The notes under the pieces: generated by a model
Databases searched by the model: none
What the model saw: the letters and a program-made list of their open reading frames with translations, nothing else
Told to the model about the DNA's origin: nothing
Assembly: GCA_036785375.1 (NCBI GenBank)
Contig: JAWMAR010000105.1
Location: 5,456,001-5,520,000 of the forward strand
Reading direction: 5' to 3'
From: Leucoraja ocellata
Taxonomy: Eukaryota
Length of the DNA stretch: 64,000 nt
Translations under genes and position numbers: made by a program
In this document: one piece after another, positions 1 to 64,000 of the stretch
How positions within the stretch are numbered: the first letter of the stretch is position 1
How the letters are laid out: every line of letters starts with the position of its first letter

Positions 1-467
1 CCATTGTTGGCTGTGAAAGGGGTGACAAAGGGAAGTGAACAGTGGAACTAGCAGCACAACTCGGGTGGGGAGAGAGATGGAGAGATATCAAAACATATGA
101 CAATAAAATACTCTTAACTCTTATCTTTCGTGTTGCAGGAACGACAAATAGATGTGTGCTCTGTGCTGTCTGGTCTTCTAACTCCACTCCGTCATTCAGT
201 TATGATGTGGCTGATTGGTTTGCCTCAAGTCCGGCTTCTTGTTCAGTGACCATACCCCCTCATTGCATTAGGATCAAAAATTCTATCAACCAATGCACAC
301 GGTGACTCAGGCACATAATATAGAACTCCAAATACTCACAACCCTCAGGGTAAAGAAATGTTTGCTCATCCTGGCGTCAAATGGCCAGCCATGCACAATG
401 TTCCAGAGCTCAAGGGTGTATCTCTCATTATGTTAAATGGATGTTCGGAAATCACTGTAGTTTGGTG

Positions 468-880
468 CAGGTCCACCATCGACTTTCCGACATCCTTGGT
501 TCCAGAGCCTTTCTGGATTATCCGTTTTGCCAGACCAACAGATGTCACGGGTCTTCGAGATGAGTCCAATGATATCGGAATGGTCCACGCAGGCCGCTGA
601 GGAGCTGAGACACCGGCCCGCAAAGTCGGCCTCGGAAATCGGGAATGGGAATGGGAATGGGAATGGGAATGGGAATGGGAATGGGAATGGGAATGGGAAT
701 GGGAATGGCAATGGGAATGGCAATGGCAATGGGAATGGGAATGAATTTGCCAGCTCTGGCTGGGCCGGAGTTCCAGAGCTTCGGCCACAGGAGGCAGATT
801 CGACCCACAGATTTAATCGGTTAGTCCGATTTAAAAGAGGCGCCGGACCACCAATTGCTGGAAAATCGGTGGTGGCCCTG
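468..880. mobile_element. pogo/Tigger-like (Tc1/mariner) MITE
   Basis: Imperfect TIRs caggtccaccatcgactttcc and ggaaaatcggtggtggccctg; right flank TA, left flank TG. Confidence 0.6.
641..742. repeat. (GGGAAT)n microsatellite
   Basis: About 17 GGGAAT/GGCAAT units; the source of the spurious GN, HS, PF and PI ORFs. Confidence 0.97.
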
Positions 881-1901
881 TAATTACTCGCTTAGCTCAA
901 TTGACAGCACTGCAGAGCCGGGTGATGGTGATTTCAGGACTCCGAGAATGAGCATAAAATCTCATCTCATGATGTAGTTCTGAGGGAGCGCAGCCTTTTG
1001 GAGTTCTTTTCAATAAGTGGTGAAGGCAAGGCTTTGGTAGCCAGCGTTGGACCGGGCAACACAGTGATGCAGCTGTTAATACCACTGCACAACTCCAGCA
1101 AACCAAGTTCAATCCTGACGTCGGGTGCTGTCCGTGTGGAGATTCCATGTACTCCCAGTGATCACGTGGATTTCCACAGGTGCTCCGGTTTCCGCTCACA
1201 TCCCAAATGCACAGGTACGTTGATTAGGCACCAAACATTGCCCCTCGTATAGGAAGTAGCAGGAAAAGCAGGGTCAGTTGATGTCCTGTGGGAGGGAATG
1301 GGTTACGTAGAAATAAGTGGGAGAATGGGGCTGATAGGATGCTCATGAGACTGCATTGACTTAATGGGCTGAATGGCCACCTTCTGCCCCACAAGAAACA
1401 CGAGAATATGGAAAATGTTCTTCTGGTGTTCTAACCATCACCTTAGAAGCACCTTGCCTGGTCGAGAGGGTTATTTTCTACGGGAAAACAGTTAATAATA
1501 CATGTTTAGGAGAGAGGAGCTGAAGTGAGTGAAATTCACTGAATCTCTGATCTTCTGCTTTGTTTTAAAGGGGCATAACTTTTTTTTAATGGGACTTGCA
1601 GCCCTCAAATACCAAAAGTAGTGTAACAATGAAAGATAAATGAAAAGTCTCTAAATATTTAAAAAAAAATGAACACTTTTGACAAGCCAACATCGGACAT
1701 TTCTCTATAAATTACTTATACGCTTCTGTCAGAAACTCACTGTCCAGATTTCCTGAGGCTGATTAGCAGCTGAGGGGCAGCTACCAGTGGAATGCCCCAG
1801 AAATACAGACAGTTCAAGAAAGAAGAGGTGAAAGCTTATAGGATTAAACGAGGAATTTTGTTATTTGTTTCTCGTTTGAGAATGTGGGTATCACCGCAAA
1901 A

Positions 1902-2180
1902 AGGGCAGTGGTAGAGTTGCTGCCTTACAGCGCCAGAGATATGGGTTCGATCCTGACCACGGGTGCTCTCTGTATGAAGTTTGTACATTCTCCCTGCTAC
2001 GGTGTGGGTTTTCTCCAGGGGTTCCGGTGTCCTTCCACACTCCAAAGACGTACTGGTTAAATTGTAAATTGTCCCCAGTGGGCGTAGGATGGTGTTAGTG
2101 TGCGGGGATTTCTGGTCAGCGCGGACTTAGTGGGCCGAAGGGCCTGTTTCTGCGTTGTATCTCTAAACTATACTAAACTT
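1902..2180 (+). mobile_element. tRNA-derived V-SINE (HE1-like)
   Basis: A/B-box head (gtggtagag...ggttcgatcc), V-domain core, CR1-type tail gggccgaagggcctgtttc...(taaac)n. Confidence 0.85.
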
Positions 2181-2914
2181 AGTTGCACTTGCGAGGCCAA
2201 TTAAGAGTCCATCATACTGCCAGGGGTTTGGAGTCCTATATACATCAGTACATTAGATGGGTTTTTAATGACAATCTGGAAGTTATGTGTCATGATTACC
2301 AAGATTATTTTTTGATTAATTCTGTATTATTAACTGAAGTTAAATTCCATAATGAGATTTGAACTCCATTCTCTGGACGACTGATCTAGCAGCGCCAATA
2401 TTACATCCGCTGCCTGAATAATCTTTGCTTAACTTGAGATAGTTTTCAGGTCAATTAAAAATGTAATCTAATGGAACAATTTTGCAGCCATTCAAAATGT
2501 GAAATGCAGAAGAAAAAAAAACATGAGTGTCTCCATCACAACATCAATGATGAACCGGAGTATGTGAAGGATAAAGTTTAGTTTCGTTTAGTGTCACGTT
2601 TACCGAGGTACATGAAACACTTTTCTTACATGATAGCCAGTCAGCGGAAAGACAGCACATGATTACAATCGAGTCATCCACAGTGTACAGATATATGATG
2701 AGTTTTAAAAGAGTGGAACGATGCCTGCTTGCACGATGCCTGTGACCAACACACTAAGAGTCACCTGGTTTGGGCACCATCTTGGGTGTAATAACTGGGA
2801 TTAATGAGGGATTAGTGTAAAGTGAGTGCTTGATGGTCGGCATGGACTCAATGGGCTGAAGGGCCTATTTCTCTTTTGTTCAGGAATACAAGAGTTCCTT
2901 TGTGGTGTTTTATA

Positions 2915-3480
2915 TTTAGGTACATGGATAGGAAAGGTTTAGAGGGATATGGACCAAACAGGCTGATGGGACCAACATGCGTGGGGCATCTTGGTGGGCA
3001 CAGCGCCAAGGACCCGGATTCGATCCTGACTACGGGTGCTGCCTGTACGGAGTTTGTACTTTCTCCCCATGACCACGTGGGTTTTCTCCGAGATCTTCAG
3101 TTTCCTCCCAAACCCAGCCATGATCACATTGAATGGTGGTGCTGGCTTGAAGGGCCAAATGGCCTACTCCTGCACCTATTGTCTCTTGACTCCAAAGACG
3201 TACAGGTTTGTAGGTTAATTAACTTGGTGTATGTGTAAATTGTCCGTAGTGTGTAGGATTGTGTTAATGCGCGGGAATTGCTGGGGTGCTCGAGTTTTCT
3301 CCCACCCTCCAAAGACGTGCATGTTTGTAGGTTAATTGGCTTCGGTAAAATTGTAATTTGTCCCTCGTGTGTCGTATAGTGCTAGTGCATGGGGTGATCA
3401 TTGGCCGGCACAGGCCAGTGATCCGAAGGGCCTGTTTCCGCACTGTATAACTTTATGACTATGACTATGACTAACTCTGT
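2915..3480 (+). mobile_element. Composite of nested V-SINE and CR1 3'-end fragments
   Basis: V-domain repeated twice and interrupted by a CR1 3' UTR piece (~3115-3185). Confidence 0.7.
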
Positions 3481-3859
3481 GACTCTGTCCACTGAACTGT
3501 AGACATCAATCTAACTCATTAAAATTTTTGATAAAAACAGTCCTCTGTAATTTACTAACAACCATCTGCTGAACATACAGGTTCATAGGCAATTTCAACC
3601 TTGTCAAAGACTATCCGAAGATGATATCAGCAGCCCACATTCTTTGTGGAAACATCATCGGCATGTGGAGTTTCCAGGCAGGTTCAAGCCTGGTGAATTC
3701 TCCTTAGCAGCTACGTTCAAGCATGACTCCATTGGCCACCTGCCCAATTTTGACACGCAAAATCTTCTGCATCAGAGAGTCTTGGGTGCATTTTACACCT
3801 CAGAGACTTGAGCTTCAGACTGCCTTTTATCAGCGCATGTTGGCCGTCTTAGCAAGAAG

Positions 3860-4380
3860 CTAGGAGCAAAGAGGTCTTACTGCAATTGTGCAGGACCCTG
3901 GTGAGACCACACCTGGAGTATTGAGTCCTGCTCTAGTCTCCTAATTTGAGGAAGGACATGCTTGCTATTGAGGGAGTGCAGCGTGGGTTCACCAGCTTAA
4001 TCCGGGGATGACTGACATATGATGAAAGAATGGATCGACTGGGCTTATATTCATTGGAATTTAGATGAGAGGGGATCTTATAGAAATATATATATATTTC
4101 TTAAGGGATTGGACAGGCTAGATGCAGGAAAAATGTTCCCGATGTTGGGGGAGTCCAGAACCAGGGGTCACAGTTTAAGAATAAGGGGTAGGCCAATTAG
4201 GACTTAGATAAGGAAAAAGCATTTTCACCTGGAGAGTTGTGAATCTGTGGAATTCTCTGCCACAGAAGGCAGTGGAGGCCAATTCCCTGGATGTTTTCAA
4301 GAGAGAGTTAGATTTAGCTCTAATTTGGGATGATCAGCCATGATCATATTGAAATGACGGTGCTGGCTCGAAGGGCCAAA
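3860..4380 (+). mobile_element. CR1 LINE 3' fragment (degenerate RT C-terminus)
   Basis: LVRPHLEY ... KGLDRLDAGKMFPMLGESRTRGHSLRI remnants and CR1 3' UTR. Confidence 0.85.
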
Positions 4381-4508
4381 TGGCAATGGAGGCAGGCGCA
4401 AGATAGAAAGGTCAATATGGGGATGGGAAGGGGAGTTAAAGTGTTTGGAAAGTTGGTTCTTCCTCTCCCTGGCTGAGCGCATAGATGCTGATCCTGGTTC
4501 AAAGATCC

Positions 4509-4720
4509 TAGTTTAGAGATACAGTGCAGAAACAGGCCCTTTGGCCCACCAAGACTGTGCCGACTGGCGATCCCTGCTAACACTATCCTACACACACTAA
4601 CGATGATTTACAATTTTACCAAAGCCAATTAGCCTACAAACCTGCACGTCTTTGGAGTGTGGGAGGAAACCCAAGTGGTCACAGGGAGAACGTATAAACT
4701 CCGTACAGACAGCACCCATT
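4509..4720 (-). mobile_element. V-SINE fragment
   Basis: Reverse complement of the SINE tail and V-domain. Confidence 0.75.
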
Positions 4721-4879
4721 GTGAAGAACACGGTGGACAGCTATGATAAGATCAGCTAACTTGACACAAACCACAGGCAGATTGTGGGTCTTAGTGATTC
4801 ACTCCCTCCCTGCTCCCAGCCCCAAAACCCAGCCTGGCTGTGTGGGAGGAATGTCTGATCTCTGCTCTAATTAATACTC

Positions 4880-5188
4880 CTAGAGTCATAGCGTCATAGA
4901 GTGATACAGTGTAAGAACTGGCTCTTTGGCCCTAACATGTCCCAGCTACACTAGTCCCACCTACCTGCGCTTGGTCCATATCCCTCCAAACCTGTCCTAT
5001 CCATGTACCTGTCTAACAGTTTCTTAAACGTTGGGATAGTCCCAGCCTCAAATATCTCCTCTGGCAGCTTGTTCCATACACCCACCACCCTTTGTGTGAA
5101 AAAGTTACCCCTCAGAGTCCTATTAAATCTTTCCCCCTTCACCTTGAACCTATGTCCTCTGGTCCTCGATTCCCCTGCTCTGGGCAAG
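4880..5188 (-). mobile_element. CR1 LINE 3' end
   Basis: ORF 4951-5187 GESRTRGHRFKV...FFTQRVVGVWNKLP. Confidence 0.88.
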
Positions 5189-5391
5189 CAAGAAGAAGAT
5201 CTATTCCCCTCACATCAATAGTTTAGCCTCAGAAGGAAGTGAGCGATGGGAAGAGACAATGGTGCCCATCCAGGGCGATATGGATACACGTAATCATAGT
5301 CACCCTCTAATCTTGACCAAGTTGTTCAATGATTCAGAGAACTTGTTTTAGGAACTTGTTTAAGGCGTGAAAAATGCAGCAACCACACGGT

Positions 5392-5529
5392 CTTCTTCTT
5401 GCGTGTGGCGTGCACAGCCTAAAGTTGTAGGACAACTTGTTCTAATTGATCTTATTTGATTGTGCACGCCGGGTTGATTGCATTCTTCGAAACAAGGCGG
5501 ACCACGTGAAGGTTGCAATCTCCCACCCC
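5392..5529 (-). mobile_element. ~138-nt ribozyme-capped SINE-like retroelement, copy A
   Basis: Near-identical to 63864-64000. Has an (AAG)3 tail and flanking direct repeats aaccacacggt (5381-5391) and agccacagggt (5530-5540), 9/11 identical. Confidence 0.75.
5476..5529 (-). ncRNA. Second copy of the HDV-like ribozyme, with the catalytic C replaced by A
   Basis: Minus strand reads GGGGTGG GA GATTGCA ACC TTCACGT GGT CCGCCTT G TTTCGA AGAA TGCAATC. P3 is intact; J4/2 CGAA is AGAA at 5486. Confidence 0.75.
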
Positions 5530-5920
5530 AGCCACAGGGTGAGGAACAATCACGGTACGAGTTTCCAACCAAGTCAAGTCAAGTCACATTTATTTATATA
5601 GCACATTTAAAAAACAACTCTCGTTGGCCAAAGTGCTTTACATTTGTTATGAGAATAGCACAACAAAACAAACTACATACATATATACATGTAGCCCTCA
5701 CTCAGAGGACGTCAGGAAAGGCTGGTAAACCAGGCGAGGTTTACACCATAATATTTCGTGCATGAGTCAATGATACTGCCTGAGATTATGACACACCTCA
5801 GTGCTTCAGGATGCACACCCACACATGTCTCACGGCAATCGGCTGATGGAAAATGTCTGAAGAATCCTGTTTCAACAACGCTCCACTTGAGTACCATTTC
5901 TGAAGTGTTTCTCAACTACA

Positions 5921-5977
5921 GGAGTGGCGCAGCGGTACAGTTGCTGCTGCCAGAGACCCCGGTTCGATCCTGACTAT
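5921..5977 (+). mobile_element. 5' head of a V-SINE split by a CR1 insertion
   Basis: gtggcgcagcggtacagttgctgc...ggttcgatcctgacta; continues at 8131. Confidence 0.7.
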
Positions 5978-6800
5978 AACCATATAACCATATAACCATA
6001 TAACAATTACAGCACGGAAACAGGCCATCTCAGCCCTACAAGTCCATGCCAAACAATTATTTTCCCTTAGCCCCACCTGCCTGCACTCATACCATAACCC
6101 TCCATTCCCTTCTCATCCATATGCCTATCCAATTTATTTTTAAATGATACCAACGAACCTACCTCCACCACTTCCACTGGAAGCTCATTCCACACCACTA
6201 CCACTCTCTGAGTAAAGAAGTTCCCCCTCATGTTACCCCTAAAGTTCTGTCCCTTAATTCTGAAGTCATGTCCTCTTGTTTGAATCTTCCCTATTCTCAA
6301 ATGGAAAAGCTTGTCCACATCAACTCTGTCTATCCCTCTCATCATTTTAAAGACCTCTATCAAGTCCCCTCTTAACCTTCTGCGCTCCAGGGAATAAAGA
6401 CCTAACATTCAACCTTTCTCTGTAACTTAGTTGTTGAAACCCAGGCAACATTCTAGTGAATCTCCTCTGTACTCTCTCTATTTTGTTGACATCCTTCCTA
6501 TAATTGGGCGACCAAAATTGTACACCATACTCCAGATTTGGTCTCACCAATGCCTTGTACAATTTTAACATTACATCCCAGCTTCTATACTCAATGCTCT
6601 GATTTATAAAGGCTAGCATACCAAAAGCTTTCTTTACCACCCAATCTATATGAGATTCCACCTTCAAGGAACTATGCACGGTTATTCCCAGATCCCTCTG
6701 TTCAACTGTATTCTTCAATTCCCTACCATTTACCATGTACGTCCTATTTTGATTTGGCCTGCCAAGGTGTAGCACCTCACATTTATCAGCATTAAACTCC
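5978..6800 (-). mobile_element. Young 5'-truncated CR1 LINE (copy 1 of a tandem pair)
   Basis: ORFs 6347-6817 and 6067-6408 (frameshifted RT C-terminus); (TATAACCA)n tail. Confidence 0.92.
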
Positions 6801-8125
6801 ATATAACCATATAACAATTACAGCACAGAAACAGGCCATCTCGACCCTTCTAGTCCGTGCCGAACACATAATCTCTCCTAGTCCCATATACCTGCGCTCA
6901 GACCATAACCCTCCATGCCCTTCCCATCCATATAACTATCCAATTTATTTTTAAATGATAAAAACGAACCTGCCTCCACCACCTTCACTGGAAGCTCATT
7001 CCACACAGCTACCACTCTCTGAGTAAAGAGGTTCCCCCTCATGTTACCCCTAAACTTCAGTCCCTTAATTCTCATGTCATGTCCCCTTGTTTGAATCTTC
7101 CCTACTCTCAGTGGGAAAAGCTTTTCCACGTCAACTCTGTCTATCCCTCTCATCATTTTAAAAACCTCTATCAAGTCCCCCCTTAACCTTCTGCGCTCCA
7201 AAGAATAAAGCCCTAACTTGTTCAACCTTTCTCTGTAACTTAGTTGCTGAAACCCAGGCAACATTCTAGTAAATCTCCTCTGTACTCTCTCTATTTTGTT
7301 GACATCCTTCCTATAATTAGGCGACCAAAATTGTACACCATACTCCAGAATTGGCCTCACCAATGCCTTATACAATTTTAACATTACATCCCAACTTCTA
7401 TACTCAATGCTCTGATTTATAAAGGCCAGCACACCAAAAGCTTTCTTTACCACCCTATCTACATGAGATTCCACTTTCAGGGAACTGTGCACAGTTATTC
7501 CCAGATCCCTCTGTTCACCTACATTCTTCAATTCCCTACCATTTACCATGTACGTCCTATTTTGATTTGTCCTGCCAAGATGTAGCACCTCACACTTATC
7601 AGCATTAAACTCCATCTGCCATCTTTCAGCCCACTCTTCCAACTGGCATAAATCACTCTGTAGACTTTGGAAATCCTCTTCATTATCCACAACACCCCCT
7701 ATCTTGGTATCATCTGCATACTTACTAATCCAATTTACCACACCTTCATCCAGATCATTGATGTACATGACAAAGAACAAAGGACCCAACACAGATCCCT
7801 GAGGCACCCCACTAGACACCTGCCTCCAACCCGACAAACAGCCATCCACCATTACCCTCTGGCGTCTCCCATTCAGCCACTGTTGAATCCATCTTGCTAC
7901 TCCTGCATTTATACCCAACAGTTGAACCTTCTTAACCAACCTTCCATGAGGAACCTTGTCAAAGGCCTTACTAAAGTCCATATAGACAACATCCACTGCT
8001 TTACCCTCGTCAATCTCCCTAGTAACCTCTTCAAAAAATTCAAGAAGATTAGTCAAACATGACCTTCCAGGCACAAATCCATGTTGACTGTTCCTAATCA
8101 GACCCTGTTTATCCAGATGCTTATA
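6801..8125 (-). mobile_element. Young 5'-truncated CR1 LINE with an uninterrupted 398-aa RT fragment
   Basis: ORF 6878-8074: SCLTNL...DFSKAFDKVPH...SGVPQGSVLGP...KYADDTK...; same tail as copy 1. Confidence 0.95.
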
Positions 8126-8130
8126 TATCT

Positions 8131-8378
8131 ATGGGTGCTGTCGGTACGGAGTTTGTACGTTCTGACCTGTGACCACGTGGGTTTTCCTCGGGTGCTCTGG
8201 TTTTCCTCCCACCCTCCAAAGACGTGCAGGTTTGTTGGTTAATTGACTTTGGTAAAAATTGTAAATTGTCCCTAGTGTGTAGAATAGTGCTGGTGTACGA
8301 GGGGATCGCTGGTCGGCGCGGACTCAGTGGGCCGAAGGGCCCGTCTCCACGCTGTATCTATGATGTCTAGAGTCTAAA
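8131..8378 (+). mobile_element. 3' part of the split V-SINE
   Basis: tgggtgctgtcggtacggagtttgtacg... through the CR1-type tail. Confidence 0.8.
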
Positions 8379-9264
8379 GAGTGTTCACCAAAGGTCCCAC
8401 AGCAGTACAGCAAACACTGGTTATTACGGACCTCTTGATAGCGGATTTTGGTTATATTGGGCCTACCGACCACTGCCAGGCAGGACTGCTGACAGCGACC
8501 CCGGCCCTTACCGCCTCTCCAGCCGCAGCCAGGACAGACCTATCGCCGGCCTTCACTTCCAGGCCACGCCTACCGCCACCACCACGACCCTCACCTGCAC
8601 ACCAGCCGCCCTCGAACCGAGGCCAGTGACTCCACCCACTCTCGCCTCAAATCACCTGGGTCCCAGGTCCAGTTTCAGACTAAGAGTTTGAAAAAGGGTC
8701 TCTACTCGATAAGTCAACAATCCATATTCTCCAGAGATGCTGCCTGACCTGCTGAGTTACTCCAGCACTTTGTGTGTTAACCCAACACCTGCAGTTCTTT
8801 GTTTCAACTACTTACAATGATACTGCCTTACTCCACTTTCCTTTAGCCTGCCACTCAGTGCTGCATCAATGGTTCAACAGTGCTTTCTTTCTCGCATGTG
8901 CATCTGCACAGTGTCATTCGTCTTGTGCATGCAGGCACAGCCATGTTTTGGCACCATTTCCAAAGTCCAAAGTCCAAAAAACCTCTTTCAAACATCCATT
9001 CACCTTCTCTGCTCTAAAAGGAATCTCGCAGTTCCCCTCTCTAACTTTGTGGCAGTATGTTCCCGTTACTGGAACCATTCTGGTGAACATTTTTTACACC
9101 TTGTCTACAGCTTTCATAAAATGTTGTGACTCGAGTTATTTCAACCCTCCACTTGTGGCGTGACTCTTAGCTGGTTTAAGTTCAACATAAGTTTCCTGCT
9201 TTTGTATTCCACTGAATCACAGGATCCAGGCTGCTTTTGTAACGACTTTCTTTCAAACATCCTT

Positions 9265-10075
9265 GAGTTTAGAGGTTGGGATGTTATGTTACAATTGTAC
9301 AAGATGTCGGTGAGGCCGCATTTGGGTTCAGTATTGTGTTCAGTTGTGGTCACCCTCCTATGGGAAGGTTGTCATTAAGCTGGAAGGAGTGCAGAGAATA
9401 TTTACAAGGATGTTGCCAGGACTCGAGGGCCTGATCTATAGAGGGAGGCTGGGCAGGATAGGACTTTATACCTTGGAGCACAGGGGGTGATCTTATAGAG
9501 GTGTAAAAGATACATAGATAGAAACATAGAAAATAGATGCAGGAGGAGGCCCTTCGGCCCTTCGAGCCAATTCATTGTGATCATGGCTGATCGTACCCAA
9601 TCGACAACCCATGCCTGCCTTCTCCCCGTATCCCTTGATTCCACTATCCCCTAGAGCTCTATCTAACTCTCTCTTAAATCCATCCAGTGACTTGGCCTCC
9701 ACTGCCCTCTGTGGCAGGGAATTCCACATCATGAGGGGAATAGATAGGGTGAACGCAGAGAGTCTTTTATCCAGATAAGCGGAAATCAAGCACGAGAAGA
9801 CATAGGTGTAAGGTGGGCAGGGAAAGATTTAATAAGAACTTGAGGGGAAAACCTTTTCACATAGAGGGTAGTGGGTATATGGAACGAGCTGGCAGAGGAG
9901 GTAGTTGAGGCAGATACTATAACATTAAAAAAATCATGAAGACAGATGCATGGATAGGAAAGGTTTAGATGGATATGAGCCAAACGTGGGCAGGAGCGAC
10001 CAGTATTGATGGGGCATCTTGGTAGGCAAGGGCAGGTTGGGCCGAAGGGCCTGTTCCCCTGCTGTTTGACTATAG
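9265..10075 (+). mobile_element. CR1 fragment with a nested antisense CR1 3' end (~9512-9728)
   Basis: RT remnants LQLYK..VRPHL and the 3' UTR, interrupted by an opposite-strand CR1 tail. Confidence 0.75.
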
Positions 10076-10567
10076 CTTAGCCTGCCATGCTCAAAGATTT
10101 TACACATACACCCCTGCACACCCTCTGGAACTGCACCTCTAAGTTCTACACTTTCTCCCAACATTTCCCCTTGTACAAATGCCTAAAACATTTGCTTTGC
10201 AATGAACTGTTTTACTTTCCAATGTTTGATGATGACTTGGGCATTGAGTCATTCAGCAAGGAGACATGCCCTTTGGCCCAACCTGTCCACACTGACCAAG
10301 ATGCCCCATCTAAGCTAGTCCAATTGGTTGAGGCAGAGTGAATAGAGGGGAAGACACAAAATGCTGGAGTAATGCAGTGGGATAGGCGGCATCTCTGGAG
10401 AGAAGGAATGGGCGACTGCGAGTCAGCGGAGAGGGAGACACATAGATATGGGAAGGGAAGGTGTGAAAACGAGACATCAAAGGGGACAAAGTTCAAGGAA
10501 AATGTAGCTAGGGAAGGATAAAATTTGTATAGTGGGAAACTGGTCCCATTTGTAGATGGTTCATGAA

Positions 10568-11130
10568 TCATAGAACATAGAACATAGAACAGTACAGCAA
10601 AGGACCAGGCCCTTCAGCCCACAGTATCTGTGTTGAACATGATGCCGAGTTAAACTAATCTCCTCTGCCGGCACGTGATCTATATCCTTGCATTGCTTGC
10701 ATGTTCATGCGCCTGTCCAAATGCTCCTTAAATGCCAATATCATATCTGCTTCCACTACCACCCCTGGCAGCAAGTTCCAGGCATCCACCATTCTCCGAG
10801 ACTTGTCCCGCACATCTCCTTTAAACCTTGCCCCTCTCACCTGAAAGCTATAACTTCTAGTCTCTGACATTTCTACCCTGGGGACAAATCTGTCTATCAT
10901 CTCTTTGCCTCTCATAATTGTATGTACCTCTGTCAGATCTCTCCTCAGCCTCCGATGTTCCAGAGGAAAAAAATCCATGTTTGTCCAGTTTCTCCTTAGA
11001 GCTAATATCTTTTAATCCAGCCAGCATGCTGGTAAAACTCTTCAGCGTCACCTCCAAAACATCCACAACATTACTGAAATGGGGGTAACCAGAACTGCAT
11101 GCAATACTCCAAAGGCTGCATAACCAAGGT
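10568..11130 (-). mobile_element. CR1 LINE 3' fragment
   Basis: ORF 10655-10978 LEHRRLRRDL...WNLLPGVVVEA; (ATAGAAC)n tail. Confidence 0.8.
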
Positions 11131-11265
11131 CATGGGCACAGATGTAACATTTGGGTCAAAAGACACAGTGTGGACGCGAGGAGAAGTTTTTTTAAAAAAC
11201 AAAGAGCGTTTGAGACCTCAAGCACAATGAAAGAATGATTACCCGAAAAAAAAAATCAACAAGGG

Positions 11266-11590
11266 TTTTAGTTTAGTTTAGCTTGAATTAGTTTAGTTTA
11301 GAGATACAGCGCAGACATAGGCCCTTTGGCCCACTAAGTCTGTGTTGACCAGAGATCCCCATGCACTAACAATATCCTACAAACACTAGGGATATTTGAC
11401 AATTTTACCAAGCCAGTTAGCCTATAAACCTGTACGTCTGGACTGTGGGAGGAAACCAGAGCACCCGCAGAAAACTCACACGGTTCACGTGGAGAACGTG
11501 CAAACTCCGTATAGACAGCGTCCGTAGCCAGGATTGAATCCGGGTCTCTGGCATTGTAAGGCAGTAACTCTACCGCTGCGCCTCCGTGCC
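11266..11590 (-). mobile_element. V-SINE
   Basis: (tttag)n tail, V-domain and tRNA head on the minus strand. Confidence 0.85.
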
Positions 11591-12978
11591 TGGGAATCTA
11601 AAGGGATTTATATTGGATGGAAAATCATATTTGGGGATAACGGGATGGGATGGGTCAGATGGGATTGCTGTGCCAAGAACACTACACACTCAGTGGGCCA
11701 GATGCTCCCTTTCTATGCCAAAGCAATTCATTGATTCTGTAGCAAACAAAGGCTAACCAGGTTAACTTAGTTAACCTAGTTCACCAGGTTAGTACCGTAC
11801 AAGCTCATTCGATGGTGAATGAGCAATTACAGAACTGTAAAGCAGAAATAGCTGGGCACAAATCAAGTATAATAATGGAGAGAGCACCTAGGGTCAAAGA
11901 GAGAAAATAATTTCTTGACAAATTCCTGGTACAAACTTGAGTGGAGTTTGGCAGATGACAGAGAGTGCAAGTTTCATTTGAAAAATGAAAAGCAGAGAGG
12001 TTGCGTATAAGGAATGATTAGCTGATCCCAAAATCTGTTATGAACAAAAAGAGGATGGAAATATAATTAATTTAAATGGTAATCTTCTTGTCGGGCAGTA
12101 GGATTGAGGTCCTGAATGAATATTCATGAGTTCATCAGTCATAGGAACAGAATGAGGCCATTGGGCCTGTCGAGTCTACTCCACCGAGTCTACTGCACCA
12201 ATTCTTTTTTTTTTAATGGGGATGAAATGGGTGAAGAGGAACAGAGAGATTAGGGAAGCTGGAATTGTTCCCCTCAGGGACCACAAAGTTAAGGGGAGAG
12301 CAACATATTTGAGCACTTCTTTCACAAGTTATAGGAAGAGACTGCTCCCCCTGGCAATGTGGACCACTATTCAGAAATCATGGGTTTAACGTAGAAAGCA
12401 GACATGCCCGATAGGAAATGAGAAGAATTTCTTTACAAAGGACTATTAAGATGTACACCGCACTATTCAGAAAGCAGTGGAAGCCGATTTTCTCGGGGAT
12501 TTGAGAAAACAAGACAACAATTGCAGAGAAGGTGGACACGAAGTTGCTGGAATAACAGGCAGCGTCTTAGGAGGGAAGGAATGGGCGACATTTCAGGTCG
12601 AGACCCTTCTTCAGACTGATGTCAGGGGAGGGGCAGCAACATCCTCTCTCACTGCACCCCCTCTGTGCTCCTCTCTGCGACGATTGAAGAGAATTCACTT
12701 TCGGGGCACTGGAAAAAATGGACTAAATCCTCACCACGTTCATCCGAAAGGAAAGGTCTTTACAGGCAAATGGGATTTACCTAGATGGCAAACAGGTTAC
12801 AATGAAGTTGGTGGGCCGAAGGGCCTGCTTCTACCCTGTACCACTCTAGCACTCTAGTACAGGCAGTGGCTTGATGGGCCAAATGGTATTGATATTGATA
12901 TTGCTTTATTAATATTGTAGAGCTGCATTTCCACTTAGGTTGCTAGCTCTAAAAGAGTAGTACAGAATCTGGCGTAGT

Positions 12979-27180: not shown

Positions 27181-27467
27181 GCAGTCGGCTAGGTTTCCCA
27201 TGCTCTCCCTGTTTAAAACAAACTTCAGCCCAAATACAATTTATAATTGCACAATTTGATCTTTAATCATAGACTCATATAGAACTGAAACAGGCCCTTC
27301 GGCCCACCATGTCCTTGCTGCCCATTGTACCTACTTGCACTAATCCAATTTCCTGTACTTGCATAGGTTCATAGTCTACCATGTCTTAGCGATTCAAGTA
27401 TTTGTCCAATGCTTCTTAAATCATGAGAGTTTTTCCCTCTGCCACCTCTCAGGCAAAGACAATGTGC

Positions 27468-27642
27468 AGGAAGGAACTGCAAGTACTGGTTTACACTGAA
27501 GATAGACAAAAAATGCTGGAGTAACATAGCAGGTCAGGCAGCATCAGACTGAAGAAGGGTTCCGACCTGAAACGTCACCTATTCCATTTCCTCCAGAGAT
27601 GCCGCCTGACCCGCTGAGTTATACCAGCATTTTGTGTCTATC
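27468..27642. mobile_element. Inverted pair of Penelope-like termini, hammerhead core at 27549-27576
   Basis: Minus-strand terminus fused to a plus-strand terminus beginning ctgaagaagggttccgacctgaaacgtc. Confidence 0.6.
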
Positions 27643-27993
27643 CACGGAAGTGTGTGACTTGGAAAACTGTCATAGCGTGGAGTGGTTTTCCCAGGGATTC
27701 GCTGATCCGGAGGTCGTTGCATTTTGCAAGCAAAATCTTGCACAAATATTTAACGTGCAGGAATTTATTGGCAGGAAGTGAGAGACTTGAGAAGATCCTG
27801 GGAAAATATCTTCGATGCTCAGAGCGAGGACAGTTGTCTTTTCCGAATTTCAGAGGCTATTCCCAGGCAGCTTAGAATAGAATCAAATATTTATGGAGCA
27901 GGAGACCATTTGGCTCATCCTCCCTTCGCTGGCCCCAAGGGACCGTTTAGTCCAAGCATTGCTCCTTTGGCTTGAGTTCCTGAAGTGGTCTTC

Positions 27994-28246
27994 AGTTTAG
28001 TTTAGTTTAAAGATACAGCACAGAAACAGGCCCTTCGGCACACCGAGACCACGCAGACCAGTGATTCCCGCACGCTAACACTATCCTACACACACAAGGG
28101 ACAATTTACATTTTTACCAAACCAATTAGCCTTCAAACCTGTACGTCTTGGGAGTGTGGGAGGAAACCGGAGCACCCGGAGAAAACCCACGCAGGTCACG
28201 GGGAGAACGTAAAAAATCCATACTGACTGAACCCATAGTCAGGATC
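27994..28246 (-). mobile_element. V-SINE (5' truncated)
   Basis: Tail and V-domain on the minus strand. Confidence 0.82.
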
Positions 28247-30785
28247 AAATCCTCATTGCCGGCCAAATCCCTGGATCTTCCAAATAAAGAGCAGTGCGGG
28301 GAGAAGGCAGGAAAATGGGGTTAGGAGAGAGAGATGGATCAGCCATGATTGAATGGCAGAGTAGACTTGATGGGCCGAATGGCCAAATTCTACTATTCCT
28401 TATGACCTTATGAATCCCATCACCACCTGGACAGCAGAGGCTCATGACGGAACACAACCGTCTCTTCTCAACGGCAAACAGAGATTGGACAATAAAGGGC
28501 CTGTCCCACTTGGGCGTCATTTGCGCGTAATTTACGTGACATCATTTACGCGCGGATGGTGCGTGGTGACGTAGGCAGTGACACACGGTCACGCGCGCGT
28601 CCCAGGAGCCAATTAACCTGCAAACCTGTACGTCTTTCGTGTGTGGGGGTAACTGGAGCATCCCGGAGAAAACCCACGTGGTCACAATGGAGAAGGTGCA
28701 AATTCTGAAACAGACAGGATGAAACCCCGGGCCTCTGGCGCCGTAAGGCAACAACTCTACTGCTGCACCACTGTGCCCCCTTTGTTTACCTGACAATATA
28801 AGAAACTCAAGGAATGAAATGCAATGATCCTGACTCCACTGGTTCTGCACTCATAGGTTATGCAAAAGGCATATTAACACTCTCCTTGATGATCAAGCAG
28901 CAGGGTGGTATTCTATTTATACCAAAGATGATGAAGTAATAATTCCAATTCAAAATTGAACCATCAAAGCGAAAATTCATCAGCGTGCTTTGCCATTATC
29001 TTTACTTCACCATTTTGAGCTGGGCAGTGAAAGCACTCTCTCTTCCCATGGTGCATAAATGGACGCAGAGAGCGTTTATTAGACACATGCTGGTTAACAC
29101 ATCTACACCAAGTCACAATGTTTCCATGAATAAACCTGCTGCAGGCATAGTCCTCGTGGATTGTCATGGGGCCTGTCAACACAGATCACAATGGCCTCAC
29201 AGATCTTTTCAATCTGCATTCTACTGGCAAAGCACATCTGTTTGGGCTCTGAACAACTTTCATGTGAACTGCACCGTTGACCTGCGAAGTGAAACAAAAG
29301 GGAGTTGATGGGACGTGAAAGTGGATAAGTGGGAGGGGTACAGGGGAATGGAACAAATGTGGCCCCTTCTATAGGGGCTGCCAGAGACCTGATGGGCCAA
29401 ATGGCCGGCCTCTGCGTTGCTTTGAGGATAAGATGATTTTTCTCATATTTCCCTACACACTAATGGAGATAATTTGTCCCATCTGTGGGCCAAAGGGCCT
29501 GTTTCCGCGCTGTATCTCAAAGGTAAAGGTTAGAAGAGAATGGGAGCAAGGTGTATGGAATGGGAGCAGGCTGGAAAGGTGTATGGATTTCATCTGTGAA
29601 ACAAGGAACTCCACCAGTAATGTGTTCACACTGAATTGATATTCAAGGCACCATGTATTTGCTTGCTGATCAAGGTCTTTAAAATTGAATCTGAAGGATT
29701 TCCTGCCTTTTATTAGAAAACCTCTGCATTTTACTGACAAAGCCTTGCAATATAAACACAAACCCGCGCGCCATTTTGTGCCCAGTGTCCTGTAGAAAGT
29801 CTTGAAAATTAGGCACAAACTTGTCTCCGAATGAAAAATAAATGTCATCACCATCTGTACCCAGAAGAAGTCAGAGAACTATGGCAGCAAGATTTACCAT
29901 TATGGAATGTCAATACAAGTACATCCATCCCAGAACAAACACATTGCACCCACCAATGTTATCTCTTCATGTTCATAGGTTGTAGGAGCAGTGTTAGGCC
30001 ATTCGGCCCATCAATCTCACAAAGCACTAGGTGCACATTTAAGGAGAGTGATGGGTGGTCAAGGGACATTGAGTTAGTGAAGGATAGTGGCACTGAGGTA
30101 AAGTGTAACCCAAGATTTCGTTGAAGATTTGTCTTACAAGCCCAGTTGCACAAACACTTTGCTACTGCAGAGCACTTTTGCAACAGTGCAACACTTTTCA
30201 CTGTACCTCGGTACATGTGACAATAAAGTCAAGTGAAGTAAACTAAACTAAACTAAACTGCAGCATTTGGACGGAGCTTTCAGAGGCCAAGAGAGGGACA
30301 ATCGGCCTCCAAGCTGCTTCATGGGAGGCTAATGAAACCAATGTTAAAAAGCACAACAAACCATTAAACCATTAAAGACGAGATGAGGGCACTTGAAACT
30401 GGGAGGCAACAGAAAGAGAATTAAAGGTTAGAAGGTAGTGGGGATATAGGGGGATTCAGGAGCACTAGATCTCGGATAAAGTCCAGTAAAGTTTTATCAA
30501 AGATAGTCCGAGGGTCTCCAATGAGGTAGATAGTAGATCAGTACCGCTCTCCAGTTGTTGGTAGGATGGTTCAGTTGCCTGATAACAGCTGGGAAGAAAC
30601 TGTTCCTGAATCTGGAGGTGTGCGTTTTCACACCTCTATACATTTTGCCTGATGGGAGAGGGGGCAAGAGAGAGTGGCCAGGGTGAGACTCGTCCTTGAT
30701 TATGTTGCTGGCTTTGCCGAGGCAGCGTCACTGGAAGGTTGTTGGGGTCTGAGGGTTGGGAGAAGCAGGCAGTGTGTTGGTGTGC

Positions 30786-30945
30786 AAGAAGGAACTGCAG
30801 ATGCTGGCTTAAACCGAAGATAGACACATAAAGCTGGAGTAGCTTCTTCAGACTGAAGAAGGGTCTCGACCCGAAACGTCATCCATTCCTTCTCTCCAGA
30901 GATGCTGCCTGTCCCGCTGAGTTACTCCAGCATTTTGTGTCTATC
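30786..30945. mobile_element. Inverted pair of Penelope-like termini, hammerhead core at 30853-30880
   Basis: Palindromic junction cttcttcag-a-ctgaagaag; intact CUGAAGA...GAAACGUC. Confidence 0.65.
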
Positions 30946-31184
30946 AGTGGTTTGGTGTATTAGAGAGGGAGCATCAGATCAGGAACATGAGCGGAGAGGC
31001 AGGGCAAGGCAGGGAAATGATGTGTCCATCTCATCCCCAGCTTCAACTGACAAGACTTATATCCTCCCAGGGATAATGAATTATCCTGAAGTTCCTCCTA
31101 CCTCGTTATAATTTTGTATTGTACAATATGAATTTTACAATATACTATTTTTAAATGAGGAGATTCTTTCTCCTTTTCTCTGAG

Positions 31185-31590
31185 AGTCGAGATGTTTTAT
31201 TGTCATGTGTCCCAGATAGGACAATGAAATTCTTACTTGCTGCAGCACAACAGAATATGTAAACACAGTACATAACGGGAGAAAAGTTCATTGTATACAG
31301 TATATATACACATGCACGCATACTCAATAAATCCACAAATATAGTGCAATGATAATAATAGTCTGTTGTAGTTCAGAGCTTATTTGTGGTCGTGTTTAAG
31401 AGCCTGATGGCTGTAGGGAAGAAGCTGTTCCTGAACCTGGACATTACAGTTTTCTGGCTCCTGTGCCTTCTTCCCGATGGCAGTGGTGTGGGTTTCTGGT
31501 GATGTTGGCTGCCTTTTTGGGGCAGCGACTTCGATAGATCCCTTCGATGGTGGGGAGGTCAAAGCCGGTGATGGACTGGGCAATGGTCTG
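31185..31590 (-). mobile_element. Rex1/Babar-like LINE 3' fragment
   Basis: AQSITGFDLPTIEGIYRSRC.KKAANI...; ...RFRNSFFPTAIRLLN-type ending. Confidence 0.7.
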
Positions 31591-31719
31591 CATTACTTTT
31601 AAAACACAAAGTACTTGTGCTGTAACATCAGGAAACATGCTCAACCAAGAAAACCAAGCCCAATGACAAAGTCGCATCTAAACTACCCATATACCAGCAG
31701 CATATACCGATGGCCCGGA

Positions 31720-32015
31720 GGTAGTGTGTTGCTGCCTTCCAGCGCCAGAGACCTGGGTTCAATCCTGACCACGGGTGCTTGTCTGTACATAGTTTGTACC
31801 TTCTCCCCGTGACCAGCGTGGGTTTTCTCCGAATGCTCTGGTCTCCTCCCACACTCCAAAGATGTACACATTTGTACGCTAATTGGCTTGGCATAATGGT
31901 CAATTGTCCCGAGGGTGTGTAGGATAGTGTTAGTGTGCAGGGGTCACTGGTCGACGTGGACTCGGTGGGCCGAAGGGTCAGTTTCCGCGCTGAATCTCTA
32001 AACTAAAATAAACGA
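31720..32015 (+). mobile_element. V-SINE
   Basis: Head, core and tail. Confidence 0.85.
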
Positions 32016-32607
32016 AACACACTTTTATTGCAGCGTCTAATTCATCGCACTGTCTCACGGCAAGCAAATGCAACTTTCTCATTCTGTTGAGATGTCACTG
32101 CGCATACCAATTAGGAAAACACAAGTCTGCCAACTCTTACGAATTTCCAGGATTTAATTTTGCTTAAACCAACCTCTGTCATTCACAGTTGTATAGGGAG
32201 TGATTTACTGTGTGGCAGTGAAGGCAACTCATTCACAGTACTCGAGCAGGTCCATTGTTCAGTTGGCATTTATCTCACTGGAGTGTTGCATTATGCAACA
32301 ACATTTTTAATCCCCTTCCTTACGCTGCAATATAAAACCTCAAACTTCTTCACCACCTGGTAATTATTTCAAAGCAGAGCATGGAAGTTCCTCCAATACT
32401 AATGTTCCAGAATATATCTATCGCTTAACTGCCAGAGTTACAAGAACAAATGACCGACCACAATCATTCATCTCATTGTGACTGGCTGTGGAAAAACGGG
32501 CTGTTGTGTTCTCTGCTTTAGAACAGTCACTGCGCTTCTGTAGCACCCTAAAGGACTTTACAATGTCCAAAGAACGAAATATCGTGAGCAGTTTTTGTCC
32601 CTATAAT

Positions 32608-33112
32608 CTGTGGAAGGATGTGGTGGCAATGGAGAGGGCCCAAAGGAGGTTTACTAGAATGATCCCAGGAATGATTGGGTTAACACATGATGAGTGTTTT
32701 ACAGCCCTGGGTCTCTACACTGCTCACGGGAGTTTAGAAGGATGAGGAGGTACCTCATTTAAACTTACCGAATCGTGAAAGATCTGGATAGCGTGGATGT
32801 GGAGAGTATGTTTCCACTAGTGGGAGAGTCTAGGACCGGAGACCAGAGACTCAGAATTAAAGGACGTACCTTTAGAAAGGAGATGAAGAGCATTTTCTTT
32901 AGTCAGAGGGTGGTGAATCTGTGGAATTCATTGCCATGGACGGCTGTGGAGACCGTCAATGGATATTTTTAAGGCAGAGATTGATAATTGATCAGTAAGG
33001 GTGTTAGGGGTCATGGGGAGAAGGCAGGAGAATGGGGTTGAGAGGGATAGTTAGATCAGCCATGATTGAGGGGCAGAGTAGACTTGATGGGCCGAATGGC
33101 CTAATTCTGCTC
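32608..33112 (+). mobile_element. CR1 3' fragment
   Basis: KDVVAMERAQRRFTRMIPG...; FFSQRVVNLWNSLP. Confidence 0.85.
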
Positions 33113-33581
33113 CGAGAAGTAAAGAACGTATGAACTGGGACCAGGGATATCGAATTATAAATAGTTTCAGCAGAAGAATCTTGATTGGATATTGGGAAAA
33201 GTTGGATTTTTCCCCGATGTGTCAAGCTTCAGGATGAACCACAATGTGGACAAATGAAGTGGTCTGAGGTTGTCCCTCACTCCACATCCCTGCGTAGTCT
33301 GCAGTGTATCATGACATGATCGATAGTGCACTGTAACTGCTGCATTCTGGCTCAACTCTGCAAGTCTCTGTGTGACCACTGTTGTAGATAAAGGGATTTC
33401 TCTACCAGCTGGGTGTTGAACTCTGCTGCGTGAGTACAGGCATTGAAAGGACAGGAAGGATGCAGAACGTCAACGCCTTTGTGAAGACTGACCGCTGTGT
33501 GACAATGATTCTCAGGAACAAGACAGAGTGCACAATGTGAGAGAAAGCACTTGTCCTTGCTTGGCTTCTGACTTAACCATT

Positions 33582-33905
33582 TCATAGAGTCATACAGCAT
33601 GGAAACAGGCCCTTCAGCCCAACTTGCCCATACTGGCCAACATGTTCCAGCTACACTTGTCCCATCTGCCTGCATTTGGCCAATATCCCTCCAAACCAGT
33701 CCTATCCATGTACCTGTCTAAATGTTTCTTAAACGTTGGGATGGTCCCTGCCTCAACTACTTCCTCTGGCAGCTTGTTCCATACACCCACCACCGTTTGT
33801 GTTAAAACATTGCCTCTCAGATTCCTATTAAATCTTTTCCCCTTCACCTTAAGCCTATGTCCTCTGGTCCTCGATACCCCTACTCTGGGCAAGAGACCAT
33901 GTGCA
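33582..33905 (-). mobile_element. CR1 3' end
   Basis: SRTRGHRLKVKGKRF...WNKLPEEVVEA. Confidence 0.85.
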
Positions 33906-33989
33906 TTTTGTGAAAGAGTTTTTAAATAAATGCAAGCCACATACCCAACATCCTCCCCCCCACCCCCACACACTTTTACTTTTATATAA

Positions 33990-34290
33990 AGTACAGTGGC
34001 GCATGGATGGGTAGAGTTGCCACCTTACAGCAGCGCCAGACACCCAGATTCAGTCCTGACTGCGGCTATTGTCTGTACAGAGTTTGTACGTTCTCCCTGT
34101 GACCTGCGTAGGTATTTCTCCGAGATCTTTGGTTTCCTCCCACTCTCCAACGGCGTACTGGTTTGTAGGTTGGTATACGTGTAAAATTGTCCCTAGTGTG
34201 TGTGGGGTAATGTTAATGTGCGGGGATTGTTGGTCGGTGCGGTCTCGGTGGGCTGAAGAGTCTGCTTCCGTGCTGTGTCTCTAAACTAAA
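33990..34290 (+). mobile_element. V-SINE
   Basis: Head, core and tail. Confidence 0.8.
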
Positions 34291-34394
34291 CGAAAAATTT
34301 ACAACAAGGGGTCACAAATAGACCTTGATTCCACTGGTAACGATTCCACTGGTAACAATGAATAAGACAGGATGGAAGCAACAATCTGGGTGAA

Positions 34395-35145
34395 AGGTAG
34401 ACAAAATTGCTGGAGAAACTCAGCGGGTGAGGCAGCATCTATGGAGCGAAGGAATAGGTGATGTTTCGGGTTGAGACCCTTCTTCAGACTGATGTGGGGG
34501 TGGGGGGTGGGGGGAGGGGGGTGGGGGGCGAGCGGGAGGGAGAAAGCAAGGACTACCTGAAATTGGAGAAGCCAATGTTCATACCGTTGGGGTGTAAACT
34601 ATCCAAGCGAAATATGAGGTGCTGCTCCTCCAATTTGTGGTGGGATTCACTCTGGCCATGGAGGATGCCCAGGACAGAAAGGTCGGATTCAGAATGGGAG
34701 GGGGAGTTGAAGTGCTGAGCCATGGGAGATCAGGTTGGTTATTGCGTACTGAGCGGAGGTGTAGGGCGAAGAGATCGCCAAGCCCACGCTTGGTCTCACC
34801 GATGTAAAGCAGCTGACACCTCGAACAGCGAGTCCCACCGCAAATTGGAGGAGCAGCACCTCATATTTCTCTTGGGTAGTTTATACCCCAGCGGTATGAA
34901 CTTTGACTTCTCCAATTTCAGGTAGTCCTTGCTTTTTCCCTCTTTCCCCTCCCCTTCCCAGCTCTCCCACAGCCCACTGTCTCCGCCTCTTCCTTTCTTC
35001 TTCCCGCCCCACCCACCCCCACATCAGTCTGAAGAAGGGTCTCGACCCGAAACGTCACCTTATCCTTCGCTCCACAGATGCTGCCTCACCCACTGAGTTT
35101 CTCCAGCGTTTTTGTCTACCTTTTTTCAGCATCTGCAGTTCTTTC
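34395..35145. mobile_element. Penelope-like element: two GIY-YIG 3' ends plus termini in inverted orientation
   Basis: Minus copy ~34395-34825 and plus copy ~34830-35145, both encoding ESHRKLEEQHLIFRLGSL.P.GMN.DFSNF; hammerhead cores at ~34460-34487 (minus) and 35029-35056 (plus). Confidence 0.75.
35029..35056 (+). ncRNA. Minimal type I hammerhead ribozyme core
   Basis: CUGAAGA-A-GGGU(CUCG)ACCC-GAAACGUC, with the palindrome ACGU in place of helix III. Confidence 0.65.
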
Positions 35146-35684
35146 TTAAACAATCGAGGGTGAAAGGATAGGTTTGGGCCTTCTGCCAAATTAGAGCTTT
35201 GTGTGATTACAGTGAATAAGTAAAATAGAAGCTCCAAAACAGATTAGGAGCCACGACATGATGTCCTGTTCTAAGACCCAGCTGCCAACTGGTTCGGAAA
35301 TTAAATATTCCAGCTAAAAAACTCTAACGAAAGGATAGGGAGACAGGAAGAAAGGTAGATTATTAGTTAATGCAATTTTGAGTGGGTATGAATTTTTTTT
35401 TCCACTGCAGATACCAGAATTACGATGCTATTAAGGGGGTTTCTAGGTAATGGTAAACAATCAGCTGAGATTTTTTGTGAAAAATTACAAGGGATCTTAC
35501 TCAGTATTGGAATCTGCCTGAGGTCCTGTAATGCTGCATTAAAACAGCGGAGTGTATGAATCGAGAGATAAGAACGCTCCCTTCAGCAAAAATCATTCCT
35601 GCTTTTAAAAGAGACATTAATTTTCATCTACATTGGCCAAAGCCAAGTAATTTGTCAAGAAGCTTATGTGCATCTTGAGTGCAC

Positions 35685-36112
35685 TTATAGACACAAAATG
35701 CTATTATAATTCAGCGGGTCAGGCCGCATCTCTGGAAAAAGGAATTGGTGGCATTTCATGTTGAGGCCCTTCATCACACGGAGAATCAGGGGACAGGGAA
35801 ATGAGAGATAGATGTAGATGGTGATATAGAGAGATACGGAATAAACTGATGAAAGATATGTAAAAAAGTAATGATGATCAAGGAACGGTGGAGCCCACAA
35901 TGGTCTATTGTTGGTAGTGGGCTAGGTGATAACGACTTATACAACCAATGAAACTCAACAGGACGACATTGAAACTAGTGCAACGACTAGGGTGGAGGAG
36001 GGATGGAGAGAGAGGGGATGTAAGGGTTACTTGAAATTAGAGAAATCAATATTCATACCGTTGGATTGTAAGCTGCCTGAGCGAAATATGTGGCGCTGTT
36101 CCTCCAATTTGC
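35685..36112 (-). mobile_element. Penelope-like 3' fragment
   Basis: GIY-YIG C-terminal remnant (KLEEQ.HIF..GSL...GMNIDFSNF) plus terminus. Confidence 0.65.
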
Positions 36113-36355
36113 ATATATGTTAGTTTTCTGAAACAATATTTTACAGGATCAATGGGAGATCATACTTAGTAATGAACCAGATGTAGTTAATAACCAAATA
36201 AAGGGAGTTTATCTAACTCTTATCAAAACATGATTGAAGCCACCACAAAATATAAAAGGAAAAATAAAACACAGTTATTAAGATTCCTGAGGAAGAACAT
36301 AAAGTGCTGGAGTAACTGAACAGGTCAGGCAGCATCTCTGGAGAACATGGATAGG

Positions 36356-36810
36356 TTTAGCTTAGTTTAGTTTAGTGTCATGTATACCAAGGTACAGTGA
36401 AAAGCTTTTCTTGCGTGCTAACCAGATAGCGGAAAGACAATGCATGATTACAATCAAGCCATCCACAGTGTTCAGATCACATGGTAATGGGAATAAAGTG
36501 AATAACGTTCAGTACAAGATGAAGCCAGAAAATTCCGATCAAAGATAGTCCGAGGGTCTCCAATGAGATATACAGTAGTTCAGGACTGCTCTCTAGTTGT
36601 TCGTAGAATGGTTCAGTTGCCTGATAACAGCTGGGAAGAAACTATCCCTGAATCTGGAGTTGTGCGTTTTCACACGTCTATACCTTTTGTCCGATGGGAA
36701 AGGGGAGAAGAGGGAGTGGGCGGGGTGTGACTCGTCCTTGATTTTGCTGGTGGCCTTGCCGAGGCAGCGTGACATGTCAATGGAAGGGAGGTTGGTTTGT
36801 GTGATGGGAT
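36356..36810 (-). mobile_element. Rex1/Babar-like LINE 3' end
   Basis: ORF 36593-36775 IKDESHPAHSLF...SRFRDSFFPAVIRQLN. Confidence 0.75.
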
Positions 36811-37618
36811 GGAGCAGTTTTGTGTCGAGACCTTTCTTCAGACTTGATTTTTGGTTTGGTGAGGCTACCTTTAAAACAAAAACCAGAAAAGTAACTTTAG
36901 TTGTTATCAGTTAACATTCTAGCTGAACAGTATTGATCGATTAAAAAAATATCTCCACGAAGAGTAAGTTATGTACTTGTCAGATGTCACAATGGACAAA
37001 CGAGGTGAGAGTGAATGGAAAATGACGGGAAGGTGCATTCAGAGGTGTAAAGAGTAATCGAGGTCCACAGAACTCAGAGGGATGGAAAGATTATAAAAGG
37101 AAGCTAATAAAGGGGTGATTCACTGGTCACGTTACCTCAGCCAAGGTGCAGAGGGGCCAAATGGGCTGACCTGCCATCATCTAGACCCAAGCTGTGAGGT
37201 GTGACGAGGTCAGATCCAGGTTTGTGGTGACAACTAGGCCTCTGCCCTTGAAACCCTCTGACAGGAGGCGCTGCGAGGGCTGCATCCATCCCTTTAGTCA
37301 TGGTTGAAGTGGCGCTGGAGAGGTTCTTGCTGCTTGGTGGAGCTCCTGTTAATCCTGGTGCTACTGATAGTGCTGCTGCTGCTGCTGCTGGAGTCCCTGC
37401 TGTTCCTCAACCTGCTTCTGACTCTTTTGCTGGTGGCACAGCTTAGATGGTGGAATTCCAGCTTCTAGTCATGTCTGAGCCTCATCTGAGGCCTAAAGTG
37501 GCAGCATGAGGCACACCCTCGGTAAAGGATTAGAGTTGCAGTGTGCTAATTAGACGTACAAGCCTCTATAATTGTTGAAGTAAATTCTCAATGCAAACCC
37601 ATTCAACAAACCTTTTAT

Positions 37619-37897
37619 TTTAGTTTAAAGATACAGAGTGGAACCAGGCCCCTCGACCCTTGAGCCCACGCTGACCAACAATCACCTGTACACTCATTCT
37701 ATTCTACATACTAGGGACAATTTACAGAGGCCAATTAACCTACAAACCTGCATGCGTTTGGAATGTGAGAGGAAACCGGAGCACCCGGAGGAAACCCACG
37801 CAGTCACGGGGAGAACGTACAAACTCAGTACAGACAGCACCACAATCAGGATCGAACCCGGGTACCTGGCACTGTAAGGCAGCAACTCTACCGCTGT
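37619..37897 (-). mobile_element. V-SINE
   Basis: Full element on the minus strand. Confidence 0.85.
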
Positions 37898-38505
37898 GCT
37901 GCATAATGGGCACATTTTCCCGTCATCTCTCCAGCTCCTCGACTGTAACTCTGTTGTAACCTTGCTCTTACTGTGAGTTCCAGGAATCGTGGGAAGTTCC
38001 TGGAGCCACAGTTTAATTGCACCAGCCGTATTGCTATCACTCTAATTGAATGATGAGCAGAATGAAACTGACAACACGTTATCCCAAGTGATTTGCCTGC
38101 AGACTGGAGTCCTGCAGTTGGATGCAAGGCTGGAGCCAGCTTCCTGATGTCCTCTCTCACCTGGATTTCACCCCCTCTTGCTTCCAAACCAAGCACGAAG
38201 CCAGCAAAAATCATCCGTTTGTTTACATCAGTAGAGGAAGAGGATATTACAGCTGATGCCACAGGGAAACTAATTAATCAAAGAAGGCAACTCGTTAAAA
38301 TTAAGTTTAAGCGGAAAACAGCAATGAAATAAATAACGGAAAATCAAAGACTACCAATGTGGGAAATCTGAATAAAAACAAGAATTGTCGGGATACTCTG
38401 CAATTTCCCGTGGTCTTGGGCAGAGCAATTGACATCACGAGCTGTGATGCGTCTGGCAGGAACTGTGCGGAAAGAAACAGAGACAGTGTTGAAAGTTCAA
38501 CAACT

Positions 38506-38834
38506 TTAGACTAGACTTTAGAGATACAGCGCGGAAACCACCCACCGAGTCCGCGCACACGCGCGATCACACTGTACACTCACACTATCCTACATACTAG
38601 GGGCAATTTACAATTTTACAGTTGTGCTAAATGGGATAGACACAATTTTACCAAAGCCAATTAACCTACAAACCTGTACATCTTTTGAGTGTTGCAGGAA
38701 ACCAGAGCACCCGTAGAAAACTCACGTGGTCACAGGGAGAACGTGCAAACTCCATACAGACAAGCACCCGTAGTCAGGATTGAACCCGGGTCTCTGCGGC
38801 TGTAAGGCACAAACTCTACGATGCACCATTGTGC
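38506..38834 (-). mobile_element. V-SINE with a small internal insertion
   Basis: Consensus interrupted at ~38620-38642. Confidence 0.8.
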
Positions 38835-39139
38835 CAGAATAGTAACGGTGAAAAAACACACATGCGTTTAAGTTGCAGTTAAAGTTTGGGGTAGGGGGGA
38901 GGTCTTCTATTCTCCCTTTTGCAATCCCCTTGCTGGCTAGGAATGGGGGGTATACAGGAGCATGTGGTTACCTTGGAGCTGGTGGACATTTCTGTTGCTG
39001 CTGATGATTGGCAGCACGTCAAGGGCTTGAGCTGCCCGGATCTGAGTCTATCCCATTTAGCACACTTGTAAAATTGCACAATACACTGGATAGTGCCCTC
39101 AGTGTGAAAGCCTACTCTCCCACAGCATAGTTAGTCACC

Positions 39140-40085
39140 GGTCTTAAAATGTCCACTGCAACGTCTAATTTGCAATTACTCCGAAACACCTTGGAAAGGC
39201 GAAGGAAATTTGACATGTCTCCAATAATTCTTACCAATTTTACAACTGCAGCATAGAGAGCATCCTATGCATCAGGATGCATCACAGCTTGTATGGAAAC
39301 TGCTCTGCCCAAGACTGCATGAAAACACAGAGGTTTGAACGCAGCCCAATCCGTGGCACAAACCAGCCACCCCCTCATTAACTCCATCTTCATTCAGGCT
39401 GCCTTGGGGAAAGCAGCCAACATACTGTAGTCAAGGACGACTCACCCCCTGCTCACTCTTTCATCTCCTCTCTTCCGTCAGGCAGAAGATGCGAAATCTT
39501 GAAACCACATACCATCAGTTTCAAGCATGGCTTTTTCTATACTGTTTAGTTTAGTTCAGCGTAGTTTAGTTTAGAGATACCGGGCAGAACCAGGCCCTTC
39601 ACCAAGTCTGCGCCAACCAGGGACCCTCGCACACCCACACTATCCTACACACAATAGGGACAATTTACAACTTCACCAAGTCGATTAACCTACAAACCTG
39701 TACGACTTTGAAGTGTGGGAGGAAAGCGGAGCAGCTGGAGAAAACCCACGCAGGTCACGGGGAGAACAGACAAACTCCGCACAGACAGCAACCGCGTTCT
39801 GGATCAAAGCGGGTCTCTGGCGCAGTAAGGCAGCAACTCTACCGCTGCGCCACTGCGCCATCCTGTTATTGGACTTTTGAACAGATCTCTCAGTTGCCGG
39901 GGATTGAATTTCCGGATCTTCCAATCTACACCATTGAGGTCCTTGGACTTTTTATTTATCCACACTTTCTCCATGCTTGTGATACTAGATTCTGCAGTTT
40001 ATTTTTTGATATGATTTGCCTGGATATTAACACAAGACAACGTTATTCATTGTATCCTGATACAGCACACATGACAACCACAAGT
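39140..40085 (+). mobile_element. Rex1/Babar-like LINE fragment interrupted by a minus-strand V-SINE (~39545-39860)
   Basis: RT C-terminal remnants on both sides of the SINE. Confidence 0.6.
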
Positions 40086-42217
40086 CTTACCACATTTAAG
40101 CTGCTATATAACTGCAAACTGTTGCTGTTGCTTTAATACAAAGAAAGGAATTGGCTTTGACCAGCAACAGCTGTGAAGGGACCTCAAGTGTTCACTACAT
40201 TTATTAATTACTTTGATAATAATATAGAAGGATATATGTCTACAGTTACAGGTGACAGAGATTAGAGGCTCAATAAACCATGCAGATGGGAACATAAAAT
40301 CACAAAGAGACACTGACAGATTAAGTGCCAAAATCCTGGCAAATGGATTTGGCCACAGCTGCTCTGAGATCTGGACCAAAGGCGAATACATTTGAGTAAT
40401 TTTCAAAACATCCAAGGAAGTGTCAAACGCAGAGAGTTGGAATGGAAAAGGGAGGATTCATTGCTGCAGCTGAACAAAGACTTCATTAGAACTACTTCTG
40501 CAACATTGTCTCTTGTCCCTGGCACCGTGTTTGGGGAAGGATATATTTGTCATGGAATACAACGCTGTTACCAGGACTGCAAGAGTTCGATCACAAGGAG
40601 AGGTCACATAAACCAGCATTTATTCTCCTTTCAATATAAAATGTGGAACTTTGGGGCAGCCTTTAAATGAAAACCATGCATTAGACAATAGACAATAGAC
40701 AATAGGTGCAGGAGTAGGTCATTCGGCCCTTCGAGCCAGCACCGCCATTAAGGTAACTCTTTCTTCCCAAAAACCCTTTCTGGCTTAAGTCCCCCCTCCA
40801 CCACCTCCAGTTTTAATTCCATTTGGAATATTTTGGAGGACCAAGAAACCAAGAACCAAGAAAATATGATCATGGCTGATCATCCACAATCAGTACCCCG
40901 TTCCTGCCTTCTTGCCATATCTCCTGGCCCCGCTATCTTTAAGAGCTCTATCTAACTCTCTCTTGAAAGCATGCAGCAAATTGGCCTCCACTGCCTTCTG
41001 AGGCAGAGAATTCCACAGATCCACAACCCTCTGTGTGAAAAAGTTTTCCCTCATCTCCGTTCCAAATGGCTTACCCCTTATTCTTAAACTGTCAGGCTAG
41101 GAGGGTCTGAAGAAGGGTCCTGACCCGAAACATTACCTATTCCTTTTCTTCAGAGATGCTGCCTGACCTGCTGAGTTACTTCAGCATTTTGTGTCTACTT
41201 TTGGTGTAAACCCAGCATCTGCAGTTCCTTCTTACACATGTTGACCACCTTGGTTCTGTTACATTAACTAATTATAATCTTTCAACCTCGTATCCGAAAC
41301 GTACAGTTGGCACGGCCTCCAGAGATTCCCAGGAACTTGCTGTTACTCATTATAAAAATAAACGTGTCATTATTATTTTGTGCTCTCCAAAGAGAGGATA
41401 TAGGGTTGTATCAACCCGCCCTATCACACCCTTAAGTGACGATATTCACCTCAATCTCTATTCCTTTAGTCTTGCAGATTTAACAGATCGCAAATGTGGT
41501 CCATGTATTCTGGCTTATTTTTATTTGAACACTTCCAGCCGTGTCCTGATCAATCTGTTCTGCACTCAATCCCATGCAGAATGATTCTGTAAGACCTATG
41601 ATTTTTTGGAACTGAATGCAATAATCCACATGGGGGTCTAAACACAGCACTGTGTGGCCGATACAAATATTCCATCTTTCTCCAGCGAGCTCTCTTGAGA
41701 TGAAAGTACTTTCGTTTGTTTTTGTACCTGACCACTAGCCTTTAGACTTTAGACATTAGATATCCAGCCAGGTGTCTATCTTTGGTATAAACTAGCATCT
41801 GCGGTTCTTTCCTGCTCACTTTATTCCTCAGAGTGCAGGAGGATGAGGGGTGATTTTATAGTGGTGTACAAAATCATGAGAGGATGAGATCAGGTAAATG
41901 CACTTTTCCCAGAGTTTTTTGCCCAGAGTTGGGGAATTGAGAACCAGTGGACATGGGTTTAAGGTGAACGGGAGAAGGATTCAATAGGAAGTTGAGGGGT
42001 AACTTTTTTACACAAAGGTTGGTGGGTGTATGGAACGAGCTGCCATAGTTGAGGCAGGTACTATCACAACATTTAAGTCACATGTAGACAGGTAGATAGA
42101 AGGGATAGGTTTAGAGGGATATGAGACAAACACAAGCAAGTGGTACTAGCCTGGATGGGGCATGTGGCTCAGCATGGGCAAGTTGGGCCAATATTACCAA
42201 TTCCACCAAAGAATGCT

Positions 42218-42547
42218 TAATTTAATTTAGTTTAGTTTAGTTTAATTTAGTTTAGTTTAGTTTAGTTTAGAGATACAGCACAGAAACAGGCCCTTAGGTC
42301 CACCGAGTCCACACCGTCCAGCGATCGCCCATACACTAGTTCTATCCTACATGCGAGGGACAATTTACAGAAGCCAATTAACCAACAAACATGCACGTCT
42401 TAGGAATGTAGGAAGAAACCGGAGCACCCGGAAAAATCCACGCAGTCACCGTACGTACAAACTCCATGCAGACAGCACCCATAGCCAGGATCGAACCCGG
42501 GTCTCTGGCGCTGTAAGGCAGCTATTCTACTGCTGCGCCCCTGTGCC
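42218..42547 (-). mobile_element. V-SINE
   Basis: Long (tttag)n tail, core and head. Confidence 0.88.
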
Positions 42548-42585
42548 GTCCAAATTTCTCATAAATAAATCTTTTGGTCTATATT

Positions 42586-42820
42586 TAACCATATAACCAT
42601 ATAACCATATAACAATTACAGCACGGAAACAGGCCATCTCGGCCCTACAAGTCCATGCCGAACAAATTTTTTTCCCCTTAGTCCCACCTGCCTGCACTCG
42701 TACCATAACCCTCCATTCCCTTCTCATCCATATGCCTATCCAATTTATTTTTAAATGATACCAATGAACCTGCCTCCACCACTTCCACTGGGAGCTCATT
42801 CCACACCGCCACCACTCTCT
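42586..42820 (-). mobile_element. CR1 3' end, same young subfamily as 5978-8125
   Basis: (TATAACCA)n tail and near-identical 3' sequence. Confidence 0.88.
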
Positions 42821-45800
42821 GCGATTTCTTAGATCTTTAGTAATGACGGCAAATTTCCTGCATGGTTTTGTAGGAAAATCTATCAATTCCTTTTTTACTA
42901 CTTTTGGTAAACATTTGGCTTCCAATTGCATAATTTACAGTGTTTAATATAGTGTTGTCAGCAAATTTGGACAAATGACTCAAATAATCAAAGAGTACAT
43001 TAATAAAAATAACATTTCTATTGAACAGACTAACAGTTTGTGACTGTACAGCACTTGGAAATGCTTTCCCCTTTGGTCAGAAGTGATCGGACAATTTCCT
43101 GTCTATATCAGAGGATTATAGCTCAGGAAATCTTCGGGGAAATTTCTTTTTGAAAAGCTCAATCTTCTGCTAAAGCCTATTTGGCTTGTGTTTCATTCCT
43201 GAGAAGCACGCAGTGGACTTTGAAGAACAGACTTTCAGGAAGCAGGCAGCTCATTTAACAAGGATTATCAAACAATAACTAAAATTACCTTCCTGGGAGC
43301 TCTCAAAACATTTATTAGATTGCACAGTTGCTGTCTCCGTCAAACTCGATGATCTTGTAGAATGTGTAAATCAGTGCGGGACTAATGCCTGCCTCTTAGT
43401 GAAAGATATAACTCTGATACATAAGCTATCTGCCAAGTGGCCTTCATCAGCATCATTGCTATCGTTACCCCTTCTGTGTCGAGGCAGTGAGTTCAGAAGG
43501 AAATACAACAAGAGGGAATAACAAGATTAGACCTGCTATCATTATATTTCACTTCCATGACTTTGATCTGGAGGTATTTCTGCATTTCAACTCACCGGGA
43601 TAATCTCAACAGATGAATATTTGCATACCTGAGCAGACAACATGATAATCCAAGCTGGATGAGGCGTTGCAGCTGTGAAGTCTACCTCTGATCTATTTTT
43701 CTCCCTTTAAAATCCATGAATGATTTTGTGCATCAGGATGAGAACAGATACATTAGCTTACATAAACATGAGACTTAAGTGTTTTGCTTCCTGACAACAT
43801 GAAAGCCTTTCAGCATGTGACTAACTAGGTCAATATCCTCAAAGCTGGCAGCTTGAATAGACACACGTGTAGTTATGGAGCAAATAAACCCCACACATTT
43901 CTTTTGTCATTGAAATACCACAAAGCTGCTTATTTGCTCATTTGGTCTAAAAATGGTTTTCCCAGCCTGACAGATTTTGTAATATTCTTGCAACCTAGAA
44001 AATATGCATAAAGCACACAGCGGGAAATGTGATGCTCAATTGTCTTGATACATAGGGAATAAAATATCTCACCAATTTGGGCTGGGTTTTTTGTTAGAAC
44101 TACAAATATGGGCGGCCTGGTGGCACAGTGTTCGATCCTGACTACAGGTGCTGTCTGTACGGATTTAGTATGTTTTCCTTGCGACTGCGTGGGTTTTCCC
44201 CGGGTGCTCCGGTTTGCTCCCACACTCCAAAGACGTGTGAAGGACAAGGTTATGGACGGTATAAACAGAATTCATTTGTTGTCTGGGGGGCAGGGTCTGC
44301 TTTCAGAAAGCAGTCAAAATCAGGAAGTAGATCCTCAGTCGATGCACAGTGGCCCAGCGGTAGAGTTGCTGCCTAACAGCGCCAGAGACCCAGCTTCAAT
44401 CCTGACTACAGGTGCTGTCCGTACGGTGTTCATAGTTCTCCCTGGGCTTCTCCCGGTGCTCCGGTTTTGTCCCACACTGCAAAGTCGTTGTGAAGGACAA
44501 ATGCAATTGTGAAACAAGAAAATGAAGTCGAATGGGTAACAGGACATCTGGGATTGAGATGTGTTTGTTAGTTGTTATATGACCATTCCGAAGAAGACAA
44601 ATGCTTAAGTGCCTGCAACAGAAAAAGCTAGATTGCAGCCAGTGATTACTGCATTTGATGCTCTCAAATAAAGTCTTGATTGCCTTGTCCAATCTTGTGG
44701 TGTATTTAACGTTTTCTTCAACAACATTGGTAGGTTCATTGGCTTTTGTAAAAAAAAAATTGTCCCTAGTGCCTAGTTTAGCACTAGGATAGTGTACAGG
44801 TGACTACTGGTCGGCACTGACTCGATGGGCTGAAAGGCCTGTTTCCATGCTGTGTCTCTAAACTAAACTAAACTAAACACCTTATATTTTACACCAAGGG
44901 CTTTTATTTTATAACGGTTTGTTCCCTACGAACAATCCTTCCATCAAATAGTAACTGGACTAAAGCTCCAGACCGCTTGAGCAGCACTAAGCCGGTGTAT
45001 GAGAACACGCTTCCTTTCATTTCAATGGAATGGAGCTCAACATCCACTCTGTATCAGACCTCCTGAGAGCAGACCCAGTAGCTGCCTTCCATATCAGGGG
45101 TGCTTAGTACAGGAAAATCAAATCACAAAAGCTCTGCCTGAGAGAGACACCTTATTATTCAATTCAAGGACTCAATGATTCAATGAGACTTTGACTGCAT
45201 TCAATGAGCCTTTGACAGCACCGGGCCTCTACTCGCTGGTGTTCAGAAGGCTGAGACCTCATTGAAACTTACCGTATAGTGAAAGGACTGGATAGCGTGG
45301 ATATGGAGAAGATGGTTCCACTAGTGAGAGAGTCTAGGACCAGAGGTCATAGCCTCAGAATTAAAGGACGTTCTTTTAGGAAGGAGATGAGGAGGAAATT
45401 CTTTCGTCAAACGATGGTGAATCTGTGGAATTCATTCAAGACTGTGAGGGCCATGAATGGATAACGAAGGCAGAGATAGATAGATTATTGATTAATAAGG
45501 GTGTCAGGGTTATGGGGAAAAGGAATGATTGAATGGTGGAGTAGACTTGATGGGCCGAATGGCCTAGTTCTGCTCCTATCACATGAACTTTATTGCCACA
45601 TGTACCTAGGTACAGCGAAATACTTTGTTTTGTATACAACCCAGTAAAATATTACAGCAGACCTCACCTCGACAGTACACGAGTGTCGGGCACATTTTGG
45701 GGCCAACAAAGTTACAAAAGTTCATCAAACAGCCTGCCTAATGCTTGCGACCGCACATGGCAGCTGCACCCCACCCCTCCCCTCCCCTCCTCTCCCTGCC

Positions 45801-46579
45801 GGGTCCCCTTCCATCTTGACGGCCCCCTGCTGAGCCCCCCCCACCCCCATTGTTATTGACGCCCCCCCCCCCCGCCCCGCCAGGCCCCCCCCATTGTTCT
45901 CGACAGTTTGCCTGTTCTCTCTCGATGGCATGGGTCAGTGCCATCAATGCTAGTGGCTCGGGGCTGTGTCCAGAGTCCACAGTCTGTGAGCCGTGCATAC
46001 CGGTGGGTCACCTGCCGTTGGTCCGCAATGGGTGATCGTTCTGTGGCGAGCTGGTCCTCCGCTGTCGGTCACCGTACATCTTTCAATTGAAATGAGAAAA
46101 CGTTCATCCAATTCACATTCATCAGACTTCCTCAATTTTAATGTGCTGGATCTTTTAGGTGTAGTCATTTTCTGCACTTTTTTGTCTGATTTGGGTCACG
46201 CAACCTATGTTAACAAATTGTAATTAATCCCCAGCATGTCCATGAAGGCTTATAAAGGAATGAGCAGGGTGGAGTGACTCAGAGAACAAACTTCACAAGC
46301 ATGTTAGAGATTAGAAATGCCAAAGACAACAGAACTGCTAGCAAATGTTGTATACTTTATGCAGAGTTCCAGCGGGCTCAAACCAGCCGGTGGGATGGGC
46401 AGACTTTTGGCGGATGACGTTCAGATGACAGTCAGGTATGAGTTATTACATTCCGGTAGAAAAGACAACATGTGTAAACCTATGCTGCTGGATTAATTAA
46501 TTGTGGTAAATTATTCTTTAATGTATGTAAGTGGCAGCAAGAATCAAAGTGGAGTTGATGAGAGAGTAAGAAAGTAAGT

Positions 46580-47505
46580 GGGCAGCTCCGTGGCTCAGTG
46601 GCTCAGTGGAAGAGTTTCTGCCTTACAGCGCCAGAGTCCCGGTTTTGATCCTGACCACAGGTGCTGTCTGTAGGGCGTTAGTACTTTCTCTCTGTGACTG
46701 CGTGGGTTTTCTCCGGGTGCTCCGTTTCCTCCCACACTCCAAAGACGTACACGTTTATAGGTTAATTGGCTCTGAAGACTGCAACAACCAGGTTCAGGAA
46801 TAGTTACTTCCCCACAGCCACCAGCCATAAGTCAATAATGACTTACTTTTGATGAAATTCAGCGAGCAAACGCGATAATTCCCGATATTTTGGACCTTTA
46901 AATCTCCACGGCAAATGTCAGCTGTTCACTTCCGCTGTTTTTCCACCTTCAGTTCCCTCTTGTAATTACCTTACTTTCTATCTTTTTTTTTGCCTGAAAA
47001 TTTAGGTCGCTGTGCTTCATGGTCACCCCGACTAGCACAGGAAATTTCAGCTCAAAAATCGGCCGTTTTCCATGTTTTTAACGGGTGTGAAAGTGCGTGT
47101 TTCCCCATTCACTAACATGTACCGAAGTGACATATGTCCTCCAGTTAAATTTTTCGGTCACGTGAGGGGGGATCTACGCTCATTTTAACTTTGGTGACAT
47201 CACCCTATAACCAATTATCTGTTATTTGCACTTTATAATTTTATTTATTCATGTGTATATATATTTATATTACTGTATGTGGACACATTGATCTGTTTTG
47301 CAGTAAATGCCTACTATGTTCTGTGTGCTGAAGCAAAGCAAGAATTTCATTGTCCTATCAGGGACACATGACAATAAACTCACTTGAACTTGAACGTGAA
47401 ATTGTCCATTGTGTGTGTGGTTTAGTCTATGGTGTGATCGCCGGTGGGCCAAAGGACCCGTTTCCTTCCTCACTACAGCTCTCAAGTCTTAAATCTAACC
47501 TCTAA
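46580..47505 (+). mobile_element. V-SINE containing a Rex1-like LINE tail that itself contains a DNA-transposon fragment
   Basis: SINE 46580-46775 resumes at ~47398; LINE tail ends (ACTTGA)n; inner fragment ~46826-47206 ends ggtgacatcacccta. Confidence 0.55.
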
Positions 47506-49789
47506 AGTGGTAGAGCTATAAGGAAATAAGGAGAGAGGGAAATAGGACTGATGGATAGCTTTATTGGGAGGTGGCATAGATTTAATGGGCCAAATGTTCC
47601 CATTCTGTGACGTACTAAATAAATAACAAGGCAGTGACAAAATCAGAGACATGGGATTAATTCATTCTCCACAGACCCTGCCTCATACGCTGAGCACTTC
47701 CACCACATGTTTTATTTCAGATTCTATCTAAGAACATTGGCTATAAGAGCAAGGGTCGGCTATTCAGCCCATTGGGACTGCACTGTCATGCAATGGCTGA
47801 CCCTCTCTACGCCATTTTTCTGCTATTAATCCCATTCAATGGATTTTTAAAAATATCCATAAATCTATTTGTATCAATTTTGAACACTATCAAAGGCTAG
47901 CCCTCTATTTCCCTTCTAGGTAAAGAATTCTAAAGATTCACGCCTTCGGATTGAAGACATTACTTGAAATCTCTGTCCAAAATAGGCAGCACAGTGGCGC
48001 AGCGGCAGTTGTGCCATTGTGTTGCATTTAGTTGTAGGAATATGTTGTAGAAAATGCAGCAGTTTGCAACTTAATGGACTGTTCTTTGTTAGAGATAGTA
48101 TGGATGCAATGAATTGAATGGGTTCTTACTTTTTTTAGACACAGCACATATGTAATGGACTGAATGGCCTCCTTCAGTATTAGTTGATTCAATGAATCTA
48201 GATTTCACTTCTCTGATGGAACAGCTTGAGACATGACATTTGCAAATATGAATCTGACAGCCAATCTTCCGCATTTTCCTTTGCATCAGCAGGACCGAGG
48301 GAACTGGCATTGAGAATTATTTGAACATCCAATATTTGTTTAAAAAAGGCCATTTCCAGAATAATTCAAACAGATCAAAGATGCTGAGAGAATGGATCAG
48401 CTTTGCTGAGTCACCTTTAATGAAAGCAGCATTGAACAGAGGGGACTTTGAATGTCAGAGAATAAAGAAATACTCACCAGAAATAGCTGATGTGTACAAA
48501 CTGTAAAACATGCCAGTTCAAAGTGATATTTAATCTAAGGAGAGCAAGACAAAGCCATGTTTTACACTGGCAGAAAGAACTTGGGTTTATGCAAAATGTG
48601 TCATGGCTCCATTGAGAGGTAAATTTTACATGCATTATAACTTGAATTTTTATTTTTAGTTCATTTTGAACCATGTGTCAGTTTGATTTTGTGATTCACA
48701 AACATCAGGTAGTTTGTATAGAACTGAAGCATCATAGAGTCATATAGCATTGAAATAGGCCAAACGGCACGTCTGGCCAAGGTGTCCCATCTACACTAGT
48801 CCATTTGCCCACGTTTGGCCTATATTCTTCTCAAGTTTCTTTTTTAACCATGTACCTGTTAAAGTGCCTTTTAAATGCTGTTGAAGTACCCGCCTCAACT
48901 ACCCTCTCTGGCAGCTTGTTCCATACACCCACCACCCTTTCAGCACAGAGTTTGTACATTCTGCTTGCGACGGCGTGGGTTTTCCCCGGGTGCTCCGGTT
49001 TCCTCCCACACTCCAAAGACATACAGGTTAGTAGGTTGATTGTCCCTAGTGTGTAGGATGGGCAGCAACTCTACATCTGCATCAAGGTGCCGCGGAAGAG
49101 GACAGAAGGGAACAACGCTACAGATGAGATGATTGACACAGGTGGCGAGGGGGACGGGGCCACAGGTTGTTGATTCTCTAGTCTGCAGTCGCTTGTGCCT
49201 TGTCGGGTAATACTATCACCCTGACTATCAGCTGGGGATTTAGGTTTCACTTCAAAGAATGAACATGAATATGGAAGCTACCTCACCCTGCAGGAATGAG
49301 AACATCCCACAGGGCTGTAGTTGCCAATTTCCAATAGGACATGACACCAATGACTGAGTGTGTATGAAGGTAAAAATATAACATGCCGCTATTTTGGAGA
49401 GCGAGAGGTTTATCCCCTGGTGTACCTGCCAAATTTATTGTCCACTCAGCAATATTATAAAGGAATTATGTGATTATTATCACACGCCAGCTCAGGGTTT
49501 TTTTTCCCTGCAGATTGTGTCCACGCTGGTCTCTGTCACTCTTCCTCGGTTGGGTTACCACCCCACCTGCCCACAGTTCAATGGTATCTTGGCTCTTGGA
49601 ATCTCTGGCAAAGCAACAACTGGCACAACATCACAGGCACTGATATTCAAGGGACGCAACTGTCACTAGGTAAATGTAGGAAGGCAGGCGCATGACGGAT
49701 AATCACATGTAACGTGATCAGATGTCCAGCATCAAAACATCTCATCATCAAACATGGAAGATCTCCAACTAGGAAACTAGAACAACCCA

Positions 49790-49970
49790 GCTCCTTCTCA
49801 AATGACCGCCTCATATCTCACTCGTCCTTCTGAAAGGGCGAAGGAGATCTCAGTTTAACGACTTATGTGAAGGAGAACACGTCTAATGTTATCAGCCGAG
49901 AGCGTGTGATTAAAGCTCAGAGCAGGAGCTTAAATCCACTTTGTTCAGACTGAGTGAGACACTGGGCTAA
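49790..49970 (-). mobile_element. Possible degraded DeuSINE-like (SacSINE1/AmnSINE1-type) remnant
   Basis: ctcagtttaacgacttatgtgaag...atcagccgagag...ggagcttaaatccac resembles the reverse complement of the Deu domain and head as remembered; heavily diverged. Confidence 0.3.
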
Positions 49971-50536
49971 GTACACACAGTACAGACCGCATTCACCAGG
50001 TGCATGGAATAGGTCACATGCAAGGGTTTAGGTTTGTTGTCAAGTGTACTGGGGTACAGTGAAAAGCCTGGTTTTGCATGTTATCAGATAATACAATACC
50101 TAAATACAATCAAGTCAACCACAAGTACAATAGGTAAAGCGAAGGGGAGGATACAGTGCAGAATATGCAGCATTGTAGCGAATCAGTTCCAGAGACAAAG
50201 TCCAATGTCTGCAAAGGGATAGAAGTGAATCCCAGCTGATGGAAGGACTGTTCAGAAGCCTGATGCTGCTCCTAAGGCTGGTGGTGGGCACCTTCAAGCT
50301 TATTTACCCTCTGCCCGACTGAAGCAGGGAGAAGAAGGAATGACCAGGGTGGAACAAGTCATTGATTATGCTGGCTGCTTTTCCGAAGCAGCTTGCAATG
50401 TAGATGGAGTCAATGATGGGAGGCTCAGACTGCGTGAAGGACTGGACTACATTTACAGCCCTCAGCAATTACTTGCGGTCTTGGGCAGAGCTGTCCCTAA
50501 TCAAATTATGATACCAACCAACAATGTGCTTTCTAT

Positions 50537-50787
50537 GTGTAAGAAGGAACTGCACATGCTGGTTTATACCGAAGATAGACACAAAATGTTGGAGAAACTC
50601 CACGGGTCAGGCAGCATCTCTGGAGAAAAGGAATAGGTGACGTTTCAAATCGGAACCCTTCTTCAGACTGCGGAAAAGTCCCCGGTCGGAAGAAGGATTC
50701 TGACCCGAATGCCACCTATTCCTTTTCTCCAGAGGTGCTGCCTGACCCACTGAGTTACTCCAGCATTTTGTGTCTATCTTCAGTATG
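50537..50787. mobile_element. Inverted pair of Penelope-like termini
   Basis: Two ~100-bp arms are reverse complements of each other; hammerhead core at 50639-50666 (minus) and a degenerate core at ~50688-50713 (plus). Confidence 0.65.
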
Positions 50788-50879
50788 ATTTCCAATGATG
50801 ACCTGGCTGGTAGATTGTAGGGATGTGCATGAATTAGGCACTATTTGCTCTATAAGTATTATGTCAAGATATTGAACAG

Positions 50880-51285
50880 AGTACACAAAAATGCTGGAGA
50901 AACTCAGCGGGTGCAGCAGCATCTATGGAGCGAAGGAAATAGGCAACGTTTCGAGCCGAAACCCTTCTTCAGCCTGATAGGGGGGTGGCGGAGAGAGGAA
51001 AGGAAAAAGGAGGAGGAGGAGCCCGAGGGCTGAGGGGTGGGAGGAGACAGCAAGGGCTAACAAAATTGGGAGAATTCAATGTTCATGCCCGCAGGATGCA
51101 GACTCCCCAAGCGGAATATGAGGTGCTGTTCCTCCAATTTCCGGTGTTGCTCACTCTGGCCATGGAGGAGACCCAGGACAGAGAGGTCGGACGGGGAATG
51201 GGAGGGGGAGTTGAAGTGCTGAGCCACTGGGAGGTCAGATAGGTTCTTGCGGACCGAGCGGAGGTGTTCGGCGAAACGATCGTTA
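50880..51285 (-). mobile_element. Penelope-like element 3' end with GIY-YIG remnant and hammerhead core (50945-50972)
   Basis: DRFAEHLRSVRKN.SDLPVAQHFNSPSH...RKLEEQHLIFRLGSLHPAGMNIEFS; CUGAAGA-A-GGGU(UUCG)GCUC-GAAACGUU. Confidence 0.8.
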
Positions 51286-52292
51286 CTGATCGAGTTAGAA
51301 AATGCTGGAAACATTCAGCTGGACAGGTTGTATCTGTGGTAAGATAAAGAGAGAAAGACACAAATGCTGGAGCAACTCAGCGGGTTAGGCAGAAGAACAT
51401 GGATAGTTCGGCTCTGTTTCCTGTTCTTGGTTCAGATTTCTAGCATCTACAAGTTCTGCTTCTCATTTATTGACAAACTCATTCCTAGCTTTATCACATT
51501 AGATATTGGACCCATAACAGAACAAACTTTCGATTGTTTTGGGACTGTTTGCAAATGCAGACTCTGAGCTGTTTTGTAAAGACACAGGCCTCAGGTTGGA
51601 TATTTGCCTTGGGTAATAGGATAGGGAAATGAAGGCAATTTTCATATTTTGCTCATTTTTATTACGCCCAGTAACAGATGAACTATTACTCTGCTGCCAA
51701 AGAGCATGCAACTTCAAGACCGTAATTGTTTACATTCGTTTAGTCAATCAGAGTCATTTACAAATCAGACTGGCATTTTCTCTCCTTTTTTAAATATTAA
51801 AGGCTATGTATCTATTTGTTAAACATCAAACGAGGGTGATTCAAAGTTCACTTGCACTGCTAACTAACTGCAGTAGTGTATTTTCCGTAACAACTAGATA
51901 AAAGGAACAGAGAAGATGTGTTTGCATATTACTAAAATAATATGGGTGACTGCCTCTGAATGTTAAACTACAGAGAAACTGTAGTAACACTTCAATAACA
52001 CCACACCACGGCTCATCCGTCTCCCTCCCCTTTTAAACACCCGCAGTACCTTTAAACCCACCAGGATCACTGGAAAATGTATTATACGACAATGTATTCA
52101 ATGGTACTTTATTTTCGACAAGAGTCCCGCGTTTCTGGTACCATTGTGTATGATTCAAGTTCAAAGTTGTTAAAAATGTAACTAGTGAGAAACAGAATCT
52201 GCTTTTCGAGCACCAAGATCTTCACGGTGCCAGGTTACTGCCGTTTTTCTGTAGCTGGAGCATCAATAGGCAAAGAGTATGGGCAGATGTTT

Positions 52293-52622
52293 GGGGCAGC
52301 ACGGTGATGCAGCGGCAGAGTTGCTGCCTTACTGTGCCAGGGACCCGGGTTCGATCCTGACCTCGGGTGCTGTCTGTGTGGAGTTCGCACGTTCTCCCTG
52401 TGACCACGTGGGTTTCCTCTGCGTGCTTAGGTTTCCTCCCACATCCCAAAGGCATGCGGGTTTGTAGGTTATTGGGCCTCTGTAAACTGCCCTTAATGTT
52501 TAGGGAGTGGATGAGAAAGTGGGATAAGACAGAACGAGTGTGAACGGATGATCGATGGTCGGTGTGGACTTGGTGGGCCTAAGGGCCTATTTCCACGCTG
52601 TATCTCTAAACTAAACTAAACT
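52293..52622 (+). mobile_element. V-SINE
   Basis: Full element. Confidence 0.88.
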
Positions 52623-53392
52623 CCAGTCACAAATGTTTTCCCATTGAATGGCCACGACTTTAGCTTTATGTGGATTTCTTGATACCACACTGATAAGGTC
52701 ATAAATCATAAGTGATAGGAGTAGAATTAGGCCACTCGGACCTACTCCGCCATTCAATCATGGCTGATCTGTCTCTCCATCCTAACCCCATTCTCCTGCC
52801 TTCTCCCCATAACCTCTGACACCTGTACTAATCAAGAATCTATCAATCTTTGCCTTAAAAATATCCATTGACTTGGCCTCTACAGCCATCCGTGGCAAAG
52901 AATTCCACAGATTCACCACACCTCTGAACACTGCCTTGACATCAAGACCATTACTTCACTGCTGGAGTTCAGCCCATTCATCCGTGTTTCAACCAGTGCT
53001 ATGAGTTGAGTAGACCTGGTGGCACCCAAACCATGTACTGGTGAGCGGGGTGTTGGGGATCAGAGGTCGCTTCTCAGCTCTTTGTCGACTGCAAAGTCAC
53101 TGAAGACTGAGAATGAGACATGTTGGCAGTTATTATTGGGATAGGATTTGTCCTGCTTATTGTGAACAGGGCATAGCTGGGAAATTTGCCATGTAGTCAG
53201 GTACATGCCAGTGCTGTAATTGTATTGGAACAGCTCGCTGTACAAACAAGGCCAATCACCATTGATGGCAGTGCCAGAACGGTGTGATGAGGCAGCTACA
53301 TTATGTGATCAATGATAATATTCACAATGTATCCTGCTCCCCTTACTGTCCATATTCATTCACTCGGGTGAATTATTGGGTCAAACAGTATT

Positions 53393-53735
53393 CAGGCACT
53401 CCTCGACTTGTGTAAGGGTTACGTTCCGTGAACCTTTACGTAAGCTAGATTTAACATAAGCTGAAATCACCATCCTCATCCCCTGCCCAAAATAGCCAAC
53501 TGAGAGCATTAACTCTCAACAGCGTCTGGCTGCGACTGGGGCACTTTCTGCGGAGCGCTGCCTTCTGGGTAAGCACTGCCGCCATTACTGACTTATTTCC
53601 GATGTAAACTTGAGTGATCGTTCGTTGTAGTGGAAATTATAAACTGCCGTTATTGTACTAGGGAGTGTGTACAGAGCTTTTTACGACAAGTGTGAGTTTA
53701 CACAAGTCGTCTATAGTGTAGGTCGGGGAGGTCTG
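53393..53735. mobile_element. Tigger/pogo-like MITE (old)
   Basis: Left end caggcactcctcgactt..., right end ...gtcggggaggtctg followed by TA. Confidence 0.5.
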
Positions 53736-53750
53736 TATATGAAATTAACT

Positions 53751-54064
53751 GTTTGGTTTGGTTTAGTTTAGAGATATAACACGGAACCAGGCCCTTCGGC
53801 CCACTGAGTCCGTGCCGACCAGCGATCCCCGTAAACTAGCACAGACCTACACGTTAGGGCCAATTTACAATCTTTACCGAAGCCAATTAGCCTACAGACC
53901 TGTACGCCTTTGGAGTGTGGGAGGAATCGGAGCACCCGGGGAAAACCCACACAGTCACGGGGAGAGCGAACAAACTATGTACAGACAGTACCCGTAGTCA
54001 GGATCGAACCTGGGTCCCAGGCTCTGCAATGCAGCAACCCTATCACTGTGCCACAGTGCCGCCC
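53751..54064 (-). mobile_element. V-SINE just downstream of the GASK1-like stop codon
   Basis: Full element on the minus strand. Confidence 0.88.
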
Positions 54065-54103
54065 TGTTGGTTGGTCATTTCAAGTTCAGACAATATTTTC
54101 ATT

Positions 54104-54308
54104 TCACATGTCTGGTCTCCTATGCTGCACGTGTTTGTCAGTAGAATGCTGCAATAAAACCTGCGCTCTTTTACTAATTCTGTCCACCAGCTTCAAAAGG
54201 GAGACTGTCCCTTTACTCTGCCAATATTCCTGGTCTTCGTACAAGGAACGCAGGAGCATTTCGGACAGGCACTGTGACGAGATGATCTTCAGAGTTCTGG
54301 GAGGTATC
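54104..54308 (-). CDS. GASK1/FAM198-family gene, last coding exon
   Basis: Acceptor TTCTCTGGCCGGCTACAG|G at 54309/54308. Encodes IPPRTLKIISSQCLSEMLLRSLYEDQEYWQSKG..LLKLVDRISKRAQVLLQH, matching the FAM198 C-terminus (FP..AV.VL.S.CL..MLL.SL..D..FWESQGG...L......R...L...I). TGA at 54106-54104. Confidence 0.85.
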
Positions 54309-54466
54309 CTGTAGCCGGCCAGAGAACAATATATCCTTTTTAAAATATAGAACATTGGGGGGGAAAAAATCCATTCAAATGACACAACATTGAAAAAAAT
54401 ATCCTTCGGGAGATTTAAGGAGCATGACACCCAGTCAGGGATGGATACTATAAGGTTTTCAGATTG

Positions 54467-54775
54467 GGCAGCACGGTGGCACAGTGGTGGAGTTGCTGCC
54501 TTACAGCGCCAGAGACCCGGGTTCGATCCTGACTACGGGTGCTGTCTGTACAGAGTTTGTACGTTCTCCAAATGACCGACTGCATGGATTTTCTCCAGGT
54601 GCTCTGGTTTCCTCCCCACTCCAAAGACGTACAGGTTTGTTGGTTAATTGGCTTAGGTAAAATTGTAAATTGTCCCGAGTGTGTAGGATAGTGCTAGTGT
54701 GCGGGGAGATAGCTGGAAGGCGTGGACTCGATGGGCCGAAGGGCCTGTTTCTGCTCTGTATCTCTAAACTCTGAT
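54467..54775 (+). mobile_element. V-SINE (intronic)
   Basis: Full element. Confidence 0.9.
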
Positions 54776-55234
54776 ACTCTGAATGCTTAAGGAAGGGGAA
54801 TGATCACTGGAGCGCAGCCCCTGATCGCCTGGACCTGTTGACTAAAGGCAGAGTTATCAGTGCCGAGGGACAGATGCCCAAGTTAGAGGAGTGTGGAGTT
54901 CTTGAAGAGTTGTAGAATTTCACAAGGCAAAACAGGGGATCTTAAAAGGATCGGGGGAAAAAATTGGAACTGGAATTTTTAAATTAAGGCTATTCATTAA
55001 TCCTATCATTGGAAACAATGCAGCTAGTTTTCAAAATTCAAATTCAGCCTTCTAACTTTCATCTCTTCACAGAGCACCTGATATGTTAACTAAACCGCTA
55101 TAGATATGGAAATCTGAGTTTTACAAGGAGTACAAGAAACAGCTCGTAATATTCAATTCCCTCAAATGGTTCTGGAGCTCACAATATTAAATAGTCTTTG
55201 AAGCATAAAACTGCAGAAGCCGGACATCTAAGAC

Positions 55235-55857
55235 AAAAAGGAGTCGAATATAGGAGCAAAGAGGTCCTTCTGCAGTTGTACAGAGCCCTAGTGAGACCAC
55301 ACCTGGAGTATTGTGTGCAGTTTTGGTCCCCTAATTTGAGGAAGGACATTCTTGCTATTGAAGGAGTGCAGCATAGGTTTACAAGGTTAATTCCCGGGAT
55401 GGCGGGACTGTCATATGCTGAGAGAATGGAGCGGCTGGGCTTGTACACTCTGGAGTTTAGAAGGATGAGAAGAGTTATCATTGAAACATTTAAGATTGTT
55501 AAGGGTTTGGACACGCTAGAAGCAGGAAACATGTTCCCGATGTTGGGGGAGTCCAGAACCAGGGGCCACAGTTTAAGAATAAGGAGTAAGCCATTTAGAA
55601 CGGAGACGAGGAAACACTTTTTCTCACAGAGAGTGGGGAGTCTGTGGCATTCTCTGCCTCAGAGGGCGGTGGAGGCAGATTCTCTGGATGCTTTCAAGAG
55701 AGAGCGAGATAGGGCTCTTAAAAATAGCGGAGTCAGGGGATATGGTAGGAACGGGATACTGATTGGGGATGATCAGCCATGATCACATCGAATGGCGGTG
55801 CTGACTCGAAGGGCCGAATGGCCTACTCCTGCACCTATTGTCTATTGTCTATTGTCT
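55235..55857 (+). mobile_element. CR1 3' fragment (intronic)
   Basis: ORF 55198-55782 GVEYRSKEVLLQLYRALVRPHLEYCVQFWSP...; (CTATTGT)n tail. Confidence 0.92.
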
Positions 55858-56817
55858 AAAAACAGAAAAAGTTGGAAATACTCAGCAGGTCAGGCAGTGT
55901 CTGTCGAAGGATGAAAAATTGATGTATTATTTTAGGTCACCATCAGTTCTTTTAAAAGTTCAGTGACCTGAAGCATAAACACTGTTCCTCTCTCCACAGG
56001 TGCCGCCTGATCTGTACAGCAGTTGCGGCAATTTTATGTTTTAACTGAATATTATCCCAGATATCAGGATTCATATTTCTATTTTGGTTAGCTTTCCAGA
56101 TTGTTGGGGATTTTTTTAAATCATAACTAACTTGCAATAGTTCACTTCTGCTTAAATATTTTGTTTTCTGCATTAAATGTTACATATATTATAGTTTCCA
56201 ATTTAATTTGTCTTTATCTATGCTGATCTTTGGACAGCAGTTATTCAGTAAAGACGTCGCAAACAATCACCACAACCAGCTACATTTCTGGAGTTACTTC
56301 TTCAGGGCAATGGTCTTCCAGTACCGTTCCGTGAAAGATTACCACTGACTTTCTCCCTCTCTCTCTCTCAGTCCCTTCCCTACCCCAGTTCCCCGTATAG
56401 TTTCACTGCACTTCTGATTAGTTTTACTGCTTGTATGCCCCCTTGTCACCTTCCCCTCAGCTAACAATGAATCATTCTACATTTCCTTACCATCGTCTGT
56501 TTTTTGATCTGTCATTTTCACACCTTACCCTTCAATATTTCGAGACTCCCTCTCCCCTTACTCTCAGTCTGAAGAAGGGTCTTGACCCAAAACATCATCT
56601 TTTCTTCTACTCCAGAGATTCTGTCTGACCTGCTGAGATATTCCAGCTTTTTAAGTCACAAGGTCATAAAGAATAGGAGTAGAATAGGGCTATTTGGCCC
56701 ATCAAATCTACTCCGCCATTCAATCATGGCTGATCTACTCTCCTCCCAAACCCCATTCTCCTGCCTTCTCCCCATAACCCCTGACAATGTTGTGTCTATC
56801 TTTTGTTCACTCTAAGC

Positions 56818-57165
56818 CAGTGGTTCCCAACCTTTTTTAGCTCATGGCCCCCTTGGGATCTTTTAATTTTTCTGTGCCCCCCCCCCCCCCCCCTGACATT
56901 ATTAGCGGATAAAAAGTACTTCAATATTATAATACCTTCCATAAAAATATCTGTCTATTAATTGCACATATATTCTCTTTTATTCTATTCCACAAACATC
57001 AAAAATATTTCAACTACATAGATTTAAATTTATTAGAACTGAAATGTAGGAGGCAACTGGGTGGTAGCTCTGTGCACCCCTTCATTGAACCTGTGGCCCC
57101 CTAAATCCCAAAACATTTCTGTGGCCCCCCTGAAATTTGCCATGGTCCCAGGTTGGGAATCACTG
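56818..57165. mobile_element. hAT (Charlie-like) MITE
   Basis: TIRs cagtggttcccaacct and aggttgggaatcactg; 8-bp TSD ctctaagc/ctctaggc. Confidence 0.85.
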
Positions 57166-57926
57166 CTCTAGGCAGCTCAGCTTGTAGAGCTACTATCTCT
57201 CAACTAAGGCAACCCACCTTCACTGCTACTGTCCATGTGGAGTTTGCGTGTTCTCTCCGTGACCCTATGGGTTTCCTCCAGATTCACCCACCTCCCAAAG
57301 ACACGTGGGTTGGTTGGCTAACTGACCACGATAAATTTCCCCCTGGTTATTTATGGGTTTGTGAAGAAGAAATACCATGGAGCCCGAGCCTGCTCAACCT
57401 CTCCCTATAGCTCAGGCCTTCCAGTCCTGGCAACATCCTCGTAGATTTCTGCACCCTTTCCAGCTTTTAAAACCAATTCATTTCAAAGTAACACCAGATG
57501 GAACAGATAGGCAAACTGTTCTTGGAACCTCAAGAAAGGTGCTGTCTCTCAGTAAACCTTTGGCCGTAGAGGGGTGTGACAGCCCACTTTACATCATTCC
57601 CCGGTGAATTAAGATCATGTGCTAAACTGCTATCAGCTTTCTTATACATTCACAACACCACCACACTGTGTAGTGGCATAAGAATGATTCGGGATTCTTC
57701 TCAGACAGTTCCCTCCATCATTAACCTGTGATGCACTTCTGAATTCTGGAATTCTAATGCAGGAAGTGACGGGAATAAAACACAATCATCTTAATTGCCA
57801 TTAACGACCCATTGAACAAAGGGGCTAGGATGGACTGACTGGGATGAATGGCCTGCTTTGTTGTTACAACCTGCGTGCATTACTTGTAATTTAACTTTTT
57901 TTTCTAGGTACTGCAGAAACACTTAC

Positions 57927-57966
57927 CAATCCAAATCTCCGAAAGTAACTGTGTGCTTCTCCTTCC
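57927..57966 (-). CDS. Probable 3' part of an internal GASK1-like exon, truncated by the assembly gap
   Basis: Strong donor TTG|GTAAGT at 57927/57926. Read in phase 2 it gives KEKHTVTFGDLD-W and joins in frame to the last exon (W-IPPRTL), the expected position of the FAM198 'NF.LLEGI..FP' segment. Similarity is weak. Confidence 0.5.
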
Positions 57967-58166
57967 NNNNNNNNNNNNNNNNNNNNNNNNNNNNNNNNNN
58001 NNNNNNNNNNNNNNNNNNNNNNNNNNNNNNNNNNNNNNNNNNNNNNNNNNNNNNNNNNNNNNNNNNNNNNNNNNNNNNNNNNNNNNNNNNNNNNNNNNNN
58101 NNNNNNNNNNNNNNNNNNNNNNNNNNNNNNNNNNNNNNNNNNNNNNNNNNNNNNNNNNNNNNNNNN
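57967..58166. other. Assembly gap inside the GASK1-like gene
   Basis: 200 N. Confidence 1.
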
Positions 58167-60091
58167 AGGACAAACTTTCTTCCCCCAGAGAGTTGTGAAT
58201 CTGTCGAATTCTCAACAACAGAAGGCAGTGGAGGCCAATTCCCTGGATATTTTCAAGAGAGAGTTCCATTTTGCTCTTGGGGCTAGCTAAATCAAAGGCT
58301 ATGGGGAAAAAACAGGAAAGAGGTACTGATTTTAGATGAACAGCCATGATCATATTGAATGGCAGTGCTGGCTCGAAGGGCCAAATGGCCTATTCCTGCA
58401 CCTGTTTTCTGTGTTTCTATGCTTGAGTATATGGCAATAAAATGCGACCACTTGATTTTGAAGCATTCATGCATGGTGGAGGTATAATGTAGTCATAGAG
58501 TGATACAGTGTGAAAACAGGCCCTTCGGTGCAACTTGCCCACACCCGCCAACATGTCCCAGCTACGCTACCTGCTTTTGGTCTATACCTCCAAACCTGCC
58601 CTATCCATGTATCAGTCTAACTGTTTCTCAAATGTTGGGATAGTCCCTGCCTCAACTACCTCAGCTTGTTCCATACACCCACAATCCTTTGTGTGGAAAA
58701 AGTTGCCCCTTAAAAATACTTTAAACAAAAACATTGAAATCATACTTCTACAATGCACTAAAACATGATTTTAATACATCAAATTTCAAAAGGCACCCCC
58801 CTCCCACACCCTCCCCCCACTCAGTTGCTACACTCCCTCACCGGGTACCCCCAAGGCCAGTGATCAGTGATCGCTCAGCCCCCCCCCGCTTTTAAAAATG
58901 CTCCACGGCCCCTGGCTTAGACGGAGAGCACTGCCTGATGTGAGCGGGGAACTGAGGCCAGTTGTCCGTGATGTCTGGATCCCAATTGTCAGCGCTCAGT
59001 GCTTTCAGAGTTGGCTAATGTTATTGATTTGTAATTAGTCTGATTTGTAATTAGTTAACAAAACCTTAATTTATTAATCCGGAATATCCAGGGGGATGGG
59101 ATAAGTATAATAATAAAATTAAATGCAAGGAGTCAGGCTGTGTCACAACATACAGCCCCGATAACCCATTATTTTCTATATTACATATTGGGAAGGTAGC
59201 ACTATTGTCATTTGCCACTCAACTATTATGTTTGTTTACCGCACTGACTATTTCTTAACCTCCCCCCCCCCCCAAAATTCCTTTGACAGGTTGAATAGAT
59301 ATGTGCCCAATCTCGTTGTTTTGTTAATTTAACACATAGATGAACATCCTCAAGGAGTGTAATCAGATGGAAATGGATTCAGATGTGATGTTTAAGACCT
59401 TATTCAAAGAAGGGGCTTATTTTAAAGGAGTGACAGAGATACATGCAGAGGAATGTGTGAGGAGGTGTTTATTTGTCTTTAGTTTTAGCTTGAACCAGGA
59501 CATCTGAAGATTCAAAGTTTAATATAGTAATTGTGCTGATACTGACTCCAACCAACCACATAATGAATATCAACCATTCTGTAATTGGGAATGGAGCACC
59601 CCCCCCCCACCCCCCTCGGCCGCTGTGCTCCCTCGGGCTTGGTCTCTCGCAATTTCTCATTCTCAACTATCACCCAATGTTGGCAGCCCTGCCTTGACCC
59701 AGCTCATCCATGTGACCAAGATGCCCCACCTGAGTAAGGAAAGCATGCTTTGAAATTCATCACTGGGCAGTAGTCACATTAGAAAGCTATACTTTGCCCC
59801 TCTCCCCCCAAACTATTTCATTCACATCAATGAATGTCAAAACCATATGCCCTCAGGTTCTACCCCATCAACCCTTTTCAAACCATCTCGACCAGAGTAA
59901 CCCATTAATTTTCTCTACGCAAGGCAACACGAGCAAATCTGCCTTTGTAATTTAACGCTCTAAGGCTTGATCTGATCTTGGTAAATCTGCATAGTCTCCT
60001 GCTCCAAACCTCCCCCAAGGTAAACAAGCAGGGTACAGAGTCCACCCATTGTGAGGTGCTGCATGTCCAAACATATTAGTGTCAAGATTAC

Positions 60092-61132
60092 CTGGAAAAA
60101 ATAATTCAACAGTTTCATCTTCTGCAGCTCTGGGCTGTTGTCCCGGACACACACTTCGCTTCCCCCCTCTCGGCACTTCCTGAAGACACTGGGGAACTGG
60201 GCCATGTGGAAGGCATCCTGCTGGGGGACGGTGCCTTGAAGTATTGGCGTCCATGGCTCCCACAACACCATGGGCTTCGCTGAACCATCTACGTATTGTT
60301 GCGGCAGCAGGCGGGACCTCAACCGCCGTGCCACCACCGGCTGGCTGATGTTGAGGCCCAGGATCCGGTCCAGGTGAAATGCGGGGACTTCCCACAGGTC
60401 ACTCAACTCCTTCACTAATCCGCAGGCTCCCGCTCGACACTGCTCTCTGCTGCTCTCTACAGCGAGAGAATTATTAATACTCAGCAGCACACGGACCGTC
60501 TCCTCTCCCCGAGTGTGGTGCCCAGCCTTTAGGACAATTCCTCCAGCCAGGAGCTTCACCAGCTCTCGGTCCCTTTGACTGAACCAGGTGAGAGGTTTGC
60601 TTGACTCAGCTCCATGCAAGAAATCAGTGGAATGGAATCCATCAAACCAGAGGCAGTCCTTGCTAGTTTTTGTTGGTTTCTTTCTCTTCTTCCCATTGAG
60701 GTTTATCTGTGATGCTGCACCTTTGCTTCTTGCTGGTTTCTGACCAGTCCGCTTATCCAGACCATATTTTGCATCCTCTATGATTTCATTGTCCTCTCCC
60801 AACCATTTCACGCTGCCAATGCCTTTAGGCTTTCTAACAGGTCGTACATTCTTAATCTTGTGATGTAGGTTTGATTCAATGATCTGCACAGATTCCGCAA
60901 AGTGCCCTGACTTGTAGAGTCTCCGGTGCTGGAAACTGCTGTGACAGGCACTCCTGCCTCTCAGCCTGCTTGCTCTTGTATGAAGCTGCTCATCAGCCTG
61001 AATGTGCATCTTGTTGTCCATGGCCACTGCGTTGATATCCTGCGCTTGCATCGTACAAAGCAAAAGAGACACAGATCCAAGAAGGCAGGCACATAAAAAC
61101 GCTATTTTCCTGTGTCGTCTCACACCTCTCAT
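60092..61132 (-). CDS. GASK1/FAM198-family Golgi-associated kinase-like gene, large first coding exon
   Basis: The ORF from ATG 61132 (context ACAATG) encodes a basic N-terminus and signal anchor (RRHRKIAFLCACLLGSVSLLL), then FAM198-type motifs WFS..D..LLA.G, CGLVK...DLWEVPAFHLDRILGLNISQPVVARR, LLP..Y.DG.AKP...W.P and ..NYFFQ. The frame is cut by a CAG|GTAATC donor at 60092/60091. Closer to GASK1A than GASK1B in several motifs, but paralog identity is uncertain. Confidence 0.88.
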
Positions 61133-61819
61133 TGTCAGGGAAAATACAATCACGTGAAAAAGTGTGCAACTCTTGATTTTTGTGATTATTCAAGTTTTGG
61201 AAGCGTTAATGTGGCATTAAGAATCTTTTCATTCAGTTTGTCGGTTCACTGTGGGCGTCTACTTGGTTCAATAGAGCAGCCGGTGTGGAATCCAGAGTAA
61301 AGAATATTTGGGAGTTCTTAAAAGGCAATGAATGCCCTAATTAAGTAGCTTAGATGTGCTTTATATATAGATAATGAATGGTTGGGAGTTGGTGCACAGT
61401 TGAGATCTCACTCAGGGGGTTCAGACGTTGGCCCAAACTACAAAAATAAAATGCACACATTTTAAAATTTCTGTTCAAGTTGCAGATGAAGGTTGAAAAT
61501 ACATTCCAAGTCTGTAGCTTCAGTCAGCATAAGCATTTCAGTTTTAAATAGGGTTTTAGTCTTACCTCCAGCAGCTCCGATCGGCATGATGTACGCGCTG
61601 TTTGATGGTACTTTGTTATGTCATGTATCTATTCATCTGCGGGACTATAGATTAGGAAAAAGGGTTTATACTTTACACAACAAAGTACCATAAAATATAC
61701 ACAATTTATGATACTTTATATCTGTGTACCTTACACTGTTTTTTATGATACTTTACATACGTGTGAAGAATACATTGTATTTGTAGAAGCTTATATCGGA
61801 GTGATGTATAGTTTGTTTC

Positions 61820-62129
61820 TTAGTATAGAGATGCAGTGTGGAAACAGGTCCTTCGGTCCACTGAGTCATCGCCGACCAGCGATCCCAACACACCGATACT
61901 ATCCTACACACACTAGGGACAATTTCTCAATTTTACTAAGCCAATTAGCCTATAAATCTGTACGTCTTTGGAGTGTGGGGGGAAACTGGTCCTCCCGGAG
62001 AAAACGATTGCAGGCCATGGGGAGAACGTACAAACTACATACACACAGCAGCACCTGTAGTCAGGCATTGAAACCGGGTCTCTGACGCTGTAAGGCAGCA
62101 GCTCTACTGCTGCACCACCGTGCCGTCCC
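61820..62129 (-). mobile_element. V-SINE
   Basis: Full element on the minus strand. Confidence 0.85.
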
Positions 62130-63147
62130 AAGGTATATGTTTTTATGGTGCGTTTGCTACAAAGGAACAGGAACTAAAAGGATGTTACACTCAATATTAA
62201 AATGAGCCACAGCGAGTTGTAAGCTCACTCCAATTATAGTTAAAGGAGTGCGGTGCCATTAGGTTGAAACCACAATTGTCCTGGATCCACTTCTAACGAA
62301 TGCTGGCAACAGCAGCTACAATTAATTATCCTTTTTGAGGCCGAAAGTGGGCTTCTTTATACATATTGAAAATAAACATCATTACCGGGTTAAGCGTCAA
62401 TTGGAATGTGTGACAAATGTCACTGCTTGTCCATATGATGGGTGAGTACATTCTCTACCACATCAAACGCATCACTAACACTCAATACAAAACCGAGCTG
62501 GCAAGAAGTGAAAAGGACTAACTTTCTATACAAGCACAGACAGCTCAGCTTACCTGTAAAAGAGTTCAATCTTCTGCCTTGTGAATTGAACCGTGTATTC
62601 TCGTCACCACCATCTGAGAGTTTGGTATTCAAGCTGACATCTTTTAAGAGATGGGCTTGAGGAGTTCAGTAATCGCCACTGATCGTGTCCCTACCTTTTA
62701 CCATTCCATTAGTTTGTGCTGCTGAACATTTCGGAAATTTTCGAAAGGCTCCAGTAAAATAAGCCGACTTTAATGATGATGATAGAGGAGTGGTTAACTT
62801 TCTTTTGATGCAATTGAATCCTGTCCAAGTCCACACATCATTAGAAACAGCATGGCACGTTTCAACACGAGGCCACAAGGAGACTCACAGCCAGTTATTT
62901 AATCTTCAGGGGCATTCAGATAATTAACTGAAAACATTACCCAATTTGAGAAATTATTGACATAAAACATTTTTATGTTTAGTAACAAATTTCATTTCAA
63001 ACTTTTGTTCACATCAGTTACCAAGGGAGTACGGTCTAGAACCCACCTCTGTATAAATTCCTTTCATATCATTGGAAGTGAAACTCAGGTATTCCGACTG
63101 TGATTCTCAGCAGCATAGCAAGTTGAATACTGATTCACATCCTGTTA

Positions 63148-63365
63148 TGGGCTTGCCCCACTTAGGCGACTCTTTAGGCGACTGCCAGGAACTAGTTTTA
63201 ATGGAATTCACCTATGACACCTGACGACAACCTACGACACCTATGGCAACCTACGACATCAAGCTACGACAGCAAAAATTGTCGCCAAAAATTTTTCAAC
63301 AAGTTGAAAATTTTGCGGCAGCCATCTGTAGTCGCCCAAAAAATCACCCAAGTGGGACAGGCCCA
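63148..63365. mobile_element. PIF/Harbinger-type MITE
   Basis: TIRs tgggcttgccccactt and aagtgggacaggccca; TTA on both sides; internal (ctacgaca)-like repeats. Confidence 0.75.
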
Positions 63366-63863
63366 TTAGAATATTGTTTTCTGGTGGTGGAAGAAACTGT
63401 GAATGGGGAACTTTAGCTGCTTTCTCTTCCTTAGCTCTTACAAATGTCCATGCTCTTGAGGTCTATTTATCAAAGGATTATCTGCAGTTGGCAACAGATG
63501 TACCAGCAGGCTCTTCAAAGAACTTCAAAAGAACTGATTACTTCTCCAGATTAGTACAGCCATGTTAGTTGATTTTCTGGGTGACATACTAGGAGGAGGT
63601 TAACGGTTCATAAAACAAAACCGAACAGACTATTTTGAACCCTCTAACACCATGGATCCATGACCCATACAGTCCCACAGGGGCACAGAACAATGCAAGC
63701 CAGAATCACTTGTGTCAAATTCCATTTCATACCGTGCTACCTTGTGACTTGGCAAGTGTTATCCACCCACTAATTGAAGGCATGTTTACACTTGCAAACT
63801 TTTGGCATTCATTCCAAACTAATTCATCCAAATCAATTTTTTGTACAATTAAGTAGATATACA

Positions 63864-63917
63864 GGGGTGGGAGATTGCAACCTTCACGTGGCCCGCCCTG
63901 TTTCGACGAATGCAATC
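63864..63917 (+). ncRNA. Minimal HDV-like (CPEB3-type) self-cleaving ribozyme at the 5' end of a short repeat
   Basis: P1 GGGGUGG/CCGCCCU (first pair G.U), J1/2 GA, P2 GAUUGCA/UGCAAUC, P3 ACC/GGC (GGU in the other copy), L3 UUCACGU, G after P1', vestigial P4 UUUCGA, J4/2 CGAA with the catalytic-position C at 63907. Confidence 0.8.
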
Positions 63918-64000
63918 AACCCGGCGTGCACAATCAAATAAGATCAAATAGAACAAGTTGTCGTACAACTTTAGGCAGTGCACGCCATACGCAAGAACAA
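63864..64000 (+). mobile_element. Ribozyme-capped SINE-like retroelement, copy B (tail runs off the window end)
   Basis: Same 5' start GGGGTGGGAG and same body as copy A; ends CATACGCAAGAACAA. Confidence 0.75.

Follow-up and report, generated by a model that had tools for sequence, protein, structure and literature searches.

An old, decayed 138-base retroposon in a skate genome, with the two ends of a likely Vingi LINE and a predicted self-cutting head

NARTc and RIME are the short partners of L1Tc and ingi in trypanosomatids. According to the account given in PMC3383444, NARTc and L1Tc share their first 77 bases, which contain an HDV-like ribozyme cutting before position +1, as well as their last 30 bases; for NARTc and RIME together, the 3' part in common with the autonomous Ingi-group LINE is reported as the last ~30-40 bases (PMC3383444, PMC4035085). 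R2 SIDEs are likewise described as retaining just a ribozyme head and a 3' recognition signal (PMC3414825). The Vingi layout, as outlined in a 2026 review (PMC13708176), is compact: a single ORF encodes an endonuclease and a reverse transcriptase, and RNase H is absent.

The window, which is the 64,000-nucleotide stretch of Leucoraja ocellata DNA analysed here, contains at 5392–5529 a short element that reads as the first 77 and the last ~40 bases of a ~3-kb Vingi-type LINE from the same genome. We consider it probable (about 80%) that this is an old, decayed, non-autonomous retroposon of 138 bases composed of the two ends of a likely Vingi LINE, the head of which is predicted to cut itself at G1 before the RNA is copied by the LINE protein. 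The family represents a compact form of a design already known, the bipartite non-autonomous LINE, and a single copy of it is ordinary. The family does show how little of its LINE a vertebrate retroposon needs.

The copy at 5392–5529 and its target-site duplication

Direct reading confirmed the minus-strand copy described in the initial annotation, with G1 at 5529, an (AAG)3 tail and flanking 11-mers. It is composed as follows.

5392..5529, minus strand: non-autonomous retroposon copy, 138 bases, G1 = 5529, sequence read directly
5453..5529, minus strand: part matching the first 77 bases of the partner LINE, 88% identity to LINE copy L264
5436..5452, minus strand: 17-base linker without match in the LINE ends
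5401..5435, minus strand: part common with the LINE 3' end (last codons, stop codon at 5421-5419, short 3' UTR)
5392..5400, minus strand: (AAG)3 tail, common to element and LINE
5407..5470, minus strand: predicted 10-bp stem closing the body, 5470-5461 with 5416-5407 (-23 kcal/mol, computed without a shuffle control)
5530..5540, minus strand: G1-side copy of the target-site duplication, agccacagggt, ancestral state, adjoining G1
5381..5391, minus strand: tail-side copy of the duplication, aaccacacggt, with later changes at 5382 and 5388

The copy opens with GGGG at 5529, closes with (AAG)3 at 5392, and differs at five positions (5495, 5486, 5471, 5445 and 5405) from the majority of the copies selected by their 3' end. 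The region 5401..5435 likely functions as the recognition signal for the reverse transcriptase of the LINE. According to a flank search the flank is single-copy in the genome, apart from an inverted duplicate of the whole locus at a distance of 80 kb, with identities of 99.0% over 6 kb and 95.9% over 3.2 kb. This duplicate (locus L062) also contains both ribozyme lesions described below and both mismatches between the 11-mers. The only gene located in the window is GASK1A-like (FAM198); it runs from 61132 to 54107 on the minus strand in at least three coding stretches, its protein is 94% identical to the Amblyraja radiata counterpart, and the copy lies ~48.6 kb past its stop codon. Among the RNA sources listed none contains the locus of the copy, which speaks neither for nor against its transcription. 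The tail of another repeat starts at about 5570, and fragments of reverse transcriptases of common LINEs, which we take to be CR1-like, are present at 6347-8128 (minus strand) and 55195-55782 (plus strand).

The two 11-mers are identical at 9 of 11 bases, and the first base of the tail-side one overlaps the AAG tail. Taken alone, the copy obtains a duplication score of 6, which is under the cut-off (a score of at least 7, passed by 8 of 600 randomly re-paired flanks); only 1 of 600 re-paired flanks had, at the same position, at least 11 bases with no more than two mismatches. In organism E (run X9), 5302-5415 is covered by a contig of depth 36 that reaches 24 bases into the element. It shows nine differences in all, five of which are not itemised, and has G at both 5382 and 5388, so that the tail-side 11-mer becomes identical to the G1-side one (11/11). 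This shows that the target-site duplication claimed for this copy is real and has since decayed. Organism A has the same bases as the window at 5382 and 5388. Together these results indicate that the insertion predates the A/E split, and that the two mismatches are later changes to the tail-side copy. The site is filled in organisms A and E, and a contig of organism B, ending 43 bases from 5549, is compatible with a G1 junction that is filled. Among the joints listed for the five DNA runs none skips the element, so that no empty ortholog was seen; reads of organisms B, C and D do not cover the left flank. The copy by itself, a dated and very likely dead insertion, is of little weight; the insertion can be used as a shared marker among skates, and it provides a clean example of a readable ancestral duplication state.

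The predicted ribozyme fold of the head

The first 54 bases of the copy can adopt a predicted minimal HDV/CPEB3-type ribozyme fold with the following parts.

5476..5529, minus strand: predicted ribozyme fold, 54 bases; best Rfam matches are HDV families, below cut-off
5529-5523/5500-5494, minus strand: P1
5522-5521, minus strand: J1/2
5520-5514/5482-5476, minus strand: P2
5513-5511/5503-5501, minus strand: P3
5510-5504, minus strand: L3
5508/5493, minus strand: P1.1
5491-5487, minus strand: P4, reduced to 5 bases
5486-5483, minus strand: J4/2
5486, minus strand: catalytic C position (equivalent of HDV C75 and CPEB3 C57), here A
5495, minus strand: second lesion, P1 pair G2-C35 changed to G-U

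All 18 pairs of the nested double pseudoknot (P1, P2, P3, P1.1) form in this copy, one of them weakened to G-U, and the G-U pairing of G1 at the cut site and the U...G in L3 are both present. As annotated initially, P3 is perfect, ACC (5513-5511) pairing with GGU (5503-5501), and CGAA has become AGAA at 5486. The catalytic C of J4/2 is thus absent from this copy, and it is present in 10,500 of the 11,471 matches to the family. In agreement with the role assigned to this position, the sub-cut-off HDV matches align 5486 with the C of J4/2. A second lesion had been overlooked: the base at 5495 turns the P1 pair G2-C35 into a G-U. Mutation of the C in the CPEB3 or HDV ribozyme is stated in section 6 of PMC9901934 not to be rescued, and C75U is given as inactive in PMC13635239; inactivity of the C-to-A change specifically is not separately documented in these sources. 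On the basis of the lost catalytic C and the P1 lesion, both read from the sequence, the copy is very likely catalytically dead.

When the window was searched with Rfam, no match exceeded the cut-off of any family. The best sub-threshold matches among 4,227 families were HDV ribozymes, with scores for this copy and for an intact copy of 13.3 and 21.7 bits versus 44 and 50. Comparison of the heads of four related families argues for the fold: in nine hand-picked heads standing for four lineages, 98.1% of the cells are paired and 13 of the 18 pairs have changed on both sides, versus 39-50% paired when the partners were slid, and 0 of 500 shuffles reached the pairing score. The unpaired core (L3, J1/4, J4/2) is that of the Rfam CPEB3 consensus, and the 5' end of Vingi-2_Gav, as given in the supplement of PMC5786205, has the same L3, J1/4 and J4/2 as the skate head. 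Three common variants of the element, at positions 8, 32 and 45, all preserve the fold. Every pair and core base is retained in 19 of 36 complete heads and in 9 of 18 of the 3'-selected set, the second head set having been chosen on part of the head and hence being biased. A P4 of only 5 bases could let G37 mispair with the catalytic C.

The window holds exactly one other copy of the element, and two matches were obtained in 0 of 100 shuffles.

63864..64000, plus strand: other element copy, catalytic C intact, P3 change U29C (window 63892), perfect 13-base duplication

This copy is located 2.7 kb upstream of the GASK1A-like gene and antisense to it. U29C was counted in 4 of 43 independent copies, representing both subfamilies, and an inactivating effect of the change is therefore not established; moreover, three of these four still begin exactly at G1, and U29C therefore looks inherited rather than lethal. 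The view that the two copies in the window carry different inactivating changes thus holds for the loss of the C at 5486, which very likely kills the ribozyme, and is doubtful for U29C.

The family and its partner LINE

A 22-base core pattern gave 11,471 matches in the Leucoraja ocellata assembly, corresponding to a family of ~11,000 copies, and the exact 30-mer of the 3' end gave 3,127. Many family matches come as near-identical pairs, which suggests uncollapsed haplotypes or segmental duplication at these loci; the assembly probably holds uncollapsed haplotypes, and copy counts may therefore be inflated. The 3'-selected copies differ from their own majority by 4.4% on average (n=22), and the family is present in all five organisms examined.

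The initial annotation had named copies without target-site duplications as a finding that would speak against it. Such duplications turned out to be common. One scoring at least 7 is present at 18 of 21 full-length 3'-selected copies, 14 of the 18 adjoining G1; the 21 came from the first 30 of the 3,127 3'-end matches and include three pairs of near-duplicate loci. For a second set the number was 13 of 14 full-length copies (19 fetched), all adjoining G1, and for the best 30 matches to the query, a set biased by the flank of the query, it was 23. The duplications are 9-14 bases long, with lengths centred on 11-12, and mostly start with A or G. Moreover, 19 of 58 duplication-bearing copies lie in other repeats for which a paralogous empty site exists, and for 16 of these 19 a gap-free alignment is obtained with a single copy of the target, not with two. 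Numerous scattered copies with duplications of their own attest to retrotransposition of the element itself. A tandem array of ~2-kb units, each with a CUAA-type copy, is located near 19.26 Mb of contig C1, with a mirror near 19.42 Mb; it is amplified passively, and it is not an obvious source locus, as it contains no tRNA or Rfam gene. Two copies (L069, L078) are rearranged: the orientation switches at the repeated P2 sequence, so that head and body point in opposite directions.

A search pattern that required the 3' end of the element but left the linker free yielded 323 matches. At 24 of 30 fetched loci these are preceded by a common coding sequence, the frame of which stops inside the shared part and which ends in a Cys-x-Cys...His...Cys motif. 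Among 40 longer loci, one (L264) has the 5' end of the LINE, which matches the first 77 bases of the element at 88% and is followed by an endonuclease frame. Both ends of the element are therefore common with an autonomous-type LINE of the same genome and the coding part is absent, as is proper to a bipartite element. All 12 fetched LINE 5' ends retain the catalytic C in the CUAA form, so that the CGAA form to which the copy at 5392–5529 belongs is probably derived. Patterns for the parent LINE that assumed another junction yielded nothing beyond short copies, deleted or truncated ones. Another derivative of the same LINE, internally deleted as well and with a longer 5' part (L181, besides weaker matches), implies that internal deletion occurred more than once.

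No intact frame was found in the skate LINE loci examined, all of which are broken. The closest intact relative (67% identical) encodes a single protein of 1,019 aa with endonuclease and reverse transcriptase and without RNase H, and the LINE relatives in general are ~1,000-aa single proteins of this composition (intact: P0013, P0017). Judged by this architecture and by one published 5' end, rather than by a tree, the partner LINE is likely a member of the Vingi clade. The small share of its LINE that the element needs, 77 + ~40 bases, bears on Vingi-based RNA gene-insertion tools, which are described as using the native 5' and 3' UTRs (PMC13708176).

A LINE returned by the endonuclease family search was unrelated and had no match to the head. 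An origin as a SINE headed by tRNA, 5S or 7SL was rejected as well: simple patterns gave no A or B boxes, Rfam gave no match, and the head is a LINE 5' end. Two further LINE families were seen. One (L302, L303) is of Vingi type and has long open frames and a (TAAA)n-like tail, its reverse transcriptase being ~42% identical; the other (L194-L223) is young, with open frames up to 1,268 aa, and unrelated to the ends of the element. In 18 regions located upstream of metagenomic LINE relatives, a strict ribozyme descriptor gave no match and a relaxed one, for which the positive control passed, gave 1 doubtful match; Rfam detected no ribozyme in 12 of the metagenomic relative loci. A search anchored on L3 did reveal decayed heads in 6 of 80 such loci. 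The same L3 core with a longer P4 is seen in L324, L345, L346, L365, L367 and L372, and many LINE relatives end, as the skate element does, in CA(T/C)ACG followed by a microsatellite.

The 5' junction, the lost catalytic C and known ribozymes

According to the reading we favour, a source copy would be transcribed by read-through or from an internal promoter, and the head of the RNA would self-cleave 5' of G1. The endonuclease/reverse transcriptase of the LINE would then bind the shared 3' end, nick the target and prime on the AAG tail; reverse transcription would proceed up to G1, and a staggered second cut would create the ~11-base duplication. Neutral hits at 5486, 5495, 5382 and 5388 would have followed insertion of the copy at 5392–5529.

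The initial annotation equated the inserted cDNA with the 3' product of self-cleavage. The part of this claim that stands is that a retroposed insert starts at G1 of an HDV-like fold; self-cleavage as the origin of that end is not established, since an internal promoter starting at +1 predicts the same junction. Such a promoter could set the 5' end by itself, the fold being weak or a dispensable relic in the short element, and Pr77 of L1Tc/NARTc is reported to act as a promoter as well as a ribozyme (PMC3383444). Even copies in which P3 has an A-C mismatch begin at G1, which is in line with this alternative, and so are data from one poly(A) RNA run of organism D. In this run 899 reads (about 6% of the run) aligned to the element, 93% of which continue into unlike sequence, i.e. 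host transcripts, and 271 reads (140 + 131) extend past G1. No pile-up of read ends was detected at G1 or anywhere on the element, at a sensitivity that would not register a pile-up below a fifth of the depth. The run thus does not support cleavage in steady-state mRNA, although cleaved products may be short-lived. Against a dispensable fold stands its covariation across four families with the unpaired catalytic positions fixed, and also the conservation of the fold in all common variants of the short element itself. Moreover, no subfamily without the catalytic C has expanded, and simple patterns revealed no Pol III A or B box in the element. We therefore regard a promoter-defined 5' end with an idle ribozyme as improbable. 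That the abundant RTE LINE mobilises the element or gave rise to it can practically be dismissed. This LINE, reached through DUF6451, also ends in (AAG)n, and 16 of 19 bases match near its 5' end, but these represent the generic P3-L3 core, and 50 RTE loci displayed no 3'-end similarity whereas the Vingi-type LINE shares both ends. Full-length members of the RTE family measure ~3.15 kb (L152:871-4024, L163, L171); at their 5' end a P1-like stem of 7 bp encloses a P3-L3-like core, in what may be a degenerate HDV-like fold.

For the loss of the catalytic C, both post-insertion decay and selection against active ribozymes had been put forward. Of the 11,471 matches, 971 (8.5%) have a base other than C at the catalytic position, and 1,268 (11.1%) have another base in place of the loop C located three bases upstream of it. 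In a symmetric test, which required both CpG guanines to be kept and the other C to be intact, the catalytic C was lost 458 times and the neighbouring loop CpG C 479 times (p = 0.51), a comparison that dilutes an effect confined to sense introns, does not register insertions removed as a whole and treats the loop C as neutral. Thus, genome-wide there is no excess of catalytic C loss, which supports decay and leaves selection unsupported. An active ribozyme would cut the host transcript, and it could be argued that the C at 5486 was lost for this reason: C-to-A, with 12 cases among the first 100 losses listed (hand count), is the less frequent change, and RNA reads of organism D cover the likely sense strand of the element less deeply (depth ~200 versus 320 antisense, the strand being assigned by the usual library convention), which could reflect loss of sense copies from transcripts. 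Besides the equal losses genome-wide, however, the likely-sense reads are not richer in heads without the catalytic C (18/201 versus 50/308 antisense; few loci, not independent), the copy is placed ~48.6 kb downstream of the GASK1A-like stop codon, in a window where no other gene was located, and it has decayed at four other places too, two of them within the duplication. Selection is accordingly a very improbable cause here, and the loss at 5486 looks like ordinary decay. The family offers a direct genome-wide test of selection against ribozymes in host DNA, negative so far.

The sister elements tie the CPEB3 ribozyme to a retrotransposon clade. With the Rfam CPEB3 model, 56 matches over the cut-off were obtained in the same skate genome (59 candidates scored), reaching up to 64.7 bits, and none in 14 control genomes. 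The matches inspected (L396-L410) belong to at least two families of sister elements, and in 8 of the best 15 a Vingi-type frame follows on the same strand. We infer from this that the mammalian CPEB3 ribozyme descends from such an element. A wider proposal, to which we give slightly more credence than doubt, is that Vingi-type LINEs generally, as a group, begin with CPEB3-type ribozymes, that the mammalian CPEB3 ribozyme is a domesticated Vingi 5' end, and that the skate family is a stripped 54-base version at ~ten thousand sites, of which perhaps a third to a half can still cut. If true, the family would be a natural mutational library, and it would also burden a vertebrate genome with a large number of RNA-cutting sites that have gone unrecognised. 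Literature searches at the level of listings and the opening lines of abstracts showed no paper on this family, none joining Vingi, CPEB3 and ribozymes, and none on the origin of the CPEB3 ribozyme; some of this may already be found in Ruminski 2011, Kojima 2011 or Repbase.

The mammalian CPEB3 ribozyme (RF00622), as presented in PMC9901934, is identical to the skate head in L3, the G-U of J1/4, the CGAA of J4/2 and the single C-G of P1.1. All helices of the skate head differ from it in sequence and P4 is lost, which places the head below the cut-off of the CPEB3 family. A short J1/2 and a reduced P4, as here, are reportedly found in the minimal HDV-like ribozymes of Riccitelli 2014, which are said to come from microbiome sequences and not from a vertebrate retroposon. 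Unlike the skate element, R2 SIDEs are described as site-specific in rDNA, 529 bases long and of another clade, with cleavage shown in vitro (PMC3414825). Compared with NARTc/RIME as described in PMC3383444 and PMC4035085, the skate element has a vertebrate host, 138 instead of 263 bases, a P4 that is almost absent, an (AAG)n tail, about 10,000 dispersed copies and a ribozyme that is only predicted here; like them, it shares both ends with an autonomous LINE, in their case of the Ingi group. PMC5786205 describes bipartite non-autonomous LINEs, among them derivatives of Vingi-1_EE with internal deletions; as here, a Vingi-type parent is represented by its 5' and 3' ends only.

Follow-up and report, generated by a model that had tools for sequence, protein, structure and literature searches.

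A short, abundant retroelement begins with a P4-less HDV-like ribozyme fold and has both ends in common with a LINE of likely Vingi type

What is the short repeat that begins at position 63864 of the window (the whole stretch of 64,000 nucleotides analysed here), and does its head act as a ribozyme? An earlier note had taken it for a non-autonomous retroelement capped by a self-cleaving ribozyme of the HDV/CPEB3 type, and our findings support that interpretation. The repeat has both ends in common with a LINE, target duplications, a tail, a precise 5′ end and an HDV-like fold, and the fold is conserved in related families. What the earlier note did not see was the origin of the element by deletion from a LINE of likely Vingi type, or the link of that LINE's relatives to the CPEB3 ribozyme. 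We consider it probable that this is a bipartite element of Vingi type whose head is a working ribozyme in the source copies.

Parsed with our own HDV descriptor, positions 63864-63917 of the plus strand give the HDV nested double pseudoknot without P4, made up as follows (citations here and below refer to those parts of the papers that were available to us).

63864-70/63893-99, plus strand: P1, 7 bp, with G.U as the first pair and one inner U.G
J1/2, plus strand: 2 nt in the descriptor parse of the flagged copy
63873-79/63911-17, plus strand: P2, Watson-Crick at 7/7 pairs
63880-82/63890-92, plus strand: P3, with an A.C mismatch at the first pair (63880/63892) in the flagged copy
63883-89, plus strand: L3, 7 nt
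C63885-G63900, plus strand: P1.1; G63900 and then U63901 follow P1′
63902-06, plus strand: loop of 5 nt in place of P4
63907-10, plus strand: J4/2, beginning with C63907
63907, plus strand: predicted catalytic C, the first base of J4/2, by analogy with HDV-like ribozymes (PMC10879173)
5′ of G63864, plus strand: predicted cut, from the fold model

All the HDV elements that the earlier note had named (P1, P2, P3, L3, the G after P1′ and J4/2) are at their places and in the right order, and its account of a reduced P4 and of an A.C mismatch in P3 of this copy agrees with the parse. It had also assigned L3 and J4/2 to the CPEB3 type; both are the same as in the Rfam RF00622 consensus, as is the G-U after P1′. 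By the descriptor, 17/17 pairs are intact at three other loci (L256, L262 and L274) and 16/17 in the flagged copy. The P1.1 pair, C22-G37 when counted from the first base of the element (G1), is kept in all seven aligned rows, and its second position is U.U, like the CPEB3 consensus in Rfam. The C at the catalytic position, followed by N-A-A, is present in the flagged copy and in 13 of 13 LINE heads, and is absent from the second copy in the window.

When a relaxed descriptor was run over both strands of the window, the flagged site scored 13 and two sites scored 8, one of them being the second copy in a wrong register; block-shuffled sequence (504,440 bases) held no match at the score of the flagged site. 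Rfam gave no match on the whole window at the gathering score, no ribozyme match around the second copy at E up to 10, and no call of the head on the whole loci L003, L256 and L262 at E up to 5. Over a stretch of 101 nt containing an intact copy, Rfam returned two matches in all, both to HDV-ribozyme families and both at the place and on the strand of the head; their scores, 21.7 bits (E 0.14; cut-off 50) and 14.4 bits (E 0.85; cut-off 44), are far too low for a call. Note that the Rfam HDV models used for scoring include P4, and the flagged head has none. Nested folding of the 54 nt, a method that cannot draw pseudoknots, gave no support (z 0.37 and 0.02). Double-sided covariation within the family was found at 0 of 35 pairs, and 439 of 500 shuffles reached the score, as is expected of copies that are 88-98% alike. 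Scores this far under the cut-offs, together with the SINE-like size, would suit a conventional Pol III SINE in which the likeness of the head to the fold is accidental. We regard this as very improbable, and it is largely refuted: the head is a LINE's own 5′ end and holds that LINE's likely start codon, relatives pass the CPEB3 model (see below for both), and the shuffled sequence gave zero descriptor matches. ARAGORN, too, found 0 tRNA genes at 4/4 loci, in line with the earlier report of no tRNA head.

The window holds one further full-length copy.

5392..5529, minus strand: second full-length copy, with the catalytic C changed to A

As the earlier note had it, this copy starts at the same G (5529); it is 94% identical to the flagged copy and lies 58,334 nt from it. 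Its target duplication is imperfect, of 11 bp (5530-5540 and 5381-5391). The claim that a consensus of the two copies is intact did not hold: the second copy is without the catalytic C (C44 to A) and also has C35 to T, so that the two window copies alone give no intact consensus. It is the family majority that is intact. A core defect is present in each of the window's two copies, and the flagged one, with its single P3 mismatch, is probably slower or dead as a ribozyme, judging from the fold model. All pairs and the C are kept in 6 of 25 copies, and only source copies need an intact ribozyme.

As to the surroundings, exons resembling FAM198 (GASK1) were seen on the minus strand at 60209-60604 and 54125-54307 of the window, and the flagged copy lies ~2.7 kb upstream of the large FAM198-like exon frame, on the opposite strand. 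We rejected the idea that the FAM198-like gene contains the second copy, with its C lost, in sense orientation, since the last exon to be matched is ~48 kb off. Both element copies and both FAM198-like exons recur in inverted order ~140-200 kb away at 98-99% identity (C105:5.31-5.38 Mb versus window 5.456-5.52 Mb); the inverted block is either a segmental duplication or an assembly duplicate. The window also contains a 416-codon RT frame of another LINE (6881-8128, minus strand) and at least 60 dispersed repeat families, several with tRNA-like heads when inspected by eye.

In the 3.44-Gb genome, a scored search returned 40 matches at 96-100% identity, and an exact 27-nt pattern of the ribozyme core had 5,977 matches (reversed control, 0); counted by core matches, the assembly holds at least 5,977 copies of the family. 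Since the core pattern was found in 10 of 25 distinct copies chosen by their 3′ half, the assembly total should be near 15,000, a rough figure that includes many near-identical duplicate loci. The family was also present in the sequencing runs of organisms A, B, C, D and G. The other repeats of the genome point to a cartilaginous fish as the host. Copies consist of a body of ~127-131 nt, a (GAA)n tail and a target duplication; with body and tail, the flagged element belongs to a length class of ~140 bases. A set of 120 loci was reduced to 80 distinct full-length copies by dropping duplicates and copies without a 5′ anchor or a 3′ end. Target duplications of 9-14 bp flank 57 of these 80 (11-12 bp in 36/57); they abut or overlap G1 in 46 of the 57, and 1-8 extra bases intervene in the other 11. 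A lone extra G at the junction, which is a mark of capped templates, was found at 0 of the 57 duplications. Long G runs stand ahead of G1 at two distinct loci (L040 and L055). The copies thus bear the marks of target-primed insertion: a target duplication, a simple tail and no small-RNA head.

The pile-up of 5′ ends at G1 foreseen in the earlier note was observed. Among 25 distinct copies chosen by the 3′ half alone, 15 begin at position 1 and 19 within 3 nt, and three are cut at 15, 19 and 70; among 54 copies chosen by positions 18-44, 48 begin at 1. The copies fall into three or more subfamilies, which are told apart by positions 8, 32, 45, 58, 61 and 71-76. The subfamily changes that fall within the head (8, 32 and 45) sit in J1/2, a wobble and the variable base of J4/2, and the fixed changes between the LINE and the subfamilies in the 54 nt (J1/2, P1 U-A to U.G and the second base of J4/2) are all tolerated. 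The LINE and all subfamilies retain L3, the G.U pair that opens P1, and the C and A-A of J4/2. The A.C variant of the flagged copy occurs in 238 of the 5,977 core matches, a level (4%) consistent with ordinary decay; the notion that it marks an active subfamily was dropped, given this frequency and its presence on several backgrounds. We also looked for the same head with a longer P4, and all eight pattern matches proved to be small insertions in the short element. Two arrangements of copies were seen in passing: a tandem array with a ~2-kb unit and one element copy per unit (L131 at C1:19.26-19.27 Mb, and C1:19.41-19.43 Mb), and a pair of ribozyme cores that face each other from opposite strands, head to head, with 65 bases between them (C147:283118-283209).

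Contigs aligned to the element have a common loose end that joins it at position 101. A 22-nt motif from this loose end had 210 exact matches in the genome, in 5′-truncated LINE copies, and 28 of 30 such loci run into the last ~38 nt of the element and its tail (2 of the 28 with small deletions). The earlier note had expected an autonomous LINE sharing both ends with a non-autonomous element, and a LINE of autonomous type was found: L130 is a full-length LINE that runs from the same G1 to the same tail, is flanked by a target duplication, and measures ~3.2 kb once two insertions are removed. Joints that skip ~4.1 kb of L130 were present in 4/4 sequencing runs. With both ends taken from the LINE and with these joints, the short element is the first ~79 nt of the LINE, a ~20-nt linker and the last ~38 nt of the LINE, that is, an internally deleted (bipartite) LINE, which is a known kind of element. 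Its parts in the flagged copy are as follows.

63851..63863, plus strand: upstream target-site duplication, 13 bp; the second half follows the tail just beyond 64000 (locus L001)
63864..63942, plus strand: segment from the 5′ end of the partner LINE, ~first 79 nt, from the LINE comparison and the joints
63910..63951, plus strand: 13-codon stub whose ATG overlaps J4/2-P2′, in frame with the partner APE-RT ORF
63943..63962, plus strand: linker, ~20 nt, without a match in the LINE; 63965-63971 is complementary to the 3′ part of this linker
63963..64000, plus strand: segment from the 3′ end of the partner LINE, ~38 nt, with the last codons and the start of the tail
63923..63986, plus strand: long stem, in which 63923-31 (LINE 5′ end) pairs with 63978-86 (LINE 3′ end)

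The 3′ segment holds the stop codon TAG (63972-74), a 3′ UTR of ~18 nt and the (GAA)n tail from ~63993, and the window ends inside the tail of the flagged copy. The earlier statement that the element has no ORF stands in so far as no long ORF is reported in it, and fails in so far as the 13-codon frame is a stub of the partner LINE's ORF, with the first 8 codons the same. The 3′ part of the linker and 63965-63971 form a 7-bp hairpin. Folding of 63918-64000 gave z -4.06, and three subfamilies gave z -3.96, -3.07 and -1.61; one change in the youngest subfamily makes the 5′-3′ stem perfect. In this fold model, protein recognition is the likely role of the stem. The two ends of L130 itself bear complementary segments of 8-9 nt, the ones that are paired in the short element, and end-to-end pairing in the full-length LINE RNA is possible on the same modelling.

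Pfam recognises APE and RT in fragments of L130. Among database proteins P0001 (1019 aa) is the closest; it is 71% identical over the RT piece and colinear with L130 from residue 29 to 1008, at 56-86%. Pfam APE and RT were found in the partner fragments and in 3/3 intact relatives, whereas Pfam RNase H, at E up to 1, was absent from the same three relatives and from the C-terminal fragment of the partner, and the LINE C-terminus carries a Cys-X-Cys...His...Cys motif. The LINE has a single ORF, with the frame open through the ribozyme. The ATG that overlaps J4/2-P2′ stands 28 residues before a conserved N-G-P-x-Q-G-Q, as does the first Met of P0001; this common spacing lends weak support to the view that the ATG is the LINE start codon, which we consider likely. 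The same head, with U5-A32 as a Watson-Crick pair and CUAA as J4/2, was found in 13/13 LINE heads examined. No intact partner ORF was found in the genome. Longer deletion derivatives occur as well (L095 and L150). Head and tail are present together at 14 of 90 LINE loci; 12 of 15 head-tail pairings are inverted, with the head ending at positions 1-18 (some loci being duplicates), as would be expected if the template RNA ends there. Such 5′ inversions, which set the outermost 5′ part of the LINE (to ~G1) in reverse against a truncated 3′ part and often involve the loss of a large segment, are frequent (L074, L081, L086, L097, L104, L124, L146, L164, L165 and L168) and were also seen in other families (L188/L191 and L357/L358).

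The partner is likely a LINE of Vingi type, on the basis of its architecture and because sister heads resemble the 5′ ends of labelled Vingi elements. Vingi LINEs have a compact single ORF of ~993 aa (PMC3708506) and no RNase H (PMC13708176), and P0001, with 1019 aa, APE and RT, agrees with this description. The labels returned by a protein-cluster look-up did not include Vingi, two files of the RTclass1 supplement did not contain the word, a search of solved structures matched only distant RTs, and viral contigs yielded no related LINEs. In a quick tree built without labelled references, the partner stands beside P0001 and apart from the branch with CPEB3-type heads. One related LINE, L230, stands out by a cysteine-rich extension at its N-terminus and by a very long branch in the tree, and perhaps belongs to another clade.

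Relatives of the partner are encoded at 80 metagenome loci, of which 13 have upstream sequence. The fold was parsed in 3 of the 13, cleanly in L201 and in damaged form, with other helix sequences, in L205 and L206 (in L188/L191 the head is inverted); the remaining 10 upstream regions gave no parse, and several of them looked truncated or decayed by eye. The head of L201 (2740-2823) passes the Rfam CPEB3 cut-off (55.6 versus 35 bits). On the genome, RF00622 placed 56 of 59 scored candidates over its cut-off, and 9 of the top 20 matches lead, in the same orientation, directly into an ORF related to P0001. Besides the metagenome LINE, three or more further repeat families of this genome (L341-L360) have heads over the CPEB3 cut-off, reaching 64.7 bits. 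The earlier note had looked to HDV/CPEB3 models and to covariation in P1, P2 and P3: the flagged head falls below the cut-offs and the pairs do not covary within the family, whereas the heads of related LINEs pass the CPEB3 model and carry compensatory changes relative to the family. With the register fixed by the descriptor, 8/17 pairs in L345 and 10/17 in L201 are changed on both sides with respect to subfamily A, and none is broken in either. What the related LINE families have in common is L3, the G after P1′ and C-N-A-A; their helices differ. In a quick unrooted tree of 23 rows, ribozyme-headed elements occupy three separate branches, which suggests that the ribozyme head is an old, clade-wide feature.

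The 5′ ends of Vingi-2_Gav, -4_Crp, -2_SPur and -1_BF are printed in the supplement of PMC5786205, and by eye these four Repbase sequences resemble the CPEB3 consensus, L201 and L345; the available part of that paper does not list Vingi as ribozyme-bearing. Judged by sequence likeness, the CPEB3 ribozyme probably arose through domestication of a Vingi 5′ end. We lean, with some reserve, towards a wider proposal: Vingi-type LINEs would begin clade-wide with HDV-like ribozymes, one lineage would have reduced the ribozyme to an active 54-nt form without P4 that overlaps the LINE start codon and heads well over 10,000 mini-elements in an animal genome, and the mammalian CPEB3 ribozyme, which is linked to memory, would be such a Vingi 5′ end, domesticated. 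The sister heads give the CPEB3 ribozyme a concrete, testable origin. No paper on a Vingi origin was found in the literature searched, and the available parts of two CPEB3 papers, PMC8233481 (in which 'retrotranspos' and 'origin' do not occur) and PMC10274809, do not address where the ribozyme came from.

We infer that a host transcript would read through a sense copy, that the head would fold and cut before G1 in a reaction dependent on Mg2+ and C63907, and that the freed unit-length RNA would be bound at its 3′ end by the LINE protein in trans, perhaps with help from the 5′-3′ stem. Target-primed reverse transcription from the tail would then produce a copy starting at G1 within an 11-12-bp duplication. 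Two indirect signs speak for a template that ends, uncapped, at G1: the lack of a lone extra G at the 57 junctions, and the inverted LINE heads that stop at positions 1-18. Among 6% of the reads of a poly(A) run of a related organism, 896/905 fit only in part, and 330 run upstream of G1 into unrelated flanks; no site was found where many molecules begin. A second poly(A) read set had no pile-up at G1 and left most of the LINE interior uncovered. In one set (X24), from a library whose strandedness is not given, the first mates divide between the strands at ~3:2. Because most copies are damaged and cleaved RNA may leave such libraries, poly(A) reads neither show nor exclude cleavage.

Could the head have been kept for something other than cutting? 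The first ~79 nt might mainly serve, like Pr77, as an internal Pol II promoter with its start site at G1, the ribozyme being a second function or a by-product. The element keeps ~25 nt past the ribozyme, which makes its 5′ segment about as long as Pr77; in L1Tc/NARTc a single stretch of 77 nt is promoter as well as ribozyme (PMC3383444); insertion throughout the genome favours a promoter of the element's own; and precise 5′ ends fit a promoter too. We nevertheless hold this to be unlikely: the 57 junctions are free of the lone G associated with a cap, the reads over the head derive from read-through RNA, and conservation across families tracks the ribozyme pairs and core, not a linear motif. 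Promoter and ribozyme functions are, moreover, compatible. (A bacterial promoter scan, which is irrelevant to this host, found nothing.) A fold inherited from a ribozyme ancestor that, having lost P4, no longer cuts and is kept as 5′ protection or as a site for the LINE protein would agree with the absence of ends in the RNA reads and with the full P4 of the sister families, and a ribozyme fold derived from R2 does protect the 5′ ends of engineered templates (PMC13708176). HDV-like ribozymes without P4 are, however, active in vitro (PMC10879173), and the conservation of the core in the LINE and in every subfamily described above speaks against loss of function, so that this alternative seems to us quite improbable. 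A bipartite element with a head that cuts in its source copies remains our preferred reading.

If the head cuts, few natural HDV-like ribozymes of animal genomes would be smaller; with its thousands of copies, sense insertions could sever host transcripts. Vingi would join the LINE clades headed by ribozymes, and, if the account is right, the element would offer a minimal template of ~120 nt (79 nt + 38 nt, with the 5′-3′ stem) for Vingi, a clade that is being developed for gene insertion (PMC13708176). In the literature searched, we found no precedent for a ribozyme in Vingi-type elements, for a form without P4 in an animal genome, or for sister LINEs whose heads exceed the CPEB3 cut-off and show compensatory helix changes. 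A search for 'Vingi' with 'ribozyme' found no paper whose available text reports a ribozyme in Vingi, the available portion of a 2026 preprint on ribozyme discovery has no mention of shark, skate or SINE, and no paper on this family was found, though Repbase, Dfam or patents may catalogue it.

Elements of the same kind are known from trypanosomes, where NARTc has ~77 nt at the start and ~30 nt at the end in common with its LINE, L1Tc, and begins with an HDV-like ribozyme that cuts before +1 (PMC3383444), and where RIME derives from ingi in the same bipartite manner (PMC4035085); both also have target duplications of 11-12 bp, and Ingi is the sister clade of Vingi (PMC13708176). The present element differs from them in size (131 versus 263 nt), in the absence of P4, in its animal genome and thousands of copies, and in a partner LINE without RNase H. 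The SIDEs of R2 in Drosophila likewise have a 5′ ribozyme joined to the 3′ end of the LINE by internal deletion and are moved in trans (PMC3414825), but they are rare, rDNA-specific and dependent on an RLE-type partner, whereas the element described here is dispersed, abundant and paired with an APE-type LINE. Vingi is one of four clades that make bipartite non-autonomous LINEs (PMC5786205), and the non-autonomous derivatives of Vingi-1_EE are comparable elements, as are SINE2-1_ACar and SINE2-1_AMi. Some SINEs use HDV-like ribozymes, according to a review (PMC6765202). The minimal HDV-like ribozymes (drz-Mtgn, theta) resemble the present head in having no P4, a short J1/2 and L4, and C as the first base of J4/2 (PMC10879173); nearly 99% of the hits for them were in phages and tied to tRNAs, whereas here the fold stands at the front of an animal retrotransposon and overlaps a likely start codon. 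Finally, CPEB3 (RF00622) has the same L3, G-U after P1′ and J4/2, and sister LINE heads pass its cut-off, whereas the flagged head has no RF00622 match, different helices and no P4, and CPEB3 is a single conserved intronic copy.
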